Positions 1 to 64,000 of a DNA stretch of 64,000 nt are shown in pieces. Under the pieces are notes generated by a model. It was not told the DNA's origin and searched no databases. It was given only the letters and a program-made list of their open reading frames with translations. Source of the DNA: Eledone cirrhosa (lineage: Eukaryota); the NCBI GenBank assembly GCA_964016885.1, contig OZ024746.1, forward strand, positions 6,262,001 through 6,326,000, written 5' to 3'. Made by a program: the position numbers and the translations under genes. Numbering within the stretch: position 1 is the stretch's first letter; each line of letters begins with the position of its first letter.

Positions 1-74
1 CTATTAATTTATTATTCGGTACATTCTTCTGTTCTGGAAAGTTTTATATCTAAACCTACTTAACTGATAGTTAA

Positions 75-295
75 ATAATGGTTTCTGATTTGGGCACAAG
101 GCCAACAATTGGGGGGGGGGGGGTCGATTGAATCGACCCCAGTACGTTATTCATACTTTATTTTATCGACCGTATAAGTATGAAATACAAATTTAACCTC
201 GACGGAAATTGAATTCAAAACATAAAGGGCCGTAACTCTATGCTGCAAAGCATGTTGTCCGCGGCCTGCCGATACAGCAAATCCACTACCCTTAC
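75..295 (-). mobile_element. tRNA-derived SINE, family A (diverged copy)
   Basis: Reverse complement of the family core seen repeatedly in the window (gagttcaaatcc B-box; gtcgataaaataaagtaccagt; ggccttgtgcc). Confidence 0.7.
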
Positions 296-905
296 TGATG
301 GTTAAATAATGCTGGTCTCAAGAAAGATTCTGTCTCTTAAAATCAAAGTTCGGTAACCCAATAATAGTTACCGAGTAAGATGATGCACATTTTCTATATA
401 TTGGTAATCTCAAGTTGGCTTTTACGTTTTTCTTTTTTCACTATAGAAATCTAATACCTTAGACCCAAATAACTAATAAATTCAAAGAACATTTATTGAG
501 CACTTTGTGTAAATATCACGTTATGATTAGATATAATACATCATGTGGGGCATGTAGGTATCTTATTATAGTACAGTACACATTTATTTCCGTCTGCAAG
601 GTTTATATGTCCAACTTATCAGATTTTTCTCCATAGTCAAACAACGTTAACGCCTGAAATGTTCAAATTAATAAAAAAAAAAACTTCCAATCGCTCAACG
701 GTTCAAAAATAGATCGTTTACACACACACTCACACACACATGTTTACGAACTATGAAATGGCGGCAGCAATGAAAATATCTTTTCCACATTAAGATATAT
801 ACTTTTTCACAAATATTATATGCTTTATATATATGTACAAAATACTGTTTCTCAAACGATATATGGTTCTTTCTTTCTATATATATACATATATCTTTTA
901 ATTTG

Positions 906-964
<59 letters not shown>

Positions 965-984
965 TGTACACTTTATATATATAT

Positions 985-1471
<487 letters not shown>

Positions 1472-2138
1472 TATACTTATATGTAGTCTACACGCAATGT
1501 TACCACATCAATGCCAGTACCTGTCAAATTCACAATTTATATTTTAGAAACACCAGTTATTTTACCATTAGTATATACATGTGCGCATTGATCCGTATAA
1601 ATATGAGCTTCGTATTCAAAGGAGAAGAATACGACATTGAATCATTGATTACCTTTAGCTTATATGATGTGAATTAGCTTTAAGTAAGTATATAAAACGT
1701 TTGACAGTTCCGTCTTACAAGCAGCTTACTTCAGAGCCTTGCTCTGGCCTGAATATATCATATTTCTTGACGAGGGTCATCGTCAATATTAGGGGCTTAA
1801 TTCATATTACGCTTCACGACACAGTTTTGTACAAATTTGAACAGAAATTGGGGATGTATGCATCTAATACATTTAAGAATGGCATGCGGTCCCAAACGGT
1901 GGCCTTGTATTAACATTATTTGTTTAGTTTCAATAGATTAGCAATTATATAAGTTAAACACTTACAGAGTTACTATATTCCCCTGATGAGATATCGGGGA
2001 CTGTATTGGGAGACGGGGTAGAGCAACACCCTCAACATGTGTGTTTACCAAGAGAAAGATAAGTAGAGTGCCATATATTAAGTTCACCTCTCTTGCCATT
2101 GTTTATAGAATAGTAAATGAGTAAATGATATATACAAA

Positions 2139-2207
<69 letters not shown>

Positions 2208-2211
<4 letters not shown>

Positions 2212-2933
2212 AGATTTGAATGGATACAGTTTAGTTGAAAGGAATTTATTGACACGTGTTTCTATAACAGTTACATAACCTAAAACAGCTGCTATCTACA
2301 AACTTTTAGTTATGCAGACATTCAATATTTCAATGTTATTATTTACTGTCATTTCATCAGAATAATATTACTGAGGACCTATTTAGTTTTTATAGAGAAT
2401 ATTAGGAGGGAGGGGTGAAGTTGTTAGAAGAATAGTTGAAGGAGTGGTTTTTCGATAGCAGTTAGAATTCTTGGTGGCAGTGAGTAATTAGATTCCCATC
2501 TGTTGTTTTGACATTTTTTATAGAATATATTATTGGTTATTTTTCTAAATCTCTAGAAGGATTAGAGATAGTAAAGATATGCGTGGTTGGTTTTGTGTTT
2601 GCACTTAATTAACATTCAGACTTAAATTTTTTTTTTTTTTTTTTTTTCAAGTGTACGTATCCTTTCACCCACGCATTCACACACAAATATATTTGCACAC
2701 CTCTACAAAATACATATACTCACAATTCACATATTCATACTTACATATATATACACATGCATACACATATATATACACACATGTATTCATGTACATACAT
2801 ACGCGCTCATGTGTATACATTTTCATACTCAACTTATCTTTATATACACACGTATAGACACACACATATATACATACATACTCTAGTCCATGTGTACACA
2901 CATACACATACATACACATCTATATACACATAT

Positions 2934-2999
<66 letters not shown>

Positions 3000-3581
3000 C
3001 ACTTTAATACATGAATACACTTACATCTAACTATACACATCAAACATATATATATATTTACTTATTTATATACATTTTCACATATATATACATACTTATG
3101 GACGTTTTTAGACACATTCATTATCGCATATTTGCACCTATTCTCATCAGCATATCTTTCCATTATTAGTGTGGTAATTTAAGGTTATTAATATATGTTG
3201 AGAAGAGATTGTTTTTATATTTTTCTAACTAGATTAAGGTTTATATAGTTGGGGGATGTCCCTCTTTTATGTAATATTCGGCTTGTAGTGGGAAAAAAGG
3301 GTTTTAGTTCTGTGACGGCAGAATAATGTTCGTTCAATTCTGTTATTCAGCAGTTTCTTCTTGTGTGTGATTATGCTATCTTAGATAGCAGCTGTTTTAG
3401 GTTATGTAACTGTTATAGAAACACGTGTCAATAAATTCCTTTCAACTAAACTGTATCCATTCAAATCTTTCTATTTTTCTCCGGATTACTTTTGGAACTA
3501 CAACTGGAACCGTCGAGCAAACTCTACGTGAGCTGATAATCTACTGTGTGTAATATTTATATTACAACACAACGGAAAATA

Positions 3582-3585
<4 letters not shown>
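2208..3585 (-). mobile_element. 5'-truncated Nematis-type PLE copy (ORF end + 3' UTR) with an inverted, tailed 3'-end copy at ~3383-3585
   Basis: 2208-3376 is near-identical to 47895-49105; 3383-3472 is an inverted copy of 2208-2297 extended by ~110 nt; (TA)n on both sides. Confidence 0.9.
2246..2365 (-). ncRNA. Type I hammerhead ribozyme motif (PLE pLTR)
   Basis: Minus strand: ttatt-CTGATGA-aatgacagt...actgttata-GAAAC-acgt-GTC-aataa. Confidence 0.8.
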
Positions 3586-3625
<40 letters not shown>

Positions 3626-3626
3626 C

Positions 3627-4040
3627 TCCTTCTTCCGCTTCTTCTTCGCCCACATATTCCTGAGAGAGTCTTGGGAGCAGTGTCCTCAAACACTCCTTCC
3701 AATGGGTCCTGTCAGAAGCAAACTCCTCCAACTGATCCGGCTGGATGCCCAAGCGAGCCCAGTCAAGCTCATGGATGTTATCTAACCATTTTCATCTGAG
3801 TCTGCCCCTGGGTTTCCTGCCGATTGGTTTTTCCCATAAAATATCTACAGCGATACTTTCCTTCTAATCACATGCCCATAGTATCAGAGCTGTGATCCCT
3901 CAATTCGGAGACGTAGCGACTCTACCTGGAGAGACTCTGTAAATTCCGAGCTACGCACTATCGGGTAACGTTAGTCCAGAGGCCCATCGGTGCTTGTATT
4001 CGCGATCATATTCTTTCGGTCATTACCCAAGATGCATGCC
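3627..4040 (-). mobile_element. Decayed RTE-type LINE 3' fragment
   Basis: Degenerate G.RP.GRPR.RW.D..../GIQPDQLEEFASDRTHWK C-terminal RTE ORF2 motifs; gaagaa tail; related copy at ~31155-31350. Confidence 0.65.
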
Positions 4041-4084
4041 AAACCTTACCTATGGTCTATATATAAATACATATATATACGAAC

Positions 4085-4680
4085 ATGAGAGTTTTTTATA
4101 TAAAAAAATGAGATGCCCTGCACGAATGAAAGTATAAGGAAAAGAAATCGAAAATGCAACTAGACTCTTTTTAAGAATATTTATTTATTTCCTTTACCGG
4201 TTTCACAGTTCTTATGCTTTTGAAAAGTGGAATTGAGATGGAGGGTTTGTGGTTTGTCTCGCATCTTGTTCGTATTCGAAAGTTCTTTCTGTTCTATGTG
4301 GAAAGAGTGGCTCGAATTGCTGGGGATTTTTTAAAGAAATAATTTTGGTTGGTTGTTGACTGTCACGTCAATACGTACTATAAATTTTGCGCTAGTTCGC
4401 GTTCCAAAATTCTTATTGTATTTGCCTTAAAAAATGTGCCTCAAATTGTTTTTTTTTTTTTTGTAAGTGTAATTTGGTTGGTTGATGACTGTCACATGAA
4501 TAAGTACATCAAATCTCGCACCAGTTCGTGTTTGCCATTTTCACAGTCACGTGATTGGCCATAGGTGCCAGAAAAGGATGGTTTGTCATAGAAAATTCTG
4601 TGCCAAACAAAATATAATGTTCAAGAAATGTGCGAGGGTGGGGGTGTAGCAAATTGGTTTATCGTTTCGATAATAGAAAT
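4085..4680 (-). mobile_element. PLE-like 3'-end fragment (family with U3-A8 hammerhead)
   Basis: Homologous to 9997-10180, 21700-21817, 40790-41065 and 62920-63301. Confidence 0.65.
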
Positions 4681-4920
4681 AATAATGATTCCATTAGTAG
4701 AAATGAAGATGTGTGTGTGTGGGGAGGGGGGTACGGTTAGCATGTTAAGGTGTTAAAAAATTAACGTATGTTAAAGTATATTTAGCTCTGGACTTTTATT
4801 TTCGAATATAGAGAAGGGTGTTATGTGTGTGTGTGTTGATGGTTAGCATGTTATGGTGTTAACATATTAACGTATGTTCAACTATATTTAATGCTGGTCT
4901 ATAGTTTTGAACACACACAC

Positions 4921-5410
4921 ATTAGCACCAAGACCAAGCTCCGCCTGTACAAGAGCATCGTGCTGCCGACAGTGCTTTATGCGAGCGAAACCTGGAAGAG
5001 TACGGCAAAAATAGAGAGACGGCTGAACGCTTTCCACTAGCGGTGCCTTCGAAAGATACTTCGTGTGTCCTGGCGCGACCGAGTGCGAAACGAGGAGATC
5101 CTGCGGAGAACCGAGTCGTGGACGCTACAGAGAGTGGTCACGGAGCGTCGGTGCCGTCTGGCTGGCCATATTCTGAGCCTGCCAAATGAACGGCATTCGA
5201 AAACAGCGATGAACTGGACTCCGCCTGGCGATAAACGGAGGCGGGGTTGCCCAAGGATCACCTGGGGACGAACGTTCCGGAAGGACCTGATGGCAGCCAA
5301 CATCACCTGGCACGGTCTCGAAAAAGTTGCCGCTGATCGTGACCACCGTTGGCGAGTTCTTACTGCTCGATGCGCCGAACGGCGCGGAAGAATCTAAGAC
5401 TAAGACTAAG
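4921..5410 (+). mobile_element. 5'-truncated RTE-clade LINE 3' end
   Basis: TKLRLYKSIVLPTVLYASETW...RCLRKILRVSWRDRVRNEEILRR...RRRGCPRITW with an in-frame stop; ends in (ctaaga)n tandem tail. Confidence 0.9.
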
Positions 5411-5449
5411 ATATATATATATATATATATTGTGTGTGTGTGTGTGTGT

Positions 5450-5483
<34 letters not shown>

Positions 5484-6167
5484 AACAATTTCAATAAACA
5501 ACATTATATATAATTCCTGCATTGGTTTATCTTTCTTCGTTTAATTTTCAATTAAGTAATTAGCTTAATTTCACGACACAATCATGATTTCGGCAACCTT
5601 GGTATGAAATTAGCCAATTACGATCTTAGTTAATCAATCAATTAATTAATAGGTTTATCAAGAGTGTATTGTCAGACAGTTTTGGTCATATCAATAACTC
5701 ATGCCTCCTACACTTTCTCCTTTCTGGTATGTAGACATTCCATAATTTAAGTCGAAATGTCATGTAATGATACTTCGAGAAACTAACAAACGGCATGAAA
5801 TGAATATACGAGGGGGTGCTGACCGATTCCGGGCTTAATCCATGCTACAGTGACCTTCGTGTTCTTTTTACAGGGCTTAGAAAAAACTGAAGTTTGGGAT
5901 TCTGAGAGGGGAATATGTTGAATTAAATCGTAATTAACTGATCCTCCTGTATTTTCCTTTTCCCAAAGCCATCCACTTTCCACTACGTCCTCATATATTG
6001 CATTAGAGTCCTCACCAAAAAGACGGGGCGACGAAAAGATGTTGACACTCCAATTAATTGATAATTAATTAATCAATTGCCAATAAAACTGAAATGTACA
6101 ACTGAACAATAACCAGTGGGAGTGTAGTACCTCTTGGATGATACTGCCGTATATGTACCTAAAATGG

Positions 6168-6330
6168 AGGGTGGCGATTTGTCAGAGTCGTGAGAACGTC
6201 GGATAGAATGCTTTACCGTATTTGGTTCGGCTCTCTAATCTCTGTGTTCAAATCCTGTCGAGGTAAACTTTGTCTTCTATCTATTCATGGACGATAAAAA
6301 TAGTACCAATCTAGTATTGGAGTTGATTCT
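6168..6330 (+). mobile_element. SINE family A, diverged copy
   Basis: gtgttcaaatcctgtcgaggtaaactttgtc...gacgataaaaatagtaccaat. Confidence 0.6.
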
Positions 6331-6440
6331 TCCTCTATATCGCTTTCTTACTTCTATTCTCACACTCTCTACCCTTCTCTGGAAAACTTGGAGAGGAAAT
6401 GGGTTCCTCCAGGTTTGAAAATGCCTTAGAAATGTCGTGA

Positions 6441-6585
6441 AGGCGCATGGCTTAGTGGTTAGCGCATTGGGCTTGCAATCGAAAGGTTGTGAGTTTAATT
6501 CTCGGACCGGGTGATGTGTTGTTTCCTTGAGCAAGATACTTTATTTCACGTTGCTCCAGTTCACTCAGCTGTAGAAATGAGATGA
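6441..6585 (+). mobile_element. tRNA-derived SINE, family B
   Basis: A-box tggcttagtggtt, B-box-like gagtttaattc, then ccttgagcaagatactttatttcacgttgctccagt; copies at ~40240-40525(-), ~55650-55822(+), ~62650-62855(-). Confidence 0.75.
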
Positions 6586-7216
6586 TAGGACTGGGGTCCC
6601 TATCATTAAATTACCCAAGAAACCTCCAACGAGATATACCATGGAGGAGGCCAGCTAAACCTGATAGGTGTGATCTGTCACACACACACATAGAAATGCC
6701 GTATGTCAAGAAGGGCGCCTCTACGATTCCCTCAGAAGTTACGGGACCTTGCATACATACTAATATTAAAGAATGTATATTATAGAATTTATTTTTTTAA
6801 ATTAAAACAATAACTATCACCATAGAAATAAATTCACATCATCACTCATATTTTGAGACTATCATTAAAGATATCAGCAAAGAAGAAAGAATCTACGTAA
6901 TCAAATATTTGGGATAAAACATTTAGAAAACAATGATTGTGTCGCGTTTCAAGCACATTTCACATCAATGCCGAGTACAGTATTGCGTTAGTTCCGCTTT
7001 TCAGGAAATTTTAATACAAGAAAAATGTACTGAAGATATAGATGAATATATTCAAACACTAATGTGGCAGTTCACATAATGTATATGTGACAAGTTGTTT
7101 CTAGGAATCGTTGAGACATTATCGTTATATATTCTACTCTGGAACATGAATTGTAATTACATTATAATTAAATATATATATATATAGTTTAAGGAAGGTC
7201 GATAACAGTAAAAATA

Positions 7217-7405
7217 ATTGTTTCTACTTTTGGCACAAGGCCAGTAATTACCCAGTGTATTACTGGTACTTTATTTTATCGACCCCGTAAGGATGAAAGG
7301 CAAAGTTAACCTCGACGGGATTTGAACTCAGACCGTAAAGGGGCGTAACTATGCTGGAAAGCATGGCGTCCGACCCTCTACCGATACTGCCAATACACCG
7401 CCCTA
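7217..7405 (-). mobile_element. SINE family A
   Basis: Near-identical to 34650-34832 and 56833-57012. Confidence 0.85.
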
Positions 7406-7537
7406 GAGTAAAAATAGTGGCAACAAAATAGTGTAAAAATGATAACAGAAAAGCCAATAAGAACAAGCAAACACGTCATTAGTACAATGAATCTTGTTCG
7501 TTTAAATCTTTCTGACTTGGAATGTAAATGCGATTAT

Positions 7538-7624
<87 letters not shown>

Positions 7625-7646
7625 TATTTATTTATATATATATATA

Positions 7647-7691
<45 letters not shown>

Positions 7692-7697
<6 letters not shown>

Positions 7698-9808
7698 TCA
7701 GGTTATCAATAATGTAGTGATAATATATCGTTACGTTAGAGATGAACAGCGTACGTGCAGGTTTGCTCAACGAGTATAAATTATATTCCGGAGAAATGTA
7801 GAAAGGATGAATATAAAATGAAAGTGCTTTTGTTAAAAAAGGAATTTATTAGGTATTGACATATGTTTCTGTAACAGACCGAATACCTATGTATCGCTGC
7901 TTGCGTAATCATATAATGTTAGCAAGTATTCGATAGCAAATGTATAATCAGTTGTCACTTCTTCAGAGATTTTGGATAAACTGGATAAAATCAGAAAAAT
8001 TGAAGTATTTATATTAGTAAAAGAGGAAGGAACAGAGGGGATAGAATATGACAGATGGTAAAATAATTTACTGCTAAACAAGTATATAATGGGTTTTTAA
8101 TGAGAATACCATGAGTAAATCTAAATAAGAAATTTTGGGAGTGCCAATTTTAATCTCTACTTGACCAACTGGACAGTGGACAGGGCTGGTCATTTGGTGC
8201 AGTAGTATTAACTATAAAGTGTCAATTGGGGAAGGGGGAGATTTCGATTGCTACTAAATAACATCAATGCTAGTATCCAGCTGGTATATGCACTAGGGAA
8301 TTGAATCAAGAAATCAGAAATCTCATTTTATCTATAGCAGTTTGTATTAAAAGGTAAATAATAGAAGAGTTGATAGAATTAAGACTAATAAAGAATGTTA
8401 ATATCTATTTTGACAATCAAACGGGGATAGAGACAGGCGTTCAATCCTGGTAGTATTTATAATATGAAAATGTAGATTTTAAGCGATGGTTACAGTATAA
8501 CGATCGCTCTATTCTGTTATTTAATAAAATGTTTTTGGATTTCATAATACAAAATAATTCTACATTACATAATTTACAAATTTCCTGTCCATTGGATTAT
8601 GGGGGGGCAGTCGCTATTATATCCCATTTTAGGTGAAATTGTTGGTTATTTTCACGCAGCTGCCAAGCCTTGTCTGCGAGTGTTGTTACATAACGCTGGT
8701 TTTCATGTTTTATCGAATAACGATGTCTATAAAGGCGTGATTTGAAGGAGGTGGCTGTAGATCCCACATAGTACCACTTCTGTCTATCCGATTCGATAGT
8801 ACATTTGTATACGATGTTGCGTTCAAGACACTGATTGTTCAACGGACACATTCCTGGTTGGACACAGTTGCAATTACAATTTTGCGTTGTTGTATTAGCA
8901 TGGATGGGTTGATGAGGTTGCTTATGTAGGACAGGATGTTGTTTGTTGTTTTGTGATGTTATAGCTAATGTTTTACGTGTATTGTTATGTGTTGGAAGGC
9001 GTTTATACAACCGTTTTGCGTTAAGCTTTTTTATATGTTGTTCAATATTAGGGGCGGTTCAATATGAAAGTCGAATAGTGTTAGGGTTTAAGATTTTATT
9101 ATATTTATGTGATGTTGGAAAGTGTTTTCTAACTAATCGAAAGAATTTTGAGGGTAGATTGGTTTTAATAGATTTGTTATAGACCGGGTTGTACCAGATA
9201 TACTCCTTACATCGCCTTCTGTTTGGTGGTGTGCGACTATTATTGTGTCTATTGCGGTAGTGTATGTATGGTGGTGATTCTGTGCTATTTCTACTCCTAT
9301 GCGATTTATTTTGGGTGTTTTGGTGATCATTGACTATATACTCTATACTATCTAGGTGACCGGCTTTCCTAAGTGCATCATCATAATACTCGGCATGTTC
9401 TTTGAAGGTTTGTTGGTTGGACGATAGGCGGGAGATTCTAAGAGAAACATATCTAGGGATGGATTTAATTATAGAGAGTGGATGGTTAGAACTCGTATTT
9501 ACATATTTAAGGTTCTCATTTAAAAAATAAGACTTTAGCAGTAAATTATTTTACCATCTGTCATATTCTATCCCCTCTGTTCCTTCCTCTTTTACTAATA
9601 TAAATACTTCAATTTTTCTGATTTTATCCAGTTTATCCAAAATCTCTGAAGAAGTGACAACTGATTATACATTTGCTATCGAATACTTGCTAACATTATA
9701 TGATTACGCAAGCAGCGATACATAGGTATTCGGTCTGTTACAGAAACATATGTCAATACCTAATAAATTCCTTTTTTAACAAAAGCACTTTCATTTTATA
9801 TTCATCCT

Positions 9809-9813
<5 letters not shown>
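7692..9813 (-). mobile_element. Nematis-type PLE, 5'-truncated, with ~280-bp inverted 3'-end duplication
   Basis: GIY-YIG remnant (CNCVQPGMCPLNNQCLERNIVYKC...YYVGST); arms 7799-8078 and 9534-9813 are near-identical inverted copies; tail 7692-7798 on the left arm only; HHR-like CTGAAGA...GAAACatatGTC at 9646-9754. Confidence 0.9.
8470..9520 (-). pseudogene. PLE RT C-terminus + GIY-YIG endonuclease, frameshifted
   Basis: ORF 8597-9010 closely parallels the GIY-YIG domain of the 48997-51009 protein; upstream frames are broken. Confidence 0.85.
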
Positions 9814-9868
<55 letters not shown>

Positions 9869-9883
9869 TTATATATATATATA

Positions 9884-9914
<31 letters not shown>

Positions 9915-9933
9915 TTATTTATATATATATATA

Positions 9934-9996
<63 letters not shown>

Positions 9997-10002
<6 letters not shown>

Positions 10003-10172
10003 GTGAGGTTTTTTTTACAAAATGAAAAATAACCGAGGTGTCCTACACGAGTGAAAGTATAAAGAAAAAGAGATGAAATCGAAAATGCAACTGAAGTCTT
10101 ATTTTTTTTTTAAATATATATATTTTTTTTAAAAATAAGACTTCAGTTGCATTTTCGATTTCATCTCTTTTT

Positions 10173-10180
<8 letters not shown>
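9997..10180. mobile_element. Small fold-back PLE-like 3'-end insertion
   Basis: aaagaaaaagagatgaaatcgaaaatgcaactgaagtcttatt and its reverse complement; tail on the left arm only; (TA)n flanks. Confidence 0.8.
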
Positions 10181-10213
<33 letters not shown>

Positions 10214-10284
10214 ACTCTCAAGCGTGAAACTAATACTAATATCATTTGTACTGCCTCTGTGTTTTGTTCTCTGTTCATTTATTA

Positions 10285-10413
<129 letters not shown>

Positions 10414-10744
10414 AGCCAATTTCTGTATGTATTTATAAGATATATATATATATATAAATGAAACAACATAAAAAAAACAGAGGAATGCAAAAGTACATTG
10501 TTATGATAGGTTCATGCTTGGTGGAAGTGGAGGAGGGTTCATTATATATGTATATATAATAAGGGATATATATATATATATCTCTTCTTCTCCCCCCCCC
10601 CCCTCTATCTACATACGTAGCTAGATAGATAGAGACTGAGAGAGAGATGAAAAGAGGGATGAAATACTGTTCACTGAGAGATATCTGTAAGAAATTCCAT
10701 GTTAATTAAATTAATTAAAGATATGATAATTATGCCAATGTGAA

Positions 10745-11620
10745 TATATAGAGTAGGTATTTCTATATTACACATCATGTTGTATATAATATATCATATA
10801 GAGTAGGTATTTCTATATTACACATCATGTTGTATATAATATATCATACAGAGAAGGTGTATCTATGTTATACCCCATGTTGTATACAATATAACATATA
10901 GAGTAGGTATATCTATGTTATACCCCATGTTGTATATGATATATCATATAGAGTAGGTATATCTATGTTATACCCCATGTTGTATACAATATAACATATA
11001 GAGTAGGTATATCTATGTTATACCCCATGTTGTATATGATATATCATATAGAGTAGGTATATCTATGTTATACCCCATGTTGTATATGATATATCATATA
11101 GAGTAGGTATATCTATGTTATACCCCATGTTGTATATGATATATCATATAGAGTATGTATATCTATGTTATACCCCATGTTGTATATAATATATCATATA
11201 GAGTAGGAATATCTATGTTATACCCCATGTTGTATACAATATATCATATAGAGTAGGTATATCTATGTTATACCCCATGTTGTATACAATATATCATATA
11301 GAGTAGGTATATCTATGTTATACCCCATGTTGTATACAATATATCATATAGAGTAGGTATATCTATGTTATACCCCATGTTGTATACAATATATCATATA
11401 GAGTAGGTATATCTATGTTATACCCCATGTTGTATACAATATATCATATAGAGTAGGTATATCTATGTTATACCCCATGTTGTATACAATATAACATATA
11501 GAGTAGGTATATCTATGTTATACCCCATGTTGTATACAATATATCATATAGAGTAGGTATATCTATGTTATACCCCATGTTGTATACAATATATCATATA
11601 GAGTAGGTATATCTATGTTA
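10745..11620 (+). repeat. 50-bp tandem minisatellite, ~17 units
   Basis: Unit atatcatatagagtaggtatatctatgttataccccatgttgtatacaat repeated head-to-tail with few variants and no spacers. Confidence 0.95.
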
Positions 11621-12202
11621 CATTTAATGCCGTACGTATTAATGTTTCAGTATGGAACTTTTCCTATATGATATATTATACAGAATAGGTATATCTGAGG
11701 CCCTCTGTCGGTTACGACGATGAGTATTCCAGTTGATCCTATCAACGAAACAGCCTCGTCTTGAAATTAACGTGCTACTAGCTGAGCACGTGTACCATAG
11801 ACACGCGTACACTTAACGTAGTTCTCAGGGAGATTCAGTTTGACACCGATTCAGCGTAAAAAGGTTTGACATTTGATCTACAGCATATTCTCCGTCATTC
11901 TAACGATTCTGTCAAACGCTCTTCACATGATTCATAATGGTAGTTGATTGCCAGAATCGTTGGAAGGTCGAGAAATGAAGACGGGGTGATTGTTCTGAGT
12001 TGTGATGATAGTGCCCTCAAGATGTCCTGACCGTTGGCAATCTTGCGAGAAACATTAATGGCATGGAGGAGGGAGATTTTGTGTAGCCACAACTATGTAA
12101 CATGCTTCTTCGCACTCAACAGAAAGTAGAGAGTCAAGTAACTATCATGTTTACTGTGCAAACATGATAGTTTTCTTTTTATTTCTATCGCATCCGCTAG
12201 TA

Positions 12203-12389
12203 TGTGGATTGGCAGTATCGGTAGAGGGTCGGACGCCATGCTTTCCAGCATAGTTACGTCCCTTTACGATCTGAGTTCAAATCCTGCCGAGGTTGACTTT
12301 GCCTTTCATCCTTACGGGGTCGATAAAATAAAGTACCAGTAATGCACTGGTTAATTGCTGGCCTTGTGCCTAAAGTAGAGACAATTATT
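12203..12389 (+). mobile_element. SINE family A
   Basis: gtggattggcagtatcggtagagggtcggacgcc...gagttcaaatcc...ggccttgtgcctaaagtagagac. Confidence 0.85.
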
Positions 12390-12742
12390 ACTGATGCTAA
12401 GGGCCGAAGCACTCGTTTGAGAGGGGGGTCTTCTTTGAAGACCTGCTGTCCAACTCCCCTGAGAGTTTCTTACCACTTTACTTACCAACAATAATAATAT
12501 TAGGGGACACAAAATAAACGATGCTTACTCGCGGCAACACCACCACCACCACCACCACCACCAACAGCACCACCACCACTAACAGGACCACTACTACCAG
12601 CACCAGCACCACCACTACCACCGCAAACAGCACCATCACCACCACCACTATCACTCGACTACCGCCAATAACCACAACAAAAATACACAAACACTCACAC
12701 AAACACTCACACAAACACTCTCACACACACACACACACACAG

Positions 12743-12812
<70 letters not shown>

Positions 12813-12816
<4 letters not shown>

Positions 12817-13481
12817 AATATGGGGAGAAGAATACTGCATGGTTGCACATGGATTACATGTTATAAAATGAGTCCCTCATCAGTGATTTGCCAACGATCA
12901 TTGGTATTTCATCGCATTAAAAATCATATACCTCACGTTGGTGCGACAATAACTAAAATAAGTTATTAGGAAAATTTAAACGCGTAAAGCGAGTGAGACA
13001 AGTAAACAACACAGGGGAAAGCTAACCGAAGATGGAAAGAAACACAAGCAACATGGTTATTCTGTCAGCATAAGCTGTGTGAATACATGAGCGAGAAGCA
13101 ACAGACCTTTCGCTAGTGAATCCGATGTTAGAAAGAAGGAAAATCGGGTTCGTAGCGAACGGGAGGAAGTAAGAAGGGGAGAAACAGAGAGTGAGTGAGT
13201 GGAAATGCGAGGAAGAGGTCAGTAGAGAGAAGGTGTTAACTGACATGACAGAGGGGACGAAAGAAAGTAAGAGAAACAGAGAGAACGAGGGAGCAGTAAG
13301 AGAGAAAGAGAGAAACATAGAATCGCAGTTTAGGTAAATATATGAAAAATATGGGGAGAAGAATACTGCATGGTTGCACATGGATTACATGTTATAAAAT
13401 GAGTCCCTCATCAGTGATTTGCCAACGATCATTGGTATTTCATCGCATTAAAAATCATATACCTCACGTTGGTGCGACAAT

Positions 13482-13484
<3 letters not shown>
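12813..13484. repeat. ~140-bp direct repeat pair (12813-12953, 13344-13484) bracketing a GA-rich spacer, flanked by (TA)n
   Basis: gaaaaatatggggagaagaatactgc...gtgcgacaataac occurs twice, apparently identical. Confidence 0.9.
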
Positions 13485-13532
<48 letters not shown>

Positions 13533-14151
13533 GTGTGTATATATATGTATGTATATTTATTCATATGTAAACAAATCACTTGACTTAAGAAGCATTGTCA
13601 AAAATTCGAAATTTGAAATATGGGCTTCTCAAGGAAATATCTATAATAAAAGTTGATTGCTATCAATAATAGTTAAGAAGTGGAAAAGGTGGAGAGAAAC
13701 TCCAGAGCAGACAGAACCCTGCATCTCTAGGATACCAAGCAAATACTGCTAAACACTAGGCTAAGTCAAGCCCTTTGTCAAACTTCTAATTACAGACTTA
13801 AATTCTAGAATTGGTGACCAGCGGCTCATTAGCGTAATTATACATACTACTCTGTTGTCATTAGAAAAATATTGTAATTATTTATTTCATATTTCAACTA
13901 ATATATATATAGAGAGATATATTCAATATAAGAAATATAATATTCAATTGAAGAAAGCTGGTTGATTGAAAATAGACTAACAGTTAATACAAGACTAACT
14001 AGGAATCAAGCAACGGCAGTTGGAATATCTATCTCTAGCATATATAAGAACTGCAACTTGAGAGTTACAGACATATGCTTACTGGTCGGCGAAGGGAATA
14101 ACTCGTATTACTGGTAACATATCAATGGATATTTATATCTCGTTTGGATTC

Positions 14152-14219
14152 TTGTCTGAAGAGAACATGTAGGGCAGCTGTTATACAACTGCCATACGTC
14201 TTTGAAATACGTATAACAA
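14152..14219 (+). ncRNA. Type I hammerhead ribozyme motif
   Basis: ttgt-CTGAAGA-hairpin(ggcagctg/caactgcc)-GAAAT-acgt-ATA-acaa, ~45 nt upstream of (TA)n. Confidence 0.7.
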
Positions 14220-14260
14220 ATAAATAGGGTTGGACAAACGAAACCGTCTTTATTGTTTAT

Positions 14261-14340
<80 letters not shown>

Positions 14341-14343
<3 letters not shown>

Positions 14344-14570
14344 ATCAGGTGAGTCGAGTCTAAAGGCCGCGGACCACTCGAAATTGCGTCACTCGACCTT
14401 AAATATATATATGTATTCCGATGATTTGATCAGAGACACACACTGTATTTAAGGTCGAGTGACGCAATTTCGAGTGGTCAGCGGCCTTTAGACTCACCAG
14501 ATCAATGAAATAATTGTTAATACTGTAAATAAAACCAACCGTTATTCTTCACTCTTTCACTATTATTACT
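14341..14570. mobile_element. Fold-back insertion with C4-variant hammerhead motif (14413-14523, +)
   Basis: Arms ~14341-14405 and ~14445-14505; gtatt-CCGATGA-ttgatc...gatcaa-t-GAAAT-aatt-GTT-aatac. Confidence 0.7.
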
Positions 14571-14574
14571 CTAA

Positions 14575-14720
14575 GATCTGAGTTCAAATTACTTTACGAT
14601 CTGAGTTCTAATCCCGCAGAGGTTGACTTTGCCTTTCATCCTTCGGGGTCGATAAAATAAAGTACCAGTAATGCAGTGGGTAATTGCTGGCCTTGTGCCT
14701 AAAGTAGAAACAATTATTAC
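14575..14720 (+). mobile_element. SINE family A, 5'-truncated
   Basis: gatctgagttc...gcctttcatccttcggggtcgataaaataaagtaccagt. Confidence 0.8.
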
Positions 14721-14874
14721 TCTAAGAATGACCTACATGGGAATTCTCGCAAACTCGCTACCTAACTATGGAAACCTCTTGTTGGGTCAAACAATGCCGT
14801 AAGTTAAAACTATCCATAGTACAGAGTACTCACAACCTCTAACTGGATTACCTATAACGATAACTTGTTATCCC

Positions 14875-14928
<54 letters not shown>

Positions 14929-14963
14929 ACACATTCTACAGCCGTCGGGGTCCTGATTCTTTT

Positions 14964-15008
<45 letters not shown>

Positions 15009-15111
15009 GAATTCCCTTTTCTATCAACCAATGACCTGCACCCATCCCACTCCCCACCCTCTCCTACCACTTGTAGAGACCTATAAATACCATATTTATT
15101 TTTTGATACCC

Positions 15112-15162
15112 AGATTCCTGATGATTTCTAATGAATGAAACAGTTCTAGTCCTGTAGAATCT
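15112..15162 (+). ncRNA. Compact canonical type I hammerhead ribozyme
   Basis: agattc-CTGATGA-tttc/taat/gaat-GAAA-cag/ttctagtc/ctg-TA-gaatct; the same motif is at 40018-40066(-), 40071-40121(+) and 57332-57384(-). Confidence 0.85.
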
Positions 15163-15174
15163 CTTCTATATTAA

Positions 15175-15231
<57 letters not shown>

Positions 15232-15635
15232 TATATATATATGGTATAAGTAATACATTAAAAATACTGCCAGTTTTAAACATATCACAAATTTAACGTA
15301 TATCTTGTCATGTTTAATCACCTTATTTGAATGTGCATTCGGAACAAAAATTTAAAAAATAAAAAATGGTGAATAACTATGGCATCACACACGTACAAGT
15401 TCTGATAAAAGAGAATATGCGCTTTTGATAATAATGTCCCTCTGCTACTGGTAAGTGTTTCAATATATAACTAAAACAGTATATGGAAATGAATAAATTA
15501 CGTCTGTTTACATTCCAAGGTTTATTAATTCGTAATACGAAATCACCCACCACCCTTCTCAAGTGTGAACCTGATACCAAACACCTTTCGTAACTGTACT
15601 CCTTGTTGTCATTTACTTTTACAATATATATATCT

Positions 15636-15950
15636 CTAGGGCGGGTAAAATTCCCGAGATCCATGAACGAGTTCTCTCCAGCGGTCTCTGTCCCTCATTA
15701 TCGCTGCCATGTCCTGCGTCTCCAACAGACCAGTGTCTGTCCTTAGGGCATCAACATACGTTAACCTTGGTCTTCCTCTTCCAGTGTGTCTATGTAGGGG
15801 CTCCCACAGGAGCACTGAGTGTAATGTCAACTCTGGATGTCGGTGAGCATGTCCAGCTAACCTCAGTCTCCTCTGTGTCACTTTTGAGCTGTCTTTTGGG
15901 AGGCTCCCATACAGCTCTGAGTTTTTCATCCTCAGTGTATACTGATTAAT
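15636..15950 (-). mobile_element. RTE-type LINE 3' fragment
   Basis: RRLRLAGHAHRHPE...LLWEP...GRGRPRLTYVDAL...MRDRDRWR. Confidence 0.85.
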
Positions 15951-15975
15951 GTGTCAATATATATATATATATATA

Positions 15976-16410
15976 TTGTTATACTTGGGGAGGATCATAT
16001 TGTTGTAATAATATTGACAGAAATAATAACAGAACACACTGTTTGGTTGGTTTTCGCTTCTGTATCTTTTATATCGCCACAGTTAATTCATTTGGTCCTC
16101 AATGTTTATCATTGACTGACCAACGGTTAAAAATACAGATATAATATAGATATAAACACATATATTTAGTCTAACAAAGTTCTTTCGTTGCATATCTGCA
16201 ACATCATCAGTGGTGCTATTATGTTCCTCCTGTTGTATTGTATGCCTACGCCATTTTTATTTTATCTGTTTATTTATTTATTTTTGTCTTCTTCTCTGCG
16301 CATGCGTTTGCGTGTGTGTATAGTGTTTGGGTGACTGTGTTTTGGTTATAGTATTCTATCCTAGTTTACTAGTGTGTGTTTATATGTGTTTGTTGTTATT
16401 GTGCTTGTGT
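15976..16410 (-). mobile_element. Neptune-type PLE 3' end (HHR motif at 16174-16213)
   Basis: Homologous to 62130-62605. Confidence 0.85.
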
Positions 16411-16669
16411 ATATATATATATATATCAAAGGTTATTGCAAGAGACTATTTTGAGTTAGAAACTCAAAATAGTCTCTTGCAATAAATTAGCTCTAGCAAA
16501 GAGATTTTTCCGAGCCATGTAATATAACTGAACAAAAAAGAAAAACGAAGACAGACATATACATATATGTGTTCAAATTGTAGGGTTTGCCAGACAATAG
16601 GGTTTGCCAGACTCAATTTAAGAATAAATCAAGAAAGTAAATACAAACCGGAATTGTGGTAGCTACCAA

Positions 16670-16749
16670 TCACCCGGACAGCTTTGATAATACTGTTTCG
16701 CAATATTAATTGTGAAGAGGAATACCAATTCTTGCTCATCAGCGGGTGA
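16670..16749 (-). ncRNA. Canonical type I hammerhead ribozyme
   Basis: tcacccg-CTGATGA-gcaa...ttgc-GAAA-cag...ctg-TC-cgggtga: 7-bp stem I and GUC cleavage triplet. Confidence 0.88.
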
Positions 16750-17026
16750 AGAATTATTAGTATCCTGGTCACTTCTAAGTATATTAAAAAACTGAATAGT
16801 GTGCGTATATATAACAAAGCACATGGTATCTGAACTTAGCGTGTCTCGCAAACTCACACCACTAAAAATAGCAGCCGGGTTTACTCGACATTTGAATTAG
16901 CTCGACGAATTAACGGAGCCGAATATATGAAAGGTATATATTGAGTTAGAAACTTAAAACTTATATATACGCACACTATTCAGTTTTTTTTATATACTTA
17001 GAAGTGACCAGGATACTAATAATTCT

Positions 17027-17106
17027 TCACCCGCTGATGAGCAAGAATTGGTATTCCTCTTCACAATTAATATTGCGAAACAGTATTATCAAAGCTGTCC
17101 GAGTGA
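17027..17106 (+). ncRNA. Type I hammerhead ribozyme (second arm copy)
   Basis: Same as 16670-16749 with one stem I mismatch (cgagtga). Confidence 0.82.
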
Positions 17107-17272
17107 TTGGTAGTTACCACAATTCCGGTTTGTATTTACTTTCTTGATTTATTCTTAAATTGAGTCTGGCAAACCCTATTGTCTATAGTTAGTATTCTTT
17201 TCACCTTAGCGAATCTGGTCCCTTACGATTTGAACACATATATGTATATGTCTGTGTTCGTTTTTCTTGAGT

Positions 17273-17304
<32 letters not shown>

Positions 17305-17414
17305 TATGTGTATATATATATATATATATAAACATATATACATACTTCCATTCCCCGTACCATTCCCCATAACAACTGTACCACTTCCTACTAGCAAAGT
17401 AATATATACCATAT

Positions 17415-17730
17415 TGTCACCTTGATCACCTTGACCGACCAGTCCGTCGGGCGTCCATTCGGCGCCGCTGGTCACAGCACGCCGTCCATTCCTCTCTGGA
17501 GCTGCTTTCCTCATCCATGTAGTCCGAATCGTATTCCTAAAATCGTAATTCCACCTTCGTGGAGGCCTTCCGAGTGGTCGTTTCCGCTTGCGCGGGTACC
17601 ACTCGGCAACTGCGCGGGTCCACCGATTATCGGTGAACCTGGCGACGTGTCCAGCCCATCTGAACTTGCTGCGCATATATTCCGTGATGACGTCCCTCAC
17701 GCCGGACTTCTGTCTGAAGACTTCGTTGAG
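17415..17730 (-). mobile_element. RTE-type LINE 3' fragment
   Basis: KFRWAGHVARFTDNRWTRAVAEWYPRKRKRPLGRPPRRW; short tandem tail (caaggtga). Confidence 0.88.
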
Positions 17731-17929
17731 AGACCATATTGTATATTATTATATATACAGCAAACAAATACTTTTATCGCTCTACATGGCTGAATACAGG
17801 AAATGTAAATCTGAATATTTCGAATATTAATAATAATATTCGATTCGTATGAAATTATGCAACAACCTCTTAATCTATATGAGTAGAACAATCTCGTCAT
17901 TCTTGTTCTTGTGTTTTCATATAAACAGA

Positions 17930-17976
17930 ACGGCAGACACTAATGTTTCTGGGTGATTACCCTTCATCAGTACCGT
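17930..17976 (-). ncRNA. Canonical type I hammerhead ribozyme
   Basis: acggta-CTGATGA-a-gggt/aatc/accc-a-GAAA-ca/ttag/tg-TC-tgccgt; the homolog at 57653-57696 shows a compensatory stem I change. Confidence 0.88.
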
Positions 17977-18079
17977 ATACTGCTTACCTGCCAACTGTCA
18001 GAGCTAGTGAAAATATATGATATTTTCTGGAATATACAGAGACTGATCGGCCTGATTTTCATATTAACAGACCCATTGA

Positions 18080-18320
18080 TCGTGAATCTGGGAAAATCCG
18101 AGGATCGGGAAACTTCAGGAAACCGAAAAATTATTTTTAAATCGGTGGAAAATTATTTTAGATCCAAGGAAAATCTTGGAAAATCCGACTAATTGTGAAT
18201 CTGGGAAAATCCGAGGAATCGGGAAAGTTAGAAAATCCGAGGAAAATCTTATTAAATTCGAGGAAAATCCGACTAATCGTGAATCTGGGAAATTCCGAGG
18301 AAAATCCGGGGAATCGAGAA
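18080..18320 (+). repeat. Degenerate tandem repeat built from gaaaatccgagga / gtgaatctggga motifs
   Basis: About three higher-order copies visible. Confidence 0.7.
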
Positions 18321-18389
18321 ACATAGTGAATGCAATCTTATAATAACGATAGAAAGTCAGAGAATGGAAGTGAGAATGGGATACAGAGG

Positions 18390-18555
18390 AAGAATTGACT
18401 CCAATACTAGTCTGGTACTTTTTATCGATTTCGAAAAGTTGAAAGGCAATGTTGACCTCGGCATGATTTGAACACAGAGACCAGTGAGTCGGAACAAACA
18501 CCACAAGGCATTCTATCCACCCTTCTAAAGACTCTGCTAATCTGTGGCCTTATTT
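18390..18555 (-). mobile_element. SINE family A, old copy
   Basis: ctggtactttttatcgat...gaaaggcaatgttgacctcggcatgatttgaac. Confidence 0.6.
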
Positions 18556-20262
18556 AAAGTATAATTTTGGTTATGGAACTTCCGACAGACAAATCTCTGG
18601 TTCTTTTTAGTGCCATAATAAGATACGTTTTAGTGTATGAAAATGATACTGCTGCACTACCACGAGTAGCTTCAATGTATATAGCATAATATTCCTTTTA
18701 TATAACCTTCACAATATAATATTCCCTCTATATAACCTTCACAAATGGACTAATTTGTAAAAGAAAATGTTTCAATGGCAATTCTACAGGAAACCATTAT
18801 TGACGGTTTTCATGACCTCAATATATTACTGTTACTTATCAATGTCTGGAGAATGTAATAGAGAAATTGTGATTGACTGAAAAACGTCGATTTCGCTCTT
18901 GCATTCCTCAGAGATCGATAACATTCGGTAATATATCGAAGTTAATAAAAACGTCTGTAGTCATTTGTTGTAGAATCACCATCTATTGTGACGGTTTTCG
19001 TTAATTTCATTGGATATTTCTTCAACTATACTCAGCACTCACTTCCTTTGCCAATTTAATAAACTTAATTTTAGTTTTCATTTAAATACTTTTGCTAACA
19101 TTATTGGCAACGGTGTGAATATAACAGTTCTCTATCTCTATAACGATAAAATCATATACGTATTCAGCTAAAGTAAATATAGATTTGGAAAACAAATCAA
19201 TACTCTGCAAAAGAATCCAATATTGATTTTTTGTATATGCATGTAAACAAAATTCTATAGCGTCTATAATTTCTCAAGGATATTAGTGACAGCAGGAAAC
19301 CAGAGCGTGCGCTAGACACAGCAGAAATTATACCCAGCAGTCTTCAATAAGGACACATTGAATTGTATATGATTTTAGATACACAGTCTGAAGAAAGAAG
19401 TATTGGTCACTGCTAGAGATCGATTGATCATAGGTATCATTAGTGTCTAGCTGGAGCTAAACAAAAATTATATCAAATTTGTAAGTCTATTGGAATCCTT
19501 AGATATTTAGTTGAAATATATATATTTATGTAAACATGATATTAAATGAATTGAAGCGATTAATGTGTAAAATATTTTCATCAAATTGTAGGAATCTAAA
19601 AAAAGCGGAGAGAACTGTAAAACAAGCAGCTGCTAAGATGAATATCAAGGAGCCGAGTTAATATATAACATCTTTTAAACTGAAGAACGGTCAGAGAAGA
19701 GAGGGGGGGGGGGGGAGAATACAGGAAATAGAGTGTATAGCATATGATGTGAGATGAGAGAGTAGAAAAGAGGGAATGAGAATGAGAGAGCATAAACGTT
19801 GACATCTTTTCTTCTCTTTCTCTCTTCTTCTCTATAATTTTATGAAAATATACCTTCTTTCTTTGACATTCAGATAATCTAGCCGAAGGTCCCCAGTTTA
19901 TATCGTACTAGTTCTATTTATACATATCTATGACCAGGTCACTTAAAGCATGATGGCTCGGTGGCCCTTTTTCTATATTTTACGCCAGTACATCTTACCT
20001 TCATACGTGTTCAGTAACCTCTTAGGTATATCTTTATTTTATAACATCAAGTTAAAATCCTTACAAAAATGCTATGTCGTCTACGGTTCTCTAATTAACG
20101 AAAGGGTTCTGCGAAATCCAAGTATATAATACAAATTTGCACTATCTCTCGCCGATATATGAATGGGGGGGGGGGGACACAAGCAAGACAAAAACACATT
20201 TTTTTAGTCCGTTCCCTTCCAAATAAAATTGCATCAGAAATGTTACCTTTTAATCAATATTT

Positions 20263-20313
20263 GCTGTCTGAAGAGATAACGATGTTTATTGTCATTGAAA
20301 TATATATAACGGC
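20263..20313 (+). ncRNA. Type I hammerhead ribozyme motif
   Basis: gctgt-CTGAAGA-...acgat/gttt/attgt...-GAAAT-atat-ATA-acggc. Confidence 0.65.
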
Positions 20314-21005
20314 TCAAATAATAAAGGATTCTAACACCTTCAACTTCGCATTTTTATCTTTATTAATATACTCCGTCACACCTGTGATTGGGTATTATGG
20401 CGTTGAGTGCTAGAAGTGAATTGCATCCTTGTATACCGAATATATATATATATATATATATGAGTTCAGTTGTACACACACGATAGACAACAGAGGCCAA
20501 GTGTTGTCCCTCTTCCTACTAAAAACTTTCCCCCTCGGAAAACTCCCAGTTGATGGATGCGAAATCCGAAATAAAGGGACAATTAAATCACTTCCAAGGT
20601 TGAGTGCTTCTAATCTGTTATAAATTAACTTTGTTGAATAATCAACGAACCAATTAACACTATCTCGTGTTATTATTTTTACACTCTTTCCTACGTTCCT
20701 CTACACCCTCTACGTCTCATTCTACATTTCCTCTAACATCTCTCTTATTACCACCTGATTCTGTTACCCGGAGATTTACCCATCTGCATTGTTGAGGCTT
20801 CCAAAACGGCCAATTTTATGTATATATATATATATATCCCTGATATTTTGTTATGTCTAAGTGGCGAGTTTACTCTAATGATCATGTGAGTGCGCAGGTG
20901 AAACCTCGGTGTAACAATACACATTACTTAGCCATAATAAAAGAATATTGAAAGTCTACATCATTATCAAGTACTTATTCTCACATCCGTCAATAACATA
21001 CGTAT

Positions 21006-21055
<50 letters not shown>

Positions 21056-21060
21056 ATGTA

Positions 21061-21112
<52 letters not shown>

Positions 21113-21276
21113 TAGGCAAAATGATTAATGAAAGAGTTGCAAGCCGTTATAAAGCTCTTACACATGTTTCGTCCAATGGGGCTCGTCTGACGCAGATACT
21201 AAGGCAAAGTTATTAATTAAATACCCTATACGGGTAGAATAATACTTTAACATCAGAATGCATATTACATATACGT

Positions 21277-21341
<65 letters not shown>

Positions 21342-21420
21342 AGTTAATTGGTTTGTTTATTATTCAACAAAGTTAATTTATAACAGATTAGAAGCGCTCA
21401 ACGATTTCCGGAATATAATT

Positions 21421-21682
21421 AATATCAATAATATTAATAAATGGAAATTATCTTTATAAAACCATATTTATTTTATTTTATTCTACATATTTCAAGGGTA
21501 TCAACTATCTACAATGAACTTATAACATTAAGTTCATATGAAGATATGTCACTATCTTTAAACCAAATATTGTATTTTATCTGACGAAAGCGTACCAAAA
21601 TATTGGTACCCTTGAAATATGTATAATAAAATAAATATGGTTTTAAAAATATATTTTCCATTTATTAATATTATTGATATTA
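21421..21682. mobile_element. Fold-back PLE-like 3'-end insertion
   Basis: Arms ~21421-21505 and ~21603-21682; related copy at ~38800-38905(-). Confidence 0.75.
21573..21633 (+). ncRNA. Type I hammerhead ribozyme motif
   Basis: tattttat-CTGACGA-aagcgtaccaa/aata/ttggtaccctt-GAAAT-atgt-ATA-ataaaata (8-bp stem I). Confidence 0.8.
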
Positions 21683-21817
21683 TATTATATATATATATAT
21701 AAAGAAAAAAAGATGAAATCGAAAATGCAACTAGAGTCTTATTTAAAAAAAATATATATATACCTTTACCGGTTTCGCAGTTCTTCTGCTCTTTTCAAAA
21801 GTAGAGTTGAGATGGAG

Positions 21818-22213
21818 AGGCGCGGTGATTGCAGGATTGCTTCAGGACCCAATGATCTCTGGTAAGTTCTGGGTCATCGCTTGCTACATTGGATGTCGAA
21901 AGATAATCATCCCCAGGCCGGCCAGAGGTCAATCCGCAGTCCTCGCGACCCGTCTCTGAAAAACGATTTAATCTAGTAACGCTGTTGAGCAGTAGGACCA
22001 GGCTGCTGAGCGCAGTGAGTGAATGCATTGCAACTGCCGTGTGGGTTGTACATATATGGATGACCTGACGGTCAGAGACGGGTCGCAAGGACTGCGGATT
22101 GACCTCTGGCCGGCCTGGGGATGATTATCTTTCGACATCCAATGTAGCAAGCGATGACCCAGAACTTACCAGAGATCATTGGGTCCTGAAGCAATCCTGC
22201 AATCACCGCGCCT
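21818..22213. repeat. GC-rich ~142-bp inverted repeat with ~112-bp spacer
   Basis: 21818-21959 and 22072-22213 are reverse complements with about one mismatch. Confidence 0.92.
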
Positions 22214-23407
22214 GGTCCTATGAGTAGACTACAACCACAGAGATCATTATTTTAGAATCCTCGCTCATCATCTATAATTTCCATTTGTGGCATCTTACGA
22301 TGGGTTAATCCACCATCACCATAATAATATGATCACCTTCAGCATAACTTAATTAAACTACTCTATAGTTAATACACTTTATGCTTTAAACATTTTTTTG
22401 GAGGATGCGCATCACCATAGAAATTAGGGTCTATATTGTGACACATTTTAATAGCTAGGTATAGAAACCCCGGAGTTACCTCCCCGCATGCATTAACTCC
22501 CCTTAGCCACACACACACTTCCGGGTGGTATTCAATGGCGTTTCTCGAAATGTAACAGCCTCCTGTATTGAACTAAAGAACACCAGACTACGATCTCTAA
22601 CTGGATTGTCAAACGCTCAATATCGAATTGTCGTGGATTATGTGAGGGCCATATAATCGAAAAATACACTCCCCTGACCATGGAAATGTCGAAGTACATG
22701 AAATACTTGACATCCCTTCGCTGTGCATCTCCAATACTTTTAACACTTTTAATGCTTGCACTATTTTTAATGCTTATAACATTTCTCCACACACAGACTA
22801 TATCAATCATATAAAGAATTTGCCACCAGATCTACCAACCTAACACTCTTGTTTACCTACCTAAGTGCCTCTACCACACATATCTCTCTGCCATACTATA
22901 TAAACAAGACGCACATGCGTGCCACACATATAACATTTGCACTATACAACCGCTTATCTTCATGTTGTATTTTAACCTGTATTTTTGATTTTTGATTGTA
23001 CCTCTTAGTATAAATGTAATCTCGAAGTGTGTACTGCCACTCTAAATTCTGTAATGAATGTTGACCCACAATGTTTGAATATGTATCAATGTTTGAATAT
23101 GTATCGGTATGTCTCTCGGCTGAAATGGAGGTCATATAACTGTCCATGCATTAATAAATTGCTCCGAAGAATCCAAACCTCGGTTTGGAGGAAACAACTG
23201 TAAGCACAATAATGTTTTGAACAGTTCTTTGATTCTTATATTTCATATAACTGCTCTGTAAATCATCTGATATCTTTACATTGAGCTACTTAACTTACTG
23301 GTAATAAGGTAGTAATACATTACTGCCTACCACTATTTAGGGTGTGTGTGAAATACATATAACTGCATAAGGTTTTGTATTTACATAACCATAAATAGTA
23401 TAACTAA

Positions 23408-23410
<3 letters not shown>
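21962..23410 (+). mobile_element. Probable heavily decayed PLE (RT remnant + HHR-bearing 3' end)
   Basis: YMDDL-encoding sequence near 22053; HHR motif at 23160-23206; ends in (TA)n. Confidence 0.45.
23160..23206 (+). ncRNA. Type I hammerhead motif, C4 core variant
   Basis: tgct-CCGAAGA-a-tccaaac/ctcg/gtttgga-g-GAAAC-aact-GTA-agca. Confidence 0.7.
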
Positions 23411-23460
<50 letters not shown>

Positions 23461-23776
23461 CATATATATATGTACACACACACACACATTTATATATATA
23501 TGTACACACACACACACACATTTATATATATATATATATGTACACACACACACACATTTATATATATATATATATGTATGTATACACACACGTATATATA
23601 TGAACCTTCCAGTTTTATTTCACATTATACACATGTCTGTGTATATTTGAATTATTTAAAACTTATTTTCAACTTAACGTGACCCAACGGATCACTGGTG
23701 GTCTAGTATCTACTCAATACTAGCCTACCGCCTATGGAAGATACTACCGCCTATGGAAGCATCTTAGCTACCATCC

Positions 23777-24416
<640 letters not shown>

Positions 24417-24417
24417 A

Positions 24418-24840
24418 TATAATAACTAGAAATTGATTAACATATAAATAAACATGAATAATCACAGGAGATAATTTTTACAAGTGTGTAGTAACCACAC
24501 ATAGCTAGGTAGCTAACTACATAAAGTTGACTAGGACTTCAAAAATAGATACCTTATAATATCATTAATCATATTATAAGGTATCTATTTTTGAAGTTCT
24601 AGTCAACTTTATCTAGTTAGCTACCTAGCTATGTGTGGTTACACACTTGTAAAAATTATCTCCTGTGATTATTCAAGTTTATTTATATGTTAATCAATTT
24701 CTAGTTATTATAAAATGCTCGGACCTACTCGTTAGAATCTTAGAGCTTATTTTACGGGTGAAATGGCGCATGTCTCTCTGACATGACACCCATAATTTTG
24801 ATTTGGATTAAATTCATTTGATTTATCTTAATTTTGGATA
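24418..24840. mobile_element. Fold-back insertion with ~145-bp arms and a one-sided tail
   Basis: 24418-24562 vs 24570-24712 inverted; unique ~125-nt tail to (TA)n; no HHR core seen. Confidence 0.8.
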
Positions 24841-24992
24841 TAGATATATATATATAGAGAGAGAGAGAGCACAATCCCTAGTTTTGTCATAGAAGATAAG
24901 TACAGACGAAGCTAAGCACTCCGTGACCACACACACACAGCTGGTCTAGTGTCAAAACTAGGGATTGCTATATATATATATATATATATATA

Positions 24993-25410
24993 GCCGGCGG
25001 ACAGCTCGAGACGCAATCGTTGTGTGGATCTGTCTGATTCTGGACCGGCAGGTTCGACGGACACGTCTAATGACTTCGGATCCGAAATCATTCGTATCTG
25101 AAATGATTTCGTCTGCCGGCGAAACAATAATAACAAACAATAAATTGAGTTCAGATGCATCACTGATTTTTCGTTTTATATATATATATAGAAAGACGTG
25201 TCCGTCGAACCTGCGGGTCCAGAATCAGACAGATCCACACAATGATTGCGTCTCGAGCTGTCCGCCGGCGAAACAATTGTAACACACAATAATGAGTTCA
25301 GATGCATCACTGATTTTTCGTTTTATATTATATCATACTCTTCTCTGTAAGAGCATAGAGTGCTCAACCGGCATACCGCCTATGGAAGCATCTTAGCTAC
25401 AATCCGACGC
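24993..25410. mobile_element. Composite inverted/tandem PLE-like 3'-end copies (related to 985-1319)
   Basis: 24993-25070 is inverted relative to 25193-25270; gagttcagatgcatcactgatttttcg occurs twice; tail only on the last copy. Confidence 0.75.
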
Positions 25411-25412
25411 AT

Positions 25413-25446
<34 letters not shown>

Positions 25447-25447
<1 letters not shown>

Positions 25448-25560
25448 GGAACGAGTAGGACCCCGACGGCTGAGCTCAAGCCGTTTCGACGGCTAATTCT
25501 GGACAAATTGAACATTTTTATCCTGGTAAATGAATAGCCGAGCTTCTCAGGCGGTTATAT
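25447..25560 (-). ncRNA. Degenerate hammerhead-like motif in a PLE-like 3' end
   Basis: CTGAGAA...cggcta/tagccg-tc-GAAAC-ggct/tgagctc/agcc-GTC; family also at 14940-14967 and 58088-58190. Confidence 0.5.
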
Positions 25561-26209
25561 TCCATATATGGTAAAAGTGATTGTCACAAGGATTGGTCAA
25601 AAGTTTGTTGTTGAGACACATAATTCTATTTTGTGGAAGGAAGGGGTTAGCTGACTTTGTCAGTAGAAGAAAGAGGGAGAGGGAGTGGAGCAATGGAGCA
25701 AACCCAGTCGTGCGTTGAAAATGACGACTACAGCAGAATCCTAAGGATAAGAGGTCAAGAGGGGGAGGGGGAGGAAGTCTAAACAATAAGTAGAACTATA
25801 TGGAGTAAATCTATATAGAAAAATAAGAATGTTAAAAATATAAAAAAACACAATTTCTGGTTACTATTCCCCTACTACAATCATCAAGTCTCTCACTGGT
25901 ACTGCTAAACTATAGAAAAATTTAATAGGTGGGACGGGATACTAATTGGCGAGATTGTAGTGAAAGAATGTTATGAGTTAGTAGTACTCGGCCTAATCTA
26001 TCTTACAGTGACAGGTCAACAAGTAGGGGGCCAAAATACTAAAAAAAAAATAAATAAATAAATAAGATGGCTGTCACCGAAATATATATAGCAGTAATAA
26101 ACGAAGCCAAATTTTAAACATTTGACTTATTTATTTTATTTTATTTTATATATATATATAGCAATCCCTAGTTTTGTCATACAAGATAAGTACAGACGAA
26201 GCTAAGCAC

Positions 26210-26530
26210 ACCGAGACCATACACACACAGACTGAGACAACCCCCACACAGAGACGAGACAACACAGAGAGAGATAACCCACACACTTCAGCACACACAC
26301 ACACCCTACACACACACACACACACAGACAACACACAGACAGAGAAACAAACCACACACAGAAGCAACCCCCCCCCCGCAACACACACACACACAGAGAC
26401 AGAGACAACACACAGACAGAGAGACAAACCACACACAGAAGCAACCAACCACACAGAGACAAACCACACACAGAGACAACACACAGACACAGACTACACA
26501 CAAACACGGAGACATCTCCCCGTCCACATA
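26210..26530 (+). repeat. CA/GA-rich low-complexity repeat
   Basis: cacacagagacaaaccacacacaga variants. Confidence 0.8.
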
Positions 26531-27003
26531 TATACATTTTCGAATTAATCAGAAAAGTTTTCTTTACCTATTCCCCTGTAAAATCTTCAAGCGGTTTCGT
26601 CACCTTCAAATATATTTATATTAAAGAACAACTTTAAAATTACGTTATTTTGTGTTTTATACATGTTTGTTTTTATATTTATAATTATGTGTAATTTACA
26701 ATCAAATTGTCGCTGAAATTAATCATTTATACTTAAATTACTTTCACGAGTTAATAAACTGTAGTTTATATTTCAATTAATATAGTTAGTAATTATTTAT
26801 TCCGAGTAATTATTCTCGGTACATTGAGCATATATAGTGTAATTTGTAGTCCAAACAAATATTGTATCGGTAAAACTCATGTAAATATTTGGTGTTGATA
26901 GATAGAAGTATTTTATACAAAATACTGGCTCATATCTTAGAATAAGTAAATTGAAAGCAATTAACTTCAAAGGAACACTATCGAATCGTACCCACTCATA
27001 CAC

Positions 27004-27652
<649 letters not shown>

Positions 27653-27678
27653 GCGTGTGTGTGTGTGTGTGTGCGTGT

Positions 27679-27709
<31 letters not shown>

Positions 27710-30245
27710 GTTCTCTAAGGAATTCTTTTGATTTCAGTTCAGTCATATGTATTTAATATGTAGGAATTTTATTCTTTCTCTTAGATCTTTTTTGAGACTC
27801 AAACATTCTTCATTTAAATCATTTCTAAACATCTTATTTTATTTTCTGTTTGTTGTATGGCTTTCATCTTATCTTTCTTGCTTTGGACGATCATCTCCAA
27901 TTTATCCCATAAAACAGACCCCCAACCAGTCGATAGATCATAGATAAAAAGGAATTTTAATAATCAGTCTTATATTTCTAAAAGAGAAAAAGAAAAGAAA
28001 CATAAAAAAACAAACCGCTCACATTTCTATTTGTATTTGTGAATGATGAGACAATTAAAGAAAAAATATTTCCAGTCTTACAACACTTTCCTATCTCATA
28101 ACATGCGTGTGAATTCTTCAGAAAAATCGGCCCCGGCGGTAAAGAGTGTATTCTTAGATACTGTTTTGAAATGAATAATATAGTGTGTAAGCACTTGAGC
28201 CACAACGGTGATTTAGTTTCAATTCCAACGATCTAATTTCGCTTAACAAATATAACGAAACAGTGACTCCTCCCACCTATAAATATATTATCGTGTTTAC
28301 TACTGACACTACTGCTTTTACTTACAACTTTTTAAACATGACTAAAAGTATACTGGAGCACTCATCGTCATAACCGACGGAGTGCCACTATATATAACAC
28401 AATATCAGAAATTTGTGATTAATTGATTGACTAAATTAAATCGACTCCCTTGTTTAGAGTACTATATTTTATTGAACCAAGATAGATGAAATCCAAAGTT
28501 GATGTCGGCTGGATTTGAACTCAAAACGACAAAGGCTGTAATTAAATTCAGCAAGGAATTAATTCAGAAGATATAACGACTGTGTCCATGCGTTGTCTTT
28601 ATATATTTTTAATTTAGACACAAGGCCAGCAATTACGGAAAAGAGCAAAATTGATTAAATCAACCCAGTACTTGGTTGATACATTATTTTATAAGGCAAA
28701 GTTGATATTAACAGGTTTTGAACTCAGAAAAAATACCACAATGTCATTTTATCCAACACTACCAATTCTGCCAAACCAACACCATTGGTCTTTAAAATAA
28801 TGTTAATAATGACTTTATAATGAAAAGTTTCCGGCATTTTAATTGACTTTGACTAGTAAATACCATTCCATGTCAAAATCCCAAACAATAGATAGTCAAA
28901 GTGCTGATCAGCTCCTTCGACACGACCCCCACTCCCCAGTGACTACATCATAAGGAGCATTGACGCGGCCGGCTTCCTGTCACAACTGGAGCATGTCGGC
29001 CCTGATCTTAGAGATGGTAAGCGCCCAGACGAGATAACCTTCCAATTGGAAGGAGGTAAATCTATGATGAAGGACATCACGTACTGCAACACGTCCTCGT
29101 CCACAAACAGAGGCATTGATACGCGGAAGAGAGAGGAAGATAGATACATACTGTCACTCGCATCTCACCCGAGGAAGAAGTCTTGTCTAGTGGAGTGGCT
29201 GATAGAGCTTTTGCCACTCTCCGCGAGGTACAGCTGAAATATAACGCCAAGATTGAGATATAGACTTGGCGATTCCCCCAACCCTTTCCCTCCTTTTGCT
29301 ATGTAGTTTTGTTCTCTTACTTATTCTTTTTATATAGCAAACATTATATAAACCAATTTTTCAACAATGAACTCTACTGATGCTACACGCTTGTGGGAAC
29401 TCGCGTAGACTCAGAAAAAGTTCACCATTCCTGTGAATTATTCCTATAAAGTAAGTTAATATCGTTGAATTATGAGTATTACAGAATACAGGACGGAATA
29501 CTTAAAGCATTTAAACTTAACGTGGAAATCTTTTTGCACTCAGTAATTTCTCTTCCATCAAAAATATATTAGTCTTCGAACGGCTTTACCTTCCATCACA
29601 CTGTGGTCGATATAATCGAATTTATCCCTCTCCAAATCAATATTATTGACTATTAAACTCTAATATACCCAAACAGAGCAGACTTACCTTACTTATAAAT
29701 AATATAATACATTCAGCCCAGAGCTAATGGAGCTTTAATACGCAACCTTCAATTAAAAGTCATTAGAATTTCTCGCCCGTATCTAAAATTAGTAAACGAT
29801 GAGATAGTAAACCACAGAATATTAAAGTAAACTGAATGACGAGTGGAATCTCGTGATTTCAGAATCACTTTGTCTGATAAGATTTTACTTTGTAATAAGA
29901 ACGGAAGAAAGAATCTTTTCAATGGAACATCAAACGTTTATCTCCGATAGAAGTAGTGTTCTGATGAGTTAGTGGATGATGTCTAAAATGAAGGCAGGGA
30001 AAATGAAGAGTTGGTTATGTTGCTGTTGGTGAGGAAAAATGGATTTCATCTGATTTCTGCCAAACTTAACCGAATTACGTTTGGCAAATGATCAGAAAAC
30101 GACGATAAAAGTTTATAGTGTTTGTGTTCATATGTGTGTATGTGTGCGAATATATATACATACACACACATATTTAAGTGTGTGTGTGTTTGTATGCTTA
30201 TGTGTATGTGCGAATATACACACGTACATACAAGCATACAAACAT

Positions 30246-30268
30246 ATGTATATATATATATATATTTA

Positions 30269-30351
<83 letters not shown>

Positions 30352-30453
30352 GTATATATATATATACATATATATATATTTATATATATGTATATATATA
30401 TATATACATATATAAATATATAAATATATATATATATATATATACATATATAA

Positions 30454-30495
<42 letters not shown>

Positions 30496-30690
30496 GTATA
30501 TATATATACATATATATATATTTATATATATGTATATATATATATACATATATAAATATATAAATATATATATATATATACATATATAAATATATAAATA
30601 TATATATATATATACATATATAAATATATATATATTTATATATGTATATATATATATACATATATAAATATATATATATATATTTATATA

Positions 30691-30763
<73 letters not shown>

Positions 30764-30790
30764 GTATATATATTTATATATATATGTATA
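30246..30790. repeat. Interrupted (TA)n array
   Basis: Direct reading. Confidence 0.95.
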
Positions 30791-31637
30791 GGGAGGGGGG
30801 CGGATGGTAGCTAAGATGCTTCCATAGGCGGTATGCCGGTTGAGCACTCTATGCTCTTACAGTGAAGAGTATGATATAATATAAAACGCAAATGCAAATG
30901 GTTTGCAATATATATTCCGGCTTTTTACTTTGTAAGTTCGAATCCTAGCAAGGTCAGCTTTGCCTTCCATACTTCAGGGTTCAATAAAACAAAGAATCAA
31001 TAAAACACTGGCGTCAATTTAATTCGATTTCACATCTTCCCCCAAGTTGTTGGTGTTGTGTCTAAAGTATGAGACTTTTACAAACACTAGGTTACGACAA
31101 AGAATGAGAACATTTTTCAAGTGCATATTTCGTTTTATTCTTATTCTTTTTCACCTTCACTCACTCATCCTGGAGGATCGTGAGGGACAGAATTCTGAAA
31201 CACTCCTTCTAGGAGGTCCTGTCGGAAGCAACCGTTTCCAACTGATCTGGCTGGATCCCCAAGTGCGACCAGCCAAGTGTGAATCCCGATATATTAATTC
31301 TTTCACTGTGAGAAAGACAAGAACAGTGCCCAATGTCCTTTTCATTCATGGCTGGGAGGAAAATATTCTCAAATTGGAGAATCTTTTTACTTGTGTACAG
31401 TATAGACTATAATATAACATGAATATCTAGCTATCGGCTATTAGCCAACACATATTTCTACAAGTGTTTTGATTTTGATAACAAAAATTCTACTTCTATC
31501 AAAAGAGGCATAATAAAATCGCCCGTATATTTCTATTTACGAGGAAATTCTGTTTCATAAACGTTTATTATTCCTAGATTTCGTATATATCATGTAGGTC
31601 TACATAACATTGTTTCATTTTATTATCTATTTAGATC

Positions 31638-31700
31638 AGTCATGGGCATACTGCGGCCCGTGAGCCGCATGCGGCGTGCTTGGCGGCTTCCTGAATGGCA
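31638..31700 (+). mobile_element. hAT (Charlie-like) terminal sequence remnant
   Basis: cagtcatgggcatactgcggcccgtgagccgcatgcggc resembles hAT/Charlie termini; no partner end found. Confidence 0.45.
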
Positions 31701-31799
31701 CGCCTAATTTCAAAATTCTAAATTTTGGATTATGTCTTCTATTTCATACCATAGGTAACTTTGTTTAATTCGTAACACCTGATCGTGTTTCATTATGTT

Positions 31800-32620
31800 A
31801 TGGATTGGCGGATTGGCAGTATCGGTAGAGGGTCGGACGCCATGCTTTCCAGCATAGTTACGTCCCTTTACGATCTGAGTTCAAATCCCACCGAGGTTGA
31901 CTTTGCCTTTCATCCTTACGGGGTCGATAAAATAAAGTACCAGTAATGCATTGGGTAATTGCTGGCCTTGTGCCTAACGTAGAAACAATTATGTTAAAGA
32001 CTTCACTTATGTCTTCGATTTGTTGTAGCTAAGGTAGTTTTAAGCGTTACAGTCGAACATGTTTCATTATGATAAATATTTAGATAATGTCTTCCATATA
32101 CGGGGTCGATAAATAAAGTACCAGTAACATACTGGGTATTTAATCGACCCCCACCCCCTAAAAAAATTGTTGGCCTTGTGCCTTAATCAGAAAACATTGT
32201 TATTATTATAAGGGCAGTGAATTGGCAATATGGTAGGGGATTGGACGCCATGCTTTCCAGCATAGTTACGGCCCTTTACGAACTGAGTTCAAATCCCGTC
32301 GATGTTAAATTTGCCTTTCATCCTTACGTGGTCGATAAAATAAAGTACCAGTAATGTACTAGGCCTTGTGCCAAAAGTAGAAACAATTATTATAAGGGCA
32401 GTGGATTGGCAGAATCGGTAGAGCGTCGGACAACATGCTTTGTGGCATAGAGTTACGGACCTTAACCTTCTGAGTTCAAATCCCGCTGAAGTTAACTTTG
32501 CCTTTCATCTTTACGAGGTCGATAAAATAAAGTACTAGTAATGTACTGGGGTCGATTTAAACGACTATCCCTCCCCTCAAATTGTTGGCCTTGTGCCTAA
32601 AGTAGAAACAATTATTATTA
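31800..32620 (+). mobile_element. Cluster of four co-oriented SINE family A copies
   Basis: Copies at ~31808-31992, ~32095-32205 (partial), ~32211-32392 and ~32396-32620. Confidence 0.85.
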
Positions 32621-33969
32621 TATATTCCTTAGACTAAGAAAGGAAGTAGATCGTTGAATAGGGGCTCAACAAAGTGATTTCTAGTTGACACTACATGATG
32701 TTCCCCTAAACCCAAAGCTATGTGACATATTTCTTTAATATTCAGTAAAAACCTAACAATAAAACTATATCAAATCTCTTGTTGGATCATTGTCAAGAGA
32801 GAGGCTGAAAGATTTCATAAAGTCAATACGAAATATTTGTAAACACTATTCCATACGTTGTATGTAATTCTATTAATTTCGTGTTTTGAAACCCGAATCT
32901 GCGTTAATTTCAATGAATATTTTTGTCAATGTAACAACAGTATTTTTAATTTTCTTCTCGTTACCAAGTTCAAATATATTTTAGTGTCAACAATGTAGTC
33001 AAATAGGAAGTGAAGCTAAGAAGGCAGTCCAATGATACAAACTCTTGACTTAGAGAGGAAGTAAATAAAATGTGTCTTGTGCAAGCTGGGGATTGTCAAT
33101 ATTGGTATAGAGGAAGTTATTGAAAATTGCTTAAGTAGCATTGAACACACGAGCTGTATACTATTTGTACCTTTACTCAATATAATGAATATTTGTATAG
33201 ATAGTTTAACATTAGTTTCACTGCTCTTTTATATGGATATAGTCGTAGCCACCATACTTCATCTCAATACAAATCTTCGGATCGTTCTTACACATGACTA
33301 TTTGTTAACGATTGTTTATTCTGCTATTTTCTAAGGCAAAGATAGAACAAATGATGTATTCTTGGTTCTGTGAAAAGGATTAGCTACAAGCTAAAAGGAA
33401 ATAACACCCAATGGCAATCTATAACACATCATATATTTGCTGGGCTTTTAACTCAATAGCATCCACACATGAAGAGACACCAGTGTTACGTTCTGTGGTA
33501 CACAGGTTCACATACGTCTGTCAGTAACCAGTTCATCACACCAGCCTTGTTTGTTATGGTAAAGGTATAGGTTCAATCCGAGTATATGAACATTATAAAA
33601 GAGTGAATGACATACATATATACCTGCACATATCTAATGATATAAACGTATAAACATATATATCAAACTTTAACAAGAGACAATCTTTATGTAAGAATAC
33701 ATAGTTCGTTTCAGTATCATATAATAAATTTAACAAAATTTAAGATATAGATACCTGATAAAAATCATATTATCTCCCTTATATGTATACTTCACACATC
33801 ATGAATACATTTCACCAAATATCGGTGAAGTTAGATAATTGAATCTGGATCGTCTGTGAAAGAAATCAATCCAGATCTAGTTCTGTAGAAGCCATTTCTA
33901 TATTAAATATTGACACTGTGCTATGTATTGAGTAACTTACTTACTGTGGTTACCCCCGATTGACCCGTG

Positions 33970-34036
<67 letters not shown>

Positions 34037-34037
<1 letters not shown>

Positions 34038-34502
34038 TGTTATACTTGGGGAGGGTCATATTGTTGTAATATTACCAGAAATAATAACACACACACTCAC
34101 TGTTTGGTTGGTTTTCACTTCTGCATCTTTTATATCTCCATCGTTAATTCATTCGGCAATCAATGTTCATCATTAACTGACCAACGGTGAAAAATACAGA
34201 TATAAATACATATATATAGTCTAACAAAGTTCTTTCGTTGCACATCTGCAACATCATCAGTGGTACTATTATGTTTACACTGATGATGTTGCAGATGTGC
34301 AACGAAAGGATTTTGTTAGACTATATATAATTATATGTGTAATTTTGACTGTTGGTCAGTCAGTGATAAACACTGATTGCCGAATGAATTAACGATGGAG
34401 ATATAAAAGATACAGAAGTGAAAACCAACCAAACAGTGAGTGTGTTGTGTTATTATTTCTGGCAATATTATTACAACAATATGACCCTCCCCAAGTATAA
34501 CA

Positions 34503-34503
<1 letters not shown>
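34037..34503. mobile_element. Fold-back Neptune-type 3' end with two opposed HHR motifs (34224-34263 -, 34277-34316 +)
   Basis: ~225-bp inverted arms homologous to 62355-62605; aca-CTGATGA-t-gttgca/gatg/tgcaac-GAAAG. Confidence 0.9.
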
Positions 34504-34557
<54 letters not shown>

Positions 34558-34613
34558 TACTCATCTATACATACTTATATACATACACACATTCACACAT
34601 TCACACACACATG

Positions 34614-34649
<36 letters not shown>

Positions 34650-34652
<3 letters not shown>

Positions 34653-34832
34653 GTTTCTACGTTAGGCACAAGGCCAGCAATTACCCAGTGTATTACTGGT
34701 ACTTTATTTTATCGACCCCGTAAGGATGAAAGGCAAAGTTAACCTCGGCGGGATTTGAACTCAGAATGGCAAGGGCCGTAACTCTATGCGTCAAAGCATG
34801 GCATCCGACACTCTACCAATACTGCCAATCCA
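34650..34832 (-). mobile_element. SINE family A
   Basis: Matches the family core. Confidence 0.85.
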
Positions 34833-34859
34833 CATATATATATAATGTTCCTCCTTCAT

Positions 34860-35283
34860 TATTACCGAAGATGAGATGATCTCATACGCATAAGAAGAAA
34901 CGAAGAGCGTTGAAAATGATGGAGTTTTCTGTGTATGCGAAGATGGCTTGTTAAGCCAATTTTCGCTTTGAATAGCCGAAGGCAATGAGGGTAGGACATA
35001 CTCTGGGTCAATTTGAAGTTTTTAATTTCCAGCTTTTCTTTATTTTCCTTTTCCGCTGCTATTTGCACTCTGTTTCATAGCTGTTGGCCCCTGAGCAAAT
35101 AAGAAGCCTCACTAGGGGATCTGTCCTGAGCAGCAACCTCCCACACATCTCGCTGGATTCGGCAGTTTTTGAGACTTTCTTTCGCAGAGTCTTTGGGCGA
35201 TTCCGTGGTCTTCCCTGAGATCGCACTTCTATTTGGAGTTCGCAATAAAAGAGTTTCTTTAGAAGGCGGGTTTCATGCGGCAC
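34860..35283 (-). mobile_element. Decayed RTE/BovB-like LINE 3' end
   Basis: RLLKKLFYCEL...RSQGRPR; C-terminal zinc-finger-like PHCLRLFKAKIGLTSHLRIH. Confidence 0.75.
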
Positions 35284-36214
35284 ACGTGATCTTACACATT
35301 TCAGTTAAGAACAAATTAAATAAATAAATTCGGAAGAATCGGGGATGGCCAAAATCGTCTGAGCGTCGGACAAATGCTTAGCAATATTTGATCGTGCTCT
35401 TTACATTTGGAGTTCAAATCCCAACATGGTCAGGATTGCATTTCAGCCTTATGGGGTCGATACAAGGAAGTACAGTGGTCGATATAATCTATTTCTACCT
35501 TTGCTGATATTGCTGGCCTTATATAACTTTCTAAGTTTCTAATATTAATACAAGAACTCCATCTATTCAGAGTTAGTATCAATTGACAAGTGAAGGGATC
35601 AAACTTATGATTGCAATATATTCCATACAAATGTAATATATTAATATTATTTACTGTAAATTGTCCAGATAGAATGGCATTACTGATATAAACGTCTATA
35701 ACAGTTTCCCAACTTTATATATTCCGTATTCAATTCAATTTCTGTTGTATAATGACGTTGAAGAAACACTTATGTTGAAAATTGAGACAATAGATGCCCG
35801 ATATAGAATATATGCTACAAACACAAACCTCGTACATAAAACATTGTACGATGGAACATTTGTGGCTAATGCACATGCTAAAATTGGGAGCACCACATTT
35901 GTAATAGATATAGTGGATTTAAATATTTGGTTTAGCGCAATTAAAACAAGTGAAGCACGTAGACATGATGTAATAAATACTGTGGTGGATCCAGTGTTGT
36001 CTTGTTAATTTCGACGACCAAATTTGATCTAGGTTTTTTTTAGTAGAGGTGAAATACTAGGTTACGAGAATGAAGATGTTGTAAAAGTGTTGTTCTTGCC
36101 AATCGTCAGAACATTAAGGAATGTAAATGAATTCAATCGAGAGTTGAAAATCCATTGTTTCTGACAGGATCCGCTAGAAGGAATGTCTGAGGACTCTTGC
36201 CTCACGACCCTTGC

Positions 36215-36288
36215 GAAGAAGAAGAAGAAGAAGAAGAAGAAGAAGAAGAAGAAGAAGAAGAAGAAGAAGAAGAAGAAGAAGAAGAAGA
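36215..36288 (+). repeat. (GAA)n microsatellite
   Basis: Direct reading. Confidence 0.95.
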
Positions 36289-36659
36289 CATGGTTCAATA
36301 TTGAGTTCATAGTTGAGCTTTATAACATTCGTTTATTTGTCAAGAACAACAAATTCAACCCTGCTGGGATTTGAACTTAGAATCTAAATAGACATATCAA
36401 ACTACCATACGTCCTGTCAACCCAATCTATCAATCGATAGTCCTGTAGCGATATAAAATATATTGAAAAGATTTGAACTTATAGTGGAACTACATCGTAA
36501 TTATTGAGAAGTTTAATTGGAAGTTGTGTTGTCTCATCCTAAAAGTACATTATGAAAACGAAATGCTGTTGTATAAAAATAGAATTAAGTATAAGAGAAA
36601 ACCATGTTTATTACTTGTTAACATGTGAAATTGTTTTTAGAATTAAATGATATCTTCAA

Positions 36660-38273
36660 ATCACGTTTCTTGATATGGAGTAGATTATAATTATTTTTCT
36701 TTTCTCAGATTATAATCTGAGAAAAGAAAAAAACACATTTTTGTATAATTTATCAGTTCATATAATTAAATCAACAGAGTATATATTTATTTTATTTCAC
36801 AAGCTTATCAAAAGCAAACAAGTAAAAACAAATAACACTTATAAAACAACTTATACACGTCAGAAATGACTGGATTTCCTGGATTTGCGGTTGTAGTCCA
36901 GGTCGCACTAGCCCCAGATATAGTCCCCCATCATTTTTTCATTGTAGTGGCCTGGTACCTCCGCTCTATCTCTTTCACATCTTGGTGGAATCGTTCGCCT
37001 TGTTCTTCTGAGTAGGCGCCCATATTGTCCTTGAATTTTTCCAGGTGAGCGTCCAGCATATGGAGTTTAAGCGACATCCTGCATCCCATGGCGCCAAAAG
37101 CCTTTATCAGATCCTGCACCATTTGCTGGTAGTTTTCAGCTCTGTAGTTGCCCAGGAAGCCCTTAACAACTGCTTTGAAACAGTTCCATACTGTTCTCTC
37201 AATTCTATTGTGCTTATTGGAGAACTCGGTAGACTCAAACACCTTCTTTATCTGAGGTGCAACAAAAATTCCACTTTTGATTTTGGCCTCAGATAACTTG
37301 GGGAAGAACTCAAGAAGGTACTTAAAAGCGGCTGATTCTTGGTTGAGAGCCTTCACAAACTGTTTCATCAACCCCAACTTAATGTGCAGTGGCGGCATGA
37401 GCACAATTCTGGGATCAACCAGTGGCTCCCACATGACGTTCCGGGTCCCAACTAGAAATTCTGTTTGCTGCTCTCAGTTTTTTCTTTTGTAGTGGTCAGA
37501 GGTGGCTCTGCTGTCCCAAAGGCAGAGGAAGCATTGGAATTTGATAAAGCCTCCTTGGAGTCCAAGCAGGAAAGCCACCATCTTGAAGTCTCCAATGATT
37601 TCCCAATTGTACTGGTTGTATTGCAGAGCTTCCAATAGGACTTTCACACTGTAGTAATATTCCTTCAGGCAGACTGAATGAGCTAGGGGCAGTGTCGGGA
37701 ACTTATTTCCATTGTGGAGGAAGACAGCCTTCAAACTTGTGGTGGAGCTGTCTATAAATAGCCGCCACTCCTTGGGGACAAACGGCACCCCAATAACGTC
37801 AAACAGTCCAGGCACGTCATGGCAGAAGCAGAGGCCATCCTTAAGAGTGTAAAAGCCTGCACTTCCTCCTTGACCAAGTTCCACTGCTTCATACTGGAGA
37901 CGAATGCTTAAAACACAACTTACCCTTTATTCAGGGTGCGAAAATCCAGTATCAATAAATCTCTTTAATCCACTTTTTAACAATTTTATACTTTATTGCA
38001 CTTTTATCATTTTCTTTAGGTATTACTCTTTATTTTATAATTTTAATTTAACCTTAAACATATATTAAAAAAATCATTTAACATAAGCAAATTAAACTTA
38101 CATACAACGTAAAATCCAGAATACAAATAATTCTAGTGAATAGCTTAGAATTTTTACAAACCCAAACTTTTAACTGTTTAATAGCACTTTTTTATTTATT
38201 TGGGACCTAAGCAACACAAAATAAGTGATTACAAGCCAGGAACAGAGAAAAAAAAATGTTTTGTTACACGGTG
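36660..38273 (-). mobile_element. Chapaev3-type (CMC) DNA transposon, internally deleted
   Basis: Transposase remnant; minus-strand 5' terminus CACcgtgtaacaaaa with adjacent TTA (TWA target); other TIR not found. Confidence 0.75.
36860..37870 (-). pseudogene. Chapaev3-like transposase, frameshifted
   Basis: EWRLFIDSS..SLKAV.LHNGN, LLGLQGG..K..CFLCLWDSRA, PPLHIKLGLMKQFVKAL and SEEQGERFHQD motifs split over ORFs 37474-37884 and 36931-37434. Confidence 0.85.
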
Positions 38274-38666
38274 TTATTTACTTTTACTCTTCTTTTAATA
38301 TATGATGAATGGTTCAACGTTATCGCAAACAAATTTATTTTTCTGTGAGTGTGTGTTTTTGTTTTTCTTTTTCTTTGGGAAATTCTAATTCCACAATATT
38401 TTATTACACAGTATTTTGTATCAGACATATATACATGGTTTGTTTTTCTCTGTGTTCTTCCACATTGCTATTTCTAATATACTCCTTCATCATTATCACC
38501 ATTGCTATCATAATCATCTTCATCATCATCATCATCATCATTACTATCATTATCATCGTTACCATCATCATCCTCATCATCTTTGACCTTCTCTATATTT
38601 TCTTTTAATTTTTAAAGTACATTACTGCTGCTAGATACGAGGAAACAAGGAAAATAATCAATCACA

Positions 38667-38712
<46 letters not shown>

Positions 38713-38839
38713 AAAGTTATATTTAAATTGTTGGGTTACAACGAGTAAATATTTATAACTGATATAAAAGCACTCAACAAGTATTTGGAGTATATTTACG
38801 ATATTAAATAAATGGAAATTATATTTATAAAACCATATT

Positions 38840-38905
38840 TATTTCATTATATATATTTCAGGGATATCATATTAAAAATATGTTATGCCTTCTTCAGACA
38901 AAATA
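38840..38905 (-). ncRNA. Hammerhead motif (same family as 21573)
   Basis: tattttgt-CTGAAGA-agg...cct-GAAAT-atat-ATA-atgaaata. Confidence 0.65.
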
Positions 38906-38997
38906 CAATATAGACAGTCTTATAAATAAATAGATTCGACATACCTTTCAACATCGACTTGCATTTGAAAAGTTGATTTGGTAGTTGATTTAATATC

Positions 38998-39063
<66 letters not shown>

Positions 39064-39930
39064 AAAATAAAATAACAGGAGGCTGGACTGGTGTAAATCC
39101 TTGAAAGGTTTATTATACTATCATCATTTCAATGACCGGGTTCCATATGAATCCGGTGATATCATCAGGTATTGGAATATAACAAAGGAATATGTAAAAA
39201 AAAACCATGGGTCCGAAAAATCAGAGACAGAGACAAAGAGGACGACTGACCAACTAGCCTCTCGGCCAGTCGCCCTCAAAGTGTTGGCAACTGAATCTAC
39301 TAATGAATAGCTAGTGAGGGGCCGAAGGCTTATAATGCACTACCACCACTCCGTCAAAGAAAAAGGGGAAGAAAGAAAGGAAGAGAGAAGTCAGTGTAAG
39401 GGTCATACTACATTCATGCTACAGTCATACTACATTCAATGCCTCGAAAAAATGCTACTCCAAAGAATCTATAATGGGTGTCTGTATGGTCTAATGTGTG
39501 AACCGAAAATTGGAACGTTAAACTTATGTTGCGAGTTATAGGATGAAATTAAATTAAATTAACAATATTAAATTGCAAAATGTTAAATTGAAAAATAAGT
39601 TATTAGAGAATTAAAGATTAAGGTAGCGAGATTTATTTATTTAATGAACTTAAGGAGAGAGTCTTGTATGAAAAAATGTATCTCGATAAGATATTAGGAT
39701 GGGATATAGAGTAAAGATTTAGATTGGGAGTCCCAGCCAGCAGACCCCCCACCATAAGTCAGCCAGTCTCGAGTGGTATCGTCCAGCGAAAGAAATGGAA
39801 GATGAGTGAACTGCACTGCGTTGAGTACTCTTCAAAATATTACACCAGGATTGACCATACGGAATGACCAGTTCTATCCAGTGGTGAACCAACAAACCTA
39901 AAGAAATATATATATATATATATATATATA

Positions 39931-40137
39931 GTACGTTATTCCGGGTTGAATCGGAGGTAACCACAGTAAGTAAGGTACTCAATACATAGCAGAGTATAAA
40001 AGTTTTAATATAGATGAGATTCTACAGGACTAGAACTGTTTCATTCATTAGAAATCATCAGGAATCCCTGAGATTCCTGATGATTTCTAATGAATGAAAC
40101 AGTTCTAGTCCTGTAGAATCTCATCTATATTAAAACT

Positions 40138-40138
<1 letters not shown>
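39931..40138. mobile_element. Minimal fold-back: two opposed hammerheads plus one tail in (TA)n
   Basis: Arms 40000-40066 and 40072-40138 each contain the 15112-type HHR; tail at 39931-39999. Confidence 0.9.
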
Positions 40139-40169
<31 letters not shown>

Positions 40170-40239
40170 TATATACGCACATATATGTGTATGCGTGTGT
40201 GTGTGTGTGTGTGTGTGTGAGGAAGGTGTGTGTGACGAG

Positions 40240-40525
40240 TGTTCCAGTCGATCTGATCAACGGAACAGCCTGTTCGTGAAATTAACGTGTAAGTGGCTGA
40301 GCATTCCACAAATATGCATACCCTTAACGTAGTTCTCAGGAAGATTCGGTGTTACGCAAAATGTGACAAGGCTGGCCCTTCGAATTACAGATATAACTCA
40401 GTAGACTGAGTAGACTGGAGCAACGGGAAATAAAGTGTCTTGCTCAAGGACACAGCGTACCGCTGGGAATCGGACTCACGTCCTTACTATCATGAGCCAA
40501 ATACCCTGGCCACACGGCCATATGT
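40240..40525 (-). mobile_element. SINE family B
   Basis: Reverse complement of 55650-55822 plus a body shared with 11700-11860. Confidence 0.8.
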
Positions 40526-40541
40526 ATACATTTATCTATAA

Positions 40542-40690
<149 letters not shown>

Positions 40691-40694
40691 CATA

Positions 40695-40783
<89 letters not shown>

Positions 40784-41065
40784 ATTTATATGCTGACAAA
40801 TTGTTCACAGTGAAAAATAGTTTAATTAGGAATAAGTGAGAATTAGTAATAGTATTGGTTAGTATTCAGTTTTGGTTTTAAGTTTTACCGGTTGCGCATT
40901 TCTAATGCTTTTCAAAAATAATTTTGAGATAGAGCGCCCGTGATGTTTGCTCTGATCTGATTAGTTTTGGGAATTCTACCTGTTTTATATGAAAAAAGTG
41001 GTTCCAGATGTATTAAAATAAGTTTTGCGCCAATTCGTGTTGCAAAAATTCTTGTGGTCAAAACA

Positions 41066-43165
<2,100 letters not shown>

Positions 43166-43250
43166 ACTTTGAATAACTTTGAAATGTTTTGGCCAGTATT
43201 GGCCCAGGCCATGTCTAACTTAATAGCACCACCTGGCGAAGTCTTTCAAT

Positions 43251-46200
43251 TCAGGATTTGGGCACCATGGCCCATTCGAGAAGAGAATTACTGTTTGCGG
43301 AGACATATCCGGGTGTGGGTGGTTTGTCCGGGATTACTTGGAGGAATTTGTCCAAAGACTTCTTGAATTTTGTGTGGTCAGTTTCTGTTTTGACGTGTCC
43401 TGGTGTGATGTTGAAGAGAGCAGGGCCGATTGAGGTGAAATAATTGTGCCGTATTGTTGTTATGAGTTGGGATTTAGATTTTTGAATGGGACGGATAGCA
43501 CGGGGCCCAAGCCTTGGGTGTATCTTGAAGGCGATGCCAACATCATTTGGGCAGTGATGATGGAACATTTTCCACATCATGCAGATAATATAACGCTCAC
43601 GGCGACGTTGGAGTGAGTAAAGTTTCAGGTTTTCGAATCGACCCCAGTAGTCAAGGTCTGACATGCCATCTATCTTTTTCGTGATTGCCCTTTGAGGAGC
43701 TTCAAGTTTCATGATACTTTGTTTCGTGTGGGGAGACCACAGTGGACAACAGTATTCAAGGTGTGGTCGGGCAAAGGTAGAGAAGAGAAGGATAATGGTG
43801 CGGGAATCTCTCGACTGGAAGGTTCTGAGGATCCAGGAACACATTCTGCGGGCCATGTCAACTTTGCTGCTTATATGCGTGGTCCAGCTTATGTTGCTGT
43901 CCACGGTTACTCCCAAGTCTCTGATGTTGTTAGATGCCACGAGAGTTTCCCCGGAGGGAAGGGAGTACGGGAGTTTCAGAGCATCCTCTTTTCCAAAGTG
44001 GATCAGTTCGAATTTGTCTTCGTTCAGTAACATGTTGTTCTTTTCTGCCCATTGGGTAACAGCCAGTAGGTCTGACTGAAGGCTTATCCGGTCATCCACG
44101 CCATTGATGACCTTTTGGAGCTTGGAATCATCAGCGAAAATTTTAATGTTGCTGTGTTTGATGATGTCAGTGATGTCATTAATATAGATGATGAAGAGAA
44201 GTGGCCCAACACAGTGCCTTGTGGGACCCCACTACTGACTTTGGCTGGGCTTGATTTGACTCCCTCAACTACAACATGTTGGGTTCTGTTTGACAGGAAG
44301 CTCTTGATCCACTGCAGCAGCTTTCCAGTGACACCAATATTGGACAGCTTTCTCAGTAGAATGTTATGATCAACCCTGTCAAAGGCCTTGCTGAAATCAA
44401 GGTAGATAACATCAGTGTTGGAACCCTCTCCCAAGGCTCTCAAAATGTCATCAAAGTGATGCAGTAGCTGCGTCAGGCAATCCCTTCCATTACGGAATCC
44501 ATGCTGGTTGGAGTTCAGCATATTGTTACTCTCAAGGAAGTGGGTCATTCGCGATCTCACCACTCTCTCAAATACCTTAATGATATGAGAGGTGAGTGAG
44601 ATTGGACGGTAATTCACGGCAAGGGATTTGTTTCCCTTTTTGAAAACTGGGACAACAGACTGGGATAGAAGGTTTTCTGGCACATATCCAGCATCCAGTG
44701 AGTTCCGCCACAGATTGGCAAGAGGAGATGCAAGTTGGTGTTGACACGCCTTCAAGACACAAGCAGGGAACCTATCGGGACCTACTGCTGAATTATGCTT
44801 GATTTCCTTTATTGCCGCCAAGACATCAGGGGCGCCAAACGTTATGTCCGATAAGGTGTAATGGGGAGTAACATCGCCGATACAGCCCAGATCGGCCATA
44901 TCAGGATTGCTGAAAACAGAGCAGTATTGTTTCTGCAGTATCTCACCCATGGTTTTAGCATTGTCTTGAAGAGTGCCATTTTCATCAATTAGAGGGCCAA
45001 CAGTAGAGCCAGTGATTTTGTGTTTTTTGCAAATGAAAAGAACACTTTGGGATTGAGTTTGATCTTCTCAATGGCCCAGGCCTCTTCAGCTCTTCTCTGA
45101 TTGTTGATGAGGGACATTATGTTGTTTTGGAGGTTATGTTTTTTAATCTCTAGTGATGAAATGGCAGTCAAGTTGATGTGTTGCTGCTGACAGTATTTCA
45201 GCTTGTTGATTTTTTTGTTCGTTCTCTTAATTTTTCTGATGAGCGTTTTTCTATTTCTAGGGATTCTGCCCTTAGATTTGTTTATAGTTCTTAATGGGGT
45301 GTGTTTAGCACATATGTTTGTAACAGTGTCCACAAATGTCTGCCAGGACTTTTTGATGTTAGTGGGTGTATGAGTGTGCGTGAAGGACCAGTCGACATGT
45401 GCAAGATCATGACTGATCGCTTCCCAGTTTGCATTGTGGAAATCCATAGCGTCAAACGGATGGACAGGAGAGATGACATTGGGTTTGTATATTGGACGGT
45501 GGAATCTCAGATCACAGAGAACCATGTCATGATCAGAGAGTAGAGTTTTCTCCACTGCAATATTGTGGATATTGTCAGTGTGATTGCTGAAAATTAAGTC
45601 TAGGACGTTTTTGTGGCACCTCGTTGGTTCGAGCACCAGTTGGGATAGGAAGAAATCATCCATGAAGTCAAGAAGCGATTCCACAGCTTCCCTGTCAGAG
45701 GTTGAGGCAGAAGAACCTGGTGGCAGGCTGTTTGTGGACCAGTCAACTCCGGGGAGGTTGAAGTCCCCCATCATTAAGATGTTGTCAGGGTGACACTCTT
45801 GGATGAAACACTTTATGCTGTTGAGGCATTCCTTGAAGCATGGTACAGGCGTTTGGGGTGGCCTATAGAGCCCAACTACTAATAGGTTGCTGGTTTGACT
45901 GAATACAGTGACTGCTTCACAGTATCCATTAGTGAATATGTTCATAGCCTCTGTTGAGAAAGAATTATGGACATAAATGGCAGTTCCGCCCTTTCTTCTG
46001 CCAGCGCGATCAGCACGGATGGCTTTGAAATTTTTCACTTTCACCTCGGCTTCCAACTGGAGGTTACTGAGATGGGTTTCAGTGAGGACGAAGAAAGGGA
46101 TGTGGTTTGGATGGACATCAATCCAGTCCTCCAGGAATTTGATCTTCCATTTTTGAGTATTGGTGGAAGGGCTGATGCCTTGGGCGTTAAGCAAAAATGT

Positions 46201-46269
46201 AGAGGCGAGAGTGGATGGTTTTAATTGTTTTGGTGTGTTGTTAATTTGTTTGTTTGTTAATGGCAGCAA
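43251..46269 (-). pseudogene. LINE ORF2 (APE endonuclease + reverse transcriptase) with two 1-bp frameshifts
   Basis: LNAQG, LTETHL, GLYRPP, MGDFNLP, LDLIFSN, SDH (APE); NYRPISLTS, QHGFR, YLDFSKAFDRV, SGVPQGTVLG, IFADD (RT); breaks near 45025 and 44205. Confidence 0.92.
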
Positions 46270-47016
46270 TGGGAGTTTGTGCAGTGGGGTGATAGTGGAG
46301 GGTGGTGCTGGGTGATAGCTCGAATGTTTTTTTCCAGTTCTTTTGCCAGATTCATTATGGCTAAAAAAGAGGAAGAAGTTTCCTGTTTAGAAGACTGTTG
46401 GTGACTGTGGTAGTGGTTATTTTTATGTAGGTTATGGTTTTTGTTTTTGCTTTTATTTTTAATTTTATTTTCATTTGTCCGACGGGTCCCCGGGAGATGG
46501 GTAAAGGGACAATCCCGGTCTAAACACAATCTGTCTCGCAGGGAAAAGCGGCAGATTTGTGGATTCCTTGTTTGAGTTATTGGTGGTTGTGTTGGTGTTA
46601 AATTAGAGTATGTATTATGGTGGTGGCTGTTTGTGGGGATAGATCGTTTTGTCCTAGGTAAATGGGTGAATTTGCAGCCACTATCCGCACATATTCTATA
46701 GCGTAGAGAGTAGCGGCAAATGATGGGGTTTCGAGTGGGTGGGTATGTGGGTGTGTGTGTTGTGAGAGGTGTAGATGATGGTTTGGGTAGGATTTGACGA
46801 CCTTTGTGGACTGTGGGAGGGAGAGTTCTTGTTCTGGTATTAGAAGGTAAATTCCTTGACATAGCAGTAGAGAAAAATGTTGTAGTAGTAGTAGTAGGCA
46901 GAGATATTGGCAGTGTTGATGATTGGACTGCTGGGCCAGAGAAAGGATGTGGCGTTTCATGCTGTGAGACAGAGGCTACTGGGGGGGTCAATAGTTTCAT
47001 TTAGTAGATCGGCCAT
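46257..47016 (-). CDS. LINE ORF1-like protein, S/T/P-rich, with two CCCH-type zinc-finger repeats
   Basis: [19 protein letters not shown] and [19 protein letters not shown] in ORF 46257-47000, directly upstream of ORF2; start uncertain. Confidence 0.65.
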
Positions 47017-47129
47017 TGTTGATGAATCAAGGAGTGGTTCACACTGTTGTTGTCGTTGTTGTTGTTGTTGCTGTTGTTGTTGTTGCCGTTGTAGCTGCTG
47101 TTGTTGTTGTTGCTGCTGCTGGAGTGGCC

Positions 47130-47895
<766 letters not shown>

Positions 47896-47932
47896 GAAAG
47901 ATTTGAATGGATACAGTTTAGTTGAAAGGAAT

Positions 47933-48049
47933 TTATTGACACGTGTTTCTATAACAGTTACATAACCTAAAACAGCTATCTACAAACTTTTAGTTATGCA
48001 GACATTCAATATTTCAATGTTATTATTTACTGTCATTTCATCAGAATAA
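47933..48049 (-). ncRNA. Type I hammerhead ribozyme motif in PLE 3' pLTR
   Basis: ttatt-CTGATGA-long stem II-GAAAC-acgt-GTC-aataa; palindromic stem III. Confidence 0.82.
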
Positions 48050-48634
48050 TATTACTGAGGACCTATTTAGTTTTTATAGAGAATATTAGGAGGGAGGGGT
48101 GAAGTTGTTAGAAGAATAGTTGAAGGAGTGGTTTTTTGATAGTGAGAATTCTTGGTGGCAGTGAGTAATTAGATTCCCATCTGTTGGTTTGACATTTTTT
48201 ATAGAATATATTATTGGTTATTTTTCTAAATCTATAGAAGGATTAGAGATAGTAAAGATATGCGTGGTTGGTTTTGTGTTTGCACTTAATTAACATTCAG
48301 ACTTAAATTTTTCTTTCAAGTGTACGTATCCTTTCACCCACGCATTCACACAAATATATTTGCACACCTCTACAAAATACATATACTCACAATTCACATA
48401 TTCATACTTACATATATATACACATGCATACACATATATATACACACATGTATTCATGTACATACATACGCGCTCATGTGTATACATTTTCATACTCAAC
48501 TTATCTTTATATACACACGTATAGACACACACATATATACATACATACTCTAGTCCATGTGTACGCACATACACATACATACACATCCATATACACATAT
48601 ATACATACACATATATATATATATATATATACAC

Positions 48635-48673
<39 letters not shown>

Positions 48674-48996
48674 CATACATACATATATATACATATACAC
48701 ATACATACATATATATATATATATATAAGCACTTTAATACATGAATACACTTACATCTAACTATACACATCAAACATATATATATATTTACTTATTTATA
48801 TACATTTTCACATATATATACATACTTATGGACGTTTTTAGACACATTCATTATCGCATATTTGTACCTATTCTCATCAGCATATCTTTTCATTATTAGT
48901 ATGGTAATTTAAGGTTATTAATATATGTTGAGAAGAGATTGTTTTTATATTTTTCTAACTAGATTAAGGTTTATATAGTTGGGGGATGTCCCTCTT

Positions 48997-54235
<5,239 letters not shown>

Positions 54236-54238
54236 TGT

Positions 54239-55578
54239 ATGGAGGATACAAAGGAGTATAATAGTTTCAAGCAGCGTCTTTACATGCATACCCATTCTTT
54301 TCGTTACCCTCTAAGAAGGAATATGACGTCACTTTCAGCTTATATCTGGAGTCTAAAAGACAACCACACCCAATATAAGTTACACTGGGAGATCCTAGCT
54401 AGGGCTAGATCGTATAACGGAAATAAAAGACCATGTGACCTCTGCGCCGCTGAGGCCCTGGAAATACTCTACGCCACAGACCACATCTTAAACAAAAAAT
54501 CTGAGGCAATTTCGGCTTGTAAACATAAATTGCACAAAACTTTCCTGTATTACAGCCCCACGTTATACCCTAACGGATAGCACGATCTATACGTGGATAT
54601 GTTACGTCTTGATGTGGGAGCTAAGTATATGTTTTGTTTATTCCTTTACTTATTTGCATAGGTAAGTATATATTACCCGTATGTTTTGTGAAGGTAAGTA
54701 TACCTTCTCGTACGTATATTTGACTGTTATGGCGTATAATTTTGACATATTCTGGTATTTAGGGTTTGGCTATGTGTATACGGGAGTTTTGCGTCTGCGT
54801 GAGTATGCAGGTTCGTACGTATGGTGGGTGTGTGTATATGTGTACTTCTTGTTTTAGTTGACTTACGTCTCCGAACATTCGTGTATTTATATGTAGGTAT
54901 GTGTGTGCGCTTGTTATATAGGTATTTATTTACTTATATACGTTTATATAATTATTTATTTATGTGTACACAAGCATACACACACACACATATTTATATG
55001 TGCGTGGTTTTGTATACCTTGATAAAGTTTTGCGTATGCTTGTGTATGTACGTATCTGTTTGCGTGTATGTATTTATTTGTTTCTATTACTTCTGTATTG
55101 TATTTATTTACTTTGTTCTTAACTCTGTAGCGGAGATTCATTTGGTCTCCTAGTTAGAATTTTAGTCTACGACTTCTGCTATACCATTTACGTGGTTTTG
55201 TCTTTGCGTGCTATTGTTCTCCACGCTCCACATATGACTTATTATCTTCGTTTTTTCGTTCATTGCCAGAGAACGTCTCTATGCACCACCTAAGAGAACA
55301 TTAGTCTACGACCTCCTTTATACCATAAACGTGGTTCTGTCTTTGCGCGTAATTGTTTTTCACCGCTCCTATTAATGACGTATTATTCGTTTTTTCCCGT
55401 TCTTTGCCAGCGAACGTTTCCACGAACCAAAGTATCGTCTTCCTGTCTTCCTCCGGTTGCAACGTTTTTTGAAATATCCAGTTCTGCGTTTACAGATTGA
55501 CTTTGTTAGTTTCAGAAGATCCCGTTAAGGGTGAAAGTAGCGATTCTTTGCTTAAACTTTAATCTGTTATTTTAATAA
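54239..55578 (+). mobile_element. Nematis-type PLE 3' fragment (EN C-terminus + 3' UTR)
   Basis: FKQRLYMHTHSFR..TSLSAYIWSLK..WEIL..CDLCAAEALEIL..LNKKSEAISACKH; A4-variant HHR motif at 55508-55558. Confidence 0.88.
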
Positions 55579-55610
<32 letters not shown>

Positions 55611-55649
55611 ATGTGTGTGTGTGTGTGTGTGTGTATAGATAAATGTATA

Positions 55650-55822
55650 CATATGGCTGTGTGGCCAGGGTATTCGGCTCGTGATAGTAAGGTCATGAGT
55701 GCGATTCCCAGCGGTACGCTGTGTCCTTGAGCAAGACACTTTATTTCACGTTGCTCCAGTCTACTCAGCTGGCAAAAATGAGTTATATCTGTAATTCGAA
55801 GGGCCAGCCTTGTCACATTTTG
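55650..55822 (+). mobile_element. SINE family B
   Basis: tggctgtgtggcc...gagtgcgattccc...gtccttgagcaagacactttatttcacgttgctccagt. Confidence 0.8.
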
Positions 55823-55828
55823 TGTATG

Positions 55829-55916
<88 letters not shown>

Positions 55917-56099
55917 TGTGTGTGTGTAATTTTAAAGAAATGGAAAGAAAGTGTCGTTTGAACGACTATCCTCTACTTTCAACTAACTTGCACTCCTCAG
56001 TCAAGATGGAGAATACATTGCCCGGATGACGGTGAAGGAGACACGCTGGAACAGCCACGCCACCTCGCGGGGATCGCACCTTTCGAAAGTATTTTACAA

Positions 56100-56820
56100 T
56101 GACCTATATTACGCAACATACTTTTGATTTAGTTTTCTCAACTGGATTCTACTGAGAACTGACGCAATCAATGTTTTTTAACACTTCGATTTTTTTCGCA
56201 TCGATTATTTGAATAATGTGATATAAAACATTTTCTATTGCACCAAATAGAAGAAATTGGAATTAGATGAGGAAAATATCTTTAAACGTATCAAAGAAAT
56301 ATATATGAAGATCGAGCTAAATTCTTCAGAAGAATTCCTAGACCTCCGTGTAAAAATTTACCTCGTCTTCCAGTATAAATAGAATATTTTCATTGGAAGT
56401 GAAATAATGAACCATTCAAAGAAAGATATCTAGAAGGAACACAGCAGGTGAATCCAGAACTGCAAACTACAGCAATAATTTATTATGAAATATCTCATTG
56501 TCTTTCTTAGCTTTTGGTTACCGCTATTAACAATTCGATGTTTTCTATCATTTCTGCATACTAGAAAAATTATCACAGAACACACTGAAACATTTGGCGA
56601 TCTTTTTAACCAAATTAATACCATGCCCAGATAATGGATGATTCTTTTGACATATCATACCGATAAGCATTATCGTCAAACATAGGGTTCAATTATCTTT
56701 TTAAAATGTCATGTAATAACAGATGTCACAGTGACTTCGGAATATTCACCAATCATTATTAAAATATATATTTTTCGCAGAATTGAGTCTGTGCTTTTGC
56801 AACAGTTTATGTTTAACGAT
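56100..56820 (+). pseudogene. Possible highly decayed PLE RT remnant
   Basis: Fragmentary translations FRIDYLNN / KEIY / EFLDLRVKI resemble PLE RT motifs C-E; many stops. Confidence 0.35.
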
Positions 56821-56832
56821 ATATAATATATT

Positions 56833-57012
56833 GTTCTACTTTTGGCACAAGGCCAGAAATTATCCCAATGTATCACTGGTATTTTATTTTATTGACCCCG
56901 TAAGGAGGAAAGTCAAAGTTAACCTCGGCAGGATTTGAACTCAGACCGTAAAGGGACGTAACTCTATGCTGCAAAGCACGGCGTCCGACCCTCTACCGAT
57001 ACTGCCAATCCA
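56833..57012 (-). mobile_element. SINE family A
   Basis: Matches the family core. Confidence 0.85.
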
Positions 57013-57278
57013 ACTATATATAATATATAATATGTAACTAGATAAATAGATAAATAATCACTAAACATATATACAGACTCATTAACAAGAAATACACTCA
57101 TCCCACCCTCAAACATATATATCAACATCCCACCCTCAAACATATATATCAACAGCACATTTCGCTCTCAATTCATTATATACATATATATAGAGATATA
57201 TATAGAGAGAGAATTTCGTTTTTAAATATAAACAAATGTGCATACACACATAATCACACACGCACACGCACACACACC

Positions 57279-57328
<50 letters not shown>

Positions 57329-57330
<2 letters not shown>

Positions 57331-57450
57331 TGAGATTCTACAGGACTAGAACTGTTTCATTCATTAGAAATCATCAGGAATCTCTTTTATACTCTGCTAT
57401 GTATTGAGTACCTTACTTACTGTGGTTACCTCCGATCAACCCGGAATAAC

Positions 57451-57453
<3 letters not shown>
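57329..57453. mobile_element. Inverted HHR + direct tail mini-insertion in (TA)n
   Basis: 57332-57384 is the HHR on the minus strand, joined to the tail (57385-57453, +) of the 39931 family. Confidence 0.85.
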
Positions 57454-57505
<52 letters not shown>

Positions 57506-57652
57506 TATATATATATAAATGTAATCTGAATTTTTCGAATATTAATAATAATATTTTTTTACTTTACAATTATGCAAACAAGCCTCATTTTTAAAGCCAT
57601 GTCAGTAGAATGAACCCTTCATTCTTGCTCTTGTGTTGGCATATAAACAGAA

Positions 57653-57696
57653 CTGCAGACACTAATGTTTCTGGGTATCACTCTTCATCAGTACAG
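57653..57696 (-). ncRNA. Type I hammerhead ribozyme
   Basis: ctgta-CTGATGA-agagtgataccca-GAAA-ca/ttag/tg-TC-tgcag, inside a 57520-57790 homolog of 17800-18070. Confidence 0.82.
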
Positions 57697-58087
57697 CTCA
57701 CTGTTCACCTGCCAACTGTCAGAGCTAGTGAAAATATATGCTATATTCTAAAATATACAGTGACTGATCAACCTGATTTGCATATTAGCAGACTGGCTCA
57801 TCAGTTAGATCTGCATATTAGCAGATCCACTGATCAGCCAGATTTGCATTTAAAAAATAATATATATATATATATGTATTTGCACGTTTACATATTATTT
57901 ATCCGTCATAAATATTTATAACAAAGAACTGAAAAAACTAATTCAAATGTGTTTAAATTCACAATTATAAGAAATACAAGCAAATGAATATATAACTGAA
58001 AATATGAGATAAGAAGTCTAATTTCAGATACACATAAGTAAAGGTAAAGATAAGAATATAACAAAAGGAGATAAAATATAAGCAAAA

Positions 58088-58281
58088 TAGGAAAATGTTC
58101 AGGACCCCGACGGCAGAGCTCAAGCCGTTTCGACGGCTATTTCTGGATAGTCCAGAAATAGCCGTCGAAACGGCTTGATCTCTGCCGTCGGGGTCCTGAA
58201 ATTTTTCCTATTACCCACTCTACTACCCAAAGTACTCTGGTGCGTTATGGTCCACCTGGTTCCTTAACACACTTCCTTCAT

Positions 58282-58283
<2 letters not shown>
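58088..58283. mobile_element. Short fold-back (~50-bp arms) with one-sided tail
   Basis: 58088-58139 vs 58142-58190 inverted; contains GAAACggct..gccGTC stem III. Confidence 0.8.
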
Positions 58284-58315
<32 letters not shown>

Positions 58316-58319
58316 CATA

Positions 58320-59055
58320 AAAGTTAAGGGGCGAAGCACTCTAAAGAGCTTCTCCTGTCCAACCCTTTAGAGTTTTGTACCATTATGAAGGAGTGTTAAA
58401 ATGTCCACAGCATCCAATAAAATAAATACCCTATAATAAACACAAAATGGATGATATAGAAAAACTAATAGGAATATTGTTAATTTGGTTTAGAATATTA
58501 AAAGACGATTAATGTGAAGAGGTTGAATGTAGAGTGGCTCCCACCCTACCCCTAACTGTAGAGTGAGGGGTCTCATAAACGAACCAAAATGGTACTAGAA
58601 CCATATACGATTGAAAGACTTCATTTTCCCTATTCATTAACTTCGACCTATATGTAGTGATTTCCATAGCTTCGGTTAAATAAACATTAGTTGCATTGGT
58701 TTAGCTGAGTTAATAATATACCACATTAGTGAGCGTCCAATATTGGATTTATTTAGATTCCAAATGAAATGTGCAACGGAAGTCGAACTTTTTCAGTTTT
58801 CCATATGAAAGGAATGTAAATGAAAATTATATCGCAATTTAAATGGGTTATACATAGCTTCAATATAATATATAGTGTTATTAGGTGTAGTTACTGTGAT
58901 TTATATACGGTGTTAAGTCTAAGACAATTACCTTTTAATGGGCACTTACTTGATACTCTACAATTACATTCAGAATTAGCATTATTGGTGTTATGAACTA
59001 TATTAGAATTTTTATCATGGTTAGAAATAGATTCAGCCTTATCAGTAATAATATA
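58320..59055 (-). mobile_element. Decayed Nematis-type PLE 3' fragment
   Basis: ECNCRVSSKCPLKGNCLRLNTVYK. Confidence 0.7.
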
Positions 59056-60860
59056 GCTCGACTGTGGGATGACAGCTTTTGATTTCAGAGTCGGGCCAGA
59101 TCGATACAGATCGAACCGTGAGCTGATCGATAGCGAAACGCGCGTCACCAATCAATAAACGTAATGAAGGTTAAACAAATCATCCTTGTATTATATTCCT
59201 AAGTGATCCCTATTTCATTTGTAAAAAAAAAACATCTTCAGAATAATTACAGGGTTTCTACGTTTTTTGCTCATCACTATGAAAGTATAATAATAGATTG
59301 GAACTTGAGTATACTTCTACTTCAGCAAACATATATTGTCTCTCGTCATTGTTCTCTTCAAGAATGTGTCACGATTTTCAATACTTCGTTTTCAAACAAT
59401 GATGTTGTCATTAGCGCACACCTGATATTATTTTGTCAGCTTCGTAAACTCTGATATTCTCATAATGCTACCACTTGCCTCTTTTCCTCTATACTTTCTT
59501 TTTATGTATGTTGCTTTGCTGCTGTTTTCATTCTAATGATTCTTCTTTACCTATAATTTATATATAGGAAGATAAAGGTTACTAGTAGGTATAATGTTGA
59601 TATCAGGTAATAATGTATTATCGGTTAAAAGAAAATTGTCTTTTGTATTCTGCGATACGGATATGAGTACATTAATAAAACGAAGTATTATTGCAATATT
59701 CGCTAAATATTACAATATTCAGAAAGACGAATCGCAATAATGGCGGAATATCTTCCATTTAGAAACAAATAAAATGAAAGTATTTATCATAATTTCTATG
59801 AAACGAATATAAACCTATAAAACATTCTAGAATGTTTATTCTCGATCCTTACGCACTCAGTGTGCAACATAAACAAATATAGAATATAATGAAAGCTTTA
59901 CTTTGGGAAAATAAATATGAAATCAAATTCTTTGATTTTTATCATTCTTCCCTCCAACATTTTACTTCTAAAATTGTCATGAGTGATTTTAGTTCAAACT
60001 ATTACAACAAATGAACGTCAATGTGTGACACAGGCACACAAGATAATATAAATGATGTGGCAGCATAAAGTACATCTTAACACGATAATTCTATTAACAG
60101 AGAATGAAATTATATTTATCAATTGTGTATTCCTGCTGATTGTATGATACACGACGAATGACATTTTTACGTTTCACCATACGTAATTAAAAATGGAAAA
60201 CTTTTAATAAAGCTTTCATAGTTTTTTATTCTAATTATGTTTTTATCACGAAATGTCTACTGCATTAGAGAATCTTTGAGGGAACGTGCTGAATTCCTTA
60301 TTTATTTTCATCCCTTAACAGTTTATTTCTCTTTTTCTATATTGCCTTTGGCCATTGAAGGGGTGTGACATAATTCTCTACTTCTAGTTTCTATTAAGGT
60401 TTAGTTATTGTTAATACATTTACTGTTGCTTCCTTCTTTTCTCATTTTTATAACAAATGATAAAAAATTGAAGATTTTATTTCAACTTCTCAGAGTTTGA
60501 AATATATATAGACTTATGAATTTAGTTCCTATTTTAGGCTTTTTTTGCCGTACTTTCCAGTTTACGTAACTTCTTTTAGATTTCAATTAAAGATTTCGTG
60601 TTAATTCAGTTTCAATTTCAGTTCCACTTATGATATTTCTACCCGAATCTATTTCGTCTCAAGCACACTTATAGAAACTTGAAATAGTTTCTATTTATAT
60701 TATCAACACATATGCGACTCCCATTACGTATATTTTATTCAATCTTTATGAATGTAAGATCTTTAAACTTTAATATTTTTGTCTTGTTTCCCTTCTCTTT
60801 TGATGTGTTGATGTACTCACTTGGCTTCCTTCCGTCTGTTCTGCGTTTTGATTCTATTTT

Positions 60861-60940
<80 letters not shown>

Positions 60941-61006
60941 GCATACATATATACATACACATATATATACACATATATCTATCTCCCTCTCTCTCTCTAT
61001 ACATAT

Positions 61007-61049
<43 letters not shown>

Positions 61050-61051
61050 TA

Positions 61052-62088
61052 TAACTGTAACTATCGACTTCCCTTCCAAACACCCTAACAATAGACTACC
61101 TGTATTAGACACAGAACTCTGGATTAACACTATAGACGAGAGAGCCCAAATTCTCCACTCACACTATGCTAAACCCATGGCCTCCAAATACCTGATACTC
61201 AAAAACTCAGCAATGTCCAGTAGTGCTAAGTTTAATATTCTGATCGCAGATTTGGTACGAGTGATGAAGAATGTGTCCAGCATGTGCGACCCAACAGAAA
61301 TGGAAAGACACATCCAACACTTCATCAACCGCATGCAGTTCTCTGGCTACAACCAAAGAGACAGAGTCAGAGTATACGAAGGAGCCATGGAAAATTATAA
61401 GACCCTCATAGAACTGGACATGAAAGGAATTTGCCCATTATACAGGAGCAAATCATGGAATAGCTTAGATAGGGCTAGACATAAGATAGGGAAGGCCACA
61501 TCATGGTACGACAACCAGAGATATCAGAGTGTCATGTTTGTGGACGCCACCCCTGAAGGGAAATTAGCTAACCAGTGTAGAAAGGCCCTGAGAAAGACCC
61601 ACTTAAAAATAAAGGTGGTAGAAAAGCCAGGAACCACCATAAAATCCCTGATCAGCAAAACCTACCCGTTTAAGAAAACCCACTGTACCAATAGGAAATG
61701 TATCATATGTAAGGTGAACCCCCGGATAAACTGTAAAACTAGAAACGTAGTCTATAACATAAGATGTACAGAGGGTACTTGCAGAAACATGACAACAACA
61801 TACATAGGCGAAACAGCTCGTAGCATAGGTGAAAGGATAGACCAACACTGGGGGGAACTAAAAGGACGAAAAAACGGGTCAGTACTATACGAACATGCTA
61901 GACAACAACATGACGGTAACATAGACAACATAGAAATTAGAATAATATCTAAACATAGGAATGACCCAGCAGATAGGCAAATCAGAGAGGCCAGTGAAAT
62001 AGAAATTAGAAGACCAAAGCTAAACAGAAAGAATGAGTGGAACAACAACAACACCCAAACAAACAACACTGACCTAAGAGAAGTATAA
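61052..62088 (+). CDS. PLE RT thumb + GIY-YIG endonuclease (partial, ~345 aa)
   Basis: [18 protein letters not shown]...[44 protein letters not shown]. Confidence 0.9.
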
Positions 62089-62605
62089 ATAAGTAAATAA
62101 AATAAAATAAAATAAGATAAATAAATACATACACAAGCACAATAACAACAAGCACATAAACACACACTAGTCACCCAGCAGACACAACACTATACACACT
62201 AGTCACACAGAAAACGTAACACTATACACACACGCAAACGCATGCGCAAAGAAGACAAAATAAAATAAACAAACAAGCAAATAAATAAATAAATATATAG
62301 ACAGACTGAATAAAAAATGGCGTAGACATACAACACAACAGGAGGAAAAAATATAACACCACTGACGATGTTGCAGATGTGCAACGAAAGATTTATGTAA
62401 ATTATGTAAACTATATATATGTTTGTGTCTATATTGTATCTGTATTATTTTTTACCGTCGGTCAGTCAATGGCAACATTGAGGACCGATTAAGTTAGATC
62501 GCAGATATAAAAGACAGCGAGAAGCGAAAACCAACCAAACAGTGAGTGTGTTCTGTTATTAATTCTGGCAATATTACACAAATATGACCCTCCCCAAGTA
62601 TAACA
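61052..62605 (+). mobile_element. Neptune-type PLE, 5'-truncated at (TA)n
   Basis: Open C-terminal ORF + 3' UTR with HHR motif (62359-62398), ending ccccaagtataaca(TA). Confidence 0.92.
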
Positions 62606-62649
62606 TATATATATACATGTGCCAAAAGTAGAAACAATTATATATATAT

Positions 62650-62851
62650 ATCGTAGGAACGATCGACTTTCGTCAAATCGGACCGAGGGAACAATGTTTC
62701 CGTTGGTCTTTCCAATTGCTAATACTATCTATCGGTCGCAACTCCAGGTAGAAGGAGCAACGTGAAATAAAGTGTCTTGCTCAAGGACATAACGCATCGT
62801 CTGGTCCAGGAATCGAACTCACAACCTTACGATTGCGAATCGCCACACGCC

Positions 62852-62855
<4 letters not shown>
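62650..62855 (-). mobile_element. SINE family B
   Basis: ggagcaacgtgaaataaagtgtcttgctcaagga...ggaatcgaactc. Confidence 0.75.
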
Positions 62856-62909
<54 letters not shown>

Positions 62910-62919
62910 TATATATATA

Positions 62920-63301
62920 CTCCAGTTGCATTTTTGATTTCATCTGTTTTCCTTATATATATATATATATATATGAGAAAAAAATGAAATCAAAAATGCA
63001 ACTGGAATCTTTTTTTTTTAAATATATATATTTATTTAGTTCCTTTACCGGTTTCGCAGTTCTCCTGCTTTGAGTTGAGATGGAGGGTCTGATGTGAGAA
63101 AAACCACAGTCCCTCCATCTCAACTCTACTTTTGAAAAGCAGAAGAACTGCGAAACCGGTAAAGGAACCAAATAAATATATATATTTAAAAAAAAAAAAG
63201 ACTCCAGTTACGTTTTCGAATTCATCTTTTTTCCTTATACTTTAACTCGTGTAGGACACCTTCGGTTATTTTTCATTTTGTAAAATAATCCTCACTTTCT
63301 A
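62920..63301. mobile_element. Fold-back PLE-like 3' end with U3-A8 hammerhead
   Basis: Arms ~62975-63088 and ~63110-63237; tail 63238-63301 on the right arm only. Confidence 0.85.
63129..63164 (+). ncRNA. Minimal hammerhead motif with U3-A8 core covariation
   Basis: ctt-TTGAAAA-gcag/aagaa/ctgc-GAAAC-cg-GTA-aag. Confidence 0.72.
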
Positions 63302-64000
63302 ATATATATATATATATAAACATTAAAAATACATTAAATATCATCATATTTAGAACGATCATTATAACGATGTTTCCATCTTATTTTGAGTGAGGATTTA
63401 AAATCTTTATTAAACAATGTAGTCAGTATATTATTGCAGAATACAAATAAGTGTCTAATATTAATTCTTTGGTTATATTAATTGAAGACATAAAATGTAG
63501 ATTTGTAATTGATAAGTACTACATTAATTATGTGTAAATAATTTAACGAACGTTGCTAATATTAAAATTTATAATAATAACAATAAAGAAAGTATTATTT
63601 CTTATTTTATTTTTTTTTATTTTCTAATAATAATAATGGTAATGATGACAATGATAATGATAATAATGAAAATAATATCATTGTAAATGTAAAACCAGCA
63701 GAACTCTTTGTTAAATTCTTCTATTGTGTTATATTTCTAAACAATTGTTACTTACAGAAGTAGACAAACATAAGCCGTAGAAAAAGCAAAAAATGAAAAG
63801 ATGTATAAAGTGATAATATTTTACTTAGTTTTATTTCACAAAAGAAATGTTTTAAAAATACATTGTCAAGAGGAGATTACTAACGTTATATTTACTTTGT
63901 TATAATACATTATTTGATGCTGTTGTTGAGATAAACTAACGAGGTAAACAGAAATAGGCAGTTGATATCACATGAGTTGTAAATTATTTTGTGAGAACTC

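What the first reader, a model, noticed from the sequence alone, without database searches (positions are those of the whole stretch)
39931..40138. Minimal ribozyme-only insertions: same HHR family in three architectures
Seen: the same ~50-nt HHR appears as a solo tail-less copy (15112-15178), a back-to-back pair with one tail (39931-40138), and an inverted HHR fused to a direct tail (57329-57453). In all four copies the 5' boundary falls within a few nt of the start of stem I (gattc). A diverged relative lies at ~33840-33970. Inference: either a ~135-nt non-autonomous unit (HHR + tail) or an RT stall/fold-back point at the ribozyme.
Basis: partly seen in the sequence, partly recalled or inferred. 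Interest (0 to 1): 0.72.

Follow-up and report, generated by a model that had tools for sequence, protein, structure and literature searches.

The report
Penelope transcript-start stubs, joined head-to-head
These tiny ribozyme-bearing insertions are the front ends of a very abundant Penelope-type jumping gene, likely copied from both sides of one DNA cut until the enzyme ran off the start of the element's RNA, so they are probably dead-end by-products that record how such elements insert rather than a separate mini-element.

Summary
The copies are real, but they are not a ribozyme-only family. The hammerhead motif and tail are the first ~135 nt of a 6-kb Hydra-clade Penelope-like element (713-aa RT plus GIY-YIG ORF). 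The genome holds 10,993 exact core matches, 4,934 of them with the native upstream flank. The 'solo' copy at 15112 carries 104 nt of that flank, so only three of the four copies start at stem I. The 5' pile-up is real: 48 of 100 arms end at -3..+6 and only 7 at -119..-4. It lies 30 nt below a TATA box and often carries an extra G (1,637 G against 202 T and 161 A). In 56 of 61 short and 18 of 18 long inverted pairs the arms end at two different fixed 3' sites, and they share subfamily marks. A second Penelope family in this genome has its ends about 45-70 nt upstream of its ribozyme helix, which argues against a ribozyme stall. Best reading (0.8): both target strands prime on the 5' leader and run off the capped RNA start. 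No RNA start or cleavage was observed. The scan reached the same model earlier on other genomes.

The parts
39931..40068 (-). Tail-bearing arm: first ~137 nt of the element RNA (starts GGGATTC; hammerhead motif 40016-40068; tail 39931-40000), 3' end at the distal site S2
   Evidence: 100% to parent L063 positions 1-136
40069..40069 (.). Single extra base at the head-to-head joint; this joint recurs in three subfamily backgrounds and in both orientations
40070..40137 (+). Tail-less arm: extra G + AGATTC, hammerhead motif 40070-40122 (predicted cut after 40115), 3' end at the proximal site S1
39906..39930 (.). (TA)n target, left flank
40138..40165 (.). (TA)n target, right flank
15009..15178 (+). 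5'-truncated pLTR copy with 104 nt of native upstream sequence, ending at S1 in (TA)n; not a ribozyme-only copy
   Evidence: 99.4% over 174 nt to parent 3' region
15028..15032 (+). CCAAT box-like motif, -84 from the predicted start
   Evidence: motif name from general knowledge
15082..15089 (+). TATAAATA, -30 from the predicted transcription start (A at 15112, in CCAGATT)
   Evidence: function inferred
57324..57384 (-). Tail-less arm from S1 to the RNA start, with extra G
57384..57453 (+). Tail arm from S2, stopped close to where the other arm began (twin-priming-like, no duplicated part)
33872..33967 (+). Fragment of an older sister family: 3' half of the hammerhead plus tail, no intact core

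Best explanation
The short insertions are the first 60-137 bases of a Hydra-clade Penelope-like retrotransposon, likely made when its enzyme cuts a (TA)n repeat, primes one DNA copy from each cut strand at two fixed sites in the RNA leader, runs off the predicted capped start of the RNA, and the two copies are joined head to head. Shown: the coding parent, the shared sequence, the two 3' end sites and their one-of-each pairing, the 5' cliff, the extra G and the TATA spacing. Inferred: that the cliff is the transcription start, that the G is the copied cap, that both arms come from one RNA or one source locus, and that host end-joining seals the middle. Priming in the downstream pLTR of a read-through RNA would give the long arms; priming in the 5' leader gives the stubs. 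The three architectures differ only in how far each arm got and how much was trimmed at the joint. The ribozyme marks the boundary because it sits at +1; the templates were mostly uncut.
For: Parent: L063 runs hammerhead, tail, 713-aa ORF 180 nt downstream, microsatellite-rich 3' region, next hammerhead 5,966 bp on. 5' ends of 100 arms anchored inside the motif (0 = G of GATTCC): 29 extend 120 nt or more upstream, 5 end at -119..-21, 2 at -20..-4, 26 at -3..0, 22 at +1..+6, 10 at +7..+15, 6 at +16..+30. 100 tail-anchored arms from an overlapping stretch of the same contig: 25, 1, 6, 16, 22, 9, 7, and 14 further downstream. Promoter-like motifs at -84, -60 and -30; TATA-to-start spacing stays 29-33 nt in diverged relatives (122 of 126 matches in the fetched loci, which include repeats of the same places). 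Base before A(-1): G 1,637, T 202, A 161; native is C. 3' ends of 236 arms: 118 at S1, 109 at S2, 3 into the ORF, 6 other; S1+S2 pairing in 56 of 61 short and 18 of 18 long inverted pairs; arms agree at subfamily marks in 46 of 47 and 60 of 60 pairs (about 56% expected by chance for the first mark, my arithmetic). Control family (coding parent shown): of 30 copies, 16 long, 1 at -86, 9 at -57..-82, 4 at -24..-48, none within 20 nt of the core. Arms starting exactly at the predicted cut site: 37, 26 of them starting AGG like the stem-I overlap joint, against 17 and 6 at nearby positions. In vitro, an anole Poseidon element cuts and extends both strands, starts RT at two sites bounding the tail, and uses uncut RNA (PMC11167929, parts 1-2 of 4 read).
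Against: No RNA 5' end was seen, so start and cap are inferred. Of 30 extra-G arms read by eye, 14 have a G that cannot come from the partner or flank, 15 are ambiguous through microhomology and 1 is a mutated native flank. The extra G also extends stem I, and a few joints (L074, L075, L078, L101) fit a 3-nt or longer fold-back. Arms ending at G(0) show no clear extra-G bias (7 G, 11 T, 3 C of 21). In the control family the window's own pair (34260/34280) ends about -15 and -2, near its ribozyme; three of its 30 copies were re-read by eye as long, three others lack a close reference, and its start site is itself inferred. Samples are the first matches on contig C1, not a random draw, and the two 100-arm samples overlap. 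Cut-site starts beside (TA)n are invisible to the pattern used. Target-site duplications cannot be read in (TA)n.
Confidence: 0.8

Rival explanations
1. The stubs are a self-standing non-autonomous ~135-nt unit (hammerhead plus tail), or a palindromic master copy that spreads as such.
For: About 40% of arms are stubs. A few joints recur exactly at many loci. Thousands of ORF-less copies keep the promoter (4,934 matches with native flank; a 1.07-kb tandem array) and could supply short RNAs.
Against: Stubs lack the upstream promoter motifs. The recurring joint of this finding occurs in three subfamily backgrounds and both orientations. One mark has the same proportion in short and long arms (67% and 68%); two others differ modestly (18/131 against 5/77; 19/66 against 6/42). 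Long arms obey the same S1/S2 rule.
Confidence: 0.07
2. RT stalls at the ribozyme, or the new DNA folds back on stem I and primes itself, which fixes the boundary and the inversion.
For: The boundary coincides with stem I. The extra G, and sometimes T and A before it, match a stem-I fold-back. 43 clean stem-I joints exist.
Against: A stall would leave ends on the 3' side of the helix (+45..+52), where few fall. The fold is weak (-8 to -11 kcal/mol). 43 joints against 3,116 matches. A simple fold-back does not explain why the second arm ends at a different fixed site against the other (TA)n flank. The control family's ends do not follow its ribozyme.
Confidence: 0.08
3. Head-to-head repeats arise by self-priming on an antisense template, as proposed for rotifer Penelope elements (PMC3846280, passages read).
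For: Short palindromes at joints occur, for example at 15006-15020.
Against: It does not predict a cap-like G on both arms at the centre, or one-of-each S1/S2 ends. The two-site RT start was shown in vitro on an RNA spanning the pLTR-ORF junction (PMC11167929).
Confidence: 0.05

Closest known systems
Hydra clade of C-terminal-endonuclease Penelope-like elements (Craig et al. 2021, PMC8557442; section 11 and passages read)
   Same: Single ORF with RT then GIY-YIG; DKT motif; CxCX5C linker; CxxC and CxH in the endonuclease; hammerhead in the pLTR; (TA)n targets; inverted 5' copies; tail on one end.
   Different: Unit is ~6 kb through a ~3-kb microsatellite stretch in the 3' region (described members <3 kb); RWR in place of RWK; tail ~70 nt, not 30-40; very many transcript-start stubs, which the passages read do not describe.
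Poseidon element PAc of the green anole in vitro (Frangieh et al. 2024, PMC11167929; parts 1-2 of 4 read)
   Same: Two RT start sites bounding the tail; both strands cut and extended; uncut RNA is the template; AT-rich targets.
   Different: There the start sites lie inside the ORF; here both lie upstream of the first ATG. The parts read do not treat head-to-head joining, run-off at the RNA start or an extra G.
PLE hammerheads (Cervera and de la Pena 2014, PMC4209133; parts 1-2 of 4 read)
   Same: Type I core in pLTRs; most motifs single and ascribed to truncated elements; opposite-strand pairs noted 100-700 bp apart.
   Different: Here helix III is 4 bp with an 8-nt loop and helix II only 3 bp, and the pairs abut. 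That paper proposes cleavage and circles; the copies here show mostly uncut templates.
Non-LTR retrozymes (Li et al. 2026, bioRxiv 10.64898/2026.07.22.740005; part 1 of 5 and passages read)
   Same: Non-coding, pLTR-derived, type I hammerhead.
   Different: Retrozymes are head-to-tail tandems; these stubs are dispersed and head to head.
L1 twin priming and cap-derived G (twin priming recalled; extra G from passages of PMC4038843, which cites Gilbert 2005 and Volloch 1995)
   Same: Two primers on one RNA give an inversion; an extra G marks a copied cap.
   Different: L1 priming is at poly(A) and at variable internal sites; here both sites are fixed and the arms usually overlap.

Membership tests
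Hydra-clade PLE (parent) | Single ORF, RT followed by C-terminal GIY-YIG | tested here: met
   713 aa; YRDDG at 347, YIG at 602; Pfam GIY-YIG only E 0.012, below cut-off
Hydra-clade PLE (parent) | DKT motif and CxCX5C linker | tested here: met
   DKT at 116; C566-x-C568-x5-C574
Hydra-clade PLE (parent) | RWK motif; CxxC and CxH in the endonuclease | tested here: met
   RWR variant; CDLC at 666, CMH at 694
Hydra-clade PLE (parent) | Placement in an RT phylogeny with reference Hydra elements | not tested
   no reference sequences fetched
Hydra-clade PLE (parent) | pLTR with hammerhead, one-sided tail, inverted 5' copy, (TA)n targets | tested here: met
Type I hammerhead ribozyme | CUGANGA / GAAA / UH core with three helices | tested here: met
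   stem I has 2 pairs with double-sided change, all 156 cells paired; stems II and III were pre-selected by my pattern and do not covary
Type I hammerhead ribozyme | Self-cleavage | not testable with these tools
   only 37 arms start exactly at the predicted cut, a confounded count
Non-LTR retrozyme | Two or more head-to-tail units with intact hammerheads | tested here: not met
   window copies are single or head to head; one 1.07-kb tandem array of the family lies elsewhere
SINE-like non-autonomous unit | Own promoter inside the unit and own lineage | tested here: not met
   promoter-like motifs lie upstream of the stub boundary; no separate lineage by three marks; an internal promoter was not assayed

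The most novel reading that the evidence does not exclude
Penelope-like elements insert by a two-ended mechanism: each strand of one cut primes at its own fixed RNA site, and the thousands of stubs are a fossil cap map giving transcription start and both RT start sites for every family straight from the genome. In the boldest form, the thousands of ORF-less promoter-hammerhead-tail copies also make short capped RNAs that the enzyme copies in trans, a self-feeding stub cycle with no ribozyme cleavage.
Probability: 0.25. Interest if true: 0.7.

Novelty: new member of a known kind. Interest (0 to 1): 0.42.

Why it matters
The family type, its ribozyme, inverted copies and one-sided tail are known. 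How Penelope-like elements form tandem and inverted structures is still called undefined in PMC8557442 (passages read). These stubs give a large natural sample of insertion products that matches the 2024 in vitro result and extends it: one-of-each use of two start sites, a sense uncut template, and a joint at the RNA start. The second family separates transcript start from ribozyme inside one genome, which makes the model directly testable. I did not find the run-off model in print (searches; subscription papers and supplements not seen). The scan's own notes already hold it for several other genomes, so this locus adds a control, not a first sighting.

Tried and rejected
Rfam scan: no hammerhead family among the rows shown, only hairpin and microsatellite matches. 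The repeat finder was swamped by microsatellites. First genome search included the joint and so was biased toward pairs (39 of 40); not used for frequencies except the joint table. First 5'-end alignment misplaced some ends and was redone anchored; the apparent peak at -142 is an alignment break at an A-rich indel. RNA: no RNA holder listed. One of the four runs (X1) has a contig that skips a GT..AG intron of a ferritin-like gene and so looks like RNA; the other three do not. X1 contigs cover the hammerhead, the tail and the tail-to-ORF junction, but contigs cannot show starts, strand or level, and X1 also holds intron contigs; not used as evidence. No small or circular RNA data were available. 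PDB search of the ORF: nothing below E 0.07. A first guess of Neptune clade (notebook) was dropped after the motif check. A recalled DOI for the Penelope promoter paper fetched an unrelated article; that paper is cited only through PMC8557442. Look-up of earlier notes by sequence found nothing.

Full report
Observation. The core reads stem I, CUGAUGA, a 3-bp stem II, GAAA, a 4-bp stem III, UA, stem I. The MFE fold gives these helices but is no more stable than shuffles, and no hammerhead family appears among the 150 Rfam rows shown. Among 12 related copies that I picked for diversity, stem I keeps all pairs with two double-sided changes. One claim fails: the copy at 15112 continues 104 nt upstream into family sequence, so it is a 5'-truncated pLTR. 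The relative at 33872-33967 is a fragment of an older sister family whose intact members have a covaried stem I.

Family and parent. The window lies in a 3.0-Gb animal assembly; I did not identify the host. A 31-nt core matches 10,993 times, a mid-motif pattern 16,840 times and a tail pattern 7,437 times. Locus L063 holds a full unit: hammerhead, tail, a 713-aa ORF starting 180 nt on, a 3' region that is mostly TA/TG microsatellite, then the next hammerhead 5,966 bp later. The protein has RT motifs, a C-terminal GIY-YIG, DKT, a CxCX5C linker, CxxC and CxH, the marks given for the Hydra clade in PMC8557442 (section 11). No tree was built. 4,934 core matches keep the native upstream bases; their strand skew (3,448 against 1,486) suggests tandem arrays, one of which was seen.

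5' ends. With 0 at the G of GATTCC, the first 100 mid-motif matches on contig C1 end as follows: 29 at least 120 nt upstream, 5 at -119..-21, 2 at -20..-4, 26 at -3..0, 22 at +1..+6, 10 at +7..+15, 6 at +16..+30. The 100 tail-anchored arms, which overlap that sample, give the same shape. The profile is a cliff on the upstream side with a slope downstream, as expected for a hard template end plus trimming. Upstream of A(-1) lie CCAAT (-84), CCCCACCC (-60) and TATAAATA (-30), and the start reads CCAGATT; the names and canonical spacings are from general knowledge. The TATA spacing stays 29-33 nt in relatives whose intervening bases differ. Before A(-1), where the parent has C, there are 1,637 G, 202 T and 161 A. 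By eye 14 of 30 such G cannot come from the partner or flank, 15 are ambiguous and 1 is a mutated native flank. A copied cap is the simplest source (PMC4038843 passages, citing earlier L1 and AMV work). A stem-I fold-back gives the same letter and fits a few joints. Arms ending at G(0) show no extra-G bias (7 of 21).

3' ends and pairing. Of 236 arms in the fetched C1 loci, 118 end at S1 (52-74 nt, mostly 59 and 66), 109 at S2 (128-142, mostly 135), 3 run into the ORF and 6 end elsewhere. In 56 of 61 short head-to-head pairs and 18 of 18 long inverted pairs (0.2-8 kb) one arm ends at S1 and the other at S2. The arms agree at two subfamily marks in 46 of 47 and 60 of 60 pairs, so they come from one RNA or one source. 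The exact joint of this finding occurs in three subfamily backgrounds and in both orientations (from the junction-biased loci), so it forms repeatedly. Head-to-head joints with at most 25 nt between give 3,116 matches, some loci counted twice; the clean stem-I fold-back joint gives 43. Arms starting exactly at the predicted cut number 37, against 17 and 6 nearby, so cleavage leaves little trace, though starts beside (TA)n escape this count.

Control. A second hammerhead family in the window (16210, 34260/34280, 62362) leads into a degraded RT ORF that is 82-94% identical to the window's GIY-YIG-bearing frame at 60688-62088. Its upstream region shows no TATA box by eye but has an AAGATGGCG motif at -47 (YY1-like, name recalled). 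Of 30 copies, 16 are long (3 re-read by eye), 1 ends at -86, 9 at -57..-82, 4 at -24..-48 and none within 20 nt of the core; its stem I starts near -13 by eye. A further sample requiring 31 upstream bases adds three ends near -60. The window's own pair is an exception, ending near -15 and -2. The older sister of the main family again ends at stem I, 30 nt below a TATA box in the one parent-type copy seen among the 30 (L306). The ends therefore follow promoter-like positions better than the ribozyme.

Mechanism. Shown: parent, shared leader, two 3' sites, one-of-each pairing, cliff, extra G. Inferred: the endonuclease cuts both strands of (TA)n; each 3' end primes at its own site; priming in the 5' leader reaches the cap after about 60 or 135 nt; the two DNA ends are joined with small deletions, overlaps or added bases. 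39931-40138 has both arms complete. In 57324-57453 the S2 arm stops near where the S1 arm began. 15009-15178 is a lone S1 arm from a downstream pLTR, truncated 104 nt above the start. This agrees with PMC11167929 (both strands extended, two start sites, uncut RNA) and with a pLTR-borne start site in Penelope (PMC8557442 passage) and a TATA/Inr-like pair in a rotifer pLTR (PMC3846280 passage). It disagrees with the antisense self-priming idea in the latter paper.

Standing. This is a new family of a known kind, and the stubs are likely by-products. My reading was written down before I consulted earlier notes. Those notes hold the same cap run-off model for other genomes and two-armed ends for other families of this genome; they are unchecked and not independent support. 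Paper searches did not turn up the model in print; supplements and subscription papers were not seen and could bear on this. Interest 0.42.

Noticed in passing
window 16210(-), 34260(-)/34280(+), 62362(+); ORF remnant 60688-62088(+): Second hammerhead-bearing Penelope-like family (1,867 exact matches) with a TATA-less upstream region, a ~290-nt leader and an asparagine-rich insert in the ORF; used here as control.
   Followed up: partly
window 48997-52950(-): Another Hydra-like ORF (39% to the parent) with a hammerhead at 52946 and ~1.8 kb of TA microsatellite between leader and the readable frame.
   Followed up: no
window 16742(-)/17034(+): Head-to-head pair of a third repeat with a CUGAUGA...GAAA motif, cores ~290 bp apart.
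   Followed up: no
window 2360(-) and 48044(-); 17970(-) and 57691(-): Two further repeat families with hammerhead-like cores; the first has a TATAAAAA upstream.
   Followed up: no
L154 (G000:C1:83677000-83686900): Tandem array with a ~1.07-kb unit: promoter region, hammerhead (changed at the cut site in the unit printed), tail, microsatellite. At least 12 listed matches at this spacing; a possible retrozyme-like source of short RNAs.
   Followed up: partly
L063 3' region; L061, L066: The element carries ~3 kb of TA/TG microsatellite in its own 3' region, copied into inverted arms of 2.8-4.4 kb; it may seed its own target repeats.
   Followed up: no
window 15006-15020: Short palindrome at the 5' joint of the truncated copy.
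   Followed up: no
window 43251-47000(-): LINE-type element with endonuclease and RT frames, broken into several ORFs.
   Followed up: no
window 8456-9550(-), 54191-54580(+), 58700-59037(-): Further GIY-YIG/RT fragments of Penelope-like elements.
   Followed up: no
L074, L075; L236, L238: Identical unusual joints at separate loci, either recurrent repair outcomes or local duplications.
   Followed up: no

What the first reader, a model, noticed from the sequence alone, without database searches (positions are those of the whole stretch)
63129..63164. Family with U3-A8 hammerhead core and covarying stems
Seen: the core reads UUGAAAA instead of CUGANGA, i.e. C3U plus G8A, which preserves the 3-8 tertiary base pair (established HHR structure). 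The diverged copy at 40883-40918(-) keeps UUGAAAA while stem II changes gcag/ctgc to gcat/atgc and stem I changes ctt/aag to ttt/aaa (its GAAA reads GCAA). Further copies lie at ~21764-21802(-) and ~4192-4230(-). Inference: selection for an active variant ribozyme that standard motif searches would miss.
Basis: partly seen in the sequence, partly recalled or inferred. Interest (0 to 1): 0.75.

Follow-up and report, generated by a model that had tools for sequence, protein, structure and literature searches.

The report
Penelope hammerheads with swapped core letters
This is the end piece of a very abundant Penelope-type jumping gene carrying a predicted self-cutting RNA whose U-A core pair is already in print; the new part is a sister family that spread to thousands of copies with a second, normally fixed core letter changed, and copies of both families start at the predicted cut site somewhat more often than expected, which likely reflects weak cutting.

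Summary
Observation confirmed. 63129-63164 is a minimal type I hammerhead fold (UUGAAAA core, palindromic stem III). It lies in the end repeat (pLTR) of a young Neptune-type Penelope retrotransposon (RT plus GIY-YIG). The pattern has 18,487 genomic matches (control 138); only 124 have C3. U3-A8 is published for Penelope hammerheads (PMC4209133), and this scan noted it before on other DNA. Covariation rests on two fixed changes between sister families, too few to prove selection, but the core holds across three lineages 50-60% identical in RT. New here: the GCAA of the 40883 copy is not decay. It is fixed in an autonomous sister family (A13C; 4,446 matches plus an estimated 6,400 in a second subfamily). 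Most short copies start about 73 bases upstream of the cut site, so most templates were likely uncut. Among copies broken near the site, the exact cut position is enriched about 2.3-fold in both families (16 and 17 of 100; about 7 expected). That is modest support for weak cutting, even with A13C. Cleavage is untested.

The parts
63129..63164 (+). Minimal type I hammerhead motif of family A (older A2 type): stem I 63129-31/63162-64, U3-A9 63132-38, stem II 63139-42/63148-51, GAAA 63152-55, palindromic stem III ACCGGT 63155-60, predicted cut between 63161 and 63162
63091..63301 (+). Main arm of a short two-armed Penelope insertion, from the common 5' start (-71 from the cut site) to the +140 end, followed by (TA)n; 91% identical to a young full-length copy
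62976..63091 (-). Inverted arm of the same insertion; a deletion of about 10 nt removes its UUGA core; it ends near the +79 class of 3' ends
62889..62959 (+). Extra fragment of the family A tail (+10 to +79)
40883..40918 (-). Hammerhead motif of sister family C (subfamily C1): UUGAAAA, GCAU/AUGC, GCAA (A13C), 3-bp A-U stem I
40790..41067 (-). pLTR piece of family C (-182 to +98), 94.6% identical to the 3' pLTR of locus L199
21698..21817 (-). Family A piece; motif at 21764-21801 with a 2-nt insertion after A9
4092..4414 (-). Older related piece (D type); motif at 4192-4227 with G5C, predicted dead
9997..10179 (.). Fold-back family A insertion that starts downstream of the hammerhead (+8 to +140 on minus, +11 to +79 on plus)

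Best explanation
The motif is a minimal type I hammerhead fold in the end repeat of a young, high-copy Penelope-like retrotransposon, and it likely cuts weakly, likely only when two RNA copies pair through the ACCGGU palindrome. Shown: full-length copies have two overlapping ORFs (about 400 aa; a 775-aa frame with RT, a CX4CXXC linker and GIY-YIG), with the motif about 1.05 kb after the stop and, in tandem copies, about 170 nt before ORF1. The window holds only short two-armed end pieces in (TA)n. Inferred: transcription starts about 73 nt upstream of the cut site, and reverse transcription starts internally at +79 and +140, which yields the short two-armed insertions. Most templates are uncut; a small share (order of 1-2% of arms) likely comes from RNA cut after A17. 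The U3-A8 pair is inherited from the ancestor of three lineages (A, B, C) and kept. Lineage C also fixed A13C and still spread, so efficient cutting is likely not needed for transposition.
For: Element link: of 30 loci fetched by the endonuclease query alone, 23 have the motif downstream on the same strand within the 1.5 kb held (counted by eye). Pfam GIY-YIG E 7e-7, above cutoff; RVT_1 E 2e-6, just under cutoff. Eight young copies are 99.3-99.7% identical over 2,325 nt. Core kept while RT is 50-62% identical between A, B and C; the free position 7 varies (A, U, C) while 3-8 stays U-A. A1 against C2: 30 of 38 identical over the motif, 25 of 56 just downstream. Cofolding pairs the palindrome between two copies, 5.9 to 10.3 kcal/mol better than two monomers. 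5' ends at -80 to -61: 63 of 113 arms in A, 26 of 83 in C. Start exactly at the cut site: 16 of the first 100 listed of 515 in A and 17 of the first 100 listed of 138 in C2, hand tallies, against 7.2% and 6.7% expected.
Against: No cleavage or RNA data. The monomer is not predicted to fold as a hammerhead; only stem II is in the centroid. Stem I is 3-4 bp in A, 3 A-U pairs in C and about 2 bp in B. In a full pairwise mutant scan of another hammerhead only the G-C swap rescued the 3-8 pair (PMC9901934). For Anolis PAc, ribozyme mutants did not affect insertion in vitro and no RNA-seq ends mapped to the cut site (PMC11167929). The excess at the cut site is small; with a twice higher null share it is not significant (P 0.15 and 0.14). 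A1 against B identity over the motif (24 of 38) is no higher than downstream (34 of 56).
Confidence: 0.7

Rival explanations
1. The fold no longer cuts in any of these lineages. It is kept as a binding or dimerisation signal for the element's protein, or as promoter sequence, and the excess of 5' ends at +1 comes from RT stalling or microhomology with TA-rich targets.
For: A13C fixed in thousands of young copies; weak stem I; most 5' ends lie at -73; +1 sits in TA|AA next to (TA)n targets; PAc inserts without cleavage; identity is also raised just upstream of the motif (29 of 40, A1 against C2).
Against: A and B keep every catalytic position across about 45% protein divergence while position 7 and loop II vary. 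The C2 edge is sharp (17 starts at +1, 1 at +2). A null built from 141 real junction flanks gives only about 7% at +1.
Confidence: 0.2
2. A and B cut, but family C is a dead-ribozyme lineage that hitchhiked A13C and spread anyway.
For: A13 is counted as invariant core in published search filters (PMC3088659); that A13 changes strongly lower activity is recalled from older mutagenesis, not read here. C has the weakest stem I of A and C. The cleaned C count is only 6 of 30 (P 0.013).
Against: C2 shows the same excess at +1 as A. C keeps U3-A8, G5, G12, the palindrome and a compensated stem II in both subfamilies.
Confidence: 0.4
3. One reading: an efficiently active ribozyme under strong selection as shown by stem covariation.
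For: 87.9% of cells paired; covariation score 0.187, 3 of 500 shuffles as high. The youngest A subfamily has a 4-bp rather than 3-bp stem I.
Against: Only two independent compensatory events, and related rows inflate the score. Most templates are likely uncut. Penelope minimal hammerheads cleave poorly in vitro (PMC4209133).
Confidence: 0.1

Closest known systems
U3-A8 minimal hammerheads of Schistosoma mansoni Cercyon Penelope-like elements (Cervera and de la Pena 2014, PMC4209133; parts 1-2 of 4 read, passages of supplement file 2; file 1 could not be searched)
   Same: Type I fold in pLTRs, U3-A8 pair (about 1,300 hits there; the S. mansoni(4) row has UUGAAAAA), G10.1-C11.1, palindromic stem III, mostly dispersed or opposite-strand copies, low expected activity.
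   Different: Stem II is 4 bp, no extra base after A9 in A and C, 2-nt palindromic insert in stem III; about ten times more copies; sister family with GCAA. I saw no A13 variant in the text read.
PAc, Poseidon element of Anolis (Frangieh et al. 2024, PMC11167929; passages and main text part 1 of 2 read)
   Same: Two internal RT start sites giving a tail (here 3' ends at +79 and +140 in A; about +123 and +165 in C), AT-rich targets, hammerhead at the pLTR-ORF junction.
   Different: PAc has C3-G8, one ORF and a motif overlapping the start codon; here two overlapping ORFs, a zinc-finger-like linker and the motif about 170 nt before ORF1.
Neptune/Nematis clade of C-terminal GIY-YIG Penelope-like elements (Craig et al. 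2021, PMC8557442; passages read)
   Same: CX2-5CXXC linker before GIY-YIG, (TA)n targets, tandem and inverted pLTR arrangements, hammerhead near the 3' end; the Fig. 1 legend mentions an ORF1 separated by a frameshift in some PLE types.
   Different: Clade placement was not tested against reference sequences.
Natural core variants of hammerheads (Perreault et al. 2011, PMC3088659; passages and part 3 of 8 read)
   Same: U3-A8 found in nature and cited as active in vitro; U10.1-U11.1 tolerated, as in part of family B.
   Different: A13 substitution is not among the variants in the passages read (an insertion U13a is); figures and supplements not seen.

Membership tests
Hammerhead ribozyme (type I, minimal) | Core N3-U4-G5-A6-N7-N8-A9 with paired 3-8, G12-A13-A14-A15.1, U16.1-H17 | tested here: met
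   Family A: U3-A8, GAAA, UA
Hammerhead ribozyme (type I, minimal) | A13 in family C | tested here: not met
   GCAA in 98 of the first 100 C1 matches and 77 of 79 C2 rows among the first 100
Hammerhead ribozyme (type I, minimal) | Three stems around the core | tested here: inconclusive
   Stem II folds; stem I short; stem III only between two copies
Hammerhead ribozyme (type I, minimal) | Self-cleavage after H17 | not testable with these tools
   Only an indirect, modest excess of 5' ends at the site
Hammerhead ribozyme (Rfam models) | Match to an Rfam hammerhead model | tested here: not met
   No hammerhead family among 37 hits at E up to 10 in 63060-63200
Penelope-like elements, C-terminal EN | RT followed by GIY-YIG endonuclease | tested here: met
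   PF01541 above cutoff; PF00078 27.8 bits against cutoff 29.6 on a partial protein; 775-aa frames
Penelope-like elements, C-terminal EN | pLTRs in partial tandems, inverted 5'-truncated arms, tail on one arm | tested here: met
   L104, L105, L113, L115, L248; two classes of 3' ends
Neptune/Nematis clade | CX2-5CXXC linker upstream of GIY-YIG | tested here: met
   CX4CXXC in P0001
Neptune/Nematis clade | RT phylogeny with reference elements | not tested
   The tree held only this genome's families
Non-LTR retrozymes | Short non-coding head-to-tail hammerhead units without own ORF | tested here: not met
   The motif belongs to coding elements; short copies are truncated arms

The most novel reading that the evidence does not exclude
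A natural hammerhead with both U3-A8 and A13C cuts in the animal, probably as a dimer helped by the element's own protein. The genome records this as copies that begin at the cut site. That would widen the hammerhead core consensus and give an in vivo readout for Penelope ribozymes, whose role is open.
Probability: 0.3. Interest if true: 0.68.

Novelty: new variant of a known kind. Interest (0 to 1): 0.4.

Why it matters
The role of hammerheads in Penelope-like elements is described as unresolved (PMC7761336, passages). This genome holds a natural experiment: three related, recently active lineages, one with a fixed change at a position treated as invariant. If C cuts, the core consensus and search descriptors need widening. 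If it does not, thousands of young copies show that a Penelope element spreads without a working ribozyme, as the PAc in vitro data suggest. Either answer needs only short RNAs and one genome-wide breakpoint map. The U3-A8 swap alone is known and matters little.

Tried and rejected
Rfam scans found no hammerhead among the hits shown (150 of 187 shown; all 37); the miRNA hits reflect microsatellites and the fold-back. A MITE or DNA-transposon reading of the 62969-63240 palindrome was dropped: the arms have unequal 3' ends and belong to a retroelement. The Penelope ORFs in the window at 48997-52890, 8456-9550 and 60688-62088 are not the parent: family A's ORF2 gave no hit in the window (one search found only pLTR pieces), and the 49-kb element has its own CUGAUGA motif. 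One search used a spacer one base short (14 matches, all GCAA) and was replaced. In alignment A1 stem II of families B, E and F is out of register, so pair counts used only the 9 A, C and D rows of A2. R-scape was not available. Papers not held, so not seen: Lunse et al. 2017 (PMC5785218), Przybilski and Hammann 2007, PMC3334697, PMC2271363; they may list A13 or U3-A8 data. The supplements of PMC9901934 were listed, not read. Searches for A13 variants returned no paper on a natural A13C hammerhead; one search found U3-A8 in PMC4209133 only.

Full report
Observation. The window lies at G000:C6:6262001-6326000 in a 3.0-Gb animal assembly. At 63129-63164(+) the sequence is ctt UUGAAAA gcag-aagaa-cugc GAAA ccgg UA aag: a type I hammerhead layout with U3-A8, a 4-bp stem II, a self-complementary ACCGGU in place of stem III and a 3-bp stem I. 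The predicted cut lies between 63161 and 63162. The one at 21764 has a 2-nt insertion after A9 and the one at 4192 has G5C. Rfam gives no hammerhead hit at the site (0 of 37 hits).

Family size and core. The pattern NTGANNA-N13-GAAACCGGT has 18,487 matches against 138 for the reversed control; most of the first 100 listed are this family. With C3 it has 124 matches, of which 5 of the first 100 listed have G8, two of them from an unrelated family. With U3-G8 it has 65. The family core is therefore U3-A8, and the rare exceptions look like single changes after insertion.

What carries it. Following long copies upstream led to a Penelope-like ORF: GIY-YIG above the Pfam cutoff, RT just below it on a partial protein, with a CX4CXXC linker. 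A search with the last 150 aa gave 21,894 first-look candidates, 150 scored. Of the 30 loci that came with it, 23 show the motif downstream on the same strand within the 1.5 kb held (counted by eye). Full copies have ORF1 (about 400 aa) overlapping a 775-aa RT-EN frame. The motif lies about 1.05 kb after the stop and, in tandem copies, about 170 nt before ORF1. Eight young copies are 99.3-99.7% identical over 2,325 nt; two older ones are about 96%. The window insertion is a two-armed end piece in (TA)n: main arm 63091-63301, inverted arm 62976-63091 with its core deleted.

Sister families. The 40883 copy belongs to family C. Its pattern has 4,446 matches (control 0), 98 of the first 100 with GCAA. 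A pattern with one more spacer base has 8,077 matches (control 9). Of its first 100, 79 are subfamily C2 (77 with GCAA), 20 are family B (UUGAUAA, UGCAU stem, GAAA) and 1 another type (counted by eye). That puts C2 near 6,400 and C near 10,000, an extrapolation. C and B have their own ORFs in the same layout. RT cores are 58-60% (C) and 50-62% (B) identical to A, and A, B and C separate with support 99/98 or better. C2 copies are 97.7-98.8% identical to each other; none of the 9 C2 loci examined showed an unbroken ORF2. So A13C was fixed before or during a large, fairly recent spread.

Selection and covariation. On 9 rows of A, C and D, 87.9% of cells pair and 2 of 11 pairs change on both sides; 376 of 500 shuffles reach that number. 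The better evidence is constancy: U3, U4, G5, A6, A8, A9, G12, A14, A15.1 and the palindrome hold across the lineages while position 7 and loop II vary. Identity over the motif exceeds the downstream flank for A1-C2 (30 of 38 against 25 of 56) and C2-B (29 of 38 against 29 of 56), but not for A1-B (24 of 38 against 34 of 56). Monomers fold only stem II reliably. Two copies pair through the palindrome, 5.9-10.3 kcal/mol better than two monomers.

Where copies begin. The lead came from two earlier notes of this scan; I tested it here. I sampled loci by a tail word, not by the hammerhead (70 loci per family, four of the C loci chosen from the hammerhead list). 5' ends pile up at -80 to -61 from the cut site in 63 of 113 arms of A and 26 of 83 arms of C, at a shared CAGAT word, likely the transcription start. 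Starts at 0 to +3 were 5 of 113 in A and 0 of 83 in C. 3' ends fall in two classes (A: +79 in 29 arms, the reference end +140 in 67; C: about +123 and +165), the tail signature explained by two internal RT starts in PAc. I then searched for copies broken within about 9 bases of the cut site: 515 in A and 138 in C2. By hand tally of the first 100 listed, 16 (A) and 17 (C2) start exactly at +1; in C2 only 1 starts at +2. A null with uniform breaks and 141 real junction flanks expects 7.2% and 6.7% (P 0.002 and 0.0003); these tallies include duplicates and internal deletions. I examined 51 matches per family in context. After dropping 21 (A) and 14 (C) with same-strand family DNA upstream and 3 and 6 duplicates, +1 holds 7 of 27 and 7 of 31. 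With one more duplicate removed by eye, C has 6 of 30 (P 0.0025 and 0.013). If the true null share were twice uniform, neither is significant. Scaled up, starts at +1 are of the order of 1-2% of arms. This is weak-to-moderate indirect support for cutting, equal in A and C2.

Mechanism. Shown: position in the pLTR, two-armed insertions, fixed start and end classes. Inferred: RNA begins near -73; RT starts internally and copies to the RNA's 5' end, mostly through an intact hammerhead; a minority of RNAs, likely dimerised or protein-bound, is cut after A17. Efficient cutting is likely not needed for spread.

What is known. U3-A8 was found in nature by Perreault et al. (PMC3088659) and in Penelope pLTRs of Schistosoma, about 1,300 hits, by Cervera and de la Pena (PMC4209133), who report low activity even as dimers. 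In a pairwise mutant scan of a type III hammerhead only the G-C swap rescued the pair (PMC9901934, passages), so U3-A8 activity depends on context. PAc's hammerhead needs protein and is dispensable for insertion in vitro (PMC11167929). I found no report of a natural A13C (and the passages above), but the most relevant paper, Lunse et al. 2017, was not held. This scan has noted U3-A8 Penelope hammerheads many times on other DNA; a search of its notes found no mention of A13C.

Verdict. The finding as posed is a new member of a known kind. The fixed A13C sister lineage with a possible genomic trace of cutting makes it a new variant, untested. Interest 0.4.

Noticed in passing
L105:5492-5579; L248:4207-4273(-); L262 and L263 at the start of ORF2: ORF1 and ORF2 overlap in the -1 frame; A and C share TTTTTTAGAC there and ORF2 of A, B and C reads FFR at that spot: a likely conserved -1 frameshift site. 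A frameshifted ORF1 is mentioned for some PLE types in the Fig. 1 legend of PMC8557442.
   Followed up: partly
window 48997-52890(-), motif at about 52912-52949(-): A different Penelope-like element (27% identical RT) with an ordinary CUGAUGA minimal hammerhead just upstream; a long microsatellite lies in the 5' part of the open frame.
   Followed up: partly
window 16210(-), 34260(-), 34280(+), 62362(+): Four copies of another hammerhead-like family with a C3-G8 core and a 6-bp stem II; the pair at 34260/34280 forms a fold-back.
   Followed up: no
window 8456-9550(-), 54191-54580(+), 60688-62088(+), 3270-3374(-): Further Penelope-like RT or GIY-YIG fragments from other families.
   Followed up: no
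window 43251-47000(-): Near-complete LINE with apurinic-type endonuclease and RT frames, by eye from the translation.
   Followed up: no
window 36931-37926(-): Transposase-like frames in pieces, by eye from the translation.
   Followed up: no
window 21845-22200: A long perfect-looking inverted repeat of an unrelated GC-richer element directly upstream of the 21764 copy.
   Followed up: no
G000:C1:348863669-348949713: A C3-A8 mismatched family A motif repeated at about 9.6-kb spacing, likely a local tandem duplication that inflates the C3 count.
   Followed up: no
L105, L115 against L061, L119: The youngest A subfamily has CCUU/AAGG (4-bp stem I), the older one ACUU/AAGG (3 bp).
   Followed up: partly
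L422, and four C2 rows: Some fold-backs are centred exactly on the ACCGGT palindrome.
   Followed up: no
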